From: a virus
Taxonomy: Duplodnaviria; Caudoviricetes
DNA length: 54,147 bases
Direction: 5' to 3' (one strand)
IMG/VR virus record: IMGVR_UViG_3300043418_000125
Location: 1 to 54,147 of that record
Shown: positions 1 through 54,147 of the stretch, piece by piece
Layout: each line of letters begins with the position of its first letter
Numbering within the stretch: position 1 is the first letter of the stretch
The notes under the pieces: model-generated
The model's database searches: none
What the model saw: only the letters and a program-made list of their open reading frames with translations
Told to the model about the DNA's origin: nothing
Position numbers and translations under genes: made by a program

Positions 1-127
1 GCCGACGCCTGCGCTTACGTAGTTCTTGAAAGTGTTTGTAGCCATGATGTTTCCTTACAGAGCGATTGCAAACGCGAGTGCGCTGCCGAGAGTGGTTGAG
101 CTGCCGTCGATGGCCTCTTGCTGAATT
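1..127. repeat. 127-bp direct terminal repeat (copy 1); circular assembly overlap
   Basis: 1-127 is identical to 54021-54147, and ORF 55..420 continues into the context of 53736..54065 across the junction. Confidence 0.97.
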
Positions 128-420
128 GCCGCGAGGCCAGATGCAGTGACGCGCACTTCCAGCTTGTCGCCAGAAGACCAGCTACGTGCAGTTGTGCCGT
201 CTTGGCCACGAACAATGGTCATACCGTCGCCAGTACGAGCCGTGACCTTGATGACTTCGATGTTGTTGCTCGCGTCAACGAGGGTCGCATAGAAGTAGTC
301 ACCAGCGGACAGGGTTGGGAACAGAGCGCCGGTGCCAGTTGCAACAGTCAGTGCAGTGACGACGTTGTTGATACCGGCCGCAAGCGCTGCGCTCGCGTTG
401 TTGCTGAACTTGATAGACAT
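55..420 (-). CDS. virion/tail-associated structural protein (121 aa from MSIKFSNN)
   Basis: ATG at 420 follows an AGGAG RBS; beta-rich sequence (EVIKVTARTGD..TIVRGQDGTTA) of the kind seen at phage fibre/baseplate N-termini; lies in the virion operon. Confidence 0.7.
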   Translation of the reverse strand: MSIKFSNNASAALAAGINNVVTALTVATGTGALFPTLSAGDYFYATLVDASNNIEVIKVTARTGDGMTIVRGQDGTTARSWSSGDKLEVRVTASGLAAIQQEAIDGSSTTLGSALAFAIAL

Positions 421-428
421 GAAAACTC

Positions 429-1334
429 CTATGCTGCCTCTTGCCAATCGGGGTACTTCACCTCGACGTCGGCAGTGATTGGGTTTGCCGAGGAACCAAC
501 CTCGACTTGGATGTAGTTCATCCATGTGTCAACCAGCTCGGCCTCGGCATAGATGCCTGAGTACGAGAGGTCGTATGTCGCGCCGCCAGCGATGAATGCG
601 TCAACCAGATGGGTGAAGTTCAGCCTCGCAGCGGTGCGAGCTGATACCTTCACGCCGGAACGAATGCTTCGCTCGACGTAAACCATCGGGGCGCCAGTGG
701 CCGCAGCCAACAGATTCGCCGCCATGACGGAGGATTTGTTCACATAGCCACTCGACTGCGCCGCAGCCAACAGGCTTGCCACCATGTTTACTTCGAGCGT
801 GGCCGAAGCCTGCGACGTTGCGCGCGCGGAAAGACTGCCTTGCAGGCGCTTGCCAAGCAAAGCAGACACAGAGACCGACGCAGCGGCCAGTGCAGCCGCC
901 CGAACGAGCTTGTTGACCCTGGCGGTTGCCGACACCTGCATCGTCGCGTTGGCGGTGGCTCCAATGCTCTTGTTGAGCTTTGCTGCCGCAGTGGTCAGGC
1001 CAGACATCGTGACCGATGCCGCCATGTTGACTTTGTGCGTGGCAGTTGCCGAGACCGTGGCGCGTCCAGTGATGGATGCGGCCTCGTTCTTCTTGACGCC
1101 GAGAGATGTGCTGGTCGTTGCGCTGGCGCTGACCGATGCGGACACCGGCTTTTTGACGCTCAACGCAGGGGTTGCTGTTGCTCGAGCAGTGATGCTCGCA
1201 GCGGCATTGACGTTGTGCGTCAGCGCAGCAGAGGTAACCGTCGCCGTAGCATTGATGCTGGCAGCTAGACCGTCGTAGTACCCGCCCGTCCCGTTAAGGA
1301 CGAGTCTGTTGAGCGGAGTGGCATTCAGAAGCAT
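429..1334 (-). CDS. Ala/Ser/Thr-rich fibre-associated protein with about 12 tandem 20-aa repeats
   Basis: 301-aa ORF; repeats such as NVNAAASITARATATPALSV / KKPVSASVSASATTSTSLGV / KKNEAASITGRATVSATATH stay in 20-aa register. Confidence 0.7.
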   Translation of the reverse strand: MLLNATPLNRLVLNGTGGYYDGLAASINATATVTSAALTHNVNAAASITARATATPALSVKKPVSASVSASATTSTSLGVKKNEAASITGRATVSATATHKVNMAASVTMSGLTTAAAKLNKSIGATANATMQVSATARVNKLVRAAALAAASVSVSALLGKRLQGSLSARATSQASATLEVNMVASLLAAAQSSGYVNKSSVMAANLLAAATGAPMVYVERSIRSGVKVSARTAARLNFTHLVDAFIAGGATYDLSYSGIYAEAELVDTWMNYIQVEVGSSANPITADVEVKYPDWQEAA

Positions 1335-1353
1335 GACTCACTCCGAACAATGA

Positions 1354-1791
1354 TTAGGCGAATGTGACGGCCAGTGAACCGGCAGGGAAAGAAACCGTGT
1401 CGGCCTCGTTGATGGTCTTGGCGATGGCCAAGGCGCCTTCCAACAGCATGTTGCCGCCGGACGCTGCATCAAAGATGGCGAAGTGGGTGACTGTTCCCCA
1501 ACCGCCACCAGTGGGCGTCGGGAATGTGATGGCGTTGTTGTTCGAGGTCTGGCCACCAGTGCCAGTCGAAGCGACCGTCGAGCCTGCACTTTGGGTACCG
1601 GCCCAGTTGGCCAGGCTAGAGGCAACAGACACGCGAGCGTATGCGTTGCCCGTCACCTCGGTGCCACCGGCCGCATCGCTAGGAGCGGCGGTGAACAGAG
1701 CTACGTAGAGCGTTGAGGTTGTTGGTGCAGACTGTGCGCGGAAAATCTGGTCGATGAGTTTATTTTCCAGAAAGTCGGTCATTGCGGACAT
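1354..1791 (-). CDS. small beta-sandwich virion (fibre/decoration) subunit
   Basis: MSAMTDFLENKLID...LYVALFTAAP..GGTEV...YAR...ITFP...WGTVTHFAIFDA..GGNML; recognisable common phage structural family. Confidence 0.7.
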   Translation of the reverse strand: MSAMTDFLENKLIDQIFRAQSAPTTSTLYVALFTAAPSDAAGGTEVTGNAYARVSVASSLANWAGTQSAGSTVASTGTGGQTSNNNAITFPTPTGGGWGTVTHFAIFDAASGGNMLLEGALAIAKTINEADTVSFPAGSLAVTFA

Positions 1792-1802
1792 GATTTATTC
1801 CC

Positions 1803-2129
1803 TTAATTGAATTGCTGTCGTACTTGGAATTTCAAGGTGTCGTAGACCGTCTGGTGTTCACCACCGAAGTCAATCTCGATTTCGCCTTCGTACTGTCCAG
1901 GCTCTACATCGAGCGAGTTGCCAGTGAAGTTGAATGAACACTCACCATTCACACCGCCGTTGAGCAGGTTGCATGTAAGTGTGGTCAACACAGTGTCGGA
2001 GCCGAGCGCCCTGAAATAGACGCGAACCGTAGTGGCGTCCAAGTTGATGGGCACGCCGTCCGCATCCTTGAGCGTGAGCTTGATGTATGGGCGATTGTCG
2101 CCAGCGACGAGTTTGATTTTCTCTGTCAT
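1803..2129 (-). CDS. Ig-like/BppU-N-like virion protein
   Basis: GDNRPYIKLTLKD..G.PINL...GQYEGEIEIDF pattern; lies in the structural operon. Confidence 0.6.
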   Translation of the reverse strand: MTEKIKLVAGDNRPYIKLTLKDADGVPINLDATTVRVYFRALGSDTVLTTLTCNLLNGGVNGECSFNFTGNSLDVEPGQYEGEIEIDFGGEHQTVYDTLKFQVRQQFN

Positions 2130-2776
2130 GGCTTCCTCAGTTTCACGCTCAGGTCGGAGCGCACATTGCCGCGAATGGCGCGTTGACGCGCATCATTCAA
2201 AGCGGTCATGTACCGGCCTTGATTGACAGCAGCAGCTTCTTGGTTGGTGTAGGGCTTGCCAGGAACCAGCATCAGTCTGGCTTTGGCGCCGCAAGCGATG
2301 TATTCGCCCCACTGTTCGTAGAGGAAGTTTTCGCAACTTGTTGAATCGCGCAGAGGTACCAGCGCAACGCGCATTGTAATGGCGTTGGTGTATGTCTGAT
2401 CCGGAATTGGCAGGAAACTCACGGTATCAAAATCTTTTTGTGTGTAGCCAACCGGCTGAGATTTCGATGGCGTGTAGTTGCCAATGGTCGTGTTGTAGAC
2501 GTCTGGGGTCACGATGTCATCTGGCGCCACCGGCTCCAGCTCGGAGCCTTTGAACCAGGCTCGCATGACCTTCTGCACTCGGTAGCCTTTCGGGGCATCC
2601 AAGTCGTAGTTGTCGAGGCCAGCACGCAGGGTGATCGGGTCTTGCGTCACCTGATAAATCAGGGACTTCTCACAGAACTCGATGATGGTGTGGCGGATGG
2701 CTCGCAGAGCCACGTCAGCAGGACAGCCAGGTACTTCCGGCAGAACGTCTGGGAAAAATGCGTCGTAAGTCTTCAT
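2126..2776 (-). CDS. head-tail adaptor / tail tubular protein A-like
   Basis: 216 aa, downstream of capsid; VLPEVPGCP..VAL.AIR..IIEFCEKS...IACGAKARLM.VPGKPY pattern. Confidence 0.65.
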   Translation of the reverse strand: MKTYDAFFPDVLPEVPGCPADVALRAIRHTIIEFCEKSLIYQVTQDPITLRAGLDNYDLDAPKGYRVQKVMRAWFKGSELEPVAPDDIVTPDVYNTTIGNYTPSKSQPVGYTQKDFDTVSFLPIPDQTYTNAITMRVALVPLRDSTSCENFLYEQWGEYIACGAKARLMLVPGKPYTNQEAAAVNQGRYMTALNDARQRAIRGNVRSDLSVKLRKP

Positions 2777-3117
2777 ACGCCCATGAGTCCTGACTTGAAT
2801 TTTTGGAACAAGGTGGAGGCTCGGCCATCCACAGCGAACTCGTCATCACGCAACTCGGCGCGGTGAGCGGCATAGTCGGACAGACAGAGGTGGTATTCCT
2901 CTGGGACGGGTACAGTGTCGGTGACGGCAAAGGGTGGAAACGCCGCCGTCAGGTTGGACATGAACAGATCGGGACGGACACGTCGAGCCTCAATGACGGC
3001 TTGACGGATGTAGCCTAGCAACTGGGCCTCCGTATACCTTGTGACGGTGTTCGAGTCGATAACCTGGTCGTTCAGGATGACGCGAGCTTCGTCAATGATC
3101 TGTTGAAAGGTGGCCAT
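2773..3117 (-). CDS. putative head-completion/adaptor protein
   Basis: 114 aa; IIDEARVILND...RYTEAQLL...RPDLF; overlaps the next gene by 4 nt. Confidence 0.55.
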   Translation of the reverse strand: MATFQQIIDEARVILNDQVIDSNTVTRYTEAQLLGYIRQAVIEARRVRPDLFMSNLTAAFPPFAVTDTVPVPEEYHLCLSDYAAHRAELRDDEFAVDGRASTLFQKFKSGLMGV

Positions 3118-3122
3118 GTTTG

Positions 3123-3434
3123 TTACCAGAGAACCTTGCGCGCCCAGTGGTTTGCACTGAACACGTCATCTTTTGTTGGGTTGCCGTTCTTGTCTTTGAT
3201 ACCAGCAGAACGAGCGAGGTAGTTCTTGCGACGTTCAGCATCGTGATGCTGAGTGAAGTCTTCCATCCCGCGCAGACCGAACCGCACGAGCTTTACTTCA
3301 TCGCCCTTCTTGGCCAGAACCATTTTCTTTTGCGTTGCACCCTTGGGTGCGTCAACGGGCTTGTTGAAACCTGGGAACTCGTGCCCACGGTAAACAATCT
3401 TTCCGCCTTCACGCTTTAAGTTCGATGCCTTCAT
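3123..3434 (-). CDS. basic conserved phage protein (103 aa from MKASNL)
   Basis: Lys/Arg-rich; GFNKP...KKMVLAKKGDEVKLVRFG...RRKNYLAR...SANHWARKVLW. Confidence 0.7.
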   Translation of the reverse strand: MKASNLKREGGKIVYRGHEFPGFNKPVDAPKGATQKKMVLAKKGDEVKLVRFGLRGMEDFTQHHDAERRKNYLARSAGIKDKNGNPTKDDVFSANHWARKVLW

Positions 3435-3603
3435 CGGTGCGCTCCTTGGCTTCAACCTTTAGGTCGCCGGTGCCCTTGAGCTTCTTGAGCTTCAAAGCTG
3501 GCTTTTCTTTCGGCGGGAGGTATTCTTCCCATCGACCGCCTTCGATCAGGTCGGCGTCATACACAGCAATCTTGCCGGTGCGGATGTTCTTCATCTGGCG
3601 CAT
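3409..3603 (-). CDS. hypothetical protein (64 aa from MRQMKN)
   Basis: GGAG RBS directly after the capsid terminator; ORF overlaps the next gene. Confidence 0.6.
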   Translation of the reverse strand: MRQMKNIRTGKIAVYDADLIEGGRWEEYLPPKEKPALKLKKLKGTGDLKVEAKERTDEGIELKA

Positions 3604-3613
3604 CGGAGTCTCC

Positions 3614-3649
3614 AAAAAAAGAACCCGCCCAGGGTGAGCTGGACGGGCC
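3614..3649 (-). terminator. intrinsic terminator after the major capsid gene
   Basis: minus strand GGCCCGTCCAG-CTCACC-CTGGGCGGGTT followed by CTTTTTTT. Confidence 0.8.
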
Positions 3650-3684
3650 ACAAAGGTGGGGCCGAAGCCCCATCCCCCATGAGG

Positions 3685-4596
3685 TTAGCCCTTCACGGCA
3701 ACCATGTTCACCAAAGCCTCTGGCTTGATGACGGAGTAGCCGAACACGTTCAAACCACGAACGATGTTGCCGAAGGTTGACTGAGCGCGGAGAGTTTCCA
3801 CGTTGGTCATTTGAGAAGCGAAAGTGATCGCGTCTTTGGTACCAGCCAACAAGTAGCTGTCGCCGTCAGAGGTCTTGGGCAAGTTGTTCGACACGTACAC
3901 TTGGAAACGGTCGATCATGCCGAGCTTGCCGTTGCGCAGCGGAGAAACGCTGTCACCGGTCAAGTAGGCTTGCTTCAAGTCGCTGTTCTTAATCATCGCA
4001 GCCATCCAAGATGGGATGACCAACCAACGACCAGACTCAGGCACGTTCTGCTCGTCCAATGCCTGACCAGCGTCCAAGATCAAGTCGAGGATGTTGGCCT
4101 TGGTCACTGCGCGAGGAGATGCGTCGGTACCCAAGTTGATGTTGCCGGAGATGGCACCAGCGGTTGCACCCTTGTTGGTGCTGGCAGCGGCAGCTTTCAC
4201 GCCGTCCAAGATGAGCGCGTCGATAGCGATCTTCATCTGTTCGGTTGCGTCGTTGGTGAACATGTCCATCAACTTGATGTCTGTTTGCACAGCATCGACG
4301 TCATCCAACACGACGGCAAAGTATTTGCCTTGGTCGATCAACAGCTCGATAGGAGCAGAAGTCGGCACCTGGTTTGTCAGGTTGTCGCCTTTGTTGTACG
4401 AGTTGATCGTGATGGTTGGGATGGTACGGATGTGAACCTTGTCGCCCTGACCCTTGATTTCGCCTTCCCAATCGTTGTTGGAAATTTCGCTAAAAACAGT
4501 GGTTTTGTAGAACTTAGCCTGGAGCTTGCCAGACCAAATTTCGGGGATGAAGTTGCCGCTGTATTGAGTGCGGCCAGAAGCTACTGGAAAAGACAT
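3685..4596 (-). CDS. major capsid protein (HK97 fold, P22-coat-like)
   Basis: 303 aa; FIPEIWSGKL...WEGEIK.QGDKVHI...LDEQNVP..GRWLV...FGNIVRGLNVFG; follows the scaffold gene and precedes a strong terminator. Confidence 0.9.
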   Translation of the reverse strand: MSFPVASGRTQYSGNFIPEIWSGKLQAKFYKTTVFSEISNNDWEGEIKGQGDKVHIRTIPTITINSYNKGDNLTNQVPTSAPIELLIDQGKYFAVVLDDVDAVQTDIKLMDMFTNDATEQMKIAIDALILDGVKAAAASTNKGATAGAISGNINLGTDASPRAVTKANILDLILDAGQALDEQNVPESGRWLVIPSWMAAMIKNSDLKQAYLTGDSVSPLRNGKLGMIDRFQVYVSNNLPKTSDGDSYLLAGTKDAITFASQMTNVETLRAQSTFGNIVRGLNVFGYSVIKPEALVNMVAVKG

Positions 4597-4628
4597 TTTG
4601 ATTCCTTAGAAAAGATTGAATTTGCGGG

Positions 4629-5540
4629 TCAACGTACTCGACCCTCGATTGAGGCTGCGGTGATGTCAGCCTCGATGGCGATTGCGTCTGCATCGCTCAC
4701 TTCGCCTTTGCGCATCCGGTTGTAGAACTCAGAAATCTCGGCACGAGTCCACATCCGTTTGGATGGGGGTGTGTCGGCTGCTTTGTTCGTAGCGGGTACG
4801 ACTTGGGATTCAAGCGACTGGTTGGCATTCGCCGCCCACGATGAAGCTGTCCTCTTGTACGACGTGAAGAATTTGGCTACACGGCTCGCGTCACGGCTTT
4901 GCTCGGCCTGGCTCAACAGAACTTGCTTCGTCTGTCCGGTCAGCTCGTCAACTTCCTCCAACCACTTAATGAAGTTGGGGTCTACGTTGAGCGCTTCCCA
5001 GTCAGGGATGATTGCAGTCAGTGAACGGAAGAAGTCATTCGATACCGTTTTGGTCGTCGCTTCACCGATGTCTTGCATCTGGCGTTTCAAGGCATTGATT
5101 TCTGCGTCTTTCGCCGCCAGCTCTTCACGAGCAATGCGACGTGCAACGTCAATCAAGCCTTCGCCGTATTCATCGACTTCTTGTTGCGACACCAGCGGCT
5201 CTGGTGGCTTGGCCTTGAGCTGTTGGTTCTCTTGTTCGAGACCGTCAAGGCGCTTCGTCAGTTCTTTGACTTGTTCTGCAAAACGGGGCACTTCCGAGTT
5301 GTACTTGCCTTGCAGCACCTTGAAGCGGTGTTCCCAATCTTCGCCCTGTGCAGGGGTCTGAGATTGCGAGCCGTCATTGGCGTTGGGAGGAGTACTCGCA
5401 GCAGGCGTTTCATCCGTGGGTTTCGGATCGCCGTTGGCGGGTTGCTCGGTGGCTTGCTGTTGCTTACCGTTAATCAGTTCTTCTTGCAGGCGGTTAGCAC
5501 GATCTTCGGCTTCTTGCACTGCGCGTGGCACATTTGACAT
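4629..5540 (-). CDS. capsid scaffolding protein
   Basis: Q/P-rich N-terminus, WEHRFKVLQGKYNSEVPR, coiled coil, C-terminal EGRVR; directly upstream of the capsid gene. Confidence 0.8.
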   Translation of the reverse strand: MSNVPRAVQEAEDRANRLQEELINGKQQQATEQPANGDPKPTDETPAASTPPNANDGSQSQTPAQGEDWEHRFKVLQGKYNSEVPRFAEQVKELTKRLDGLEQENQQLKAKPPEPLVSQQEVDEYGEGLIDVARRIAREELAAKDAEINALKRQMQDIGEATTKTVSNDFFRSLTAIIPDWEALNVDPNFIKWLEEVDELTGQTKQVLLSQAEQSRDASRVAKFFTSYKRTASSWAANANQSLESQVVPATNKAADTPPSKRMWTRAEISEFYNRMRKGEVSDADAIAIEADITAASIEGRVR

Positions 5541-5708
5541 TTTTACTCCGTGAGCCGAAGACGGTCGCGTTCGAGCCTCGCGGGATTCGAGCGATTCGTT
5601 CGGTGTTCAGCGGTTGCTGGTTTAAGGGCCAGCCCCTTTTGCGGCAGAACGCCGCTGACCTTTTTCCTGGCGCCAGGAAATTGGTCGATTAACCGGCCAG
5701 AGGGCCGA
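5541..5708 (-). promoter_or_regulatory. structured intergenic leader upstream of scaffold/capsid
   Basis: perfect 18-bp palindrome TTTCCTGGCGCCAGGAAA (5663-5680) plus a TCAGCGG..CCGCTGA stem enclosing further hairpins. Confidence 0.5.
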
Positions 5709-5942
5709 TTACCGCGATTTGCGCATGACCTCGGGGGCTTCCACCGCCTTGGTCAATAGTTCGTTGACAGCCTGCGCTGCGCCTTGTTTCCAGCGGGAGA
5801 GAACTTCGTCTTTCGTTTCGCAGGATTGGACGTACAGGGCTTGTCGGGATTGCTCGAGCCAGGCTCGAACAACCTCAAAATTGTGGTTGCCCTGGAGCGC
5901 AGCGAGTGCGCTCAGGACTTGGGGTGACGGCTTCTCAAGCAT
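5709..5942 (-). CDS. small helical protein between portal and scaffold
   Basis: 77 aa; ..RWKQGAAQAVNELL.. pattern typical of this genomic position. Confidence 0.7.
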   Translation of the reverse strand: MLEKPSPQVLSALAALQGNHNFEVVRAWLEQSRQALYVQSCETKDEVLSRWKQGAAQAVNELLTKAVEAPEVMRKSR

Positions 5943-6589
5943 CAGCGCTTGGGCAGCAGCGTCTTGGAGTCGATGTTGCTGGTGTCGATGACACCGCGAC
6001 CAGACGTGGCAGGCTTGGCCATCACAGGACGACGGCCTTCGTTGCCGTAGTTCTCGTTGCGAGTCATGGCATCCGACACGCGCTTCTCAACGGTGTTGGC
6101 ACCCTTGCGCTCGGCCATGTCTTGAGCGAACGTCTTGCCAGTCGAATCTGTTGCAGGACGCTTGGCTTCCATGCGAGGCGCTGCCTTGCCGGTTGCCACT
6201 TCGGTGGTGAACTTCTTGCCGTTCCACTCGAAGGTGGAGTTGCCAGCTTTGCGGTTCTCAGCGAAGGCTTCTTTGAAAGACTGCTTGATCGGGGTCGATT
6301 CGACCTTCGACTCAGGCACAGCCTCAACCTTGACCGGCTCTTGGTACTCGGGGTCGCGAGCCATTGCTACGCGCTCGTCACCGGTGGTGCCGTCGCCGTA
6401 GTTCTCGCTGCGTGCCCACTCACCATCAGACACTTCGCCGCCATCGGCGTAGTTCTTCACGGTGGGACGGCCGATCTTGCTGTGCAAGGAGCTGGCGTTG
6501 TTGCCAGCAATCTTGCTGTTCATGGTGGACGGGCCGGTGCTTGCGTTCTTCGCAAAGCTCTGGCGTTGCCAGCTTGGTACTTCTGCCAT
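5942..6589 (-). CDS. low-complexity virion-module protein with YADGG motif and SFKEAF..RKAG..TFEWNGKKFTT domain
   Basis: 215-aa ORF translationally coupled in the head operon. Confidence 0.7.
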   Translation of the reverse strand: MAEVPSWQRQSFAKNASTGPSTMNSKIAGNNASSLHSKIGRPTVKNYADGGEVSDGEWARSENYGDGTTGDERVAMARDPEYQEPVKVEAVPESKVESTPIKQSFKEAFAENRKAGNSTFEWNGKKFTTEVATGKAAPRMEAKRPATDSTGKTFAQDMAERKGANTVEKRVSDAMTRNENYGNEGRRPVMAKPATSGRGVIDTSNIDSKTLLPKR

Positions 6590-6590
6590 T

Positions 6591-6923
6591 TCAGCAACCT
6601 TTCTTCATGGAGCCTGCGACCTTCACCGCACCGCCGTTGGCCATCTTGGCCATCGAGCCGTACTTCTCGGCAGACATCTTGCCGGAGGCCAGGTCTTTGC
6701 CGGTCTGGGCGAGTTTGCGTGGGTTGGATTTCTCGCCTTCACGCTTTTCCTCGACCATTTCCTTCTGCACGTATTGCTTCGGAGTGACCTTGCCAGAGCG
6801 CACAGCGCGCGCTTCGGACATTTCCTCGGCCTTGGTGTCTTTGCCGGTGAAAGGCTTGGCCTTGCCGCCGTCAGCGAAGCCAGCGGGGATTACGCCTTTG
6901 GCGGGTTTGGTGATTTTCTTCAT
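6591..6923 (-). CDS. Lys-rich small protein with FADGG and MANGG motifs
   Basis: 110 aa; overlaps the portal stop codon (ATGA). Confidence 0.7.
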   Translation of the reverse strand: MKKITKPAKGVIPAGFADGGKAKPFTGKDTKAEEMSEARAVRSGKVTPKQYVQKEMVEEKREGEKSNPRKLAQTGKDLASGKMSAEKYGSMAKMANGGAVKVAGSMKKGC

Positions 6924-8941
6924 TGGATAGCCTGTTGTGGTTGGACAAGATTGGTCTGCTCGGGTGGAGGGCCACCGTCGGGGCCGGTCGGAGCTGGCCC
7001 TGCAATCTGTTGCTGAGGCTGTTGAGCCTGTTGCAACTGATTCATGGCCTGCTGCACCTGCTGCTGCTTGAACTTCATGGCATCAACGGTTGGCACCAAC
7101 TTGTCGGTGTCCATGTTGAGACCCTTCGCCAGCTCGCGCAGCAAGTACGCACGACCCTCTGGGCCGATGATTTGCAGATCGACTGGGTTGTTCGTTGCAG
7201 CCAGAAACTCGTTTCGGCGAACCTGAATCTGTTCTTTGGCCAACAAGCCCATCGCACCCTTGGGCACAATCTTGAAGTCGCCTTTGATGTACGGGTCGGG
7301 GTTGTACATCATGTTGTGGATGTAGAACTTCGTCACCACCATCTCGACAACCTTGTCGATATTCATGATGGCCGACTTGATGCCCTTGGCGGCGTTGTCC
7401 ATCAGCATCGACAAACCCGAAGCAGTACGGCCAGCGCCAGAAGCACCAGAACCCGAGCCATAGATGTAGTTCGGAATGCCAGTGACTTCATCGGCTTGCT
7501 TGGCAAACTGGTTGTAGATGCCCATCAGCTCGGCGGCTTTCATCTCGGGAGAGTAGAAGCGCACGCCAGGCTGGCCACCACCGGTCTTGTCCGATGTGGT
7601 CTGCCAGATTTTCCAGGGGTACATCTGGGTGACGTCCTCGCCATCGGCAAGGCGGTCAACCGCGACTTCGACCTGTGGGCCAGACGCGATGCCCATGTTG
7701 TTTGCCAGGGAACGGGCCGAGGCGTTGCACATGATCTGCACGTCACGCATGACTTCCGGCAAGGCGGTACCCCAGAACGCGCCAGGAATGGAGCGCCACG
7801 AGGCAATCTCGTAGGGACGTTGGCCAAGCGGGTCAGGGTTCAGCACCACCTTGATGGTGAAGCCGCCAACCTGCCATGCGTTGACTTCGTACACCTTGCG
7901 CGGGTCAACGCCAGTCATGCCCCAGTCGATGAGCATTTCGCCCATGACCGGCCCCCAGAACTCCAGGGCTTCGATGATGTTGTCGTTGTAGAGGCGCGAG
8001 TGGTACTTGCCCTCGAGGTTGTCACGCTGTTGGTCGCCGTACTCGAAGTAGCGGAAACCTTTGCCAGCGTAGCGCTCAAGCACCTGGTCAATCTCGTAGT
8101 TCGAGTAGCCAGGGACGCCCTTCATGGACTCCAGCGTCTTCACCGTCAGCTTGTGGCGTTGGATGATGTAGCCGTCGTCAATGCCAGAGGCATTGGGGCT
8201 TGGGAACATGTCGTAGGGCGAAACGCGCTCAACCTCGCGGAAGAACTCGTTCGATACGATGGGGGTGAAATTTGGCCCCCAACGCAGTTTCTGTTTCTTG
8301 CGAACAGACGGCCCTTTAAAAATTGCTGTGGGGTACGTCACATAGTCGTCGATGAAGTCAATCATCGAGCGGTGGTACCCACCTTCGTCGAGCTGGTCAG
8401 CGATGACGCCAGCCATGCGCTCGGCAGTCAGCTTGGCCTCTTCGCGGAGCTGCAACAGAATCTGGTCATGCACCTCACCCATGCGCTCACGGAACGCTTC
8501 TGGGTGCAGTTGCTGGCCAGCCAAGACGTATTGCTCGGCCTCATGGCGCACGAAGTCGATGATGGACATCTTGACTTCGATGGGCAGGTCAGGCTCTTGC
8601 GATGGGGAGAGGTCGAACGGACGCTGGTTTTGCAGCATCACGTCCTGAATCCAGCTCTTCGCCGCATTGCATTTGACGTCGGTCAGCATCATGTAGATGT
8701 CTGAGCCGCCGGTCTGGCTGATTTCTGTTGCTTTGTCGGGGTCGTACTCACCACGTCGCTGGCGCTCACAGGCGAGCAGGCGCTCGGTGATGCGTTGCTT
8801 GGCGAATTTTGCTTTGCTCCAGCAGCTCGTGATGTGACCGGAGATTCCGGACGCAATCAGGTCGGAGTTATCCATGCCTTCGGCTTGAACGGCGCTCACG
8901 TCCGCTTGGACTGGCGCTTGTGCCTGGTACACGTCACTCAT
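6920..8941 (-). CDS. portal protein
   Basis: 673 aa directly after terL; RTASGLSML, ADEVTGIPNY, Q-rich C-terminal tail as in podovirus portals. Confidence 0.88.
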   Translation of the reverse strand: MSDVYQAQAPVQADVSAVQAEGMDNSDLIASGISGHITSCWSKAKFAKQRITERLLACERQRRGEYDPDKATEISQTGGSDIYMMLTDVKCNAAKSWIQDVMLQNQRPFDLSPSQEPDLPIEVKMSIIDFVRHEAEQYVLAGQQLHPEAFRERMGEVHDQILLQLREEAKLTAERMAGVIADQLDEGGYHRSMIDFIDDYVTYPTAIFKGPSVRKKQKLRWGPNFTPIVSNEFFREVERVSPYDMFPSPNASGIDDGYIIQRHKLTVKTLESMKGVPGYSNYEIDQVLERYAGKGFRYFEYGDQQRDNLEGKYHSRLYNDNIIEALEFWGPVMGEMLIDWGMTGVDPRKVYEVNAWQVGGFTIKVVLNPDPLGQRPYEIASWRSIPGAFWGTALPEVMRDVQIMCNASARSLANNMGIASGPQVEVAVDRLADGEDVTQMYPWKIWQTTSDKTGGGQPGVRFYSPEMKAAELMGIYNQFAKQADEVTGIPNYIYGSGSGASGAGRTASGLSMLMDNAAKGIKSAIMNIDKVVEMVVTKFYIHNMMYNPDPYIKGDFKIVPKGAMGLLAKEQIQVRRNEFLAATNNPVDLQIIGPEGRAYLLRELAKGLNMDTDKLVPTVDAMKFKQQQVQQAMNQLQQAQQPQQQIAGPAPTGPDGGPPPEQTNLVQPQQAIQ

Positions 8942-8954
8942 TGTTTAAACCTTT

Positions 8955-10406
8955 TTACGTCCACGCTTTTGCGGAGGCCCGTTTCACCGGACGCGCTCGC
9001 ACGTTTTTGCCGCTTCCCTCACGCACAGCCAGGCAGAGGTACTGCAAGGCGTCATGGGGATGGCTGAATCTGTCTTTTACTGGGCGGTCACGGTACCGTT
9101 CACCAGCAACCTTGAGGCGCTCGTAGCGGTACCCGCCGATAAACCCCTTGCGGAGCTGTCGGCAGTTCGGTGACAGCAGGAATCCAGGCTCACCACCCGC
9201 CATACGGTTCAGGAAGTAAGCCACTGACTCGCGTCGTGGGATGAAATCGTTGGTCTCGGCAGGCTCGGAGGCGATGCCGATTTCGAGCAGCTCCTGATAA
9301 CAGGTTCGCTCGTCTGTTGATGAACGAGAAACACCCGCAGGGTCGCCGCGCGAAATGAATTTTAAGCCAGCGTACTTGTTCATCAGCTCAGGCTTGACGA
9401 TTTCAGAAGCAAACTGACGAATGCCCATGTCCTCGGCGACAAACTCATCAAGGATGATGAGCTGACCCTTGGGAGAGAGCTGGCCAACGATGCAGGCAGG
9501 GGTCAAACCAAAGTCCCACCCCAGATAAATCGGGGCAAATCTGTTGATTTCGGGTTCTCTGTCGGCAACGTGAACCTTGTCGCTGTACTCGGGGTAGACC
9601 GGCTTACCGCTTGCGGTGGTGCCGTAGTCGCCAAGCACGAAAACCTTGATCCAGTCGTCGCCCTTGCCTGCGACCATGCGCAAGTAGTATTCGTACCCGC
9701 TTGGCAGGTTGAAGATGTTCTCGGCGTCTGGGTTCGGGATGTAGTGAACGTCGTCACCGTCCTGAACGCGCAGCAAACCGCCTGGCTGATCGAAGAACTC
9801 CCAGTTGTCAGGAGTGTCTTCCTCGGCCAGCTTGTAGTACCAGTGGTCGTCGTCTGGCGGGTTGGTATCCAAGATGATGCAGGGGTGCGTCGGGCCACCC
9901 TGCTTCAAGCTCGGGAAGCGGCCAACACGCTGCGTCACCATGTCGAAGACTTCCTTCGGCAGCTCAGACGCTTCGTTGATCCACGCGCCGGTCAATTCCA
10001 GCGAGCGCAGCTTGCCGGTGTCGTTGGCAGTCTCCATCGCAATGAAGACGACCTCCAAGTCCAGACCGATGCCGTCGCCAGTGTCCTTGATGCGGATGCG
10101 GCTCGTAATCGGCGCATCCCACTTCATCGGGGCCAGGTCATCAGGGAACCAATCGCTCCACGTTTTAATCGTGGTGGACTTGAGTTCGGGGTAGGTACCG
10201 CGAATCACAGCCCAACGCGCACGACGAACACCTTGGTACGGAACCTGTTTCAACGTATGCGCCATGATTTCCATGCAGCATGTTGAAGACTTGCCCGAGC
10301 CAACCGGCCCCTTGAGGCCGCGCACAAAGGCAGTGGATTGGTGGAAAGCTGCGGCCACAGCACCAGGTGGCGTGTAGCGGACAGCCTTGATCTGTTCGTT
10401 AGACAT
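8955..10406 (-). CDS. terL: terminase large subunit
   Basis: Walker A GPVGSGKS, Walker B GAWINEASE, coupling motif DTNPP, nuclease motifs GWDFG and HPHDALQY. Confidence 0.95.
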   Translation of the reverse strand: MSNEQIKAVRYTPPGAVAAAFHQSTAFVRGLKGPVGSGKSSTCCMEIMAHTLKQVPYQGVRRARWAVIRGTYPELKSTTIKTWSDWFPDDLAPMKWDAPITSRIRIKDTGDGIGLDLEVVFIAMETANDTGKLRSLELTGAWINEASELPKEVFDMVTQRVGRFPSLKQGGPTHPCIILDTNPPDDDHWYYKLAEEDTPDNWEFFDQPGGLLRVQDGDDVHYIPNPDAENIFNLPSGYEYYLRMVAGKGDDWIKVFVLGDYGTTASGKPVYPEYSDKVHVADREPEINRFAPIYLGWDFGLTPACIVGQLSPKGQLIILDEFVAEDMGIRQFASEIVKPELMNKYAGLKFISRGDPAGVSRSSTDERTCYQELLEIGIASEPAETNDFIPRRESVAYFLNRMAGGEPGFLLSPNCRQLRKGFIGGYRYERLKVAGERYRDRPVKDRFSHPHDALQYLCLAVREGSGKNVRARPVKRASAKAWT

Positions 10407-10412
10407 AGGCGG

Positions 10413-10709
10413 TTAATCCGCCGGTGTCTTGGGCGGAGCGGTGAAGTTGGTGTTTACGAAGAAGGCGACCTTGTTGGTCTCAATCTCGTGCTTGACGTTG
10501 GCCAAGTTGGGCAGCGTCTTGTCGAGCAGCATCTCAATGGCCTTGAGTCGAGGGCCAGTCATCTTGACCTTCGACTTGCCAAGGGCAAAGCCCTCGAGCG
10601 TGTTGACCAGTTGGGACACTTGGATCTTCTCGCGCACGGCATCGGCATGTTCTGCACGAAGCTGTTCGCGGCGGGCGCTGATCGCTTCTTTGTTTTTTGC
10701 AGTTGCCAT
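10413..10709 (-). CDS. terminase small subunit (putative)
   Basis: 98 aa immediately upstream of terL; helical, RLKAIEMLLDKTLPNL. Confidence 0.7.
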   Translation of the reverse strand: MATAKNKEAISARREQLRAEHADAVREKIQVSQLVNTLEGFALGKSKVKMTGPRLKAIEMLLDKTLPNLANVKHEIETNKVAFFVNTNFTAPPKTPAD

Positions 10710-10749
10710 GTTCGTAATGCGGCGGAGCCGAAATTAGTTTTTCAGGAAT

Positions 10750-10880
10750 CCAAAGGCTATGCAGACTGTCCGGCCCACCAGGTACCCCCAGTGGCAGTCC
10801 GCATAGCTTTTGGTGTGGCCCGTGTCGTGGGCCAGTCGGCGGGGTCAACGCGAGGAGACACCTATTACGTCCCCCGCTGC
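10750..10880 (-). promoter_or_regulatory. tandem hairpins in the late-operon leader
   Basis: 19-bp stem 10750-10768/10795-10813 with an inner stem; most plus-strand mismatches become G-U pairs on the minus strand; two further hairpins upstream. Confidence 0.55.
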
Positions 10881-11092
10881 GGTAGTTAAACCTCACCCAC
10901 CGCTTGAGGAAACACAGACACTTGTTCCATGTTGGGCACGAATGTAGTCGATTGATCCGGCATTCCACAAGACACCTTGAGGGGGTTTTTCGGTTTTTGT
11001 AGAAATCGGCAGGAGTCCCTGAATACACCCCCCTTGTTTTTCAGAATGTCCAGCAGCCCTCCCCCACCCCCTCCCCTTGGCGACAAGGGTAT

Positions 11093-11245
11093 TGGTTTAT
11101 GGTTATTGGTTCTTGGTTAATGGTTGGGATTGCGTCCGGATACCGAATCAGACCTGATCCGTATCTGATTTCAGATGCGTTTCATATCTGATTTCATATC
11201 TGATTTCATATGCGTTTCAGATGTGATTTCAGATACGAATCAGAT
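11093..11245. repeat. origin-like array: five TGGTT heptamer-spaced repeats, GGGAT, then ATCTGATTTCA/ATGCGTTTCA iterons
   Basis: TGGTT at 11093, 11100, 11107, 11114, 11121; ATCTGATTTCA at 11163, 11186, 11198, with variants at 11175, 11210, 11221; mirrors 26649-26787. Confidence 0.85.
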
Positions 11246-11650
11246 ATTCGAGGGGGAAATGAGAACTTATGTGGGTGGTACCTGAACCGAAGTAGTACAT
11301 GGCCAGAGGCGGACACGTGCGTGTGTGATACCCATAGGTAGAGGCTCAGGACGCCCGTACCTGCGCGCGCGGCCAGGCCACCCACCCGTACCCCCGCCTG
11401 CCATGCACGTGCGTATGCGGATGCACATGATGAGAAATCCGTTTCACTCCCGCATGAATACAGGGGTTTCAGGGGTGTGTGTGACGTGGATGTGACGTGA
11501 TCGGGCGCCTGCACTGCCCCTTTGGGGCTGGTCTGGTCTGGTCTGTTGGCTGTCTGTTGGTGGCTGACCGGTGCCGAAACGTGGTTTTTCGCGTGGTCGC
11601 GTGTGCAATGGCATGGCTTCTTACTTTTTCAGGGCTTTGATTCCCTTTTC

Positions 11651-11663
11651 AATCAACGCTTTA
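11651..11663 (+). promoter_or_regulatory. IHF consensus site
   Basis: AATCAACGCTTTA matches WATCAANNNNTTR, inside the 1.6-kb non-coding strand-switch region. Confidence 0.55.
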
Positions 11664-11964
11664 TTGTTTTGCGCTGTGGTTCGTATTCCCTTCTAAACCT
11701 CCTTATGCGAGTGCAGAACCTGAGCGGGCTTGGGTACAGGGTTTTTCGGGCGAAGGCTTCACGCGAAAACGGCGCAGGCACTGGGCTGGTGGCTGGTTTC
11801 AGGGTTTACAAATCCCCTTGGGATTCACCACCTACGCATACACCACGCATTAACGAAGTGGAGCGCGTGCGGTCAGGGGCAAAAGGGTTTCCGGCGAACC
11901 CCCTACGGGGAACCGACAAACCCCAACAATACCCGACAAAACTTAACGGAATTGACAAGGGGGC

Positions 11965-11994
11965 TTGACACAGTGACAAGGCATCGGTTACAGT
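11965..11994 (+). promoter_or_regulatory. sigma70 promoter for the early block
   Basis: TTGACA-18 bp-TACAGT; a second TTGACA at 11952; overlapped by ACAAGGGGGCTTGA (11955-11968). Confidence 0.7.
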
Positions 11995-12323
11995 TCAACC
12001 CGTCGATTCAAACCGACACCGCAAAAAGGCAAGCGGGATACCAAGACAGCCGGAAGCGTAGGACGCAGTAGCAAACCCCACACAGATGCAACAGGCTGTG
12101 GACACAAGAGGGATAGCGAACATAGGCCGAGCGCAGACCGCTTTGACCCATCCGTTCCAAGGGTGGCGAGTGCGATAACGGACACCGCGAGGTGGTGGGT
12201 AGGACAAACCCCACAACGCTACTCGGGGCAACTCGCCCCGTTCAACTTCACATCAAGTGCATCAAGTGCATGACATGCCTCACCGCAGCCGTGTCATGTG
12301 CTGGACGCATTACGTCTGTCCAC

Positions 12324-12337
12324 ACAAGCTCCCTTGT
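12324..12337. promoter_or_regulatory. 434-type operator palindrome ACAAGCTCCCTTGT
   Basis: perfect ACAAG-N4-CTTGT just upstream of the first early gene's RBS. Confidence 0.55.
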
Positions 12338-12357
12338 TACTCTCGAAAGGAACCCGT

Positions 12358-13530
12358 ATGTCAGATATGTTCGCCACCGCTGGCGCCTCAACCTTTTCCC
12401 TCGCCGATGACCTTAAGGGTTTATCGAAAGATAACGTCCTGAGTCTGTTCAAGTCCCTGCGCTCGGACGGAAAGATCGGCTTCGACCATGAGCGGATGAA
12501 AAAGCAAGAGTGCATCGACAAGCTCTTCGCCGACTTCCCGCACCACGCAATCGCCGACGCCATGAACCAGCACAACTTCATGCTGCCGAGTGACGTCACC
12601 GCCAAGGCGCCCAAGGCACCCACGACCTTCAAAAAACCAGCCGCCAACAAGGCCGAACTCGCCGAAAAGCTCGCCGATCTGTTCGCCAATACCGGCGAGT
12701 CGATTGACGAAGACAGAGTGCGTGCCATCGTGGATGACGCCATCGCCGATGCGGTCAAGCGTCTGGTCAATCGCATCGAGGTGAAACAGCCCGACCTTCC
12801 CGCCGTGGATGTGGGCATTCAGCACAAGCACTTCGAGACCTTGCTCAAGGCGTGCAATGCCCGTCAAGCGGATGGGCACCGCCTGAACGTCTGGCTCGTT
12901 GGCCCTGCTGGCTCAGGAAAAACGACCGCCGCCAAAATGGTAGCCAAGGCGCTCGGCATGACGTTCACGTTCAACGGCGCGATCAGCACCGAGTTTCAGC
13001 TCACCGGCTTCAAGTCTGCGTCCGGCGAGTACCAGCGCACCCCCTTCCGCGATGCTTGGGAACACGGTGGCATCTATCTGTTCGACGAGGTTGATTCATC
13101 GAACCCCGCCGCTGTCATGCCATTCAATGCGGCACTGGCAAACGGCTGTTATGCCTTCCCTGACCGCCTCGTTGAGCGCCACCCTGACTGCATCGTGATT
13201 GCCGGTGCCAACACCAGCGGCAACGGTGCCACTCACGAATATGTGGGGCGCATGAAGCAGGACAAGGCTTTTCTCGACCGCTTCGTTGAAATCGACTGGC
13301 CTGTTGACGAGAAGCTGGAGGCCGCTGTCGTGCCGAATGAGGCATGGGTGCTGCGAGTGCAAGGCGTCCGGAAACGTGCCGCCGCCCGAGGCATCAAGGG
13401 TCACATGATTACCCCTCGTGCTTCCACCTACGGTGCCGCCCTGCTGGCCGCTGGCCTGCCAATGGACATGGTTGAGCGCATGACCTTGAAAAAGGGTCTG
13501 GCTGACGACGCATGGAACGAAATCAAATAA
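12358..13530 (+). CDS. AAA+ ATPase, MoxR/CbbQ/CobS-like (390 aa from MSDMF)
   Basis: Walker A GPAGSGKT, Walker B YLFDEVD, sensor AGANT, arginine finger AFLDRF, ITPRAS; GAAAGGA RBS. Confidence 0.9.
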   Translation: MSDMFATAGASTFSLADDLKGLSKDNVLSLFKSLRSDGKIGFDHERMKKQECIDKLFADFPHHAIADAMNQHNFMLPSDVTAKAPKAPTTFKKPAANKAELAEKLADLFANTGESIDEDRVRAIVDDAIADAVKRLVNRIEVKQPDLPAVDVGIQHKHFETLLKACNARQADGHRLNVWLVGPAGSGKTTAAKMVAKALGMTFTFNGAISTEFQLTGFKSASGEYQRTPFRDAWEHGGIYLFDEVDSSNPAAVMPFNAALANGCYAFPDRLVERHPDCIVIAGANTSGNGATHEYVGRMKQDKAFLDRFVEIDWPVDEKLEAAVVPNEAWVLRVQGVRKRAAARGIKGHMITPRASTYGAALLAAGLPMDMVERMTLKKGLADDAWNEIK

Positions 13531-13542
13531 CGGAGGCTCACC

Positions 13543-14346
13543 ATGAGCAAAACAATCATCGAGCGCTTCGAATCAATCGGCGCGTTTTGTAAAACCCTCG
13601 ACGCCGTGGTCAGTGACAACGACAAGGCCAAGCGTGGCACCGACTGGAACGGGCAGGAGAGCTGGCAGGAGGCGCGTACCAACGTCCTCAAGGGCAAGCT
13701 CGACGTGGTACCCAAGGCGGACAAGCTGATCGACCAGCTCACCGGCGACTCAATCGAACTCGAACAGACACGGTGGGAATTGTCGATGGCTGGCGCATTC
13801 CCCTGCGTCCCTGCCTTCCTTGCCGACTCTCCCGAGTCCATGTTCAACCAAGTGCGCAGCCCAAGCGAGACCGCACCGGTGCGAGTCTTCGCCTCAGTCT
13901 GTTGCTCGGCTGGCGTCGATGTTGCCGACCTTGAGAAGCGCGGCACCACCATCCTCGCTCTGTGCATGAAGCTGTCCAACGTGCGACCCGTCGAGTTGTA
14001 CGTCTACGCTGACATGGGCGGCACCGGTTGGGCAGCGATCCCGATGGTCAAGGTTGAAACCTCGCCCCTCGATCTGTCCACCGCGACCTATGCACTGTCC
14101 ACCGCGGCCTTCCTGCGCCAGCTCTGCTTCTCATGGGCACATCCGAAGGGTTGGTCTGGTCAGTGGGCGTGGGACGAGTCACCGACCGCCGCCTCAAGCA
14201 TCCGCAAAACCAGCGAGGCGCTCGGCGTGGGTACAGATGACCTGCTCATACCTGGCGGGTACTCAGGCGACCCGCTCATCAACCGACCTGTTGAGTGGCT
14301 CAACGAACAGATCGCTCGATTCACCGCCACCCACGAGGAGGCGTGA
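13543..14346 (+). CDS. vWA-like partner of the AAA+ ATPase
   Basis: directly follows the MoxR-type ATPase; AGAFPCVPAFL..SPESM, then a beta-strand with degenerate MIDAS-like SVCCSAG. Confidence 0.6.
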   Translation: MSKTIIERFESIGAFCKTLDAVVSDNDKAKRGTDWNGQESWQEARTNVLKGKLDVVPKADKLIDQLTGDSIELEQTRWELSMAGAFPCVPAFLADSPESMFNQVRSPSETAPVRVFASVCCSAGVDVADLEKRGTTILALCMKLSNVRPVELYVYADMGGTGWAAIPMVKVETSPLDLSTATYALSTAAFLRQLCFSWAHPKGWSGQWAWDESPTAASSIRKTSEALGVGTDDLLIPGGYSGDPLINRPVEWLNEQIARFTATHEEA

Positions 14347-14453
14347 CTGGGGAGGCAGGGACACCCCTGCCCCTCTGCCTGTGTATTCCAACGAGTGCAT
14401 AGACAGAGGTTCGCTACCTCACACAATCAAAAACCCTGAAAGGACACCAGACC

Positions 14454-14951
14454 ATGCGACTCACAAACTACATCCGCGATGCCTTCGTAACCGCCGCCAT
14501 GCAGGACGTGCCGAAGGTTGATTACGAATCACAGATTCGCCAAGCCTACGTCGATGCCTACGTTGCCGCGATGCCGCCTGATGTGGCGAAGACATACAAG
14601 AAAAACCCCGAGTGGTTCAACCACTCATACAAGCACGTTCAAGGGGTGAACACATCCTTCCGAGTGCCTTCACCCGAGAACGCACCTTACACAGCCCTCG
14701 ATTCTCAACGAGTTGCCGCGATCAATCTGTTGGCAGAGAAGGCCAAGACACAACGCACCACCCGCAACGAACTAGCCGAGCGACTCAAGGGCATTGCTTA
14801 CGGTGCGACTACCCGCAAAGCACTGCTCGATGCACTGCCTGAGTTCGAGAAGTACCTGCCCGAAGACACACCCAAGGGTAGCCGCTCGGTACCTGCGATT
14901 GCAAACCTAGTGTCCGACTTCACCAAGGCTGGCTGGCCTGCCAAGAAATAA
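14454..14951 (+). CDS. Nmad5-like protein
   Basis: MRLTNYIRDAFV.AAMQDVP...LPEFEKYLP...ANLVSDFTKAGWP, recalled family pattern. Confidence 0.65.
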   Translation: MRLTNYIRDAFVTAAMQDVPKVDYESQIRQAYVDAYVAAMPPDVAKTYKKNPEWFNHSYKHVQGVNTSFRVPSPENAPYTALDSQRVAAINLLAEKAKTQRTTRNELAERLKGIAYGATTRKALLDALPEFEKYLPEDTPKGSRSVPAIANLVSDFTKAGWPAKK

Positions 14952-14983
14952 CAGACGAACAGATTCAACACGAAAGGAAAATC

Positions 14984-15439
14984 ATGGGACTCGATATGTA
15001 TCTCCACGCCAAGCGTTATATCTCTGCATTCAACGAGAGCGACAAGGAGCTGGCAAACGTCATCAAGGCCGAGCGCATCAAGGGCATGGATGTTCTGGGC
15101 GAACCCAAGTACATCGAATGCGAAGCGATGTACTGGCGCAAGGCAAACCAGATTCACAAATGGTTTGTTGACAACGTGCAGGATGGAAACGACGACTGCA
15201 AGGCGTACTACGTAGGCGACGACCAGCTCAGGGCTTTGCATGACCTGTGCGAGGCAGTGCTTCTTGACCGTACCCGAGCAGAGGAGCTGTTGCCTGTGTC
15301 GAGTGGCTTCTTCTTCGGCTCCGACGCATACGGCGACGGGTACTTTGCTGACATCAGCTACACACAGACACGACTGCAAGCAATCATCGAGAGCGAAGAC
15401 CTCGACGACTGGACATTTGAGTACCACGCAAGCTGGTAA
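14984..15439 (+). CDS. conserved phage protein (MGLDMYL...YWRKANQIHKWF...LLP..SGFFFGS)
   Basis: widely seen phage early-gene motif; strong GAAAGGA RBS. Confidence 0.8.
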   Translation: MGLDMYLHAKRYISAFNESDKELANVIKAERIKGMDVLGEPKYIECEAMYWRKANQIHKWFVDNVQDGNDDCKAYYVGDDQLRALHDLCEAVLLDRTRAEELLPVSSGFFFGSDAYGDGYFADISYTQTRLQAIIESEDLDDWTFEYHASW

Positions 15440-15468
15440 GCACATCACACACAACGAAAGGAAACATC

Positions 15469-15657
15469 ATGCGACTCACAGTAATTCTTGGTCTCGACCA
15501 TGTAGAACCAACAGACAAACAGTTTGAAGCTACCCGCCTGCTCGCCGAGCTGGCTGACAAACTCGCCGACAAGGGCGACCTCGCAGTGGGTGACTCGTTC
15601 GTCCTGCGTGACCCAAATGGCAACCGAGTAGGCGTGGCTGACGTCTTTGAGAACTGA
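15469..15657 (+). CDS. hypothetical protein
   Basis: 62 aa, GAAAGGA RBS, C-terminal LRDPNGNRVG. Confidence 0.7.
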   Translation: MRLTVILGLDHVEPTDKQFEATRLLAELADKLADKGDLAVGDSFVLRDPNGNRVGVADVFEN

Positions 15658-15665
15658 GGTGCGAC

Positions 15666-16028
15666 ATGACCTCAATCGTCATCACCCCATTCGACAGCGA
15701 ACATGCTGAGGAATACAAAGCGTTCATCGAAAACGAAATCGACAACGCCGACTTCGAGGTGGACATGCCTGCCTGCGTCGAGCTGCTCGATGTTCGTGAA
15801 CTCCAACGCAGCAGCGGAGAGCTTCGCACCATTGCAGTTTTCGCCACCGCACTAGCCGAGGCATTGCTATCGGTTGCTGAACAGAACGACGTGAATGTTT
15901 TAAGCATGACGTTTGAAATAGACGATGACCCAAAGCCAATGTCAGTACCGCAGGCAATCGCCATGTTCAAGGAGAAGCTGCGAATGACTGGGAAAGGTAT
16001 CGCCGAGCGCGTTGCAAATAACAAATGA
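15666..16028 (+). CDS. hypothetical protein
   Basis: 120 aa, GAGGTG RBS. Confidence 0.65.
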   Translation: MTSIVITPFDSEHAEEYKAFIENEIDNADFEVDMPACVELLDVRELQRSSGELRTIAVFATALAEALLSVAEQNDVNVLSMTFEIDDDPKPMSVPQAIAMFKEKLRMTGKGIAERVANNK

Positions 16029-16111
16029 ACAGACTCAATTTCACACTCGCAATCATCTATGCACTGGCGGTACTCGCCGCCGTGTACGACCTCATCAAAT
16101 GGAGACCATGA
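16025..16111 (+). CDS. 28-aa single-TM micropeptide MNRLNFTLAIIYALAVLAAVYDLIKWRP (not in ORF track)
   Basis: ATGA overlap with the upstream stop; fills the gap to the ATG at 16113. Confidence 0.6.
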   Translation: MNRLNFTLAIIYALAVLAAVYDLIKWRP

Positions 16112-16112
16112 C

Positions 16113-16352
16113 ATGACCGCAACCGTTGACACCGTACTCGGACTCGTTACCCGCATTGCAGAAGCCGCCATCAAGGGAGCGAAGCCGGACACGAAGGCTG
16201 CATCTGTTGCCGAGCAAGTCATCCAACTTATCGAGGCGCGAGGCGACGCCAAGATAAACGCCGTAATGGTTAAGGCACGTGAGGCATACGGCCTAAAGCC
16301 TGCAAAGAAGAAAGGTAAATCCGATGAAACGAATCCCGCCAGCCCTGCTTAA
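16113..16352 (+). CDS. hypothetical protein (79 aa from MTATVD)
   Basis: GGAG RBS; basic C-terminus. Confidence 0.6.
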   Translation: MTATVDTVLGLVTRIAEAAIKGAKPDTKAASVAEQVIQLIEARGDAKINAVMVKAREAYGLKPAKKKGKSDETNPASPA

Positions 16353-16416
16353 TCTGTTGATCTTCATCTTCATCATCTGTGCCCTCACCCTGCCGAGCGC
16401 ATTCTTCACTCACTAA
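16324..16416 (+). CDS. 30-aa hydrophobic micropeptide MKRIPPALLNLLIFIFIICALTLPSAFFTH (not in ORF track)
   Basis: AAAGGT RBS; single TM; its stop is followed directly by the next gene's RBS. Confidence 0.5.
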   Translation: MKRIPPALLNLLIFIFIICALTLPSAFFTH

Positions 16417-16425
16417 GGACTCACC

Positions 16426-16824
16426 ATGACCGCACCATTTACCACCTACCTCATCGACCCATTCGCCTGCACTATCACCGAGGTGCAGTACAGCGGACAC
16501 TACCAAGACATCTACAAGCACATCGACGCCGAGTGCTACGACTGCGCTCGACTGAACGTAGAGGGTGACGGTCTGTTCGTTGACGACGAGGGAATGTTCA
16601 AAGAGGGGACGATGTTCTTCTATCACGAGGACTACCCTCACCCACTGGCAGGCAAGGCGCTCATGCTTGGCTGCAACATGGAGACTGGCGAAACACAAGC
16701 GCCCTACACCACGCTCGATGAACTCACTCGCAAGGTCAGGTTCGTCATGCCGCTGCGTATTAATGGCGACCTCGTATGGATGGACAACGAGGGCGAACTG
16801 GTTGAGCTAGACCACGAAGCATGA
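16426..16824 (+). CDS. DUF3846-like phage protein
   Basis: YLIDP...LFVDDEG...PLAGKALMLG. Confidence 0.65.
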   Translation: MTAPFTTYLIDPFACTITEVQYSGHYQDIYKHIDAECYDCARLNVEGDGLFVDDEGMFKEGTMFFYHEDYPHPLAGKALMLGCNMETGETQAPYTTLDELTRKVRFVMPLRINGDLVWMDNEGELVELDHEA

Positions 16825-16845
16825 CACCACACACACCCCACACAG

Positions 16846-16872
16846 AGGCCGCATCAGCGGCCTTTATCTTTT
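16846..16872 (+). terminator. possible intrinsic terminator inside the early block
   Basis: AGGCCGC-ATCA-GCGGCCT followed by TTATCTTTT. Confidence 0.55.
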
Positions 16873-16892
16873 CTGCAACTCAAGGACTCAGC

Positions 16893-17612
16893 ATGACATT
16901 CAAAACGCACAACGACATTGACATCAACATCAACGGCACCTGCCTGCAAGGTGAGGTGGACGCAAGCTATGCAGAACTGTGCGCCCTGTTCGGGTCACAT
17001 CACGATGGTGATGGGTACAAGGTGGACGCCGAGTGGTACGTGAAGTTCGACGACGGGACTATCGCCACCATCTACAACTGGAAGAACGGCAAAAACTACG
17101 AGGGAGAGAACGGCCTGCCGCTCGAACAGATTGATAGCTGGCACGTCGGCGGAGACTCCGCCCAGGCTGAGACCAACGTACAGATTGCACTCGACCTGCA
17201 CCGCGAGAGCAAACAAACAGACGAAGCCAAGGGCGACAAGTTCAAGGAGGCGTTCGGCTCAGTGTTTGAAATGTTTGAGTCGATTGCAAAAACCAAAGGC
17301 GTCCCGTTTGCCCGAGTCATTGAGCTTGCGACCCACATCCGCAAGAAGCAAGAGCTTATGACCATCATGGTGAGCGGCATGGTCAGCAACGAACACATAC
17401 CAGAGGAGGCAGGCAAGGCGCTCATGGCATTGGACTCGTCAATCTCCGCCAAGATTATTTCACTGGCCTGCGACATTGGGCAACTCAAGGTCAAAGACAA
17501 AGAAGGCGCCGAGGAAATTATGAATTGGACGGAACGAATCATGGAGGCCGAGCAAGCTGGTGCAAAGAATCTGTTCGGCGATCTGTTCAAAAAGGCTGGC
17601 GCTGATGATTGA
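16893..17612 (+). CDS. conserved phage protein (239 aa from MTFKTH)
   Basis: GTCLQG..ASYAEL..LFG...GDGYKVDAEW...ATIYNWK...WHVGG N-domain plus helical C-domain; AAGGA RBS before 16893. Confidence 0.7.
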   Translation: MTFKTHNDIDININGTCLQGEVDASYAELCALFGSHHDGDGYKVDAEWYVKFDDGTIATIYNWKNGKNYEGENGLPLEQIDSWHVGGDSAQAETNVQIALDLHRESKQTDEAKGDKFKEAFGSVFEMFESIAKTKGVPFARVIELATHIRKKQELMTIMVSGMVSNEHIPEEAGKALMALDSSISAKIISLACDIGQLKVKDKEGAEEIMNWTERIMEAEQAGAKNLFGDLFKKAGADD

Positions 17613-17814
17613 ACTCACCGTACAGCGTGGCTATGTGACCGCCTCAGTGGCGGCACAGATTGAAGGCGTCACTCGCCAAGCAATTAACCAGCGACTCAAG
17701 CGAGGGCGCATCAAAGGCGCGTTCCTCATGGATTGCGGGGATGGCAGAGAAGTCTGGTGCGTCCCTCGCAAATCACTCAAACCAAAACAGGAGAAGGCAG
17801 ATGAATCAAATTGA
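17605..17814 (+). CDS. small HTH DNA-binding protein
   Basis: YVTASVAAQIEGVTRQAINQRLKRGRIKG; excisionase/MerR-like HTH. Confidence 0.7.
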   Translation: MIELTVQRGYVTASVAAQIEGVTRQAINQRLKRGRIKGAFLMDCGDGREVWCVPRKSLKPKQEKADESN

Positions 17815-18292
17815 AAAGGACTGGACAACAGACTCGGGTCTTCGTGCCGTCGTGATGCTCACCGAGATGGGTCATCGCTGCGGATACGTTGGTGTGCCGC
17901 ATGGGCATCCGCTCTACGAACATGCCTATGACGCACCGCACGTCATGCTCTCGATGGACATGAACAGAAGCACCGAGAAGATGAGTCCCATGCAGATAAT
18001 GCTTGGCGCATTCAAGGACAACGACCAACTCACAAGCCCCGAGTATGTGTTCGAGGTTCATGGTGGGCTGACATTCTCGGGCGGCAGCAAGGAATACCCA
18101 GTCGAATCCGATTTGTGGTGGTTCGGCTACGACTGCGCTCATGCCGGTGACTTGCCCGAGCCTGAGTCAAAGATGGGGCGCATGTATGCAGAGCATGGGT
18201 TCGCTGACCGTGATGGTGTGCTGCGGACGCTGGACTTCTGTGTCGCTGAGTGCGAGTCACTGGCAAGGCAACTTGCGGAGGTGGCGCAATGA
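17801..18292 (+). CDS. conserved phage protein (GHRCGYV...VHGGLTF...WWFGYDCAH)
   Basis: 163 aa from MNQIEK; Cys/His-rich conserved motifs; GGAG RBS. Confidence 0.75.
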   Translation: MNQIEKDWTTDSGLRAVVMLTEMGHRCGYVGVPHGHPLYEHAYDAPHVMLSMDMNRSTEKMSPMQIMLGAFKDNDQLTSPEYVFEVHGGLTFSGGSKEYPVESDLWWFGYDCAHAGDLPEPESKMGRMYAEHGFADRDGVLRTLDFCVAECESLARQLAEVAQ

Positions 18293-18495
18293 AGAGCCTC
18301 GACTTCACAGGCATGGCCTTGTACTTCGCATTCGGCATCGTGCTGAGTGCATCAGGACACAGCATCGGCGACCTCACGTACTGGCTTCTGTTCATTCTGT
18401 TCATCGCATCGGATGTTCACTCATCCAACGTGGCTTACCGGCGCGGCATGGATGCAGGCAGCGAGATAACCAAGAAGGTATGGGGCATCAAGTGA
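18289..18495 (+). CDS. small membrane protein (2 TM)
   Basis: 68 aa from MKSLDF; GGAGGT RBS; ATGA overlap. Confidence 0.6.
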   Translation: MKSLDFTGMALYFAFGIVLSASGHSIGDLTYWLLFILFIASDVHSSNVAYRRGMDAGSEITKKVWGIK

Positions 18496-18515
18496 AACCA
18501 CCACAAGGAATCGAA

Positions 18516-18656
18516 ATGATTAAGACCTACACAGACAGCGTTCGCCACACGGTAACGCTCGGCATGGCGTACCGCTGTGTCTACTGCGGCGTGATTTGGC
18601 AACGACCAAGAGACGCACGAGAACACGTATTGATTTGCACAGAAAGAACCAAATGA
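18516..18656 (+). CDS. small zinc-finger-like protein
   Basis: 46 aa, YRCVYCG...AREHVLIC; AAGGA RBS. Confidence 0.55.
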   Translation: MIKTYTDSVRHTVTLGMAYRCVYCGVIWQRPRDAREHVLICTERTK

Positions 18657-19093
18657 ACTTAGACGACATTCGCATCCACTTCCGCATCGGCAGCGTTCAG
18701 CACAAGATGCTTTCCCTCATAGCCAAGCGCGACTACAACTCGACAGAGTTACGCAAGGACACCGGCGCCACCATCCGCATCGAGCGGGTTCGCGAGATTC
18801 TTCACGAGCTGAAAGGCTTGAAGCTGATTAGCGTGGGGCGAGGCGGAGACCACTGGGCAATCACAACAGAAGGTTTGCACGTCAGTGTGCTACTCGGCGC
18901 AGTGCCTGCCACCTCCGTGGTGAAACGCAGCAAGAGCGAGAAGCGCGCAGAAATGTACGAGCGCCCCAACTACGAGCCGAAAGAACTTGGCTTCACATGC
19001 CTACGACCAGGTGCGTATGACGCATTCTTGCTCCCGTCCCGCATCGGCAACGAGCTGCACTACCCCAACGCTCGCAAGACAACAACAGATTAA
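18653..19093 (+). CDS. winged-helix-like hypothetical protein
   Basis: 146 aa from MNLDDI; RVREILHELKGLKLI; C-terminal RPGAYDAFLLPSRIG. Confidence 0.6.
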   Translation: MNLDDIRIHFRIGSVQHKMLSLIAKRDYNSTELRKDTGATIRIERVREILHELKGLKLISVGRGGDHWAITTEGLHVSVLLGAVPATSVVKRSKSEKRAEMYERPNYEPKELGFTCLRPGAYDAFLLPSRIGNELHYPNARKTTTD

Positions 19094-19111
19094 CCAACAG
19101 GAGAAGACACC

Positions 19112-19579
19112 ATGAACAAATCAACCCGCACCCAGATCGCAATTATGAATCGCATCGAGTCACTCGCAGACTCGGACATCTTCGGCTTCCAGACTGGCGA
19201 CCTCGTATCGTTCCTCGACTACGACCATGCCAAGCCATTCATCAAGGCAGACACGACGCCCGAAGAGTGGGCGGAGGTAACCAAGGGAATCACATCACCC
19301 GCTCAGTGCATCACCGAGTACATGGCGTTTGCATGGGACAAGGCGAACAACCGCCGAGGCATCTCAGCAGGACGCAGCATCGCTCACATGGTTACGTGGC
19401 TGTGGCTGGATGGCAAGGACGAACTCGCCAAACAGATTGAGGACTACGACTATTACGGCAAGCCGCAACTCGTGGCTGTGTGTAACGAGTACGGCATCGA
19501 CTGGAAACAGTACGACGATGGCGAGTGGGTGTGCAACGAGGATGACACGCCTCGCACTGCCGAGGAGGTGTTGGCATGA
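19112..19579 (+). CDS. conserved hypothetical protein
   Basis: 155 aa; AWDKANNRRGISAGRS...YYGKPQL; AGGAG RBS. Confidence 0.7.
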   Translation: MNKSTRTQIAIMNRIESLADSDIFGFQTGDLVSFLDYDHAKPFIKADTTPEEWAEVTKGITSPAQCITEYMAFAWDKANNRRGISAGRSIAHMVTWLWLDGKDELAKQIEDYDYYGKPQLVAVCNEYGIDWKQYDDGEWVCNEDDTPRTAEEVLA

Positions 19580-19737
19580 GCGAAGCAACAGGACTCGTTA
19601 TCTCCCTGACCTGCGTTGCGGCGTGGTTCAACCACATCTTCACGTGCTTCTCCGAAGGGCTGTGGGGATTCCTCGTTGCCGGTGCGCTGGCATTTCCAAT
19701 CGGCATCATTCATGGGATGTGGCTATGGTTCAGATAA
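19576..19737 (+). CDS. 53-aa 2-TM membrane protein (not in ORF track)
   Basis: MSEATGLVISLTCVAAWFNHIFTCFSEGLWGFLVAGALAFPIGIIHGMWLWFR; GGAGGT RBS; ATGA overlap. Confidence 0.7.
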   Translation: MSEATGLVISLTCVAAWFNHIFTCFSEGLWGFLVAGALAFPIGIIHGMWLWFR

Positions 19738-19919
19738 ACGCATTCCACCCTGACTACATCAAGACGTACCACCCCGATCTAACTCAGAAGATCATCAAGG
19801 AACAGAAGGCCAAGGAGAACGGGCAACTCTACGGCTCGAAGGCGAGGGAGAAAGAGTCAAGCACTGAACCCAACTCGAACACCATCCAACAGTTTCCAAA
19901 GAGGGAGAAAAAGAAATGA
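19725..19919 (+). CDS. hypothetical protein (64 aa from MVQINAFHPDY)
   Basis: coupled between its neighbours. Confidence 0.55.
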   Translation: MVQINAFHPDYIKTYHPDLTQKIIKEQKAKENGQLYGSKAREKESSTEPNSNTIQQFPKREKKK

Positions 19920-20203
19920 ACAGGCCCGAGCTAACCTACGAAGAGTTCTGCGCCATGCCCTTGCAGTACACACAGGGCATCCGCATGAACGACTCAGCCG
20001 TTCGTCAGTACGGCAATGTGGGGCTTGGCTTCTACAAAGAAGTCGTCACACCATACGACGAGCGGACTGGGGAGTGGGGCACACCGACGACCGTGTTCTA
20101 TCTGCCCGACGACGAGCGCACGTTTGACACACCCGACCAGCTCTATGTCGCGTACATGGAGAAGGCTTGCGGAATGGAGGCGGCGCATGGTGCCGAGCAT
20201 TAA
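19916..20203 (+). CDS. hypothetical protein
   Basis: 95 aa; ATGA overlap. Confidence 0.6.
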   Translation: MNRPELTYEEFCAMPLQYTQGIRMNDSAVRQYGNVGLGFYKEVVTPYDERTGEWGTPTTVFYLPDDERTFDTPDQLYVAYMEKACGMEAAHGAEH

Positions 20204-20477
20204 GCTGGTTGCTTGGCAGGATAGAGACCCGCACTTTATCTTTGTGGGAATCCCTGACCAACGAGGTAGGTACCTTCGCACCGACACATCTGTTGCTCTC
20301 GTGCCTTGCCCAAACTGCCACGCTGCGGTGGGTGAGCCATGTAAAGGGCACGGCGGCAAGTACGGCGGGACTACACACGTGTCTCGACGCCAAGCCAACT
20401 ACAAGAACTGGGGACATCGAGCCTTCGATGTTCTACCAACACCACCAACTACACCTGACGAATGGATGGAACCATGA
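20187..20477 (+). CDS. zinc-finger-containing hypothetical protein
   Basis: 96 aa from MVPSIK; CPNCHAAVGEPC...HVSRR; GGAGG RBS. Confidence 0.6.
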   Translation: MVPSIKLVAWQDRDPHFIFVGIPDQRGRYLRTDTSVALVPCPNCHAAVGEPCKGHGGKYGGTTHVSRRQANYKNWGHRAFDVLPTPPTTPDEWMEP

Positions 20478-20830
20478 CGGATAAAACAACAGGCTTCTTC
20501 AGCCGCGAAGCAATGAAAGCGCACAGCGATGGACACGTGCAGAGTAAGCACTGGTCAGACTGTGCCGTTCACAGTGAGCCTGCGTACCCAAAGGGTGAGT
20601 GCGACTGCGGCGGGTATGAGCCGGTGGCAATTATTCACCGCAACGAGTACAACGAGTACAGGCTTGAGCCGCACGATGACTTCAAAATTGACAGCATCCC
20701 AATGAATGTCGATGTGCCACTGTTCAAGTCAACGCAGCGCAAGCGAGTTCTATTTCCCACAATGCTCCGAAAAATGTGGAGCGGCGGCGAAGTTCAGGCA
20801 TGGCTTGACAACAACGTGAACGGCCTTTAA
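20474..20830 (+). CDS. hypothetical protein with HWSDCAVH..P....GECDCG motif
   Basis: 118 aa from MTDKTT; last gene of the plus-strand early block. Confidence 0.6.
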   Translation: MTDKTTGFFSREAMKAHSDGHVQSKHWSDCAVHSEPAYPKGECDCGGYEPVAIIHRNEYNEYRLEPHDDFKIDSIPMNVDVPLFKSTQRKRVLFPTMLRKMWSGGEVQAWLDNNVNGL

Positions 20831-20857
20831 CCAACAGATTGCGGGATAGACACCCGC

Positions 20858-21352
20858 CTACTCTGCCAACTCGAAGTCACCCTCACCAAACATCTTCTCG
20901 TGCAGCCGCTCCACCCCTCGGGTTTGATACGGCAGCCACGCTCTCAGTGCCGAGCTGCGCCAGCCGCAGACCTTCCGGTAGCTGACACCCCTCTCCTCTG
21001 CAATCGCCCTGATGCTTGGTCGCTTCGTTGACCAGTGCAACAGCACGAGCTGCAACTCTCTGACGCTAGGCATCACGCCTGCAAGATTCGGCCACAGAAA
21101 CTCGGCCAGCCCACGAATCGCGTCTGTCCTATCCCTACCCCTACCGTACATCGCAATCACGGCACAGCGCTCCGCTGGATGCAGCCTAGACACCATGCTC
21201 TGAATCATCGCAGCCTGCGCGTGCAAGTCCATCGGCGATAGGTCATCTTGACTGGTGCCCCTCACCTTCATCGGGTCTGAGCGCGAATACTCGGCACGCT
21301 CGCCCACGTTGTACGAAAACTTCACGGCTTGCTCAACAGACTGAAACTTCAT
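20858..21352 (-). CDS. Q-like late regulator/antiterminator (putative)
   Basis: last gene of the replication operon; C-terminal HTH SIRAIAEERGVSYRKV. Confidence 0.55.
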   Translation of the reverse strand: MKFQSVEQAVKFSYNVGERAEYSRSDPMKVRGTSQDDLSPMDLHAQAAMIQSMVSRLHPAERCAVIAMYGRGRDRTDAIRGLAEFLWPNLAGVMPSVRELQLVLLHWSTKRPSIRAIAEERGVSYRKVCGWRSSALRAWLPYQTRGVERLHEKMFGEGDFELAE

Positions 21353-21795
21353 GCCTGCACTCCTTCGAGTGTCAGCTCGTCCACGCCCAGGCCACAGCCA
21401 GCCTCATAGACAGACGCCACGCGCACAGCCTCCGCTGCATTAGCGCCCATGTGCATTGCCGCATAGGCATAGTCACGACCACTGCCCATCGCGAAGGTAG
21501 GGTCTTCAATAAGGTACGGCACAGGCGCACGCTCAAACTTCCAAGCCTTGCCCTGCTCGTCAATCATCACCATCCCAACCCACTCGTCATCCTTCTTCTG
21601 GAACTCAGGCCAGTCCTCGCGCTTCATGCCCTGCTCTGCCCACTCGAACATCATCTGGCCTCTGTCCCAGTCGCCACTCACAGCGAACAGCCTGCCGTTG
21701 ATGCGGCGAACCTTCGTCACCTTGCGAATGAGTCCCGATGTGGTGGCCTGCTTGTCAGCAGCCAGCGTCTTCCCATCCCATGCGATTACTGTCAT
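21349..21795 (-). CDS. Ntn-hydrolase (HslV/proteasome-beta-like) protein
   Basis: M-T-VIAWDGKTLAADK.AT N-terminus and FAMGSGRDYA.AAM. Confidence 0.7.
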   Translation of the reverse strand: MTVIAWDGKTLAADKQATTSGLIRKVTKVRRINGRLFAVSGDWDRGQMMFEWAEQGMKREDWPEFQKKDDEWVGMVMIDEQGKAWKFERAPVPYLIEDPTFAMGSGRDYAYAAMHMGANAAEAVRVASVYEAGCGLGVDELTLEGVQA

Positions 21796-22265
21796 TCGTG
21801 CTGCCCTCCGTCATGCTCCAATGCCCAACAGAGAATGGACAAGGCATCTGCCTCGTTGTCATCTGTCACGCCATAGCCTCGGTGCTGCACGGCTTCAATC
21901 ATTTCCTGCTTCGAGGCATTGCCCTTGTTGGTCATATGCTTCTTGATGGTACCGACCGGCACGCCCTGATATGGGATGTGGTTCAGCTCGCACCATGAAG
22001 TCAGCGTGGCGAGCAAGCCACCGTACACGTGCGCTGCATCCGTACTCATGTGACGACGCACCTCCTCGAAGTACACCGCCTGAATCTCACGCGACATCGC
22101 CTGCAATTCGTTCAGCCACTTTTTGAATCGCAGGTAGCGCATACCCCCACCCTCATAGCGACCCGTCTTGAACGAAACCCAACCATGCTGGATGTCACCG
22201 GTGGATGGGCGAAGCGCCCAACCGGTAGTCGTGCCCAAGTCCAGGGCGAGAATCTGTTCCTTCAT
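21792..22265 (-). CDS. RuvC-like Holliday junction resolvase (157 aa from MKEQIL)
   Basis: ILALDLGTTTGWA, VYFEEV, GVPVGTIKK..T.KGNASK, DDNEADAL. Confidence 0.85.
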   Translation of the reverse strand: MKEQILALDLGTTTGWALRPSTGDIQHGWVSFKTGRYEGGGMRYLRFKKWLNELQAMSREIQAVYFEEVRRHMSTDAAHVYGGLLATLTSWCELNHIPYQGVPVGTIKKHMTNKGNASKQEMIEAVQHRGYGVTDDNEADALSILCWALEHDGGQHE

Positions 22266-22786
22266 ATCTGTTCTTTCCTGGGCCGACCTGGCCCACGCTT
22301 CGATGTACTGATGGCGTGCATTGCCGCCCCGATATTCTCGCTCGACGGCAAACCCACCACCTGACCCGATTGCCCCATGACCGCCTGCTCCCACACTCGC
22401 GGCCTGCGCGGGTCTAGCAGAGGCACGCCCACCACCTCAGAGCTTCGCGACTCTCGAATGAAGACTGTCTCTGGGTGCCCACACAAACCACGCTGCACCA
22501 TGCTATCGCGATAGCGCTTTGTGCAATCACGACACGGCTCGATGGGTGCATCACCCCTTCCTGTCTGAGCGGACAGACGCGAGGCCACCACGTACTCGCG
22601 CCACTGCTCGTAGGTGAAACACTTTGGCGGCTCGGCTGATGCGACGCCATCTTTAATGGCCTTGCCGAACTCTTCAATGATTGCTCGGCGCTCATGCCTG
22701 TTGCACGCGCCGAAGACTCCTGCTCTGTTGTGGCACGAGAGGTGCCGACACTGCATGGGTGATAGGGTCAAGGTCAGCTTAATCAA
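22262..22786 (-). CDS. Cys-rich hypothetical protein with C-terminal AT-hook
   Basis: PKCF...PCRDC...LCGHPE; ends KRGPGRPRK. Confidence 0.6.
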   Translation of the reverse strand: MIKLTLTLSPMQCRHLSCHNRAGVFGACNRHERRAIIEEFGKAIKDGVASAEPPKCFTYEQWREYVVASRLSAQTGRGDAPIEPCRDCTKRYRDSMVQRGLCGHPETVFIRESRSSEVVGVPLLDPRRPRVWEQAVMGQSGQVVGLPSSENIGAAMHAISTSKRGPGRPRKEQI

Positions 22787-23114
22787 ACTTCAATCTTTCT
22801 TCGCGGACTGCTTGCAACAGAGTCAGCGCGACGTGTTCAAACTGTGTGCCGTTACGTTCTTCCCATGCGTGGACGTCGTGGTGCAGCTCGTCATGGCAAG
22901 GGCGACACAGCGGGATTACCCACCAGTCAGGCACCTTGGTGCCCATGCCCTTGAACCCTGCACCGTGGGGATGGTGAGGGTCATCTGCCGGAGCATTGCA
23001 ACTCACGCAACGCAGGGACTTCACCCAATTCATGTATCCGCGATTCTCAATGCGCTCGACATAGCCGCGCATCAGCGCATCACGGAACGTCATGTATGGG
23101 GGAATGATCTTCAT
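22779..23114 (-). CDS. DUF968-family HNH-like zinc protein
   Basis: YMNWVKSLRCVSC...DDPHH...GMGTK.PD...IPLCRPCHDELH. Confidence 0.8.
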   Translation of the reverse strand: MKIIPPYMTFRDALMRGYVERIENRGYMNWVKSLRCVSCNAPADDPHHPHGAGFKGMGTKVPDWWVIPLCRPCHDELHHDVHAWEERNGTQFEHVALTLLQAVREERLKFD

Positions 23115-23416
23115 CAGACGATGCCGCGCTCTTTGAGGATGGACATGCCTGCGTACACGATGGCGCCGAACACTTCTGTCTCGAAGGCTTCACCACTGCG
23201 CAGGCTGGCAGCTTCTTCCAGCTTCTTTGCTGCCTGTCCAGTGGCGAATCCACGCCCGTGCATCTTCACGTAATGCACCCAAGGCTGTTCGAGGAATGGT
23301 GTGACGTTGCCACCGTGGCGTTCGCCCTTACCGTACATGGCCTGCTCGATGGCGCCCAACAGTACGGGTGCGAGTGGGTGGTTCAAGATTTCTTCTTGGC
23401 GTTTTGTCAATTTCAT
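23114..23416 (-). CDS. conserved phage protein
   Basis: GKGERHG...FLEQP...FATGQAAKKLEEA. Confidence 0.7.
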   Translation of the reverse strand: MKLTKRQEEILNHPLAPVLLGAIEQAMYGKGERHGGNVTPFLEQPWVHYVKMHGRGFATGQAAKKLEEAASLRSGEAFETEVFGAIVYAGMSILKERGIV

Positions 23417-23784
23417 TTAGCTGTCTCCTTTGGTGATAGTGCTTTGTCGAGAATTTCTTGCAGTCGGTTTACTTCGTCGTCATGCAGGTATGTGAGGCCA
23501 GCCGTGCGCAGCCGAAGCACCTGTCGCTCTAGGCGGTCGCACACGTTGTCGTTCACAGTGATGCCGCGCATGGTGTACTCCTTGCGAATCACCTGCTCGG
23601 GCAGTGCGGGCAGTGCGGGCAGTGGTGCAGTCCTCCATTCCACGAACTTCTGGATCGCAAAGCGAACGACTCCGTACACAGAGCCAAGCATCGCCAGCTT
23701 GTAGATCAGGTACCCACACAGCACCCACACAGTCATCGTTGGTAGACCGGCAATGGCCTCGATAAGTAGTTTCAGTTCTTCCAT
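23413..23784 (-). CDS. membrane-anchored hypothetical protein (123 aa from MEELKL)
   Basis: hydrophobic N-terminal half; LPALPALP encoded by a 9-bp tandem repeat. Confidence 0.6.
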   Translation of the reverse strand: MEELKLLIEAIAGLPTMTVWVLCGYLIYKLAMLGSVYGVVRFAIQKFVEWRTAPLPALPALPEQVIRKEYTMRGITVNDNVCDRLERQVLRLRTAGLTYLHDDEVNRLQEILDKALSPKETAK

Positions 23785-23785
23785 T

Positions 23786-24127
23786 TCATGCTCCGTATGC
23801 GCGACGCTCTTGTCGCTGGTTGGCTTGGCTGGTCTGCCATACGGCAACACCGAGCTTCGCAATCTCAAGGTGCCAGCGCAGGCGCTCGCTCTCCTCTGTT
23901 GCCACCTTCAATCCTTGCAGCAGTGCGATGTACTCTGGGTGTGAGCGAGCCTCTCGTTCTTGTGCTGCGGCAGTCTTGTGCCCATCAACCTCAGCGCCCT
24001 TCATCAGAATCGCGAGCTTGCTCTTCTTCATCTCTTCCAAATAGTTTCGCTCGGCATACGCCTTTGAGTATTGGACAGACGTTTCGCGCAGCTCTGCCAA
24101 TCTCACTTCTGTTTTGTCGTTCATCAT
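23786..24127 (-). CDS. conserved coiled-coil phage protein
   Basis: AERNYLEE.KKSKLA...AAQEREA..HPEY...LRW. Confidence 0.7.
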   Translation of the reverse strand: MMNDKTEVRLAELRETSVQYSKAYAERNYLEEMKKSKLAILMKGAEVDGHKTAAAQEREARSHPEYIALLQGLKVATEESERLRWHLEIAKLGVAVWQTSQANQRQERRAYGA

Positions 24128-24381
24128 CGCCCCCTCTTTAAATTCACTGACCTCGATGGGTAGTAGTTGTCTGGCACCGTGAACACCTTGTCAGGGTCAG
24201 GCTCTTCTTTCTTTCCTACCTCGTGACCAGTCACGAAGTCCTTCGCGTACAGCAGCTTGCAATCAGGGAACGTCTTGCGGAACTCGTCCATCATTGCTGC
24301 CACGTTGGGCATGAGCTGCCGGTTGCGTTCGGCCTGCTCACGCCGCATCCTGTCGCGTGCGTCGATTGCTTCTTCACTCAA
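24124..24381 (-). CDS. hypothetical protein
   Basis: 85 aa; coupled overlaps with neighbours. Confidence 0.6.
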   Translation of the reverse strand: MSEEAIDARDRMRREQAERNRQLMPNVAAMMDEFRKTFPDCKLLYAKDFVTGHEVGKKEEPDPDKVFTVPDNYYPSRSVNLKRGR

Positions 24382-24944
24382 AATGGAATCTCCGAAGTCT
24401 TCTTAGTGCTGAATGCTGCGTTCATTGCCGCTGCGGCCTGGCCAAGTTTGATGTCCCTGGTTGGGTGCAGCTTCTTAATCTGTTCGCAAACCTGTTCAAG
24501 CTCAACGCCGGTGCGGATGACGCCGTGGTCATTCAAGAAGTCCGCCGCCTGCTCGAGTGCGAACCTGCGGATGACGCGCTCGGTCTCCACGTTGGTGGCG
24601 TAGGTCTTGTTATTGTTCGTCGCCATCTCAAGGTCGAACGACAACTGCTTGACTGCCTCTTTGTATTTGGCAAGCTCACGCTCCAACTCTGCAATACGTG
24701 GGTCGCCGGTTCGCTCTTCGCCAATCAACGTGTCAACAGTTCGCCGAATGTCCTGTGCAATCAGGTGCGGGTATTCAATCCATACCTGCGGAGCCACACG
24801 ATGCGATGCTGACTTGCCGTTCTTGCGCACGTTGATGACGTAATCCATCGTTGCAAAGTTCTGCACTACTTCGATGCCAACGCCTCGCGCACTCTCGATA
24901 CGCACTGCTGCGTCAATAATTTTTTGATCTATCGTTGCGCTCAT
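24378..24944 (-). CDS. hypothetical protein (188 aa from MSATID)
   Basis: ATGA overlap with the helicase stop; coiled coil; ends EIPF. Confidence 0.6.
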   Translation of the reverse strand: MSATIDQKIIDAAVRIESARGVGIEVVQNFATMDYVINVRKNGKSASHRVAPQVWIEYPHLIAQDIRRTVDTLIGEERTGDPRIAELERELAKYKEAVKQLSFDLEMATNNNKTYATNVETERVIRRFALEQAADFLNDHGVIRTGVELEQVCEQIKKLHPTRDIKLGQAAAAMNAAFSTKKTSEIPF

Positions 24945-25894
24945 ATCGCTTCCCCTTCTGGTGCTGTGTAACGGGAGTAGTCGTAGAGCATCGGACGTGC
25001 TGGATGTTCTGAGTACGAGACCGCACCCTGCACGTAATACAACCCAACTCGGCCTTCCCAATCTCCGTGTCGATTCTTGTCGCAAACCAGAATGGCGTCA
25101 GGGATTGACTCGTCAACCTCCTTGCCCTTCTGTTTGTCCTGTTCCTTGCGTTTGTTGCGCCAGACTGTGAACGACTGGTCAACCTGGTCAACGATTGCGC
25201 CGCTGCCCTTGGCGTCCATCTTTCCTGGCACCTGGTTCTCGTCAGCCAGCTTGCGGCTGTGATGAATGATGTGGACGTGGACGTTGTAGTCCTGCGCAAA
25301 GGCACAGACTGAATCGACAAAGTTCTTCTGTCCGTTGTAGTCATCCTCGCCCTTGACCACCTTCATCAGTGAGTCAACAACGAAGTGCTGCAAGCCGAAC
25401 TTGTTCACGGCATAGCGCATGATGGCCAGCAAGTGATCTGGGTCTGTGTGACCCATCTTGTCGTACAGCCACAGCTTGCCGGTCGCATGGCTGATGACGC
25501 TATCAACAAAGCCTTCGCTCGGGTGTGCGCTCGCCGCTGCCTGCTTACACATGCGTGCGAGTGTGGCCTTGGGTTTCATTTCAAACGAGGCGATGCAAAC
25601 CTTCTGGCCTTGATGCAGGAAGTCGAGCATCACGTGGCTGGTCAACAGACTCTTGCCGTGTCCGTTCACACCCATCCACAGGCTCACCTCACCTGGGCGG
25701 AAGCGGATGTGGTCGAAGGTCTTCTGCCACGGCAGGGTTGCACCACGCAGGGTGTCGCCACCAGCAAGGTAGGCCACCACGTCGTCACGGTAGGCGAGCG
25801 GTGCCACCAGTTTGTCAACGTCATGTGGCTCGGCTGCGTACTGCGCGAAGTCGTAGCTGTCGGCAGAGAAAATCAAGTCGTCGGCATTACTCAT
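24941..25894 (-). CDS. DnaB-like (SF4) replicative helicase
   Basis: Walker A GVNGHGKS, SFEM, FVVDSL, HIIHHSRK, KGSGAI, KNRHG. Confidence 0.9.
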   Translation of the reverse strand: MSNADDLIFSADSYDFAQYAAEPHDVDKLVAPLAYRDDVVAYLAGGDTLRGATLPWQKTFDHIRFRPGEVSLWMGVNGHGKSLLTSHVMLDFLHQGQKVCIASFEMKPKATLARMCKQAAASAHPSEGFVDSVISHATGKLWLYDKMGHTDPDHLLAIMRYAVNKFGLQHFVVDSLMKVVKGEDDYNGQKNFVDSVCAFAQDYNVHVHIIHHSRKLADENQVPGKMDAKGSGAIVDQVDQSFTVWRNKRKEQDKQKGKEVDESIPDAILVCDKNRHGDWEGRVGLYYVQGAVSYSEHPARPMLYDYSRYTAPEGEAI

Positions 25895-26357
25895 GGCGCT
25901 TCACCCCCTTGAATGCAACTCGGTCGAAGCGGCTCATGGGAGACAGGTCGAATGTCTCAGGCTGATTCCCGATGCCAAGCTCAGGGATGCCGAGGTACCC
26001 GCTGTGCCATGTGAGCTGGAGGCCATGCTGTTTGATGACGTCCCACATCCACAGGTAGCCGATGGTGGGCGTGAATGGCTTGACGTAGCCGCCATTGGGG
26101 GCTTGGCGAACGACGGCCTTGCTGACCTCGCTCACGCGCTGGTGCGGCACCTTGTCGTGGTACACAAGGCAGACACTCAGGTCTCGCACCCATCGCCAGT
26201 CGAAGGTGCTGATGCGGTCGGCAGGGTCGAGCAGGACTTGGAAGTTCCCGTCAACCAGTGGGCCAACGAGGCTGACGAACACAATCTCGTTCGGGCGCTT
26301 GCCCTGCATCCGCATGTCCCAAATCTCTTGGGCGCCGTATGGCAGTGTCGGGTTCAT
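25887..26357 (-). CDS. hypothetical protein between initiator and helicase
   Basis: 156 aa; coupled on both sides; position suggests a loader/accessory role (inference). Confidence 0.65.
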   Translation of the reverse strand: MNPTLPYGAQEIWDMRMQGKRPNEIVFVSLVGPLVDGNFQVLLDPADRISTFDWRWVRDLSVCLVYHDKVPHQRVSEVSKAVVRQAPNGGYVKPFTPTIGYLWMWDVIKQHGLQLTWHSGYLGIPELGIGNQPETFDLSPMSRFDRVAFKGVKRHE

Positions 26358-27052
26358 AGCAGACCCCCGAAGTGGTCTTCTGCTTGGGCGCCGCCATCAC
26401 CTGTCTCGTCTGTCCAGCGTTGCTGGTTCAGCCAGGTGCTTGGGTACTGGATGAACTGTCCGTCATCCTTCGTCCACTCACGGGATTGCTTGGCACGTTG
26501 CAGTCCGGCCATGATGGCCTGCATCAACGCCTCGTCTGGCGCGATACGCAGCCATGCCTTCAACGCCTCTGGCTTTGCTACCTTCTTGGGGTAAGCAGCC
26601 CAGAAAATATCGAAGCCCTCGTCCGCGACCTTAGCCTTTGGCTTAGGTTGGTTCTTGGTTCTTGGTTCTTGGTTCTTGGTTGGGATACGATCCGCATCTG
26701 ATTTCGTATCTGAAACCACATCTGATTTCGTATCTGATTTCGCAGCCCAACGTGATCTGTTGGCGTTACGAGCCGAGTCTGATTTCGCAGCGTACTTGGA
26801 CAGCTCCAAGTCGCAGCGCTCATTGCGCCAGCCGTCAGGCGTCAGCACAAAAAACTCCTTGAGGACGGCCTCGACCTCTGCCGTTTGATCGCGCATGGCA
26901 ATCAGACGGGCGACCTGGCCAACGTCAGCGGGGAATGGGGATTCTTCTGTGTAGTACGCATCGAGCAACCGGCGATAAGCCAAGTCCTCGAGCAGAGACA
27001 GGTGTCGGGTCTTCGTCAGGTAATCCCTGACATGAAACGGGTAGTGGTACAT
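26354..27052 (-). CDS. replication initiator, YdaU/DUF1376-like (232 aa from MYHYPF)
   Basis: MYHYPFHVRDY...HLSLLEDLAYRRLLD.YY N-domain; internal iteron linker; FDIFWAAYPKKVAK...YPSTWLNQQRW C-domain. Confidence 0.88.
   Translation of the reverse strand: MYHYPFHVRDYLTKTRHLSLLEDLAYRRLLDAYYTEESPFPADVGQVARLIAMRDQTAEVEAVLKEFFVLTPDGWRNERCDLELSKYAAKSDSARNANRSRWAAKSDTKSDVVSDTKSDADRIPTKNQEPRTKNQPKPKAKVADEGFDIFWAAYPKKVAKPEALKAWLRIAPDEALMQAIMAGLQRAKQSREWTKDDGQFIQYPSTWLNQQRWTDETGDGGAQAEDHFGGLL
26649..26787. repeat. replication origin signature inside the initiator gene
   Basis: five TGGTT(CT) heptamers at 26649-26681, GGGAT, ATCTGATTTCG at 26696, 26720, 26732 and variants at 26708, 26777 (12-bp phasing). 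Confidence 0.8.
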
Positions 27053-27077
27053 CAATGCCTTTCGCGCCTTTCCTCTA

Positions 27078-27165
27078 AAACCCCGAAGGGGCCGGAAGGG
27101 GGCTACGAAAGGACTCGAAAGCTCGCCCCCGTTCAGTTCTCGGAGCGACCAAGAACCTATCCGGC
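27078..27165 (-). ncRNA. candidate structured RNA in the 5' leader of the initiator gene
   Basis: GCCGGA..TCCGGC closing stem enclosing GTTCTTGG-TCGCT-CCGAGAAC and GGGGGC..GCCCCC, followed by a CCCC-TTCG-GGG hairpin. Confidence 0.6.
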
Positions 27166-27172
27166 AATCGCA

Positions 27173-27201
27173 AGTGTCCTTGTTTCTTGTCACATAGTCA
27201 A
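27173..27201 (-). promoter_or_regulatory. promoter for the replication operon
   Basis: TTGACT-17 bp-GACACT; -10 overlapped by ACAAGGACACTTGC (27170-27183). Confidence 0.6.
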
Positions 27202-27249
27202 TAGCATATCCTTGTACTCTTGTCGGGTATTGCAGGGGTTCGTATTGGA

Positions 27250-27278
27250 TTGACTAGAAAACAAGGCTCTTGTAGTCT
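27250..27278 (+). promoter_or_regulatory. promoter for the repressor gene, with an operator in the spacer
   Basis: TTGACT-17 bp-TAGTCT; palindrome ACAAG-GCT-CTTGT at 27261-27273. Confidence 0.65.
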
Positions 27279-27311
27279 TCGGCTGCACACCACAAGGCAA
27301 AGGTCTTTTCA

Positions 27312-27953
27312 ATGGCAGAACTAGGACACAGAATTAAACAAGTGCTTGCGGAGAAGGGTCTCACGCAGGCCCAACTGGCGAGGCTTGTCGGTGTCAAACA
27401 GCAGACCATCAGCTACATCTGTGCGCCGGATAGCCCCGCCTCCACTTCGCGGTACGCCAACAAAATTGCTGAGGTGCTTGGCGTCAACCCGTCTTGGTTG
27501 CAAGACGGTCAGGGGGACAGGCATGAACCAACGGTGAGGATTGAACTTGAGGGAGTTGAGCTATCAGTCAGACGGGTGGCATTCCTACGGCACGAGGACG
27601 TCATCCCATTCGTGAATGGCCAAGAGATCAAAGGAAAGAAAATGGGTTTGATGACAGACGCAGACGTCAGCGGGTTGTCGTTTGCGATTGAGATTGAAGG
27701 CGACAGCATGAGGCCGCTGTTCCGTCCAGGTGATCGTGTCGTGATTGATGCCAACATCAAGCCGGAGCCTGGCGACTTCGTGGTCGCCCAGTCTGACGGC
27801 GCCTTGACGTTCAGGAAATTCCGATCCCGAGGTGATACCCAGTTCGAGCTGGTACCCCTTAATGACGACTGGCCGGTGATTCGCTCTGAGTCAACACTTG
27901 TCAAGGTCATTGGAGTCATGGCTGAACACCGCAGCTACCGACGAAAGACATAA
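27312..27953 (+). CDS. cI: CI-like repressor (434-type HTH plus S24-like C-domain)
   Basis: LTQAQLARLVGVKQQTISYI HTH; EGDSMRP...GDRVVID...PGDFVVA...LVPLNDDWP. Confidence 0.92.
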   Translation: MAELGHRIKQVLAEKGLTQAQLARLVGVKQQTISYICAPDSPASTSRYANKIAEVLGVNPSWLQDGQGDRHEPTVRIELEGVELSVRRVAFLRHEDVIPFVNGQEIKGKKMGLMTDADVSGLSFAIEIEGDSMRPLFRPGDRVVIDANIKPEPGDFVVAQSDGALTFRKFRSRGDTQFELVPLNDDWPVIRSESTLVKVIGVMAEHRSYRRKT

Positions 27954-27975
27954 ACCACATTGACTTAGGTCAACT

Positions 27976-28001
27976 AAGCCCTGCTTTGTCAGGGCTTTTT
28001 T
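27976..28001 (+). terminator. intrinsic terminator after the repressor
   Basis: AAGCCCTG-CTTTGT-CAGGGCTT-TTTT. Confidence 0.85.
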
Positions 28002-28108
28002 GTGTCCTGCGCTACAACAAACGAACAAGTTCGTAGTAGTTCTGCTTGTTTTATCCATGCAAACCCTCACAAACCCCTGCGTTTTAGTAGGACATTAAAC
28101 AAGGACGC

Positions 28109-28137
28109 TTTACAAGACACAAAGACCATCAGATAAT
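28109..28137 (+). promoter_or_regulatory. promoter for the recombination/int operon
   Basis: TTTACA-17 bp-GATAAT; -35 overlapped by ACAAGGACGCTTTA (28099-28112). Confidence 0.65.
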
Positions 28138-28179
28138 CTTGTCCGTGCAGTCGAATGGTTTGACTGCCGGAGACACCAA

Positions 28180-28821
28180 ATGACCACAACCACCCCTGAT
28201 ACGGCGACAAGTGCGCCTGTGAATTTTTCTGTTCTTCGCAAGGTCAACGTCAATGACCACATCAAGAAGAAGAACAATCTCTCCTACCTGTCCTGGGCCT
28301 ATGCCGTAGACGAGCTGTTGCAGCTCGACCCCTCTGCAACTTGGGAGTACCGCTTCGGCAAGCAGCCAGTGGTCACAGCAATGGACACCACGGTGTTCCT
28401 CGACGTTCCCTACGTCCGCATCGGCGACACCGCAATGGTGTTCTGCACGGTCAATGCCTTCGGCGTGTCGCGCACTGCGCAACTGCCGGTCATGGATCAC
28501 CGCAATAAGCCCATCCCCAACCCCGATTCATTCCAGCTCAACAACGCCATGCAGCGTTGCTTGGTCAAGGCCATCGCGCTGCACGGTCTGGGTCTCTACA
28601 TCTACGAGGGCGAGGACATCCCCGAGGAAGACAAAGAGCCACCCAAACCCAAGCTCACCGCCGAACAGATTGCCGCCGCCAAGAAGTCACTGGCCGATTG
28701 CAAAACGATTGACGCCCTGCGCGACACGTTCAACGCCTTCGATGAAGTGACCCGCGACATCACCAAGGAGTACGCGCTCTCGCTGCGCAAGAAGCTCGAA
28801 GCTGCCGCGAAAGCTGCGTGA
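28180..28821 (+). CDS. Sak/Rad52-like single-strand annealing protein (DUF1071)
   Basis: LSYLSWAYAV...QLPVMDHRNK...MQRCLVKAIALHGLGLYIY.GED. Confidence 0.88.
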   Translation: MTTTTPDTATSAPVNFSVLRKVNVNDHIKKKNNLSYLSWAYAVDELLQLDPSATWEYRFGKQPVVTAMDTTVFLDVPYVRIGDTAMVFCTVNAFGVSRTAQLPVMDHRNKPIPNPDSFQLNNAMQRCLVKAIALHGLGLYIYEGEDIPEEDKEPPKPKLTAEQIAAAKKSLADCKTIDALRDTFNAFDEVTRDITKEYALSLRKKLEAAAKAA

Positions 28822-29450
28822 TGCAGAACATCGAGCAACGCACCGAGGCTTGGTTCAAAGCCCGTGAGGGGAAGCTGACGGCTTCTTCTTTCGCTGCCGC
28901 TGCTGGCCTTGGGCCAGGTTCACGCCAACAGGCGTGGCGCCGACTGATGGGACTCGAAGAGTTCTACGAAAACGAAGCAATGAATTGGGGAACAGAGAAT
29001 GAACCGAATGCGCTGGCGGCATACAGCACGCACTTTCTGGCGGAAGGTGACTCTTCAAATCTGGTGGGCTTTGTTCAGCACAAGGATTTGGCTTGGCTTG
29101 GTTGTTCACCCGATCTTCTTATCGGGAATAAGGGCTTGGGTGAAATCAAATGTCCGGCATCGAAAGTCATCTACCCCGATGTCCCGATTTATTACATGGC
29201 GCAAATGCAGGGCCAGATGGAAATCACAGACCGCGACTGGTGTGACTTCATCGTCTGGACGCCCGACGCCATAAGCGTTCGCCGAGTTCAACGCTGCCCC
29301 GAATACTGGCAGTGGCTCTACGAAAAGCTCGCTGAGTTTTGGATGTACGTCGAAGCGCAACTCGAACCGCCCCGTGCGAAACGCGAGAAGCCGCCGGAGA
29401 CCATCCACCTCATCGGCAGAGAAACTGTCATTCAACTTAACCAACTCTGA
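28818..29450 (+). CDS. YqaJ-like (lambda exo family) exonuclease
   Basis: QRTEAW...R.GKLTAS, WGTENE, LGCSPD, EIKCP, YYMAQMQGQM. Confidence 0.92.
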   Translation: MMQNIEQRTEAWFKAREGKLTASSFAAAAGLGPGSRQQAWRRLMGLEEFYENEAMNWGTENEPNALAAYSTHFLAEGDSSNLVGFVQHKDLAWLGCSPDLLIGNKGLGEIKCPASKVIYPDVPIYYMAQMQGQMEITDRDWCDFIVWTPDAISVRRVQRCPEYWQWLYEKLAEFWMYVEAQLEPPRAKREKPPETIHLIGRETVIQLNQL

Positions 29451-29461
29451 AAGGGAATCAC

Positions 29462-29899
29462 ATGACACATCAAACAGGCGTATTCCGCATTGGCAAAGAC
29501 GCCGAGCTACGCACCGCAGGCAACACCTCGGTCATCAATCTGGCGCTGGCCAGCAACTACGGAAAGAAGGGTGACGACGGCAAGAAGCCAACACAATGGA
29601 TTGACGCCGCGCTGTGGGGCAAACGCGCCGAGGCGCTCGAGCAGTACCTCGTTAAAGGTCAACAGGTGTACTGCGTCCTGAAAGACGTTCACATCGAGAC
29701 CTACGAGAAGCGCGACAGCGGTACCGCATCCAAGCTGGTTGCCGAAATCCTCGACATTGAACTCGTGGGCAGTAGCGGTCAGTCCGGTGAGCGCAACGAG
29801 CGTCCTCGTGCAGAGCCTCGCCGCGAAGAACGCCCTCGCCAGCAAGCGCCGCAGCGCAGCTCGAGCTTCGATGACATGGATGACGACATCCCGTTCTGA
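29462..29899 (+). CDS. ssb: single-stranded DNA-binding protein
   Basis: RIGKDAELR...TQWIDAALWGKRAE.L..YL.KG; acidic tail DDMDDDIPF. Confidence 0.93.
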   Translation: MTHQTGVFRIGKDAELRTAGNTSVINLALASNYGKKGDDGKKPTQWIDAALWGKRAEALEQYLVKGQQVYCVLKDVHIETYEKRDSGTASKLVAEILDIELVGSSGQSGERNERPRAEPRREERPRQQAPQRSSSFDDMDDDIPF

Positions 29900-29900
29900 C

Positions 29901-30092
29901 ATGAGGCACATCCTGCTTCTGTTGGCACTCGGGATTGGCGGCTACTTCGTATGGCAAGCCATTGGAAACGCAGCCCGAGTCCACACCAGACTGTTCCTTG
30001 GCCAGCATCTGTTCAAGGTTGCAGCAATCGTCGTAGCAGTGTTTGCGTTCTTCATCTCGCAAGCCCTCTACGGTTCAGCAAAACTTTTCTAG
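29901..30092 (+). CDS. small 2-TM membrane protein (63 aa from MRHILL)
   Basis: two hydrophobic stretches; precedes the SPFH gene. Confidence 0.6.
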   Translation: MRHILLLLALGIGGYFVWQAIGNAARVHTRLFLGQHLFKVAAIVVAVFAFFISQALYGSAKLF

Positions 30093-30101
30093 GACACCAC
30101 A

Positions 30102-30914
30102 ATGAAAGCAATCCTCTCCATCGCACTCGCTCTGCTGATCGCCAGCATGACTGCCTGCACACAGATTGACACCGGCAACATCGGCGTCGAATCCACTCTT
30201 GGCCAGGTCAAGAAAGAGACCCTGCCCCCAGGCGTCTACTTCACCATGTTCAAGAAGGTCACTGAGGTTTCAGCCAAAGAGCTGCGCCTGTCGCTCGATG
30301 ACTTAAAACCACAGACCAGCGACAAGATCACGCTGCAAGACTTGGACGTGGACATCTACGTGCAGATCGACCCTGCTCATGCCAGCGACATCATGACCCG
30401 CTGGAATGGCGACATCAGCTACGAGAAGGGTGAAGACAGCGCACGCATCGGCATCAACTACGTGACGCGCCAAGCACGTGAGGCCATCTACAACGCAGTG
30501 TCCAAGCGTGGCTCTGCCACTGTCCACACCGAGCGCACAGAGATTGCCGCTGCCGTGGTCAAGGCTTTGCAAGAAGACCTCGATGACTCAGCCGGTAAGG
30601 GTTGGTTCTTCGTTCGCTCTGCCAACGTGCGCAACCTGGTGACAGACCCCGCGCTCGAGAAGGCAATCATGGAAGCGGCCAACCGCCAGTTCCAGATCAA
30701 TGCCAAGCAGAAGGAAGTCGAGCTGGCCAAGGCAGAAGCCGAGCGTCAGCGTGTCGAAGCACAAGGTATCGCTGACGCCATTCGCATCAAGGCTGCGGCC
30801 GTGTCATCGCAAGGTGGCCAACAGTTCGTTGACCTCGAGGCAATCAAGAAGTGGGACGGCAAGCTGCCATCCACCATGTCTGGCAACGCCACTCCATTCA
30901 TTCACGTGAAGTAA
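30102..30914 (+). CDS. SPFH/Band-7 domain protein with lipoprotein-like signal
   Basis: MKAILSIALALLIASMTAC; IDTGNIGV; AEAE coiled coil; IKKWDGKLP. Confidence 0.85.
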   Translation: MKAILSIALALLIASMTACTQIDTGNIGVESTLGQVKKETLPPGVYFTMFKKVTEVSAKELRLSLDDLKPQTSDKITLQDLDVDIYVQIDPAHASDIMTRWNGDISYEKGEDSARIGINYVTRQAREAIYNAVSKRGSATVHTERTEIAAAVVKALQEDLDDSAGKGWFFVRSANVRNLVTDPALEKAIMEAANRQFQINAKQKEVELAKAEAERQRVEAQGIADAIRIKAAAVSSQGGQQFVDLEAIKKWDGKLPSTMSGNATPFIHVK

Positions 30915-31153
30915 TGAAGGCTCTACTCGCAATCGCTCTTCTCCTTTGTGTCGCTGCGTGCGGCAAGAAGGAAATGCCACCACAGGAGGGCGACCTCCCC
31001 CGTGGCTGCGACAAGGTGCAAATCCTTCGTGTGGATGCACACAACGACGGGACATACGAAACCCTGATGGAACAACAGAGCGCAATGCGTAAGCGGTATC
31101 TGCGCGACGGCAACTTCGGCAACGTCGGTGACGTGTTCACCTTCTGCCACTAA
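30914..31153 (+). CDS. small lipoprotein (79 aa from MKALLA)
   Basis: signal plus lipobox VAAC-GKK; TAATG coupling. Confidence 0.65.
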   Translation: MKALLAIALLLCVAACGKKEMPPQEGDLPRGCDKVQILRVDAHNDGTYETLMEQQSAMRKRYLRDGNFGNVGDVFTFCH

Positions 31154-31176
31154 GAAAAACAACCAGAGAGGAAGTC

Positions 31177-31368
31177 ATGGATAGACAGCAACACAGGAAG
31201 CTCGTTCGCGAGCGAGTGAACGACGAGAACAAAAAGCTCGCAGCACAATTCGCAATCCCCAAGGCATTCATTGCACACGCACGACGCCACGGTATGCAAG
31301 TCGTGGACATCATTCAAGCGCAGTTCAAACACAAGGACGCTGGCACATTGAGAGGTAAGAAAGCATGA
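31177..31368 (+). CDS. hypothetical protein
   Basis: 63 aa, GAGG RBS. Confidence 0.55.
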   Translation: MDRQQHRKLVRERVNDENKKLAAQFAIPKAFIAHARRHGMQVVDIIQAQFKHKDAGTLRGKKA

Positions 31369-31832
31369 GTAACTTTGAACGCACCGCACAGTGGCTCGCA
31401 GCCTGCGGCAAGGAAGTTGGCCACAAACAGAATCTGTCCACACAGATTGGTTGCCACATGGAGGAGTTCCTCGAGTTCACCAAGACGCTGGCATTCAGCG
31501 GCGACGGCGAGACTGCTGTGTTCCTCACGCCCCTGCAAGTGCAAGCCGCCATCGAAACGCTCAACCGCTTCGCCACTGAAATCAAGCGCGGCTCCATCGT
31601 GGCCACCATCCCACGTGAAGCACGTGCCGAATGCCTCGACTCACTGTGCGACATGCAAGTCACCGGCGACGGTGTGGCATGGCTGGCGGACTTCAACAAG
31701 ATCGCGGCAGACGAAGCTGTGCTGCAAGCCAACGAAGCCAAGCTCGTTGACGGCAAGCCAGTGATTCTCGAGGGCGGCAAGATTGGTAAGCCCGAGGGCT
31801 GGACTCCTGCTGACCTGTCGAGGTTCGTATGA
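31365..31832 (+). CDS. MazG-like/PRA-PH-like nucleotide pyrophosphohydrolase
   Basis: MEEFLEF...ECLDSLCD.QV...ANEAK...GKIGKPEGW. Confidence 0.8.
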   Translation: MSNFERTAQWLAACGKEVGHKQNLSTQIGCHMEEFLEFTKTLAFSGDGETAVFLTPLQVQAAIETLNRFATEIKRGSIVATIPREARAECLDSLCDMQVTGDGVAWLADFNKIAADEAVLQANEAKLVDGKPVILEGGKIGKPEGWTPADLSRFV

Positions 31833-32020
31833 GCGCCATCGAACACAAGCCAGACACCATGCTCCTGATGGCAAACATCCACGCCAGCAACGAGACAGTC
31901 AGCGTGCGCTCAAACATGGGCACGCTGCCCGAGGTACTGGAAAGCATGGAGCGCTTCTTGCGCGGCTGTGGCTACCAGTTCGAGGGTGAGCTGGACATCA
32001 TTCCACCGGAAAAACTTTAA
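31829..32020 (+). CDS. hypothetical protein
   Basis: 63 aa; TLPEVLESMERFLRGCGY. Confidence 0.65.
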   Translation: MSAIEHKPDTMLLMANIHASNETVSVRSNMGTLPEVLESMERFLRGCGYQFEGELDIIPPEKL

Positions 32021-32041
32021 TCATCAACTAAGGAAATCAAA

Positions 32042-32269
32042 ATGAAACAACAACGCATCTATCTCGTCGGCCACGGTCATGACATCCGCCTCGTCAAAGC
32101 GGCTCACCGCTCGCAAGCACTGGGTCACGTGGCACGCTCGATCATCAACGTGAAGGTAGCCAGCCAGGACGAACTCGTCGAGGCGCTCGGCCACGGCATC
32201 GCGGTTGAGTCCGCATCGCCCGACGCAGAGACCAGCGAACTCTTCGGTGGCGATCAACAGGCAGCGTAA
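32042..32269 (+). CDS. hypothetical protein
   Basis: 75 aa; RLVKAAHRSQAL.HVA...VASQDELV; AAGGA RBS. Confidence 0.7.
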   Translation: MKQQRIYLVGHGHDIRLVKAAHRSQALGHVARSIINVKVASQDELVEALGHGIAVESASPDAETSELFGGDQQAA

Positions 32270-32412
32270 TGCTTAAACAGATTCGTTATCTGTTCAGCAT
32301 GGCGGCAACCTTTGTCGCCATCTTCTCAATCTGCTTTGCCCTGTGGGTCATCGTCGGTGCGTGCATCGGCTTTGGCTGGACAGTGGGCAAAGCGTTAGCA
32401 GGAATCATCTAA
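32269..32412 (+). CDS. 47-aa hydrophobic membrane peptide (not in ORF track)
   Basis: MLKQIRYLFSMAATFVAIFSICFALWVIVGACIGFGWTVGKALAGII; TAATG coupling at both ends. Confidence 0.65.
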   Translation: MLKQIRYLFSMAATFVAIFSICFALWVIVGACIGFGWTVGKALAGII

Positions 32413-32621
32413 TGAAGGAAATCATCCAACTTCGGGAGGTGGCCAGTCTACTCAACGTGAACCAAGAAACGGCGCGTCGTTGGGCAGTCAGCGGTCGCAT
32501 CCCCGCCTTCCGTTTTAACGGCAAGGGTCGGTGGCGTGCGTTCCGCGAGGATATTGACAAGTACCTTGCAGCGCATCAATCTACCGCTGCGACTGGGCAA
32601 GTCGTGAGCGCCAATCAGTAA
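32412..32621 (+). CDS. xis: excisionase (HTH_17-like, 69 aa from MKEII)
   Basis: LREVASLLNVNQETARRWAVSGRIPAFR....WR; directly upstream of the integrase. Confidence 0.8.
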   Translation: MKEIIQLREVASLLNVNQETARRWAVSGRIPAFRFNGKGRWRAFREDIDKYLAAHQSTAATGQVVSANQ

Positions 32622-32644
32622 TAGTTTTTGAAAGGACTACTGAC

Positions 32645-33709
32645 ATGGCGCTTTATAGAAGAGAGAAGTCGAAGGTATGGTGGATTGACGTCACTGCCCC
32701 CAACGGACAGCGGCATCGCGTCACAACCAGGACGACCAACAAGCAGCTCGCCAACGAGTTCGAAGCCAAGTTCGTCACGGATTTGTACAAGACTCAGCGG
32801 TTGGGCCTGCAAGGGGATCGCCGGTTCAGTGAAGCAATCAAGGTGCTGCTGACCGAGAAGGAAGGCAAGGACGTCTACATCGAGTACGAGCGCCAGCTCG
32901 GGTGGTGGCTTGAACAGTTTGGCGACATTCTGGTCAAGGACATTACCAAGGGGTTGATTCTCGACACGATAGCGCTCAAAGAGGCGACGGTTTCAAAGGC
33001 GACTTGCAACCGTTACCTCTCTGCCCTTCGAGTTTGTTTGAACCTGGTGAAGAAGAAGCACGGCTGGATTGAGCAGGTGCCGGATTTCTTTATGAATCAG
33101 GAGAGCAAGGGTCGGGTTCGCTGGCTGAAACCCGATGAAGTGGCGCGGCTGATTTCCAGCTTACCGGAACATCTGCGTGGGCCTGCGGTGCTGGCGCTGG
33201 CAACAGGGTTGCGCCGCAGTGTGGTGACAGGATTGAAGTGGGGTCAGGTGGACTTGGTGCGCAAGGTCATCACCATTGATGGTGAACACATGAAGAATGG
33301 TGAAGACCTGGGCATCCCGTTGTCAGAGATGGCGGTGGCGGTGCTGCGTGAACAGATCGGCAAGAACGTGGAGAACGTCTTCACGTACTGCGGTCGCTCG
33401 TTCAAACGCTGTTCTGAGAAAACCTGGGACAAGGCTTTGGAGAAGGCGGGTATCGAGGATTTCAGGTGGCACGATTTGCGCCATACCTGGGCCACCTTGA
33501 TGACGCAGGCGGGGGTACCGGATGCGGTGCTGATGACCTTGGGTGCGTGGAAGACGCTCTCGATGGTTCGTCGGTATGCGCACCATGCCACCGAGTCGGT
33601 TCGTCCGCACGCTCAGGCGGTGGACGGGGCGCTCTCTGGGGTCATGTCACAAATCCTGCCACACCCTCCGACCGGAGTGAATGTTCACCCACTTCGGAGA
33701 GTCATGTAA
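32645..33709 (+). CDS. int: tyrosine integrase
   Basis: TGLRR (R), MKNG (K), HDLRH, LGAW, RRYAH (Y); adjacent to a tRNA-derived att site. Confidence 0.95.
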   Translation: MALYRREKSKVWWIDVTAPNGQRHRVTTRTTNKQLANEFEAKFVTDLYKTQRLGLQGDRRFSEAIKVLLTEKEGKDVYIEYERQLGWWLEQFGDILVKDITKGLILDTIALKEATVSKATCNRYLSALRVCLNLVKKKHGWIEQVPDFFMNQESKGRVRWLKPDEVARLISSLPEHLRGPAVLALATGLRRSVVTGLKWGQVDLVRKVITIDGEHMKNGEDLGIPLSEMAVAVLREQIGKNVENVFTYCGRSFKRCSEKTWDKALEKAGIEDFRWHDLRHTWATLMTQAGVPDAVLMTLGAWKTLSMVRRYAHHATESVRPHAQAVDGALSGVMSQILPHPPTGVNVHPLRRVM

Positions 33710-33719
33710 GTCATTGATT
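33707..33719 (-). promoter_or_regulatory. IHF site in attP
   Basis: reverse complement AATCAATGACTTA matches WATCAANNNNTTR. Confidence 0.7.
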
Positions 33720-33721
33720 AT

Positions 33722-33780
33722 TGGCGGAAAGGGTGGGATTCGAACCCACGTTACCGCATAACGGTAAACCGGATTTCGAG
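33722..33780 (-). other. attP core: 3' part of tRNA-Ser(CGA), from anticodon loop to CCA (not a full tRNA)
   Basis: minus strand CTCGAAA TCCGGT TTACCG-TTATG-CGGTAA C GTGGG-TTCGAAT-CCCAC CCTTTCC G CCA: anticodon CGA, long variable arm, T arm, discriminator G; no 5' half. Confidence 0.9.
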
Positions 33781-33910
33781 CCTGTGACAACTCTGAATTG
33801 CACGCGCAAAAAACTCCTGAGAAATCAGGCTCTTGCGCTCACGATAGCCCAGATTTTCGTGCATTCACGTCACACGGAATCCTGCCTTTTCCTGCCTTGA
33901 TCTGCATATC

Positions 33911-33929
33911 TACGACACGTTTACGACAC
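33911..33929 (+). repeat. tandem TACGACAC repeats, candidate integrase arm sites
   Basis: TACGACAC at 33911 and 33922 (11-bp period), about 130 bp from the att core. Confidence 0.5.
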
Positions 33930-33941
33930 ACCAAAAAAGCA

Positions 33942-34421
33942 ATGGCAACAAGCAAGAAACCCCGTAAGAAGTACCAACCAAAGATCGCGGCAAAGCTGCC
34001 CGTGGTCTACCGTTTTGCCCCCGACGCCGAGCGCGATCTGCAACTGGCTCCGCACGCTGCGCTGACCAACTTCAAGCTAGGCACCGTGGCCGACGAGGAT
34101 TGGCACACGCTGGCCTCAAGGCTGAATCTCGGCAGCACCATCGCCCACCAAGTCTTCGAGGGCGTGGAGGCCAGGGTCGCAATGAACGATGCCGTCGAGG
34201 CACTGCGGTCTGTGTGGGTGCGCCACGAAAAGACTGGCAAGTGGGGCACCACCGGCGAGGAATACAACACCATCGCCTTGGGGCTGACGCTCACGGACGA
34301 CATGCAGGCGAAATGCACCCGCCGAGAAATGCGGAAAGCCATTGAACACGTCATCGAGAACGCAGCCGTCAACCGTCGTGGCCTTACCACGAAACAGATG
34401 CTGGCTGGTTCTGTCATCTAG
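33942..34421 (+). CDS. hypothetical protein beyond attP (159 aa from MATSKKPRKKY)
   Basis: basic N-terminus, helical body; converges on the giant gene. Confidence 0.7.
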   Translation: MATSKKPRKKYQPKIAAKLPVVYRFAPDAERDLQLAPHAALTNFKLGTVADEDWHTLASRLNLGSTIAHQVFEGVEARVAMNDAVEALRSVWVRHEKTGKWGTTGEEYNTIALGLTLTDDMQAKCTRREMRKAIEHVIENAAVNRRGLTTKQMLAGSVI

Positions 34422-34422
34422 C

Positions 34423-37400
34423 CTATTTGGATCGAGCCATCTTGATTCGAGCCTCCTCGACCTGTTTGGCATAGTCTGTTCGGAGCTGTTGAATGCGCTC
34501 AATCTCGAGCCGCTTCTCAGCGCCGGACATCGTGGCGTCATCCTCGACTACCTTGAGCTGCTTGTTCAGCTTGGATAGGCTATCCGAGGCTTTGGCGTAC
34601 AGCTTGCTCATGGAAATCTGGTCGCCCTTCTCTTCGGCAATCGCCTCAGCCCGTTTGTACTGGCCAAGGTTGATGAAGTTCTGGTAGTCGGCCACCGCAG
34701 TCGCAGCTTCCTTGGCGTTCTCGTAGAACGAGGTGACGTACTTCGACTGGCCTTGCGGCATGGTCTTCACGTAGTTTCCCACCACCAAGAAGTCGTCGAT
34801 GCGCTCAAAGCGCGATGACTCACCTGGCTTGAGCGGAGCAACCGCCATGTTCGATGTCGCCTGCATGGCGGTACCGACCCAACCCAAATACCCCCGAATG
34901 AGGTAGTCGTACTGGATGGGCGAGAGCTGCATGTTGTCGGCGTTGATCGCCCCGCCGGTGACGGCAGAGGCCATCTCGGCAAACATGCCGTTGATCTTGC
35001 CCAGACCCACCGCCACGGCAGACGTGCCCTGGTTGACTCGGTTGCCAACAGACAGACGCTCCATGCCCATCGACTCGATTGGTCGGCTGGTGAAGCCATC
35101 CTTGTTGCGAGCGATGTCGTACACGGGGCGAACAATCTGGGGCACAGGGTTGATGGCCAGGTTGTCAGCGAACACCGCCAACAGACGGCGACCGAACACC
35201 TTGCCTTCCACGTTCTTGTCCACGAGCTGCTCGGTAAAGCGCTCGACGATGGTCTCGAAGGCGCCCATCTCGAATGGCTTGGGGATGCGCAGGCCGGTCT
35301 TGGTGCCAGGCACCTTGAACCAGAAGAACGCGTCACGTTCCCAATCCTCCAGCGCCTTGTAGTCGTCGTCATCCTTCTGGCTGAGGTACAGCACGATGCC
35401 GAACATCGTGATGGCGCCCAACACAGCAGAGAACTTCGCGGCTTTCTGGCGCTCGGACTCTGTTGCATTTCCGCTGAGAGACTGAACCACTGGGTCTAAG
35501 CCGTCGCGGCCGAGCTTGTACAGGCCCTGCAAGCGAGCATTGAAGTACGGCAGGATTTGGGACAGATACCGCACTGCAACAAAGCCACCTTGCAGCGAGA
35601 AGTCCTGCAAGTCACGGGCAGCGTATGCGGCCTCGAGGTGGGTGGCACCGTTCGCACGGAGCTGGTTGTACAAAGCGAGGCGGTTGGAGTTTTCCATCGC
35701 GTCACTGATTTCGTCGTATTTGTCCCACACACCCTTGAAGGCTTCCTTCACCTTGGTCTCGGTGGTGAGGATGTCCTTGTTGGGAACGCCCTTGCGGATG
35801 AGGTGCTTCACATTGGAGGCAGCATCACCGTCAAAGGCGTTGCCCATTGCAAAGATGCCGCCGCCAGCCAGAGCTGAGGCGCGGTCATCTTTGTACGCAC
35901 GCCATCCTTCGATGACGTTGGCGATGGGGTTCTTATTCAGCTCGGAGATGCCGATGGACTGAACAGAGTCGCGGATCAAGTTGTTGATCTTGAACGTGGG
36001 GCTGAGGGAGATGAAGCGAGTCAGCGTGGTCTTGAACTCGCGAGCCGTGTTCGTCCAGAAGCCGTAGCTAGGCACGCTGGCCACCGCATCCAGCGAGGCC
36101 AACAGGAACTCGTCGTCAATGCGCCAGTGTTGCTCTTTGCCATCGACCATCGTCTTGACAGAATCCTTCTCGGCGACTTTGAGTTTGGTCACAATGCCGC
36201 CCATCTGCATGGCAGAGTTGAGCGTTTCATTCGCAGCTTCGTTTTTCATCGACGCAGACAAAATGTGCGACCAGTTCATCAGCACGTTTTCCATCAGGTC
36301 GTTGAGCGGACGCTCGGAGCCTTTGAGCTTCTTCGACAGGTACTGGCCAACGGCAGCAGTGGATGTCTGGGCACCCGACAGGCTGCGGTCGTCATCCATG
36401 TTGCGGTAGAACGGCACGTACCAAATGTCAGACGAGAAGCGCTTGTACGCTGCCTCGTCAATGAGACCGTTGGTGCGAGCGATGTCGAGAACAGAGCGGT
36501 TCAGCTCGTTCATCTGTTGCAGGGTGTTGACGTACAGCGCCGCGCGCGACTTGCCATCTTTGGTCGTGCCCAGGTTGAGCTTCTTCAACTCAGCAATCTC
36601 GTCGTCCTTGAAGAAGTGTTCGCGGTCAGACTTCTTCAACTCGCCTGCGCGGTTGGCAGCAATCCACAGCAGGAAGCGGTCAACCTCGATGCCGAGCGGT
36701 TGCAAGACTTCGAGCAGACCCTTGGTGCCCTTCTTGATGTTGAGAGCGCCATCGTCGTTGAACACCTGGCCGTAGTGCAGCAGCGCGGAGACAGCGCCGT
36801 CTTGTGGGCCGTTCGACATGCGCAGCTTCATGTACGCCTTCATGTCCAGGTCGCGCACAGAGCGGAACTTATCGAAGGTGCCCTGCACCACGCGCAGCCA
36901 GAAGCGAGGCTTCAATGCCTCAAGGCGCTCTTGGATTGATGGAGGCGAGTAGTGACCCTTGGCCAACGCAATGGCGCGTGCCTTGGGTGAGAGGTCGTCG
37001 TACTGAGCCTCGTAGTCGTGGCGACGGAACATGGGCAAGCCATCCTCAGCCACGATCTGTTGCAGCTTCTCGGGAATGACGAAGCCGAGCTGTTGCCCAG
37101 TGCCTTCGATGTTCATCACCTCAACCTTGCCGCCCATCTCTTTCTTGCCAATCAAATCCTTTACCACAGACGGTACGGTCTGGTTGTAGTAGCTGGCCAC
37201 GCCATCGCCACCAATGTCCATCTCTTCGCCGACCAGCTCGAGCGTGCCGCCATCGTTGATGGCTTTGTTGGCCAAGTCCTTGCCGACCGTAGCCGACAGT
37301 TCTTTCTGGCCGACACCCTTCTGGTTGATGACGCTGGCACCAGCCTTGTTGCCCACCACGTCGAACGTGCCGTCATCGTTTTGTTTGATGGTCAGCTTGT

Positions 37401-40400
37401 CAACAGAGTTCGACAGTTTGTAGCGGTCAACCTGTTGCTCGCCGGTAGTCCATGCGATGCGGTTGATACCCTGCTCTTGGGCGTAGGCAATCGCACGCTT
37501 CAACAGAAGCGCAGTCCATGCCTTCGTGTCTTTCATCATCGGCGCGTCGGGCACCTTGCCCTCTTCGTTGCCGAAGCCAAGCTCGCGACCGTCTTGGCCA
37601 CGCTGGCTTTGAATCTCTTCAAGGAACAGAACGTCGTTGCCGTCCATATCCTTGCGCTGGTTCATGCGAACCCAACCGAGGTGCTTGCCACCTGACTCTG
37701 GGCCGAAGTGGATCTCGTCAAAGTCTTTGTACGGCTTGGTGCGGCCGGACGGTTCGGTGACGATGAGTTCGACGTAGTTCTTGCCACCGGCCAATGTGTA
37801 CTGGCGGTGCTTGGTGCCCTGCAACAGACGAGGGTCGAGCGACAGCTCATCAATCATCTCCTCGCGGGTCAGGTCGATGTCTTCCTCGAGCGTGCCAGTC
37901 TGGTCGGCGTACATTGAGCGGATGTCTTCGTCGCTCAGGCGCTTACCGGCGCCACTGAGAATGACGTCGTTCAGGTGCAGCTTGTTGCCAGCAATGAAGT
38001 CCAGAACCTGTTGCTTCGTGACCTTGCCGGTTTGCATGGCCAGCCAGTCGTTCACGCCAGTCCATTTGATTTCCTCTTCGCGCACGCCAGGGAGCTTGCC
38101 GATGATGGCAACCCAGTCCTTCGCCTGTGCGGATTCCTGCTTGGCAGCGCGTGTGGCACGCTCAAGCGCTGAGTAGAAGGTCGGAGCCTTGCCACGCATC
38201 TGGCCTTCCAGCATGGATGCGTCAGCGGCCTTTGTACCGCCCTTACCTTCTTCACCTTCGCCATCGACAACGAACTTGCGTGCGTTGCGAACGAGCTGGT
38301 TAATCTCGTTGTTGCTGGCGTAGGCAATGTTGAATGTCTCACGCAGCCATTTGCGGATGGCGGCGTAGATCGTGCGCAGTGCAGACTTGGCATCGGCATC
38401 GAGCTTGTCGCCCTTCTCCGCCATGTCGGCCAAGACTTCCTCGGTGGCCTCCTCGAGTGCGAGACCTTCTTTGACCATCATGGCTTCTGCACGCTGGCGA
38501 ACAGTCTTGTTGCCGTTGAACAGACCACGCATGGTCTCTGCGTGCTTCTCGCCCAGGATCGAGCGCAAGCCGAAGTGGCCTGCGATTTCGTGAGCGATGG
38601 TCAGGATGGCGTCGTTGGCGTTGTGGATGTTGCCAGCAACCAAGTACACCTTGCCATTGAGGTAGATGCCTGGCACCTTGTTGGCCATACCGGCGCGTTT
38701 GATGCGAGTTAGCGTTTTGATCGGCAGGTCATCCTCTGTCTCGAGAACAACCACGTTGGGCATGTTTGCCCACTCGCCAGTCATCTTGGCCAAGACCTTC
38801 TTGACATCGGCCTTGTTCATGCCGGTGTCGCCAACCGTGGTCACACGGTAGTGAGCCTTGTAGCCTTTGTTGAGCTGCGCAATTTCGTTCAGCTCGCGCA
38901 TGGCACCGATGAAGTCACCAGATTCCGCCATCTCTTTCAGGCGAATCTCGTCCTCCATATCCAAGGCGTTGTCGTTGTACGCCTTGTCGATGCGCTCAAT
39001 AGCCTTCTTGAGCTTTACAGGGTCAACCTTCGGGCTGGCCTTCTTTACTTCTGGTTCGGGTTCTGAGCGCTGCTCAGTTGGCGCTTCGCCAGTTCGTTCT
39101 TCACTATTCTGGCTCGGGCTTTCGGTGCGAGCTTGCTCAGTGCCACCATCCCCTTCAACAGATTTTGCTTCCTTAGCTTGTCGAGCGACTTCATCATTGA
39201 TTTCTTCCTCAGTGAATCCAAGCGCCAGCATAGCTGAACGCAGGTCAGTATTGCTCTCGCCACCAATGGCGATTGCATCGTCAATGTCGAACAAGCTGGC
39301 ATCGTCCAGCTCGCCCACGTATTGCATGGCTTCGCGCTCTGCCGCCTCGTAGCCATCGTCACCTTCGTCTAAGAAGGCTTGGTCTTCTGCATCTTCCTGC
39401 TCGCGCTGGCGCTGCTCCTCCATGCGCTGTGCAAGGATGTCATCAGCGTCGTCGCCGTACAGGGGTGCAATCTTCTCACCGCGCATGGCGCGTTGGATGA
39501 GTGCATAGATTTCGTCTTGGCCACCGATGGCGTCCTTGGGCAAGAAGCCACGCTCGGCAGCGTAGGTCTGCAAGTCATCCAGCGACAGTCCGGTCTTGCG
39601 GAACACAGGGCCGTAGCCAGACGCCATGAATGCGCGGCGCTCTTTGATGCCAGGGGCAAACTCCAGCACGACATCGAGCTTGATGCCGTAACGGCCGAGG
39701 AACGCCTTGAATGGGTTGTCCTTGGCCAGAGCTGAACGCAGGCGATCACCAGCAGAGCGTTTCTTTTCTTCCTTGGTCTGTTCGACTTTGGGAGTTTCAT
39801 CGACATGTTTTGCAGACGTGTCGTTTTCAGGCTCGGCTTTCGACACGACAGGCTCGGCCTTTGGTTCAGCCTTGGTTTCCTCGGCCTTTACTACCGGAGC
39901 TTGTGGCGCTGCTACCGGAGCTGGCTGCGCTGCTACCGGAGCGGCTGCTGGCTTCTGCTCGAGCGCGAGGGGTTTGCCCTTCACGCCATCCTTCACCCAT
40001 GACTTGAATGCCGCCATAGGCATTTCGCTGATGGCGCCCAAGCCAGTCCAGCCTGGGGTGTAGTTGGCCAAGTACGCCTTGCGTGCCTCGGCCTCGGTGT
40101 TGAAACCGACAAGCGCCTTGTGTTCGTCGAAGCTGCCGTCTTTGTTTACTTGGTCAACGACGAACACCTTCTTGCTGCCAGGGTTGCCGCCGATGAAGAC
40201 GTCAACGTGGTCTTTGTCTTTGCCGACAGTGCCCTTGATGTAGCCATAGTGGTTGGCCATCGTGTTCTTCCACTCGGTACCGTCAGGAGACTTACCGCTG
40301 CGCTCGGAGCCAGCAGGGTTCTCGATGGCGATACGCAAGCCGCCCACAAACTTCGGTGGGAGGTGCCCCTTCTTGTAGACGCCAGACTTCTTCTGGGCCT

Positions 40401-42477
40401 CAGTGGGTTGTGGCGTGTCATTGAGCGGACTGGTCGCAGCTTGGTGCGCAGCCTCGTCGATCTGCTCGACAGCGGATGGGGTCTCAGGTTTCTTGCGGCC
40501 CTCGATGAAATAGAACATGCCACCGCCAGCAGCCTTGGCTCTCTTGCCTTGGCGAATCTGGAACTCCATGTCATCAACAGAGCTTGCGTAACCACCCTCT
40601 CGTTGACCAGTTTCCTTGTTCTTGGGGCCGAGCAAAAAGGTCTCGGCTTGGGCCATGCTCACAAACTTGTTGCCCACGGTCTGTTGGCCAACCTGGAACG
40701 TAGGCATGACGTCGTAGCCTTCCTTGCGAGCCACCAGGTCTTCTGGTGACATGGCCACGGTACCGGCTTGGTTTGTGGTCTCAGGCAGAACGACAGGTTG
40801 AGCCTCACCTTCGAGGGTTTTGGTTTCCTCGTTGGGGGTCACGCTGTCGCGGCGAATCACTGGGTCTGTTGCGCCAGTATTGCTGCCGATGCCGGTCGAT
40901 GCCGTGTCGCCATAGGCAGCACGCACATCCTCGCCACGCTCTTTGGTGCGCTTGGCCTGCTCCTCTGGGGTGACAGGCTCGACACCACTGAGCATCTCTT
41001 TTACGCGCATGGCTTGCGTCACCACAGCGTCGAAGCGTGGGTCATCAGACGACTCAATGCCAGCGGCACGCAGGGCGGCAGCTACCTTGGGGTCGTCTTG
41101 GAATGCAGCGAAGACTTCGGCGCGGCCGTCCTCAGTGGATAGCTTCTGCTCAAACATCGAACGAGCTTGCTCGATGGTCATCTTCTGGTCTTCGCCCTCG
41201 CCACCCTTCTTGCCGAAGGCGCCCTTACCTGCACCGAACAGCACGCCACCCACCGCACCGGCAGCAGCCGAGTCGATGTAGTCGCGGATGGCTTCGGATG
41301 TGGCCAGGTCTTTACCGGCGCCAAAGCGCTCAAAGCCGGTTTGCACAGCTTCGGTGGTGGACTCACGCAAGCCACCCTTGAATGATTCAACAGCCAGGTT
41401 GCGCACCAGGCCGTTGCCGCCGAGGGCTTTCGTTAAACCCTTCACGGCAAACAGATCAGATACCGTGTCTGTTGCAGCGGCAAGGACGGCACCCGTCCAC
41501 ACTCGGCCCAGATCAACGTCACCACCTTTGGCGGCATCCTTGGCGTCGCCGTAGATGGACGCGCCTTCCATTGCGAGGTTCTGGCCAGACACGGCAGCGG
41601 CTGCGCCGACGCCCTTCATAACCGACTGCGCTGCTTGGGTATAGGCGAGCTTCTCCGCTTCGGCAGCGGCCATGCCCTTGCCTGCGTTGACAGCGATGTT
41701 CTTGGCGACCTCACCCTCGAGCTTGGCAGCGATCAGTTTCTTGATGCCGGTCTGTGCTGCGCCGCGCGCAAACGTGCCTTCGACAGCGCCTGCAACGGTA
41801 CCGGCGCCAGGCAGGACAGAACCAACAGCAGCGCCAGCACCGGCCGCAACCAGTGTCTGCGCAGCTTGGCCAACAGCATAGCCGCCCCAGTATTTGAAGA
41901 AGTCACCGAACGACGCCTTGCCGTCCATGACATTGCTGAACGACTCATAGTCCTGCGCATCCTTCTGGGACTCCTCTTTGATGCCCTTGTAAGAGTCATA
42001 CAACTTGCCCGAGGTTTCCTTGGCGCCAACAGTGTCAGCCAACAAGGCTGCACCACCGACCGCCATCTCTTTGGCCGAGTCAATGCCGCCAGCCTTCAAG
42101 CCGCGAGCTGTTGGCCCCGACGCTGGTTCAGCGGGTTTCTGGGTCTCAGTCTGGGCAGGCTCACTCCATGAGCCTGGCACTGCGAACGAGATGCTTGGAG
42201 AATCTGTTGCAGTCTGTTTGGGTTGCGACACAGGCTTGATCGGCGCACCTGCCAGCGAAGCGGGGAATGCAAATGAGATAGGAGCTGGAACTGGAGCTGC
42301 GGCTTGCGTGTTGTCAGGTAGCGGCTCAACCTTGCGAGACAACTGAGGGTCAGTCTTCTCCTTGAGGCCAAGCACATCCTGGCGGAGCGCCGTCTTGCTA
42401 TCCAAGAACAACCCGTCCGAGTCGTCTTCCTGAGTACGAAGCAAAGGGGCGGGGCGCCCCAGTCGCAGATCATCCAT
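34423..42477 (-). CDS. giant polyvalent internal virion/ejection protein (2684 aa)
   Basis: InPase-like domain (IENPAGSERSG...HYGYIKGT.GKDKDHVDVF...FDEHK), HEIAGH metallopeptidase-like motif, FYSALE domain, LPD38-like C-terminus (LRIPKPFEMG); last gene of the virion operon. Confidence 0.85.
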   Translation of the reverse strand: MDDLRLGRPAPLLRTQEDDSDGLFLDSKTALRQDVLGLKEKTDPQLSRKVEPLPDNTQAAAPVPAPISFAFPASLAGAPIKPVSQPKQTATDSPSISFAVPGSWSEPAQTETQKPAEPASGPTARGLKAGGIDSAKEMAVGGAALLADTVGAKETSGKLYDSYKGIKEESQKDAQDYESFSNVMDGKASFGDFFKYWGGYAVGQAAQTLVAAGAGAAVGSVLPGAGTVAGAVEGTFARGAAQTGIKKLIAAKLEGEVAKNIAVNAGKGMAAAEAEKLAYTQAAQSVMKGVGAAAAVSGQNLAMEGASIYGDAKDAAKGGDVDLGRVWTGAVLAAATDTVSDLFAVKGLTKALGGNGLVRNLAVESFKGGLRESTTEAVQTGFERFGAGKDLATSEAIRDYIDSAAAGAVGGVLFGAGKGAFGKKGGEGEDQKMTIEQARSMFEQKLSTEDGRAEVFAAFQDDPKVAAALRAAGIESSDDPRFDAVVTQAMRVKEMLSGVEPVTPEEQAKRTKERGEDVRAAYGDTASTGIGSNTGATDPVIRRDSVTPNEETKTLEGEAQPVVLPETTNQAGTVAMSPEDLVARKEGYDVMPTFQVGQQTVGNKFVSMAQAETFLLGPKNKETGQREGGYASSVDDMEFQIRQGKRAKAAGGGMFYFIEGRKKPETPSAVEQIDEAAHQAATSPLNDTPQPTEAQKKSGVYKKGHLPPKFVGGLRIAIENPAGSERSGKSPDGTEWKNTMANHYGYIKGTVGKDKDHVDVFIGGNPGSKKVFVVDQVNKDGSFDEHKALVGFNTEAEARKAYLANYTPGWTGLGAISEMPMAAFKSWVKDGVKGKPLALEQKPAAAPVAAQPAPVAAPQAPVVKAEETKAEPKAEPVVSKAEPENDTSAKHVDETPKVEQTKEEKKRSAGDRLRSALAKDNPFKAFLGRYGIKLDVVLEFAPGIKERRAFMASGYGPVFRKTGLSLDDLQTYAAERGFLPKDAIGGQDEIYALIQRAMRGEKIAPLYGDDADDILAQRMEEQRQREQEDAEDQAFLDEGDDGYEAAEREAMQYVGELDDASLFDIDDAIAIGGESNTDLRSAMLALGFTEEEINDEVARQAKEAKSVEGDGGTEQARTESPSQNSEERTGEAPTEQRSEPEPEVKKASPKVDPVKLKKAIERIDKAYNDNALDMEDEIRLKEMAESGDFIGAMRELNEIAQLNKGYKAHYRVTTVGDTGMNKADVKKVLAKMTGEWANMPNVVVLETEDDLPIKTLTRIKRAGMANKVPGIYLNGKVYLVAGNIHNANDAILTIAHEIAGHFGLRSILGEKHAETMRGLFNGNKTVRQRAEAMMVKEGLALEEATEEVLADMAEKGDKLDADAKSALRTIYAAIRKWLRETFNIAYASNNEINQLVRNARKFVVDGEGEEGKGGTKAADASMLEGQMRGKAPTFYSALERATRAAKQESAQAKDWVAIIGKLPGVREEEIKWTGVNDWLAMQTGKVTKQQVLDFIAGNKLHLNDVILSGAGKRLSDEDIRSMYADQTGTLEEDIDLTREEMIDELSLDPRLLQGTKHRQYTLAGGKNYVELIVTEPSGRTKPYKDFDEIHFGPESGGKHLGWVRMNQRKDMDGNDVLFLEEIQSQRGQDGRELGFGNEEGKVPDAPMMKDTKAWTALLLKRAIAYAQEQGINRIAWTTGEQQVDRYKLSNSVDKLTIKQNDDGTFDVVGNKAGASVINQKGVGQKELSATVGKDLANKAINDGGTLELVGEEMDIGGDGVASYYNQTVPSVVKDLIGKKEMGGKVEVMNIEGTGQQLGFVIPEKLQQIVAEDGLPMFRRHDYEAQYDDLSPKARAIALAKGHYSPPSIQERLEALKPRFWLRVVQGTFDKFRSVRDLDMKAYMKLRMSNGPQDGAVSALLHYGQVFNDDGALNIKKGTKGLLEVLQPLGIEVDRFLLWIAANRAGELKKSDREHFFKDDEIAELKKLNLGTTKDGKSRAALYVNTLQQMNELNRSVLDIARTNGLIDEAAYKRFSSDIWYVPFYRNMDDDRSLSGAQTSTAAVGQYLSKKLKGSERPLNDLMENVLMNWSHILSASMKNEAANETLNSAMQMGGIVTKLKVAEKDSVKTMVDGKEQHWRIDDEFLLASLDAVASVPSYGFWTNTAREFKTTLTRFISLSPTFKINNLIRDSVQSIGISELNKNPIANVIEGWRAYKDDRASALAGGGIFAMGNAFDGDAASNVKHLIRKGVPNKDILTTETKVKEAFKGVWDKYDEISDAMENSNRLALYNQLRANGATHLEAAYAARDLQDFSLQGGFVAVRYLSQILPYFNARLQGLYKLGRDGLDPVVQSLSGNATESERQKAAKFSAVLGAITMFGIVLYLSQKDDDDYKALEDWERDAFFWFKVPGTKTGLRIPKPFEMGAFETIVERFTEQLVDKNVEGKVFGRRLLAVFADNLAINPVPQIVRPVYDIARNKDGFTSRPIESMGMERLSVGNRVNQGTSAVAVGLGKINGMFAEMASAVTGGAINADNMQLSPIQYDYLIRGYLGWVGTAMQATSNMAVAPLKPGESSRFERIDDFLVVGNYVKTMPQGQSKYVTSFYENAKEAATAVADYQNFINLGQYKRAEAIAEEKGDQISMSKLYAKASDSLSKLNKQLKVVEDDATMSGAEKRLEIERIQQLRTDYAKQVEEARIKMARSK

Positions 42478-42480
42478 TTC

Positions 42481-43878
42481 TTAGTCCTTCGGCAGCAAAA
42501 TCTTCTTACCGTTGATTGTCACGTATGGCAGACCAGATGCTTGGTCAATTCCATCAGCGCCCTTGCCTTCTGCAAATCGACGTTGCAGGACAGGCATCGC
42601 GGAAACGATTGCTGCCGGTGGCACTTTGCGTTCATTGAGCGAGTACAGCGACTGCGCGTAGCTCGACACCTCGCGGCGTTTTTCATGCTCGGCACGGGCC
42701 TTGGCATAGTCTTCACGCTCACGGGGCATCATTGCCGCAATCTCATCCTTCGGCTTGACCTCGAAGTCCTTGACGCCGAACGAGCTGTTGAACATCTTGC
42801 CAGCGCTCTCGTCTTCCTTGAGCTGTTGGGCACGCTCAGTGATGGCGGCGTTGGCAGCGCGTGTGGTCTTGTTGGTCGCAGCGTTGTCTGCGGCACTTGC
42901 GGCGTATGCCTTGGAGTGCAGCATCTGCGCATCGGCCGTCTTCTCCTTGGCGCCAAGCTCTCGGCCTTTGAAGTTGTTCTCGACGTCCATCTGTACCAGA
43001 CGTTCTGGGCTGAGGGTGCCGAGTGCGGCAAAGATGTTGTTGGCAGGGATGTCTTTGGTGGTGGGCTTGCCATCTGGGCCGGTAACAGTCACACCTTTCC
43101 AGACGTGAGTCTGTTCGTCGTAGGTGCCGCCCTTGTAGTTCAAGCCGAGACCGGCCTTCTGGGCAAACTTGCTCACCATGTCCATCGCGCCAGGGTCGCC
43201 ACTGACCACAGCGGCAGAGGCGGCTTTACGCAGCTCGTCTACCGCGCTGTTCTTCCACTCGTCAATCTTCTTGTCGAGTTCCATGCGCTTGTCGAGCTGG
43301 CCAGTCTTCTCGTAAAACTCGCCGTAGATGTTCTTGAGGCCGTCCCAGTACAGGTCATTGGCCTGCTTCTGGTTCTTGTACAAGCCTTCGCCGTTTGACT
43401 TGAAGATGTCCATCTGGCGTTGAGTCATCGACAGAGACTTCTGCTCAGGAGCTGGCGCAGCGGGTGCAGCGGGTGCAGCGGGTTGGCCAGGCGTGCCAAT
43501 GGCCTGCGTTGGGGCAAGCTGAGGTGCTGGCGCTTGGGCTTGAGGATCAGGCTGACCAGTGGAGATGGCTTGCTGGCGTGCGAACTTGGCGTTCTCTGCG
43601 CGGTCGTAGCTGGCATCGGCCAGTTCACCAGTCTGTTTGGCTTCGTCGTTAATCTCGGCGCCTGGCAATTTGCCATTCGCGAATTGCGAACGCCACTGAG
43701 CAGTCTTCTCGCCCACGGCTTTCAGCTCGTCACGAATGCGAGTCTTCTCTTCTTGGTCGCCCTTCTCCCACTCGAAGCGCTGCTTGTCGCGCTCGTCCGC
43801 TTCCATGCGGCGTGTGTTGTCGCCATAGTCTTTGACGCCTTGCGCCATGCCGGTGGCGATTGCTGAAATCACGCTCAT
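42481..43878 (-). CDS. internal virion/ejection protein (putative)
   Basis: 465 aa, helical and Ala/Gln-rich, between two other ejection-type genes. Confidence 0.65.
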   Translation of the reverse strand: MSVISAIATGMAQGVKDYGDNTRRMEADERDKQRFEWEKGDQEEKTRIRDELKAVGEKTAQWRSQFANGKLPGAEINDEAKQTGELADASYDRAENAKFARQQAISTGQPDPQAQAPAPQLAPTQAIGTPGQPAAPAAPAAPAPEQKSLSMTQRQMDIFKSNGEGLYKNQKQANDLYWDGLKNIYGEFYEKTGQLDKRMELDKKIDEWKNSAVDELRKAASAAVVSGDPGAMDMVSKFAQKAGLGLNYKGGTYDEQTHVWKGVTVTGPDGKPTTKDIPANNIFAALGTLSPERLVQMDVENNFKGRELGAKEKTADAQMLHSKAYAASAADNAATNKTTRAANAAITERAQQLKEDESAGKMFNSSFGVKDFEVKPKDEIAAMMPREREDYAKARAEHEKRREVSSYAQSLYSLNERKVPPAAIVSAMPVLQRRFAEGKGADGIDQASGLPYVTINGKKILLPKD

Positions 43879-43880
43879 TC

Positions 43881-45128
43881 TTATGCTCCCTTCAAAGCGC
43901 TGCGGCGCTGTACTGCTGCTGGCGTGTGGGTCTTGGCCACCACCTTGTTGAGCTTGTTGACGCCGATGGCACGCACGGTGTCGGCTGGCAGGACGTACTC
44001 GCCGTTCGACAGCTTGGCGTCGATGACGTCATCCACGGGGCCACCTGGGCCGCGCACTGCGCCACCACCGCGATGAACCTTGCCGCCGTCCGCAAACACC
44101 TTGGCACCCATCGCGCCGTTGGCAGCGCCAGCACCGGTGCCGGTCACGCCGTATCCGATGGCTGCACGCACGCCCATGTTGGTCAAGCCGGACAGAGCCG
44201 AGTCAGCCGCAGCCTGTTGGCCAGCCGCGATCTTGTAGCCGGTACCGTACAAGTTGCCTGCGCCGTAGTACGAGTTCGCAGCGTTGCCCATCTGGCTGCT
44301 GAACGAACCGTAGGCCGAGCCGAGCGCAGCGCCTGGGGCACCGGCGGTACTCAAAGCGGCAGAGCCGGAGTTGACACTCGAGTTGCCAGCCGATGTAGCA
44401 ATGCCGTAAGCAGTAGACGAGTTCGAGGCCAAGTTACGGCCGAGCGATGCAGCGTCCATCTTGCGTGCGTAGCCAAGCTGTTCGGCATTGGTGCGTGCAT
44501 TGGTTGCGGCACCGGCCTTGTCAGCGGCTTCGCCTTGGGCGAGCTGCATGTTCAGCGCGGCAAATCGGTTGGAGTTGGGGTTGACGCCATAGCGTGCCAA
44601 CGTGTCCAGAGCCTGCTTGCGCTGTGCGTCATAGGCTTGGCTGACATCAGCCATACCCTTACGCGCCAGCTCTTCCTGCTTGGCGTCTGTGTTGTAGCTG
44701 TTGGCGTCATCGACCAGACTCTGTTCCAACGGACGGAAGGTGTTCTTCTCGTAGTTGGCATAGTCTTGAGCGCGAGCTTCGTTCGATGCAGCGATGGTGC
44801 TTTGCTGCTTCATGGTGTCGAGCTGCGCCTGGGACACGGCTTCAGCCAAGGGCTTCATGTCGGCATACTGCTGCTTTTGGAAGTCCAGATATTCGCGAGC
44901 GGTCTGCTGCTGAATTTTTGCCGCCTCGGCAGTGGATGCGGCCTGTGCGCTCATGCCTTGGGCTTGGGCGTTGGCTGCGCTCTCCGCGCTGCTCGATGCT
45001 TGGTCGGCGGCAACGTATGTGCCCACCACCATGACAGCAGCGGCAGCCACGTTGCAGAAGCGACGGTTCTGGAACTCGTCATCAAAGTCGCGGTCGCGCT
45101 CCAAGAACGACTTGTGAAGTTTTCGCAT
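43881..45128 (-). CDS. internal virion/ejection protein (415 aa from MRKLHK)
   Basis: Ala/Gly/Gln-rich helices; C-terminal FADGGKV...VRGPGGPVDD.IDAKLSNGEYVLPAD.V. Confidence 0.7.
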   Translation of the reverse strand: MRKLHKSFLERDRDFDDEFQNRRFCNVAAAAVMVVGTYVAADQASSSAESAANAQAQGMSAQAASTAEAAKIQQQTAREYLDFQKQQYADMKPLAEAVSQAQLDTMKQQSTIAASNEARAQDYANYEKNTFRPLEQSLVDDANSYNTDAKQEELARKGMADVSQAYDAQRKQALDTLARYGVNPNSNRFAALNMQLAQGEAADKAGAATNARTNAEQLGYARKMDAASLGRNLASNSSTAYGIATSAGNSSVNSGSAALSTAGAPGAALGSAYGSFSSQMGNAANSYYGAGNLYGTGYKIAAGQQAAADSALSGLTNMGVRAAIGYGVTGTGAGAANGAMGAKVFADGGKVHRGGGAVRGPGGPVDDVIDAKLSNGEYVLPADTVRAIGVNKLNKVVAKTHTPAAVQRRSALKGA

Positions 45129-45129
45129 T

Positions 45130-45588
45130 TCAATCCCCGATAAATTTCGTGTAGAGCCGCTCTGTCTCGTGCCAACCAAGGCGCTCGAAGATTCGACCCA
45201 TGTCCAATGACAGCTTGGTGCCGGTAAACATCTTCTCCACGCCGCGAGCTTTTAAAGTCTTCTCGGCTTCTTTGAAGAGTTTCACCCCGACCATTCCTTT
45301 ACGGTGGTCAGGATGAATGAAGTACATGTCCGTGAATGCGGACAGACTGTTTCGATAATGCAGATGACCCTTCACGATGCTGACGTGATAACCAATCATC
45401 TTTCCCTCGCACCGCGCAACGACCAAATGCAGAGCGCCTTTGTTGGCGATGTCTGCATAGGTTGCGTAATCAGGGTCGAGCGGGATGGTGTCTTTGTTCA
45501 TGGCCACCTCATCCCAGTGCAGGGGCCACAGCGCTTCCATTTCTTTCAGCGCATCAAACCAGTTTTCAACAGCGTAGGTAACAGTCAT
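45130..45588 (-). CDS. GNAT-family acetyltransferase-fold protein
   Basis: GKMIGY...DMYFIHPDHRKGMVGVKLFKEAE...FERLGW. Confidence 0.85.
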   Translation of the reverse strand: MTVTYAVENWFDALKEMEALWPLHWDEVAMNKDTIPLDPDYATYADIANKGALHLVVARCEGKMIGYHVSIVKGHLHYRNSLSAFTDMYFIHPDHRKGMVGVKLFKEAEKTLKARGVEKMFTGTKLSLDMGRIFERLGWHETERLYTKFIGD

Positions 45589-46136
45589 TTGCTCACCTTA
45601 ATGTCAACGATTAAGTGAGTGCGATCTTCTGCGCTGTTGTTGATAACTTCATGCTCTTTGGTGTTGTCGAACCACCAGACTTCGCCGGTCTTCATCTGCA
45701 CCTGTTCATCACCCGCGCGGAACACGCAGCCTGGCTCACTCTTCAAGACGATGTGGAATCGCTCGTAGTACGTGGCAGGAGAGCCTTCATCGCAATGGGG
45801 TCTGATTCGCGAACCTGGCTTGAGCTTGGTAATCAAGCATCGGCCGAGGCGCTCACCTTCGACACGAGCCATCAAACCAAACACGAGTGGTCGTGCTTGG
45901 GGCAGGATGATGAATGGCGCATAGTTAATGCACTCAATCGCATCCATGATTTGAATGTTCGTGGTCGAGGTGTCGATGGGATTGAATCGCAGCCAGATGT
46001 CATCTGCCTCGTCATGCGGAGAGTTCGGGTAGGTGGTTCGCAAATCGTTGCCGTTCCACAAATCCGGATGTAAAGCGAGTGCCACATTCAATGGCGTTAC
46101 ATCTATTCCCTCTGCAATCTTGAGGAAGTTTTTCAT
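45585..46136 (-). CDS. aspartyl/asparaginyl beta-hydroxylase-like 2OG-Fe(II) oxygenase
   Basis: LKPGSRIRPHCD...RFHIVL...GEVWWFDNTKEHEVIN....R.HLIVD (HxD...H). Confidence 0.88.
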   Translation of the reverse strand: MKNFLKIAEGIDVTPLNVALALHPDLWNGNDLRTTYPNSPHDEADDIWLRFNPIDTSTTNIQIMDAIECINYAPFIILPQARPLVFGLMARVEGERLGRCLITKLKPGSRIRPHCDEGSPATYYERFHIVLKSEPGCVFRAGDEQVQMKTGEVWWFDNTKEHEVINNSAEDRTHLIVDIKVSK

Positions 46137-46154
46137 CGGTGTTCTCCAGAAAAG

Positions 46155-46355
46155 TTAATGAGCGTTGATACGCTCAATTATCTCGTTAATCTTGGAAACT
46201 ATTACCGCTAAATCTGTCGTGCCGGTGGGCAGGGGTTTGATTATTTCTCCCCGCACTCCCGTGAGTAACTCGATGTTTTCTTTCATCGGCATCAGGATTC
46301 GCTGGAGAGCGGTATCGCTGATGCCTTGGATGCCAGGAATTGCAGGCTTTTTCAT
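46155..46355 (-). CDS. small tail-associated protein (66 aa from MKKPAIP)
   Basis: ATGA overlap with the nozzle gene; MKENIELLTG.RG. Confidence 0.65.
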   Translation of the reverse strand: MKKPAIPGIQGISDTALQRILMPMKENIELLTGVRGEIIKPLPTGTTDLAVIVSKINEIIERINAH

Positions 46356-48166
46356 ATCGTTGCCAGCTCTTTCGATGTCTCGGCCACCTTGATGAATCGC
46401 AGCGGCACGTTGCCGTTGACCTGAAATTCCCATCGGTCGCACTTAAACCCAGAGGGCAGGCGGAACGGCTGGTGGTTCTTCACGTAGATGGTGGCTCGCA
46501 GCACGCCGTCGCCGTAGATGGTCAACGTGACAAAGCGCTCATCAATCAATGGGATCGGGTTTAGCACCGAGCCGTTGAGCAGCATGGTGTTAATGGGCGT
46601 GTCGTTGACTCGACCCAACAGACCAGAAACAGATGCCCAGATGGCTCTGTTCTTGGCCTTGATGTACTCGATGAAACTCAGCTTGTCCTGGTCGCCGATG
46701 GGGTTCGAGTTCTCGAAGTCGGCATCAATCTGGCCAGCGCCGAGGTTGAGCGGACGGGGGAACACAAAGACCTTCGACTTCCACTCGTAGGGCAAGCCGT
46801 TGTACGGGTCGCTGTCCCACCCCTTGATTTCGCTGTCTTCGCAGACGAAGAGCTTGGCGTTCACAGGGTCGGTGTGAGCAGCGGTCGCGTACAGGTTGGT
46901 CTCTGTCAGCGGCGATGCGGCTTGGTTACGGTCAAGAATCAAACCGCCCTTCTTCTTGTCCGTCTTGTAGAACAGGAAGTAGCGTCCATCCTGCACCTCG
47001 CCCACCATCGAGGATGGGTTGTACAAGGCCCACTCGTCACGAGTGAACAGGTTGCGCGTCACGTTGTCCACCACGCTCGGGCCAATCTTGATGATGCCGT
47101 TGGGTGATGCGTACATGGCGCCCTGCTCGTCGCTCGCGATGGAGCGCTTCGAGACACAGGGTTCGTACAGGGGCAGCTTTTCCTGCGACATGCCAGCAGG
47201 GTTCGAGCCGGTGATGACGAAGGGGTTGCCTTTGGTGCCCACCACCAACGAAGAGCCGTAGGCAGCGAGGCCGACGATGGGGTATTCCACCGCCAGCGCG
47301 TACTCAGGAGGCCATGCGTGAGGCAGGAAAGGCTCCGAGAAGAAGACCTGATTGCCAACGAAGCCAGCCATGATGCCGTTGGCCATGCTGACCAAGCCGC
47401 GCAAGCCGTCAGGTGGAGGCGCCCATGTGGTTGAAGGCAGCGAACCACCCAAGGCCACAGCACTCAGGCTGTCGGAGTAGCTGGTCGTGCCAATCGAAAC
47501 GTCTGCCACCTTGAGGAATGAGGTCGCCGAGGTACCAGTCACCGAGCGGTACACGCGCACCTTGGTGATGTTGTACTTGCCGAACGGAGCGGCGGACGGC
47601 AGGCCGGAGACCACCACGGTACCTCCTGGGCTGACCGTGACCTGGCTGGACACGGGTGATGGCCCCGACTCTTCCTCAATCGTCCCGAACATCGAGATGT
47701 AGGTGTAGAGGTAGACACGGTTCTCAGACGTGCCAGAACCGCCCGAGGCGGACACGGTAGGGGCCGAGGCAGGGTTGGGTACACCCATGAGCAAATAGTC
47801 GCCAGGAAACGGGCCTGAGCCAGTTTCAGCCAGCGCGGCATTGGTCTTCTTGGGCTTGCCGTCACCAGAGCCGGTGTAGTACAGAGGGCTACCGCTGTCG
47901 TAAATGGGGCCAGCGGCCACGTCCACGTCGTCAGCGAAGGTCAGCCACAAGTCGTCACCGGCGCTGTTCAGCGTGCGGTAGATGGTCAGCGGGACAAACG
48001 AGGTGATGAGGCGGCGCGGGTCAAGGATGCCTGGGCGCTGCCACGAACGAACCTCGTTGCTGTACAACTTGGTATTGATGGCCTTCTGGGCCTCGCTCTC
48101 CTGCAACAGATACGGGCTTTGGCGTGGCACGAAGCCAGCAAAGCCTTGCAGTTTGATTCCGGCCAT
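46352..48166 (-). CDS. tail nozzle/tubular protein B-like stabilisation protein
   Basis: 604 aa, beta-rich; FSEPFLPHAWP..Y, CVSKRS, MYASPNG, WKSK.F, PFRLPSG. Confidence 0.75.
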   Translation of the reverse strand: MAGIKLQGFAGFVPRQSPYLLQESEAQKAINTKLYSNEVRSWQRPGILDPRRLITSFVPLTIYRTLNSAGDDLWLTFADDVDVAAGPIYDSGSPLYYTGSGDGKPKKTNAALAETGSGPFPGDYLLMGVPNPASAPTVSASGGSGTSENRVYLYTYISMFGTIEEESGPSPVSSQVTVSPGGTVVVSGLPSAAPFGKYNITKVRVYRSVTGTSATSFLKVADVSIGTTSYSDSLSAVALGGSLPSTTWAPPPDGLRGLVSMANGIMAGFVGNQVFFSEPFLPHAWPPEYALAVEYPIVGLAAYGSSLVVGTKGNPFVITGSNPAGMSQEKLPLYEPCVSKRSIASDEQGAMYASPNGIIKIGPSVVDNVTRNLFTRDEWALYNPSSMVGEVQDGRYFLFYKTDKKKGGLILDRNQAASPLTETNLYATAAHTDPVNAKLFVCEDSEIKGWDSDPYNGLPYEWKSKVFVFPRPLNLGAGQIDADFENSNPIGDQDKLSFIEYIKAKNRAIWASVSGLLGRVNDTPINTMLLNGSVLNPIPLIDERFVTLTIYGDGVLRATIYVKNHQPFRLPSGFKCDRWEFQVNGNVPLRFIKVAETSKELATI

Positions 48167-48182
48167 CTGTGTTCCTGTCTAG

Positions 48183-48653
48183 TTAAGCTGTGGCGAATTG
48201 TCGTGCGTACTCGTCGGCAGACAGCAAGCCTTGCGCGTATTTGTTTTGTGGACGGAAGATGGTGAGCTTCTGGCCGCGCATCTCAGGGGCAAACGAGATG
48301 TGAGTCCAGCGTGCGTACTCGTGAATCATCTGGTCGAACTTGATGCCCGATGCTTCGATGGCCTTGCATACAGCCAAGGGGTCGCCAAAGCCAGCGCATG
48401 TGAAGTCGATGGCCCAACCATCCATGTGTGAGGAAACCTTCGATCCGCCCACTGCGACGTTCACGTCGGGAAGGCGCAGCCACGAGTTCACGTGGATCGA
48501 CTTGCCCAACAGAGCGCGAATCTGTTCCATGCCAGCAGCAGCGTGCTTCATGTTCTCAAACTGCAACGTGCTTGGCTGATTGCTGATTCCCATGCGGACA
48601 GCAGTCTCAGAGTAAGTGGCTTCTTCGAGGGTGAAGTGTTCGGAGAGGTTCAT
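48183..48653 (-). CDS. endolysin, peptidase M15A-like
   Basis: LSEHFTLEE...NSWLR...VGG...SSHMDGWAIDF...FDQMIHEY..WTHISF. Confidence 0.9.
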   Translation of the reverse strand: MNLSEHFTLEEATYSETAVRMGISNQPSTLQFENMKHAAAGMEQIRALLGKSIHVNSWLRLPDVNVAVGGSKVSSHMDGWAIDFTCAGFGDPLAVCKAIEASGIKFDQMIHEYARWTHISFAPEMRGQKLTIFRPQNKYAQGLLSADEYARQFATA

Positions 48654-49147
48654 TTGTGCAGCGCCTTCATTGCGTCGGTTTTGTCCTTGCTGCCCTGGCT
48701 GGAGCCAAAGTAGAAGCCAAGGACTTGGGTGGCCGCGCTGGTGATGAAGCCGAGCGCGTAGATGATGATGTTTTCTTGCGAGTCGGGGATGTTCGCGAAG
48801 ATGAGCAAGCCGATCAAAAAGAAGGCCAAGCCCACGGTGCCGAGCGCCAGAATGGGTGGGGTCAGCTTCTCAAGGATATGGGCGTTCGCGCTGGTGGCGA
48901 TGGCGGTGTGCGCGGCGCGCGCGCTGTCGCGGTCGGCGTTCTCGAGCTTGAGCTTCTCAAGGTCAATCTCAGCCAGCTTGGCGGCAGCTTCGGGATCGCG
49001 TGCCACAGCGGTGGCCACAGCCTCAACCGTGTCAGCCACACCGAGCTTGTCAGCCATTGCCTTGACGGCCGCGCCACCCAACGGGCCAGCCACCACGGTG
49101 GCCAGCGCGGGTGCTGCGCTCTTCAACAAATCAAGTAGCTTGTCCAT
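48650..49147 (-). CDS. holin-like membrane protein (165 aa from MDKLLD)
   Basis: APALATVVAGPLGG...DRDSAR...two TMs...FYFGSS.GSKDK; adjacent to the endolysin. Confidence 0.75.
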   Translation of the reverse strand: MDKLLDLLKSAAPALATVVAGPLGGAAVKAMADKLGVADTVEAVATAVARDPEAAAKLAEIDLEKLKLENADRDSARAAHTAIATSANAHILEKLTPPILALGTVGLAFFLIGLLIFANIPDSQENIIIYALGFITSAATQVLGFYFGSSQGSKDKTDAMKALHK

Positions 49148-49445
49148 TGCTGTCGCCAGTTGTGTCTTTGGGAGCGGTGCTACCGCCTTTGCGTCCGGAG
49201 ATGGCACCCATTGCACCAACGCCCATGAAGGCGATGGCTTTCAAGATTTCGAGGAACACGGCGTCGATAGGCGCGAGGGTCGAGTCTTCCGGTACAAAAG
49301 CCACGGAGTACAAGATGCCGAAGGCGATGCCCAACACCATGACGGTGATTGCGCGAACCACGAACGACCATGTGCGGACTTCGATTTCGTCTTCGGTCAA
49401 ACGATTAGTTGGACGTGTCATCCACAGTTGAATTAGCTCTTTCAT
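49131..49445 (-). CDS. 2-TM lysis-module membrane protein
   Basis: TEDEIEVRTWSFVV + TM + LAPID + TM + basic tail. Confidence 0.65.
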   Translation of the reverse strand: MKELIQLWMTRPTNRLTEDEIEVRTWSFVVRAITVMVLGIAFGILYSVAFVPEDSTLAPIDAVFLEILKAIAFMGVGAMGAISGRKGGSTAPKDTTGDSNGQAT

Positions 49446-49728
49446 GCAAGTCTTTCCTTAGTTGCGATTTCAGATTTTTAAGCTCACGAATCTCCTGTCG
49501 CACCTCTGCGCGGATACGCAGATGGTCGATGTAGATGAGTGCTGAGATGGGTAGTGCGAGGAAGATGACGAACGACAGAACAACGACACCGACTACAAAC
49601 CAGTGTGTGTCCTCACGAGCCATCCGAGTGACAGTAGAAAGCCCCACATCCACAGAACCACCAGCAGGACTAGAGCCGAAGCCACCGCCCTGTCGATTCG
49701 ATGGTTGCGTAGGAGTTCTCGTTGCCAC
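49405..49728 (-). CDS. single-TM protein with coiled coil (start uncertain: GTG 49728 or ATG 49623)
   Basis: TM WFVVGVVVLSFVIFLALPISALIY followed by a coiled coil. Confidence 0.6.
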   Translation of the reverse strand: MATRTPTQPSNRQGGGFGSSPAGGSVDVGLSTVTRMAREDTHWFVVGVVVLSFVIFLALPISALIYIDHLRIRAEVRQEIRELKNLKSQLRKDLHERANSTVDDTSN

Positions 49729-50369
49729 TTCTTGTCACGTACTTTCTTCGCAGCCAATAGGCGTGCGACTTCCTGTTCCTCAAGAATGAGGTCGTACATC
49801 TTGAGGAACTGTCGGTAGAGGTCTCCGAGGCCGAGCTTCTCAGGCGTGCCGTAGATCATTGCGTGGCTGACCTGGGCTTGCATCTCCTGCATCTGCCACT
49901 CGATTTCAATTCGGTCGAGTGCGCTGTCGGCAACCTTGTCTGTTGTCTTTGACTGTTCCTCGAGAACTCGGCAGTGCGCCCTTAGCTCTCGGAAGATTTC
50001 AAAGAGGACTTTGAGGTTGGCGAAGATGTCGTGAACAGCCTTGGCCTTGTACTCTTCATAGGTCTGCTCAGGCTCAGGCTCGCGCTTCACCTTCTTTGGT
50101 TTGGTAGCCTCATTGATGAGGGCACCATCCGCTACGGGTGCGGCTTGAGGAGCTGGCGTTGGCTTTGCAGGCTTGACGCCAAACAGACCTTGTATCCATG
50201 ACCAGAAGCCAGAGACCTCATTGAAGATGGCCTTCGCATCTGCGACGCCACCCTCAACAGACTTCTTGAACTTCTGGATTTCAGCCTTGCCTTCGGAGAG
50301 AAGCTCGCAACCCTTTCGGACTGCTGCCACGGCAGCTTGTGCCGCCATGAGAAGGCTGATTGGATCCAT
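49593..50369 (-). CDS. helical protein with C-terminal TM anchor in the lysis module
   Basis: 258 aa; MDPISLLMAAQAAV..VRKGCELL.EG; C-terminal hydrophobic helix. Confidence 0.7.
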   Translation of the reverse strand: MDPISLLMAAQAAVAAVRKGCELLSEGKAEIQKFKKSVEGGVADAKAIFNEVSGFWSWIQGLFGVKPAKPTPAPQAAPVADGALINEATKPKKVKREPEPEQTYEEYKAKAVHDIFANLKVLFEIFRELRAHCRVLEEQSKTTDKVADSALDRIEIEWQMQEMQAQVSHAMIYGTPEKLGLGDLYRQFLKMYDLILEEQEVARLLAAKKVRDKKWQRELLRNHRIDRAVASALVLLVVLWMWGFLLSLGWLVRTHTGL

Positions 50370-50370
50370 G

Positions 50371-50646
50371 TCAACTCATCGTCTTGTCTGCTTTAGAGTC
50401 CAGGCGATCAAAGATTTGGTGGAGCATCGACTTGATTTCACGGACATCCTCGCGGTAGTCATCCTTGCGAACAAAGTTCTCAGGAGCGAAATCATCTTTC
50501 GACACGTACAGCCTTGGGAGCTGGTCGATTTTGTCTTCTAGCTTTTGAATGCGCTGCGTGATGGTGTTGATGACATACACAGCGAGAAAGCCAGCGACCA
50601 CAACAACGATGTTGAAGATTTGTTGGTACATGCCACTCTCGGTCAT
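50371..50646 (-). CDS. single-TM coiled-coil protein (holin/antiholin-like)
   Basis: YQQIFNIVVVVAGFLAVYVI...LPRLYV.KDD...IFDRLDSKADK. Confidence 0.65.
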   Translation of the reverse strand: MTESGMYQQIFNIVVVVAGFLAVYVINTITQRIQKLEDKIDQLPRLYVSKDDFAPENFVRKDDYREDVREIKSMLHQIFDRLDSKADKTMS

Positions 50647-50819
50647 CAGGCGCTTTCTGGTGTATCGGCTGGTTCTGGTGTGTTGCCTTCAGCAAGCCAT
50701 CTCAAATAGGCTTGGTAGTCTGTGTTGGCGGGGTCGAATGGGATGCTATTTACTGCAATACCATTAACCACTTCACTGATTGCAGATGCGTGTTGCACTA
50801 GTTTATAAGTCTTGCTCAT
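50646..50819 (-). CDS. 57-aa fibre-associated small protein (not in ORF track)
   Basis: MSKTYKL...SIPFDPANTDYQAYLRWLAEGNTPEPAD; TGATG coupling at both ends. Confidence 0.75.
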   Translation of the reverse strand: MSKTYKLVQHASAISEVVNGIAVNSIPFDPANTDYQAYLRWLAEGNTPEPADTPESA

Positions 50820-51763
50820 CAAAGCTCCGTTCCGGTTGATTCAAATAAGACGGAAACAGCGTAAACATCTCCAGTGCCTGCGGCACTCAAGTTGTAGTAG
50901 CCGGAATTAACTGAATCTGCAATAAGTTGACCATAAGGATTTGGCGCATACACGTTGGCCTGTGCGGACGGTCCGCTTACACGACTCCATGTTGGGAGAG
51001 CTCGCATTGGCGCCCACGATGCAGCGCAAGTCACGGCGTAGGCAGCCCCCATGGAATAACCACGAGCAGAAACATGCAAGCGTTGGTAATACCGCTGACA
51101 CAAAGCCAACTCGAGACCAACAAAACGATTCTCAAATGTCGGCGCGATGATGGCGCCCTTTTCGAGTTGCAAGTCGGTGATGCAGAAATTCTTGCTGGTG
51201 CAAGTAATCGGGTTGGCGGAGTAAACCTCAACCATCAAACCGTTGGCCGCATCGGTCGAGCCGAGCGTGAACACCGCGCTGAATGGAACCACCACGCCAG
51301 ATGGAACAGAGATAGCACTGCCCGTTTGAATGGCCGTGATGCCACCCCCAAAGTTGTCCACTGCGTTGGCTTTGCTCAGGCGGGGCACAAACTGTTGAGT
51401 GCTGCCAGTGTCTTGGTACAGCAAGCCGCTGACGGTGACGTTCTTGCCACTCAGGTCAATGCCGTTTTGCGCTTCCATGCGCTGACACCAGTACGGCACG
51501 CCGTTGGTCATGCTGCCGGTAATGTAGTGAGCCAGGCCACTCGAGGAGCCGCCAAATGCCGACTTAAACAAGTTGACGTTGATGCCGGTACCGGACACCA
51601 CACCTGCCAGGAAGCGGTCTGTTCCGTAGGCGGGGGTAGTCGTGGTGACGTTGACTACGCCGCGCTGCCCGATGATGGCGTTGCCATTGATGAGTCGGTT
51701 GCGGAACGAAATGCCACCGCTGGCCATCGACCCGATGTTTGCAAGGTCTCTTGCTTTTGTCAT
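50819..51763 (-). CDS. tail fibre / receptor-binding protein
   Basis: MTKARDLA N-terminus; FRNRLINGN..I.QRG...DRF...QLEKG...TFE.R...ELALCQRYY carbohydrate-binding-like module. Confidence 0.75.
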   Translation of the reverse strand: MTKARDLANIGSMASGGISFRNRLINGNAIIGQRGVVNVTTTTPAYGTDRFLAGVVSGTGINVNLFKSAFGGSSSGLAHYITGSMTNGVPYWCQRMEAQNGIDLSGKNVTVSGLLYQDTGSTQQFVPRLSKANAVDNFGGGITAIQTGSAISVPSGVVVPFSAVFTLGSTDAANGLMVEVYSANPITCTSKNFCITDLQLEKGAIIAPTFENRFVGLELALCQRYYQRLHVSARGYSMGAAYAVTCAASWAPMRALPTWSRVSGPSAQANVYAPNPYGQLIADSVNSGYYNLSAAGTGDVYAVSVLFESTGTEL

Positions 51764-51772
51764 GGGAACTCC

Positions 51773-51801
51773 AAAAAAAATCCGCCCTCATGGAGCGGAT
51801 C
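51773..51801 (-). terminator. intrinsic terminator between tail cassettes
   Basis: GATCCGCTC-CATGA-GGGCGGATT followed by a T-run. Confidence 0.75.
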
Positions 51802-51854
51802 GCCAATCTGTTTAACTCACCAGCCAGAGCTTGCGCTCCAGCGTTGGTGTGTCG

Positions 51855-52034
51855 TTACTGTGTCACCGAGGTGAGCTGCTCTGCGGTTGGTTGTGCGAGC
51901 GTTGGATGATTCCAGGCTGCAATGTAGTCACCACGACCATCGCTGTCGTTTTGCAAGCGGATGGTGTCCATGAAGTCTGCGTCTTGCAGTTCAGGGTAAA
52001 TTGCTTTGATTTTTTCGTAGAGTGTTGTCATCAT
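51855..52034 (-). CDS. XkdW-like small tail protein, copy 1
   Basis: TLYEKIKAIYPEL...IRLQNDSDGRGDYIAAWNHPTLAQPT. Confidence 0.75.
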   Translation of the reverse strand: MMTTLYEKIKAIYPELQDADFMDTIRLQNDSDGRGDYIAAWNHPTLAQPTAEQLTSVTQ

Positions 52035-52804
52035 GCTGCCCTTACCATTGATGCTTGGAACCATGTTGCACTTACAGTGCCTGTAAAGGTTGTAGATGTC
52101 CCACCTGACTGATACCCATACAGTTCAACATAATCGGTTGAACCGTTAAAATATATTAGCGCCGATACCGTAGAGGATGTGCCGTTTGCGTTATAGCCAA
52201 CAACCATTCCGTCTTTAAATCTTGTTCCGTTTTTGTATATTGTTGTGATGCAAATACCAGCCGTACCTGACCCATAACTAGCGCTACCGTCAACTTGATA
52301 GTAGCCTGCAACCGTAGGTGTAAAACGATAATTTGTGGAATTGTCGTAATTTGAATTTGTATCAAATTCTTCAACATTGCATTGCACTTTAGTAAAAGTT
52401 GCGTTAGTAATACTTTGCGAACTATTTAAATAAGCGCTAAACGCAGGGCCATTACCAGCCACGTTTGCAGCCAGCTTGGCTTGGGTGACGTTGGCATCAA
52501 CAATCTTTGCGGTTGTGACCGAGCCGTTCGCAGGAGTTGCGTTCGACAAGCTCGACACGCCGTAGGCGATGATGCGAACCAGATCGCCAATGCCAGCGCC
52601 AACAGCCAAACGAACCAATGCGCCGTCTGTTGCAGTGAAGTCTGCGCTGCCCAGGTCGTTGCCGTTCAGCTCGACGTCAAGGAAGTTCGCACCCACGGTA
52701 TAGCCACCAGGCGGATAGAAGTCTGTCTTACCAGCGACAGTGACGACTTCCTCATAGATGAGGCGGTTCGTCTGTACGACAGGCGGGTTGCCGATATAAC
52801 TCAT
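52031..52804 (-). CDS. tail protein with C-terminal C1q-like domain
   Basis: MSYIGNPP; GPAFSAY...TKV....EEFDT..NYD...RFTPTVAGYYQV...NGSTDYVELY. Confidence 0.75.
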   Translation of the reverse strand: MSYIGNPPVVQTNRLIYEEVVTVAGKTDFYPPGGYTVGANFLDVELNGNDLGSADFTATDGALVRLAVGAGIGDLVRIIAYGVSSLSNATPANGSVTTAKIVDANVTQAKLAANVAGNGPAFSAYLNSSQSITNATFTKVQCNVEEFDTNSNYDNSTNYRFTPTVAGYYQVDGSASYGSGTAGICITTIYKNGTRFKDGMVVGYNANGTSSTVSALIYFNGSTDYVELYGYQSGGTSTTFTGTVSATWFQASMVRAA

Positions 52805-52814
52805 GGGTTACTCC

Positions 52815-52842
52815 AAAAAAACAAAACCCGCCGAAGCGGGTC
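52815..52842 (-). terminator. intrinsic terminator between tail cassettes
   Basis: GACCCGC-TTCG-GCGGGTT-TTGTTTTTTT. Confidence 0.8.
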
Positions 52843-52908
52843 GATGCAACGGATGGGCCATCCGGTGCAGGTTCAATGTTGGCGCGGCTTACGCGCCTTG
52901 GTGTGACG

Positions 52909-53082
52909 TTATTGTGTCACTGCTGCGAGCTGCTCTGCGGTCGGCTGTGCAAGCGTTGGATGGTTCCAGGCTGCGATGTAATCGCCGCGCTCATCGAGGT
53001 CGTTTTGCAAACGAATCAATTCCCTGAAATCTTCATTTTGCAATTCAGGATAAAGTGCTTTGATTTTTTCATAGAGCGTCAT
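52909..53082 (-). CDS. XkdW-like small tail protein, copy 2 (57 aa, not in ORF track)
   Basis: MTLYEKIKALYPELQNEDFRELIRLQNDLDERGDYIAAWNHPTLAQPTAEQLAAVTQ; TAATG coupling. Confidence 0.78.
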   Translation of the reverse strand: MTLYEKIKALYPELQNEDFRELIRLQNDLDERGDYIAAWNHPTLAQPTAEQLAAVTQ

Positions 53083-53723
53083 TATGGGAGCCTTACAAGT
53101 GAAGCAGAAAATGCAGCTTGTGCAGTGTATGTGGTCGCAACGCCGCCGGTTAACTGGTAGAAGTACACTTCCAAGTAGTCAGTGGTACCGTTCATATAAA
53201 CAAGCGCGGAGCCAGCCGACCACCATCCAATAGCGTCAGAACCGGCTCTGTATAGACCACCGTTCTTGAATAAGCCAGCATACTTCTCCGCCTGCGATGT
53301 GCAACCTGCACTCCAATTTACTTGGTAGTACCCTGCAATCGTTGGCTGAAACGCATAGGCTGGACATGAGCCAACGGCACTAGCTGTATTGTTGTAGAAG
53401 GAATTGGTGTCAAAGTCTTCGACTTGAAAGGCGACCTTCGTGAACACGTTATTGTTTACCGACGTCCCCACGTTAGCGTAAGCGCTGAAAGCAGGCCCGT
53501 TTCCGACTACGTTTGCAGCGAGCTTAGCCTGTGTGACAAATCCATCTGCAACCTTTGCTCGTCCAGCGGCATCGGCCGTGAAGAAGCCATCTGCGAATTT
53601 CGCAAGGCCAGTCGCGCCAACAGCAAAAATGCCATTGAGTAGCTTTGACAGAGATACGGTACCGTCAGCTAGTTGCTGACCAGAGGTAACTTGGTCAGCG
53701 GGTTTCTTTCCAATCCAAGACAT
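53082..53723 (-). CDS. tail protein with C-terminal C1q-like domain, paralog of 52031..52804
   Basis: MSWIGKKP; VTQAKLAANVVGNGPAFSAY...AFQPTIAGYYQV...NGTTDYLEVY. Confidence 0.75.
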   Translation of the reverse strand: MSWIGKKPADQVTSGQQLADGTVSLSKLLNGIFAVGATGLAKFADGFFTADAAGRAKVADGFVTQAKLAANVVGNGPAFSAYANVGTSVNNNVFTKVAFQVEDFDTNSFYNNTASAVGSCPAYAFQPTIAGYYQVNWSAGCTSQAEKYAGLFKNGGLYRAGSDAIGWWSAGSALVYMNGTTDYLEVYFYQLTGGVATTYTAQAAFSASLVRLP

Positions 53724-53735
53724 AAGCGTCCCCTA

Positions 53736-54065
53736 TTAAGAGATTTCGAGAACGGATGTCAGCACGTCAACCGAGCTGGCCGTATCGGAGACAACAGTGA
53801 TCTTGTCACCGGCCTCGAGGACAACCTTCTGGTCGCCGCCGATTGGAATGAGTGCACCACCCACGGGAATCAATGCGCCCTTCACCAAATACACCGCCAC
53901 GCCACCGGCAGTCACCTTGATGTCTGCGTTGACGTTGTTGGCTGTGATGTTGGCAACAGACATGCCAATGATGGTTGCTTGCACGCCTGCACCGGCTGTG
54001 TACACATCAGCACCGGCTGTGCCGACGCCTGCGCTTACGTAGTTCTTGAAAGTGTTTGTAGCCAT
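53736..54065 (-). CDS. small virion/tail protein
   Basis: MATNTFKN...IGMSVAN...LVKGALIPVGGAL...KVVLEAGD...SVLEIS. Confidence 0.7.
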   Translation of the reverse strand: MATNTFKNYVSAGVGTAGADVYTAGAGVQATIIGMSVANITANNVNADIKVTAGGVAVYLVKGALIPVGGALIPIGGDQKVVLEAGDKITVVSDTASSVDVLTSVLEIS

Positions 54066-54147
54066 GATGTTTCCTTACAGAGCGATTGCAAACGCGAGTG
54101 CGCTGCCGAGAGTGGTTGAGCTGCCGTCGATGGCCTCTTGCTGAATT
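54021..54147. repeat. 127-bp direct terminal repeat (copy 2)
   Basis: identical to 1-127. Confidence 0.97.

Follow-up and report, generated by a model that had tools for sequence, protein, structure and literature searches.

The stretch of DNA analysed here, referred to as the window, is a complete phage genome of 54,147 bp with direct terminal repeats, in which a CI-like repressor gene and a replication gene of the DUF1376 type are arranged divergently around a gap of 259 bp. The two genes and the promoter elements between them are:

27312-27953, plus strand: CI-like repressor gene (HTH_3 and Peptidase_S24 by Pfam; PHROG 4, 'transcriptional repressor').
27196-27201, minus strand: hexamer TTGACT, -35 element of the rightward early promoter as read from the sequence, with a 17-nt spacer to the -10 element.
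27173-27178, minus strand: hexamer GACACT, -10 element as read from the sequence, overlapped by an operator-like palindrome at 27170-27183.
26354-27052, minus strand: DUF1376 replication initiator or primosomal-type gene, the first of the rightward operon (Pfam DUF1376, 85 bits; PHROG 9327, 'primosomal protein', 184.6 bits).

The DUF1376 gene, which in the PHROG profile search also carries the label 'replication initiation protein', starts with the ATG at 27052 (minus strand); its N-terminal start, MYHYPFHV, is kept in the related loci L001-L003, and it is followed by the gene for a 156-aa unknown protein and by that for a DnaB-like helicase. The original prediction had described a gap of about 260 bp that lacks a helix-turn-helix ORF, in agreement with the 259 bp measured here and with the lack of a Pfam match for either small ORF located there (27190-27312 and 27075-27173). 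Likewise, the first nine rightward ORFs had no match to a Cro-like or HTH family among the PHROGs (E <= 0.001). Two repeats lie inside the DUF1376 gene, at 26648-26681 and 26696-26742: one has a unit of 7 nt, present perfectly in 4.9 copies, the other a 12-nt unit in 3.9 copies with 71% matches. In lambda the origin iterons lie within the initiator gene O, and the repeats found here could be origin iterons in the same position or merely encode a low-complexity linker; the RNA contigs described below have joints and loose ends at them. Elsewhere the phage carries a tRNA-Pro gene with the anticodon AGG (49007-49096, minus strand).

Between the promoter and the ribosome binding site (RBS) of the initiator gene the minus strand can form a three-way junction (3WJ) that spans 27165-27091. 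The elements of this leader are, in the direction of transcription:

27160-27165, minus strand: 5' strand of helix P1, GCCGGA, pairing with UCCGGC at 27091-27096.
27158-27159, minus strand: junction UA, preceding P2.
27135-27157, minus strand: hairpin P2, 9 bp in the minimum free energy (MFE) structure, formed by GGUUCUUGG (27157-27149) and CCGAGAACU (27143-27135) around the loop UCGCU (27144-27148).
27131-27134, minus strand: junction J2/3, GAAC (family consensus YGAAA, Rfam consensus CGAAAA), a conserved block in alignments A5 and A8.
27098-27130, minus strand: helix P3, 6 bp, in which GGGGGC (27130-27125) pairs with GCCCCC (27103-27098), and its 21-nt loop L3 (27104-27124).
27091-27097, minus strand: junction U (27097) and 3' strand of P1, UCCGGC (from fold, alignment and sequence).
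27077-27090, minus strand: mini-hairpin P4, CCC-UUCG-GGG (27090-27081), and UUUU (27080-27077), specific to the phage subtype.
27067-27075, minus strand: site 1, GAGGAAAGG, the first complement of L3 ('decoy'), with which L3 can form a duplex through UCCUUUCG.
27058-27065, minus strand: site 2, GCGAAAGG, the second complement of L3, over the Shine-Dalgarno region and 5 nt before the ATG.

The promoter TTGACT-17-GACACT, the 3WJ and the UUCG hairpin are thus all present on the minus strand where they had been predicted. P2 is indeed a hairpin with the loop UCGCU, but its length had to be revised, as it extends by one G-U pair to 9 bp. L3 contains two copies of CUUUCG.

The -10 element lies 7 nt from the start of P1, and from this promoter spacing the RNA should start at or beside P1, in the region of about position 27166. 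The same -35/17-nt/-10 arrangement is found at equal distance from P1 in L003, L022, L077-L083, L109 and L118. A consensus scan of 26800-27500 called neither a promoter nor a terminator (0 of each); the TTGACT-17-GACACT promoter was missed because it is too weak for such a scan. The palindrome overlapping the -10 element is of the ACAAG-N4-CTTGT type with one mismatch in the window; palindromes of this type also lie upstream of P1 in L003, L022, L081, L109 and L118, and a similar one with a 3-nt spacer is located near 27264-27276.

We then analysed the folding of the leader. For the 96-nt core the MFE structure is exactly the 3WJ (-39.8 kcal/mol); with a z-score of just -1.79 and an equally good fold in 9 of 200 shuffled sequences, however, the single-sequence fold is not significant, and a 141-nt stretch gives a different fold. 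The decision between a chance fold and a real element therefore rests on covariation in homologues. When the nascent RNA is considered, the 3WJ is the MFE structure at lengths of 76-100 nt, whereas from 110 nt on the MFE structure pairs L3 and the 3' strand of P3 with the RBS region. In the 127-nt leader this fold reaches -49.8 kcal/mol as compared to -45.2 kcal/mol for the best fold that retains the 3WJ (pseudoknots left out), i.e. the two folds are about 4.6 kcal/mol apart. A tRNA-like reading of the structure was dropped, as ARAGORN detected no tRNA at the element or in locus L020.

A blastn search of 50,697 phage records with the intergenic sequence as query gave no match. L003, one of the closest DUF1376 loci, nevertheless carries the same element with compensatory changes in P2 and a P1 that is longer by 1 bp. 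Searches with a motif pattern yielded 16 loci in viral contigs, five of which are real (L021, L022, L026, L027, L031), 12 loci in metagenomes, 11 of which were confirmed by covariance model R1, and five loci in genomes, four of them real (Desulfosarcina widdelii, a Metabacillus, a Desulfobacter MAG and a Deltaproteobacteria MAG). The same pattern with a spacing of 5 N instead of 4 served as background measure and returned 15 loci, all unrelated; the strict canonical pattern was found in only two viral contigs. Two loci, L047 and L051, were discarded as chance matches of the longer pattern. The P2 loop GGUCGCUCC was rejected as a family signature: it reflects the bias of selection by the pattern, and the P2 hairpins of members detected independently of it differ in loop and length.

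Covariance model R2, which is free of the pattern constraint, detected one or two copies in each of the four genomes and matched 12 of the 151 genomes of the order of one member genome (E <= 1e-4). L001 and L002 gave weak matches (17.8 and 21.3 bits with R2, 14.4 and 18.2 bits with model R3) and are possible relatives by sequence. In four cultured DUF1376 phages (P19250A, MR13, UAM5 and Vibrio 1.003.O) R2 found nothing, neither near the gene nor in the whole records, and none of the models R1, R2 and R3 detected a second copy in the 54-kb window. In a protein-anchored approach, which took the 80 best DUF1376 loci in IMG/VR, the element was present in 16, always on the strand of the gene and ending about 22-35 nt before it.

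Alignment A5 comprises 28 distinct sequences, and 93.2% of the cells in its helices are paired, with double changes in 18 of the 21 pairs. None of 500 shuffles reached any of these measures, and slid partners paired in 38-57%. All three helices contribute: P1 is paired in 97.6% of the cells (double changes in five of six pairs), P2 in 89% (seven of nine) and P3 in 93.9% (six of six). Alignment A8, which is protein-anchored and was assembled without any RNA pattern in the selection (15 distinct sequences), is paired in 91.8% with a covariation of 0.625 vs 0.21, and 14 of its pairs show double changes, a number reached by 82 of 500 shuffles. These values are to be read with two points in mind: covariance models were used to fit alignments A3-A8, which biases them in favour of the structure, and several members are close kin. 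G-U pairs are frequent (e.g. GU:7 and GU:10 in A5), which fixes the strand of the RNA as that of the downstream gene. The original prediction had called for a structured RNA in the initiator leader, and the covariation among homologues bears this out; judged by this comparison of sequences, the structured leader RNA is real and conserved.

Features present throughout the family are the inner P1 pairs, the UAG, the YGAA(A), a GC-rich P3 and the single U before the 3' strand of P1 (P1'). P2, by contrast, varies from 3 to 9 bp and has various loops. A hairpin composed of a C-run, a short loop and a G-run follows P1' in L003, L022 and all 11 strong DUF1376-linked matches. The P2 loops of many canonical members are palindromic (GAGCUC, UGAUCA/GAUC, GUGCAC, UAGCUA; L061, L062, L064, L066, L067, L058), which would allow loop-loop dimers in those members; the loop of the window, UCGCU, is not palindromic. 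In one member (L036, 9775-9888) P3 is enlarged by an insertion of 48 nt, and no ORF lies within 140 nt.

With these data we could weigh the view that no RNA element exists and that the region is a chance fold, a translated extension of the initiator starting at the GTG at 27193, or a structure of single-stranded DNA or of an origin. The modest z-score of -1.79, a frame that is open from 27193 in the window and the possible iteron repeats nearby in the gene would be compatible with it. The extension of 47 codons, which had been named as a potential true N-terminus, is not kept in the relatives; the same frame contains three stops in L003 and two in L022. Covariation in three helices, strand-specific G-U pairs, coverage of the leader in an RNA library and the constant distance to start codons all speak against the remaining variants, and we consider it hardly conceivable that there is no RNA element at this position.

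To identify the family we subjected 18 loci (17 Desulfobacterales genome loci and the metagenome locus L043) to cmscan and obtained matches to the Rfam family int-alpA (RF02996), eight of the 18 loci lying above its gathering score of 35.8 bits (37.6-57.1 bits) and three below. With the window itself the RF02996 model gave no match, neither at the gathering score (whole window) nor at E <= 10 (501 nt, whole record and 111 nt). We therefore turned to model R3, which contains only the eight threshold-passing sequences; it matched the window at 27076-27168 on the minus strand with 29.7 bits (E 1.2e-5), its sole match there, although R2, the model used to align its sequences, had itself included the window element. 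R3 also found L022, L021, L040 and L003. As R3 detects it together with other phage-type members, we file the element as a divergent int-alpA subtype; joined through intermediate models, it appears to be distantly related to the curated family and expanded relative to it. The novelty that the original prediction had attached to the RNA is thereby lost, even though the RF02996 model is blind to it.

The elements share the plan of the Rfam consensus, P1-UAG-P2-CGAAAA-P3-CU-P1', i.e. a 3WJ with UAG, YGAAA and U junctions, for which the window has UA(G), GAAC and U. They further have in common a CC-containing P3 loop (CCuU in int-alpA) with a trailing purine site (AAGGG) complementary to it, and the setting in a mobile element. 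Differences concern the lengths of P1 (8 bp in int-alpA vs 6 bp in the window) and P2 (4 vs 9 bp) and the P3 loop, which has about 9 nt in int-alpA but 21 nt with the duplicated CUUUCG in the window. Moreover, the U-rich linker of int-alpA is replaced by the extra CCC-UUCG-GGG hairpin, and instead of lying between int and alpA the window element, part of a complete phage, is flanked by a CI-type repressor gene and a DUF1376 replication operon. The int-alpA family was reportedly described in the survey of 224 motifs published by Weinberg et al. in 2017. The term 'alpA' does not occur in the main text of the 2017 motif survey, the accessible portions of the literature that names int-alpA report no function, and our literature search on DUF1376 with an RNA motif and on RF02996 returned nothing on function.

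The island members are located near integrase, AlpA-like and large primase genes. In the island loci L065, L054, L053 and L063 the copies have tRNA genes nearby (within 0.3-1.4 kb), which is consistent with integrative elements that target tRNA genes. In three Desulfobacterales islands sub-threshold matches to the Rfam antisense RNA HPnc0260 (gathering score 59 bits) occur about 200-300 nt from the int-alpA element (L067, 1184-1312, 55.7 bits; L068, 1756-1905, 45.1 bits; L064, 1702-1851, 44.5 bits).

Next we turned to the relation between the element and the gene behind it. A start codon follows P1' within 21-46 nt in 24 of the 28 members (four of these starts having been set by hand), while the other four have no ORF within 140 nt. 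In the 24 members with a start codon site 1 is found 7-22 nt after P1', and in the relatives site 2 covers the Shine-Dalgarno region, with 2-13 nt between its end and the start codon. For the window, the bipartite duplex of L3 with sites 1 and 2 is predicted to have -17.3 kcal/mol. Pairing of L3 with its own downstream region is more favourable (-8.9 kcal/mol) than with the downstream regions of other members (-7.56 ± 0.32 kcal/mol; 0 of 5000 permutations), and also surpasses pairing with the upstream flank (-5.4 kcal/mol). A second set gave -10.84 kcal/mol for own vs -8.3 ± 0.52 kcal/mol for permuted pairs (0 of 5000), kinship among the members inflating both permutation tests. CU-rich loops and purine-rich RBS regions pair in part by composition alone. 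Whole loops are swapped with matching changes at both sites, for instance in L095, L150, L092, L060 and L055, and loop and sites change together as in CCUGA with UCAGGA, CCCGG with CCGGG and CGGGAG, CCCUUG with CAAGGG and GAAGGGA, UUCGUUA with GUAACGA and UAACGU, and twice CAGACC with GGGUCU.

In metatranscriptome X3 a contig of 3367 nt with a depth of 116 covers the leader including P4 and the initiator gene, continues beyond 26000 and ends at 27157 without a loose end. Within the repressor region coverage is limited to 27670-27947, at a depth of 12. X3 is a single study and an assembled contig, in which the P1 5' strand is missing, true ends and strand are not displayed and the gap at 27158-27669 carries no weight; X14, X16 and X20 contributed short pieces of low depth only, and the DNA runs cover the whole stretch. 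These data give a hint of a strong rightward transcript that starts near P1 and reads through P4. In X16, a second RNA library containing a 95-99% relative, a thin contig (27169-27402, depth 4.6) ends just upstream of P1.

A phage RNA that pairs with RBS regions need not act in cis. The C4 RNA of P1 and P7 and the CI RNA of P4 are leader RNAs that pair with RBS-region sites in trans and hold an early or immunity operon down. By analogy, transcription might stop at P4 and UUUU, or the leader might be excised, giving an immunity sRNA of about 90 nt whose free L3 pairs with RBS regions in trans, including those of a superinfecting phage. Such an sRNA would agree with the classification of RF02996 as 'Gene; sRNA' in Rfam and the U-run that its consensus has after P1', with several copies per genome, and with the two target sites on the same transcript, which resemble the a2/b2 or seqA/seqC logic. 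A U-run directly follows P1' in eight of the 28 members, and the window has the hairpin with UUUU, but the run is absent from the other 20, and termination is thus not a general feature. The terminator scan of the window was empty, and the RNA contig continues through P4 into the gene. Nearly every copy, moreover, is followed at 21-46 nt by a start codon, and the RBS there matches the loop of that same copy, an arrangement that fits action in cis. A scan of the window for other trans targets of L3 gave the antisense strand and scattered matches only and was uninformative. The Rfam C4 model (RF01695) did not match at E <= 10. The C4-like character put forward in the original prediction is hence reduced to an analogy: an RNA at the head of an operon with loops complementary to sites on the same transcript, one of them at the RBS, is a working likeness, whereas the fold differs and no sign of RNase P processing or of action in trans was observed here. 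Taken together, an sRNA acting in trans appears unlikely to us.

The position directly behind an early promoter is also that of the put RNAs of the lambdoid-type phage HK022, cis elements with a two-hairpin fold that act on RNA polymerase. A processive antitermination RNA of this kind would suit a core kept across phyla, which could reflect a universal target such as RNA polymerase. The element, however, forms a closed 3WJ instead of two hairpins, occurs once in the 54-kb genome with no copy behind the leftward genes, and is followed by no called terminator (26800-27500); the put family was not seen among the Rfam matches. As antitermination would in addition leave the covariation of loop and RBS unexplained, we regard it as very improbable.

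The evidence thus points to a cis-regulatory RNA controlling initiator expression, as originally predicted, since the complementarity of L3 and the RBS co-varies and the X3 contig traverses the leader. We judge, on sequence grounds and with moderate confidence, that the leader is probably a translational throttle or switch acting in cis on the DUF1376 initiator, and a divergent member of int-alpA. According to this model the element would be the 5' leader of the rightward early (replication) transcript and would fold co-transcriptionally into the 3WJ, of which GGA-UAG, YGAA and U-UCC form the conserved core. L3, exposed and rich in pyrimidines, could then pair with either of two purine-rich downstream sites, site 1 (27075-27067) serving as decoy and pairing with site 2 (27065-27058) occluding the Shine-Dalgarno sequence and RBS of the initiator gene. 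From their complementarity we infer that L3:site 2 pairing lowers translation. Translation of the initiator would in this way be throttled or switched and, by polarity, perhaps that of the helicase operon too.

An anti-Shine-Dalgarno role alone would need just a hairpin, and the strongly conserved 3WJ goes beyond what the cis-throttle model calls for. One refinement, compatible with that model, is a sensor RNA, i.e. a riboswitch or protein-binding operator in which a ligand or protein bound at the junction decides between decoy and RBS. The junction (UAG, YGAA, U and the inner GGA:UCC pairs) is near-invariant beside freely co-varying stems, and its core is shared across Proteobacteria-type phages, Desulfobacterales and a Metabacillus genome. 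The mutually exclusive pairing of one loop with two partners is reminiscent of an expression platform, and the two folds of the window leader, about 4.6 kcal/mol apart, would suit it as well. On the other hand, the downstream genes have no common function, which is atypical for metabolite riboswitches, no Rfam riboswitch class matched and no ligand or protein candidate emerged, and for the time being we deem a sensor function a rather doubtful addition to the throttle.

Finally, we asked how the element relates to Cro and the lysis-lysogeny switch. A CI-type repressor is encoded opposite the leader in the window as well as in L003 and L022. For nine of the 11 strong DUF1376-linked matches (all except L079 and L083) we determined the upstream neighbour, which is of the CI type in L081, L109 and L118 and partially so in L086, a 257-260-aa unknown protein in L077, L078, L080 and L082, and a 73-aa ORF without Pfam match in L085. 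A cro gene between the upstream neighbour and the leader was found in none of these 12 loci (the window, L003, L022 and the nine neighbours), and an arrangement lacking cro is shared by the strong members of this clade. The weaker, canonical-like matches are located behind a gene on the same strand, and two of these genes are Cro-like (L002, P22_Cro, 41.7 bits; L150, 29.1 bits, just below the cut-off). Island and phage copies of the element head unrelated genes (DUF1376, HNH, DUF7487, an integrase fragment and many unknowns). Since weak relatives follow Cro-like genes and the family heads unrelated genes, the element is not tied to the absence of Cro. In lambda, cro is the first position behind the repressor-controlled rightward promoter, and the element occupies this first position in the window; unlike Cro, though, it is an untranslated RNA with no evident way to repress the promoter of the repressor. 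The replacement of the Cro/CII layer suggested in the original prediction is not supported by these data. It is a speculative and quite improbable proposal that in a cro-less clade the int-alpA-type leader might form a two-state part of the lysis-lysogeny switch, in which a host signal or protein sensed at the junction would shift L3 between decoy and RBS so that commitment to replication would be made at initiator translation, without Cro.

int-alpA is an orphan family of Rfam. What is new here is a subtype beyond the reach of the curated model, together with its context at the head of a replication operon in complete temperate phages, directly opposite the repressor gene, and the phage and island copies jointly suggest a concrete mechanism in which two partners, the RBS being one, would compete for a single loop. 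If the cis-acting throttle is correct, many mobile elements would use one portable promoter-leader cassette that holds potentially harmful early genes, such as those of initiators and nucleases, at low translation, and annotation pipelines would need a broader int-alpA model.
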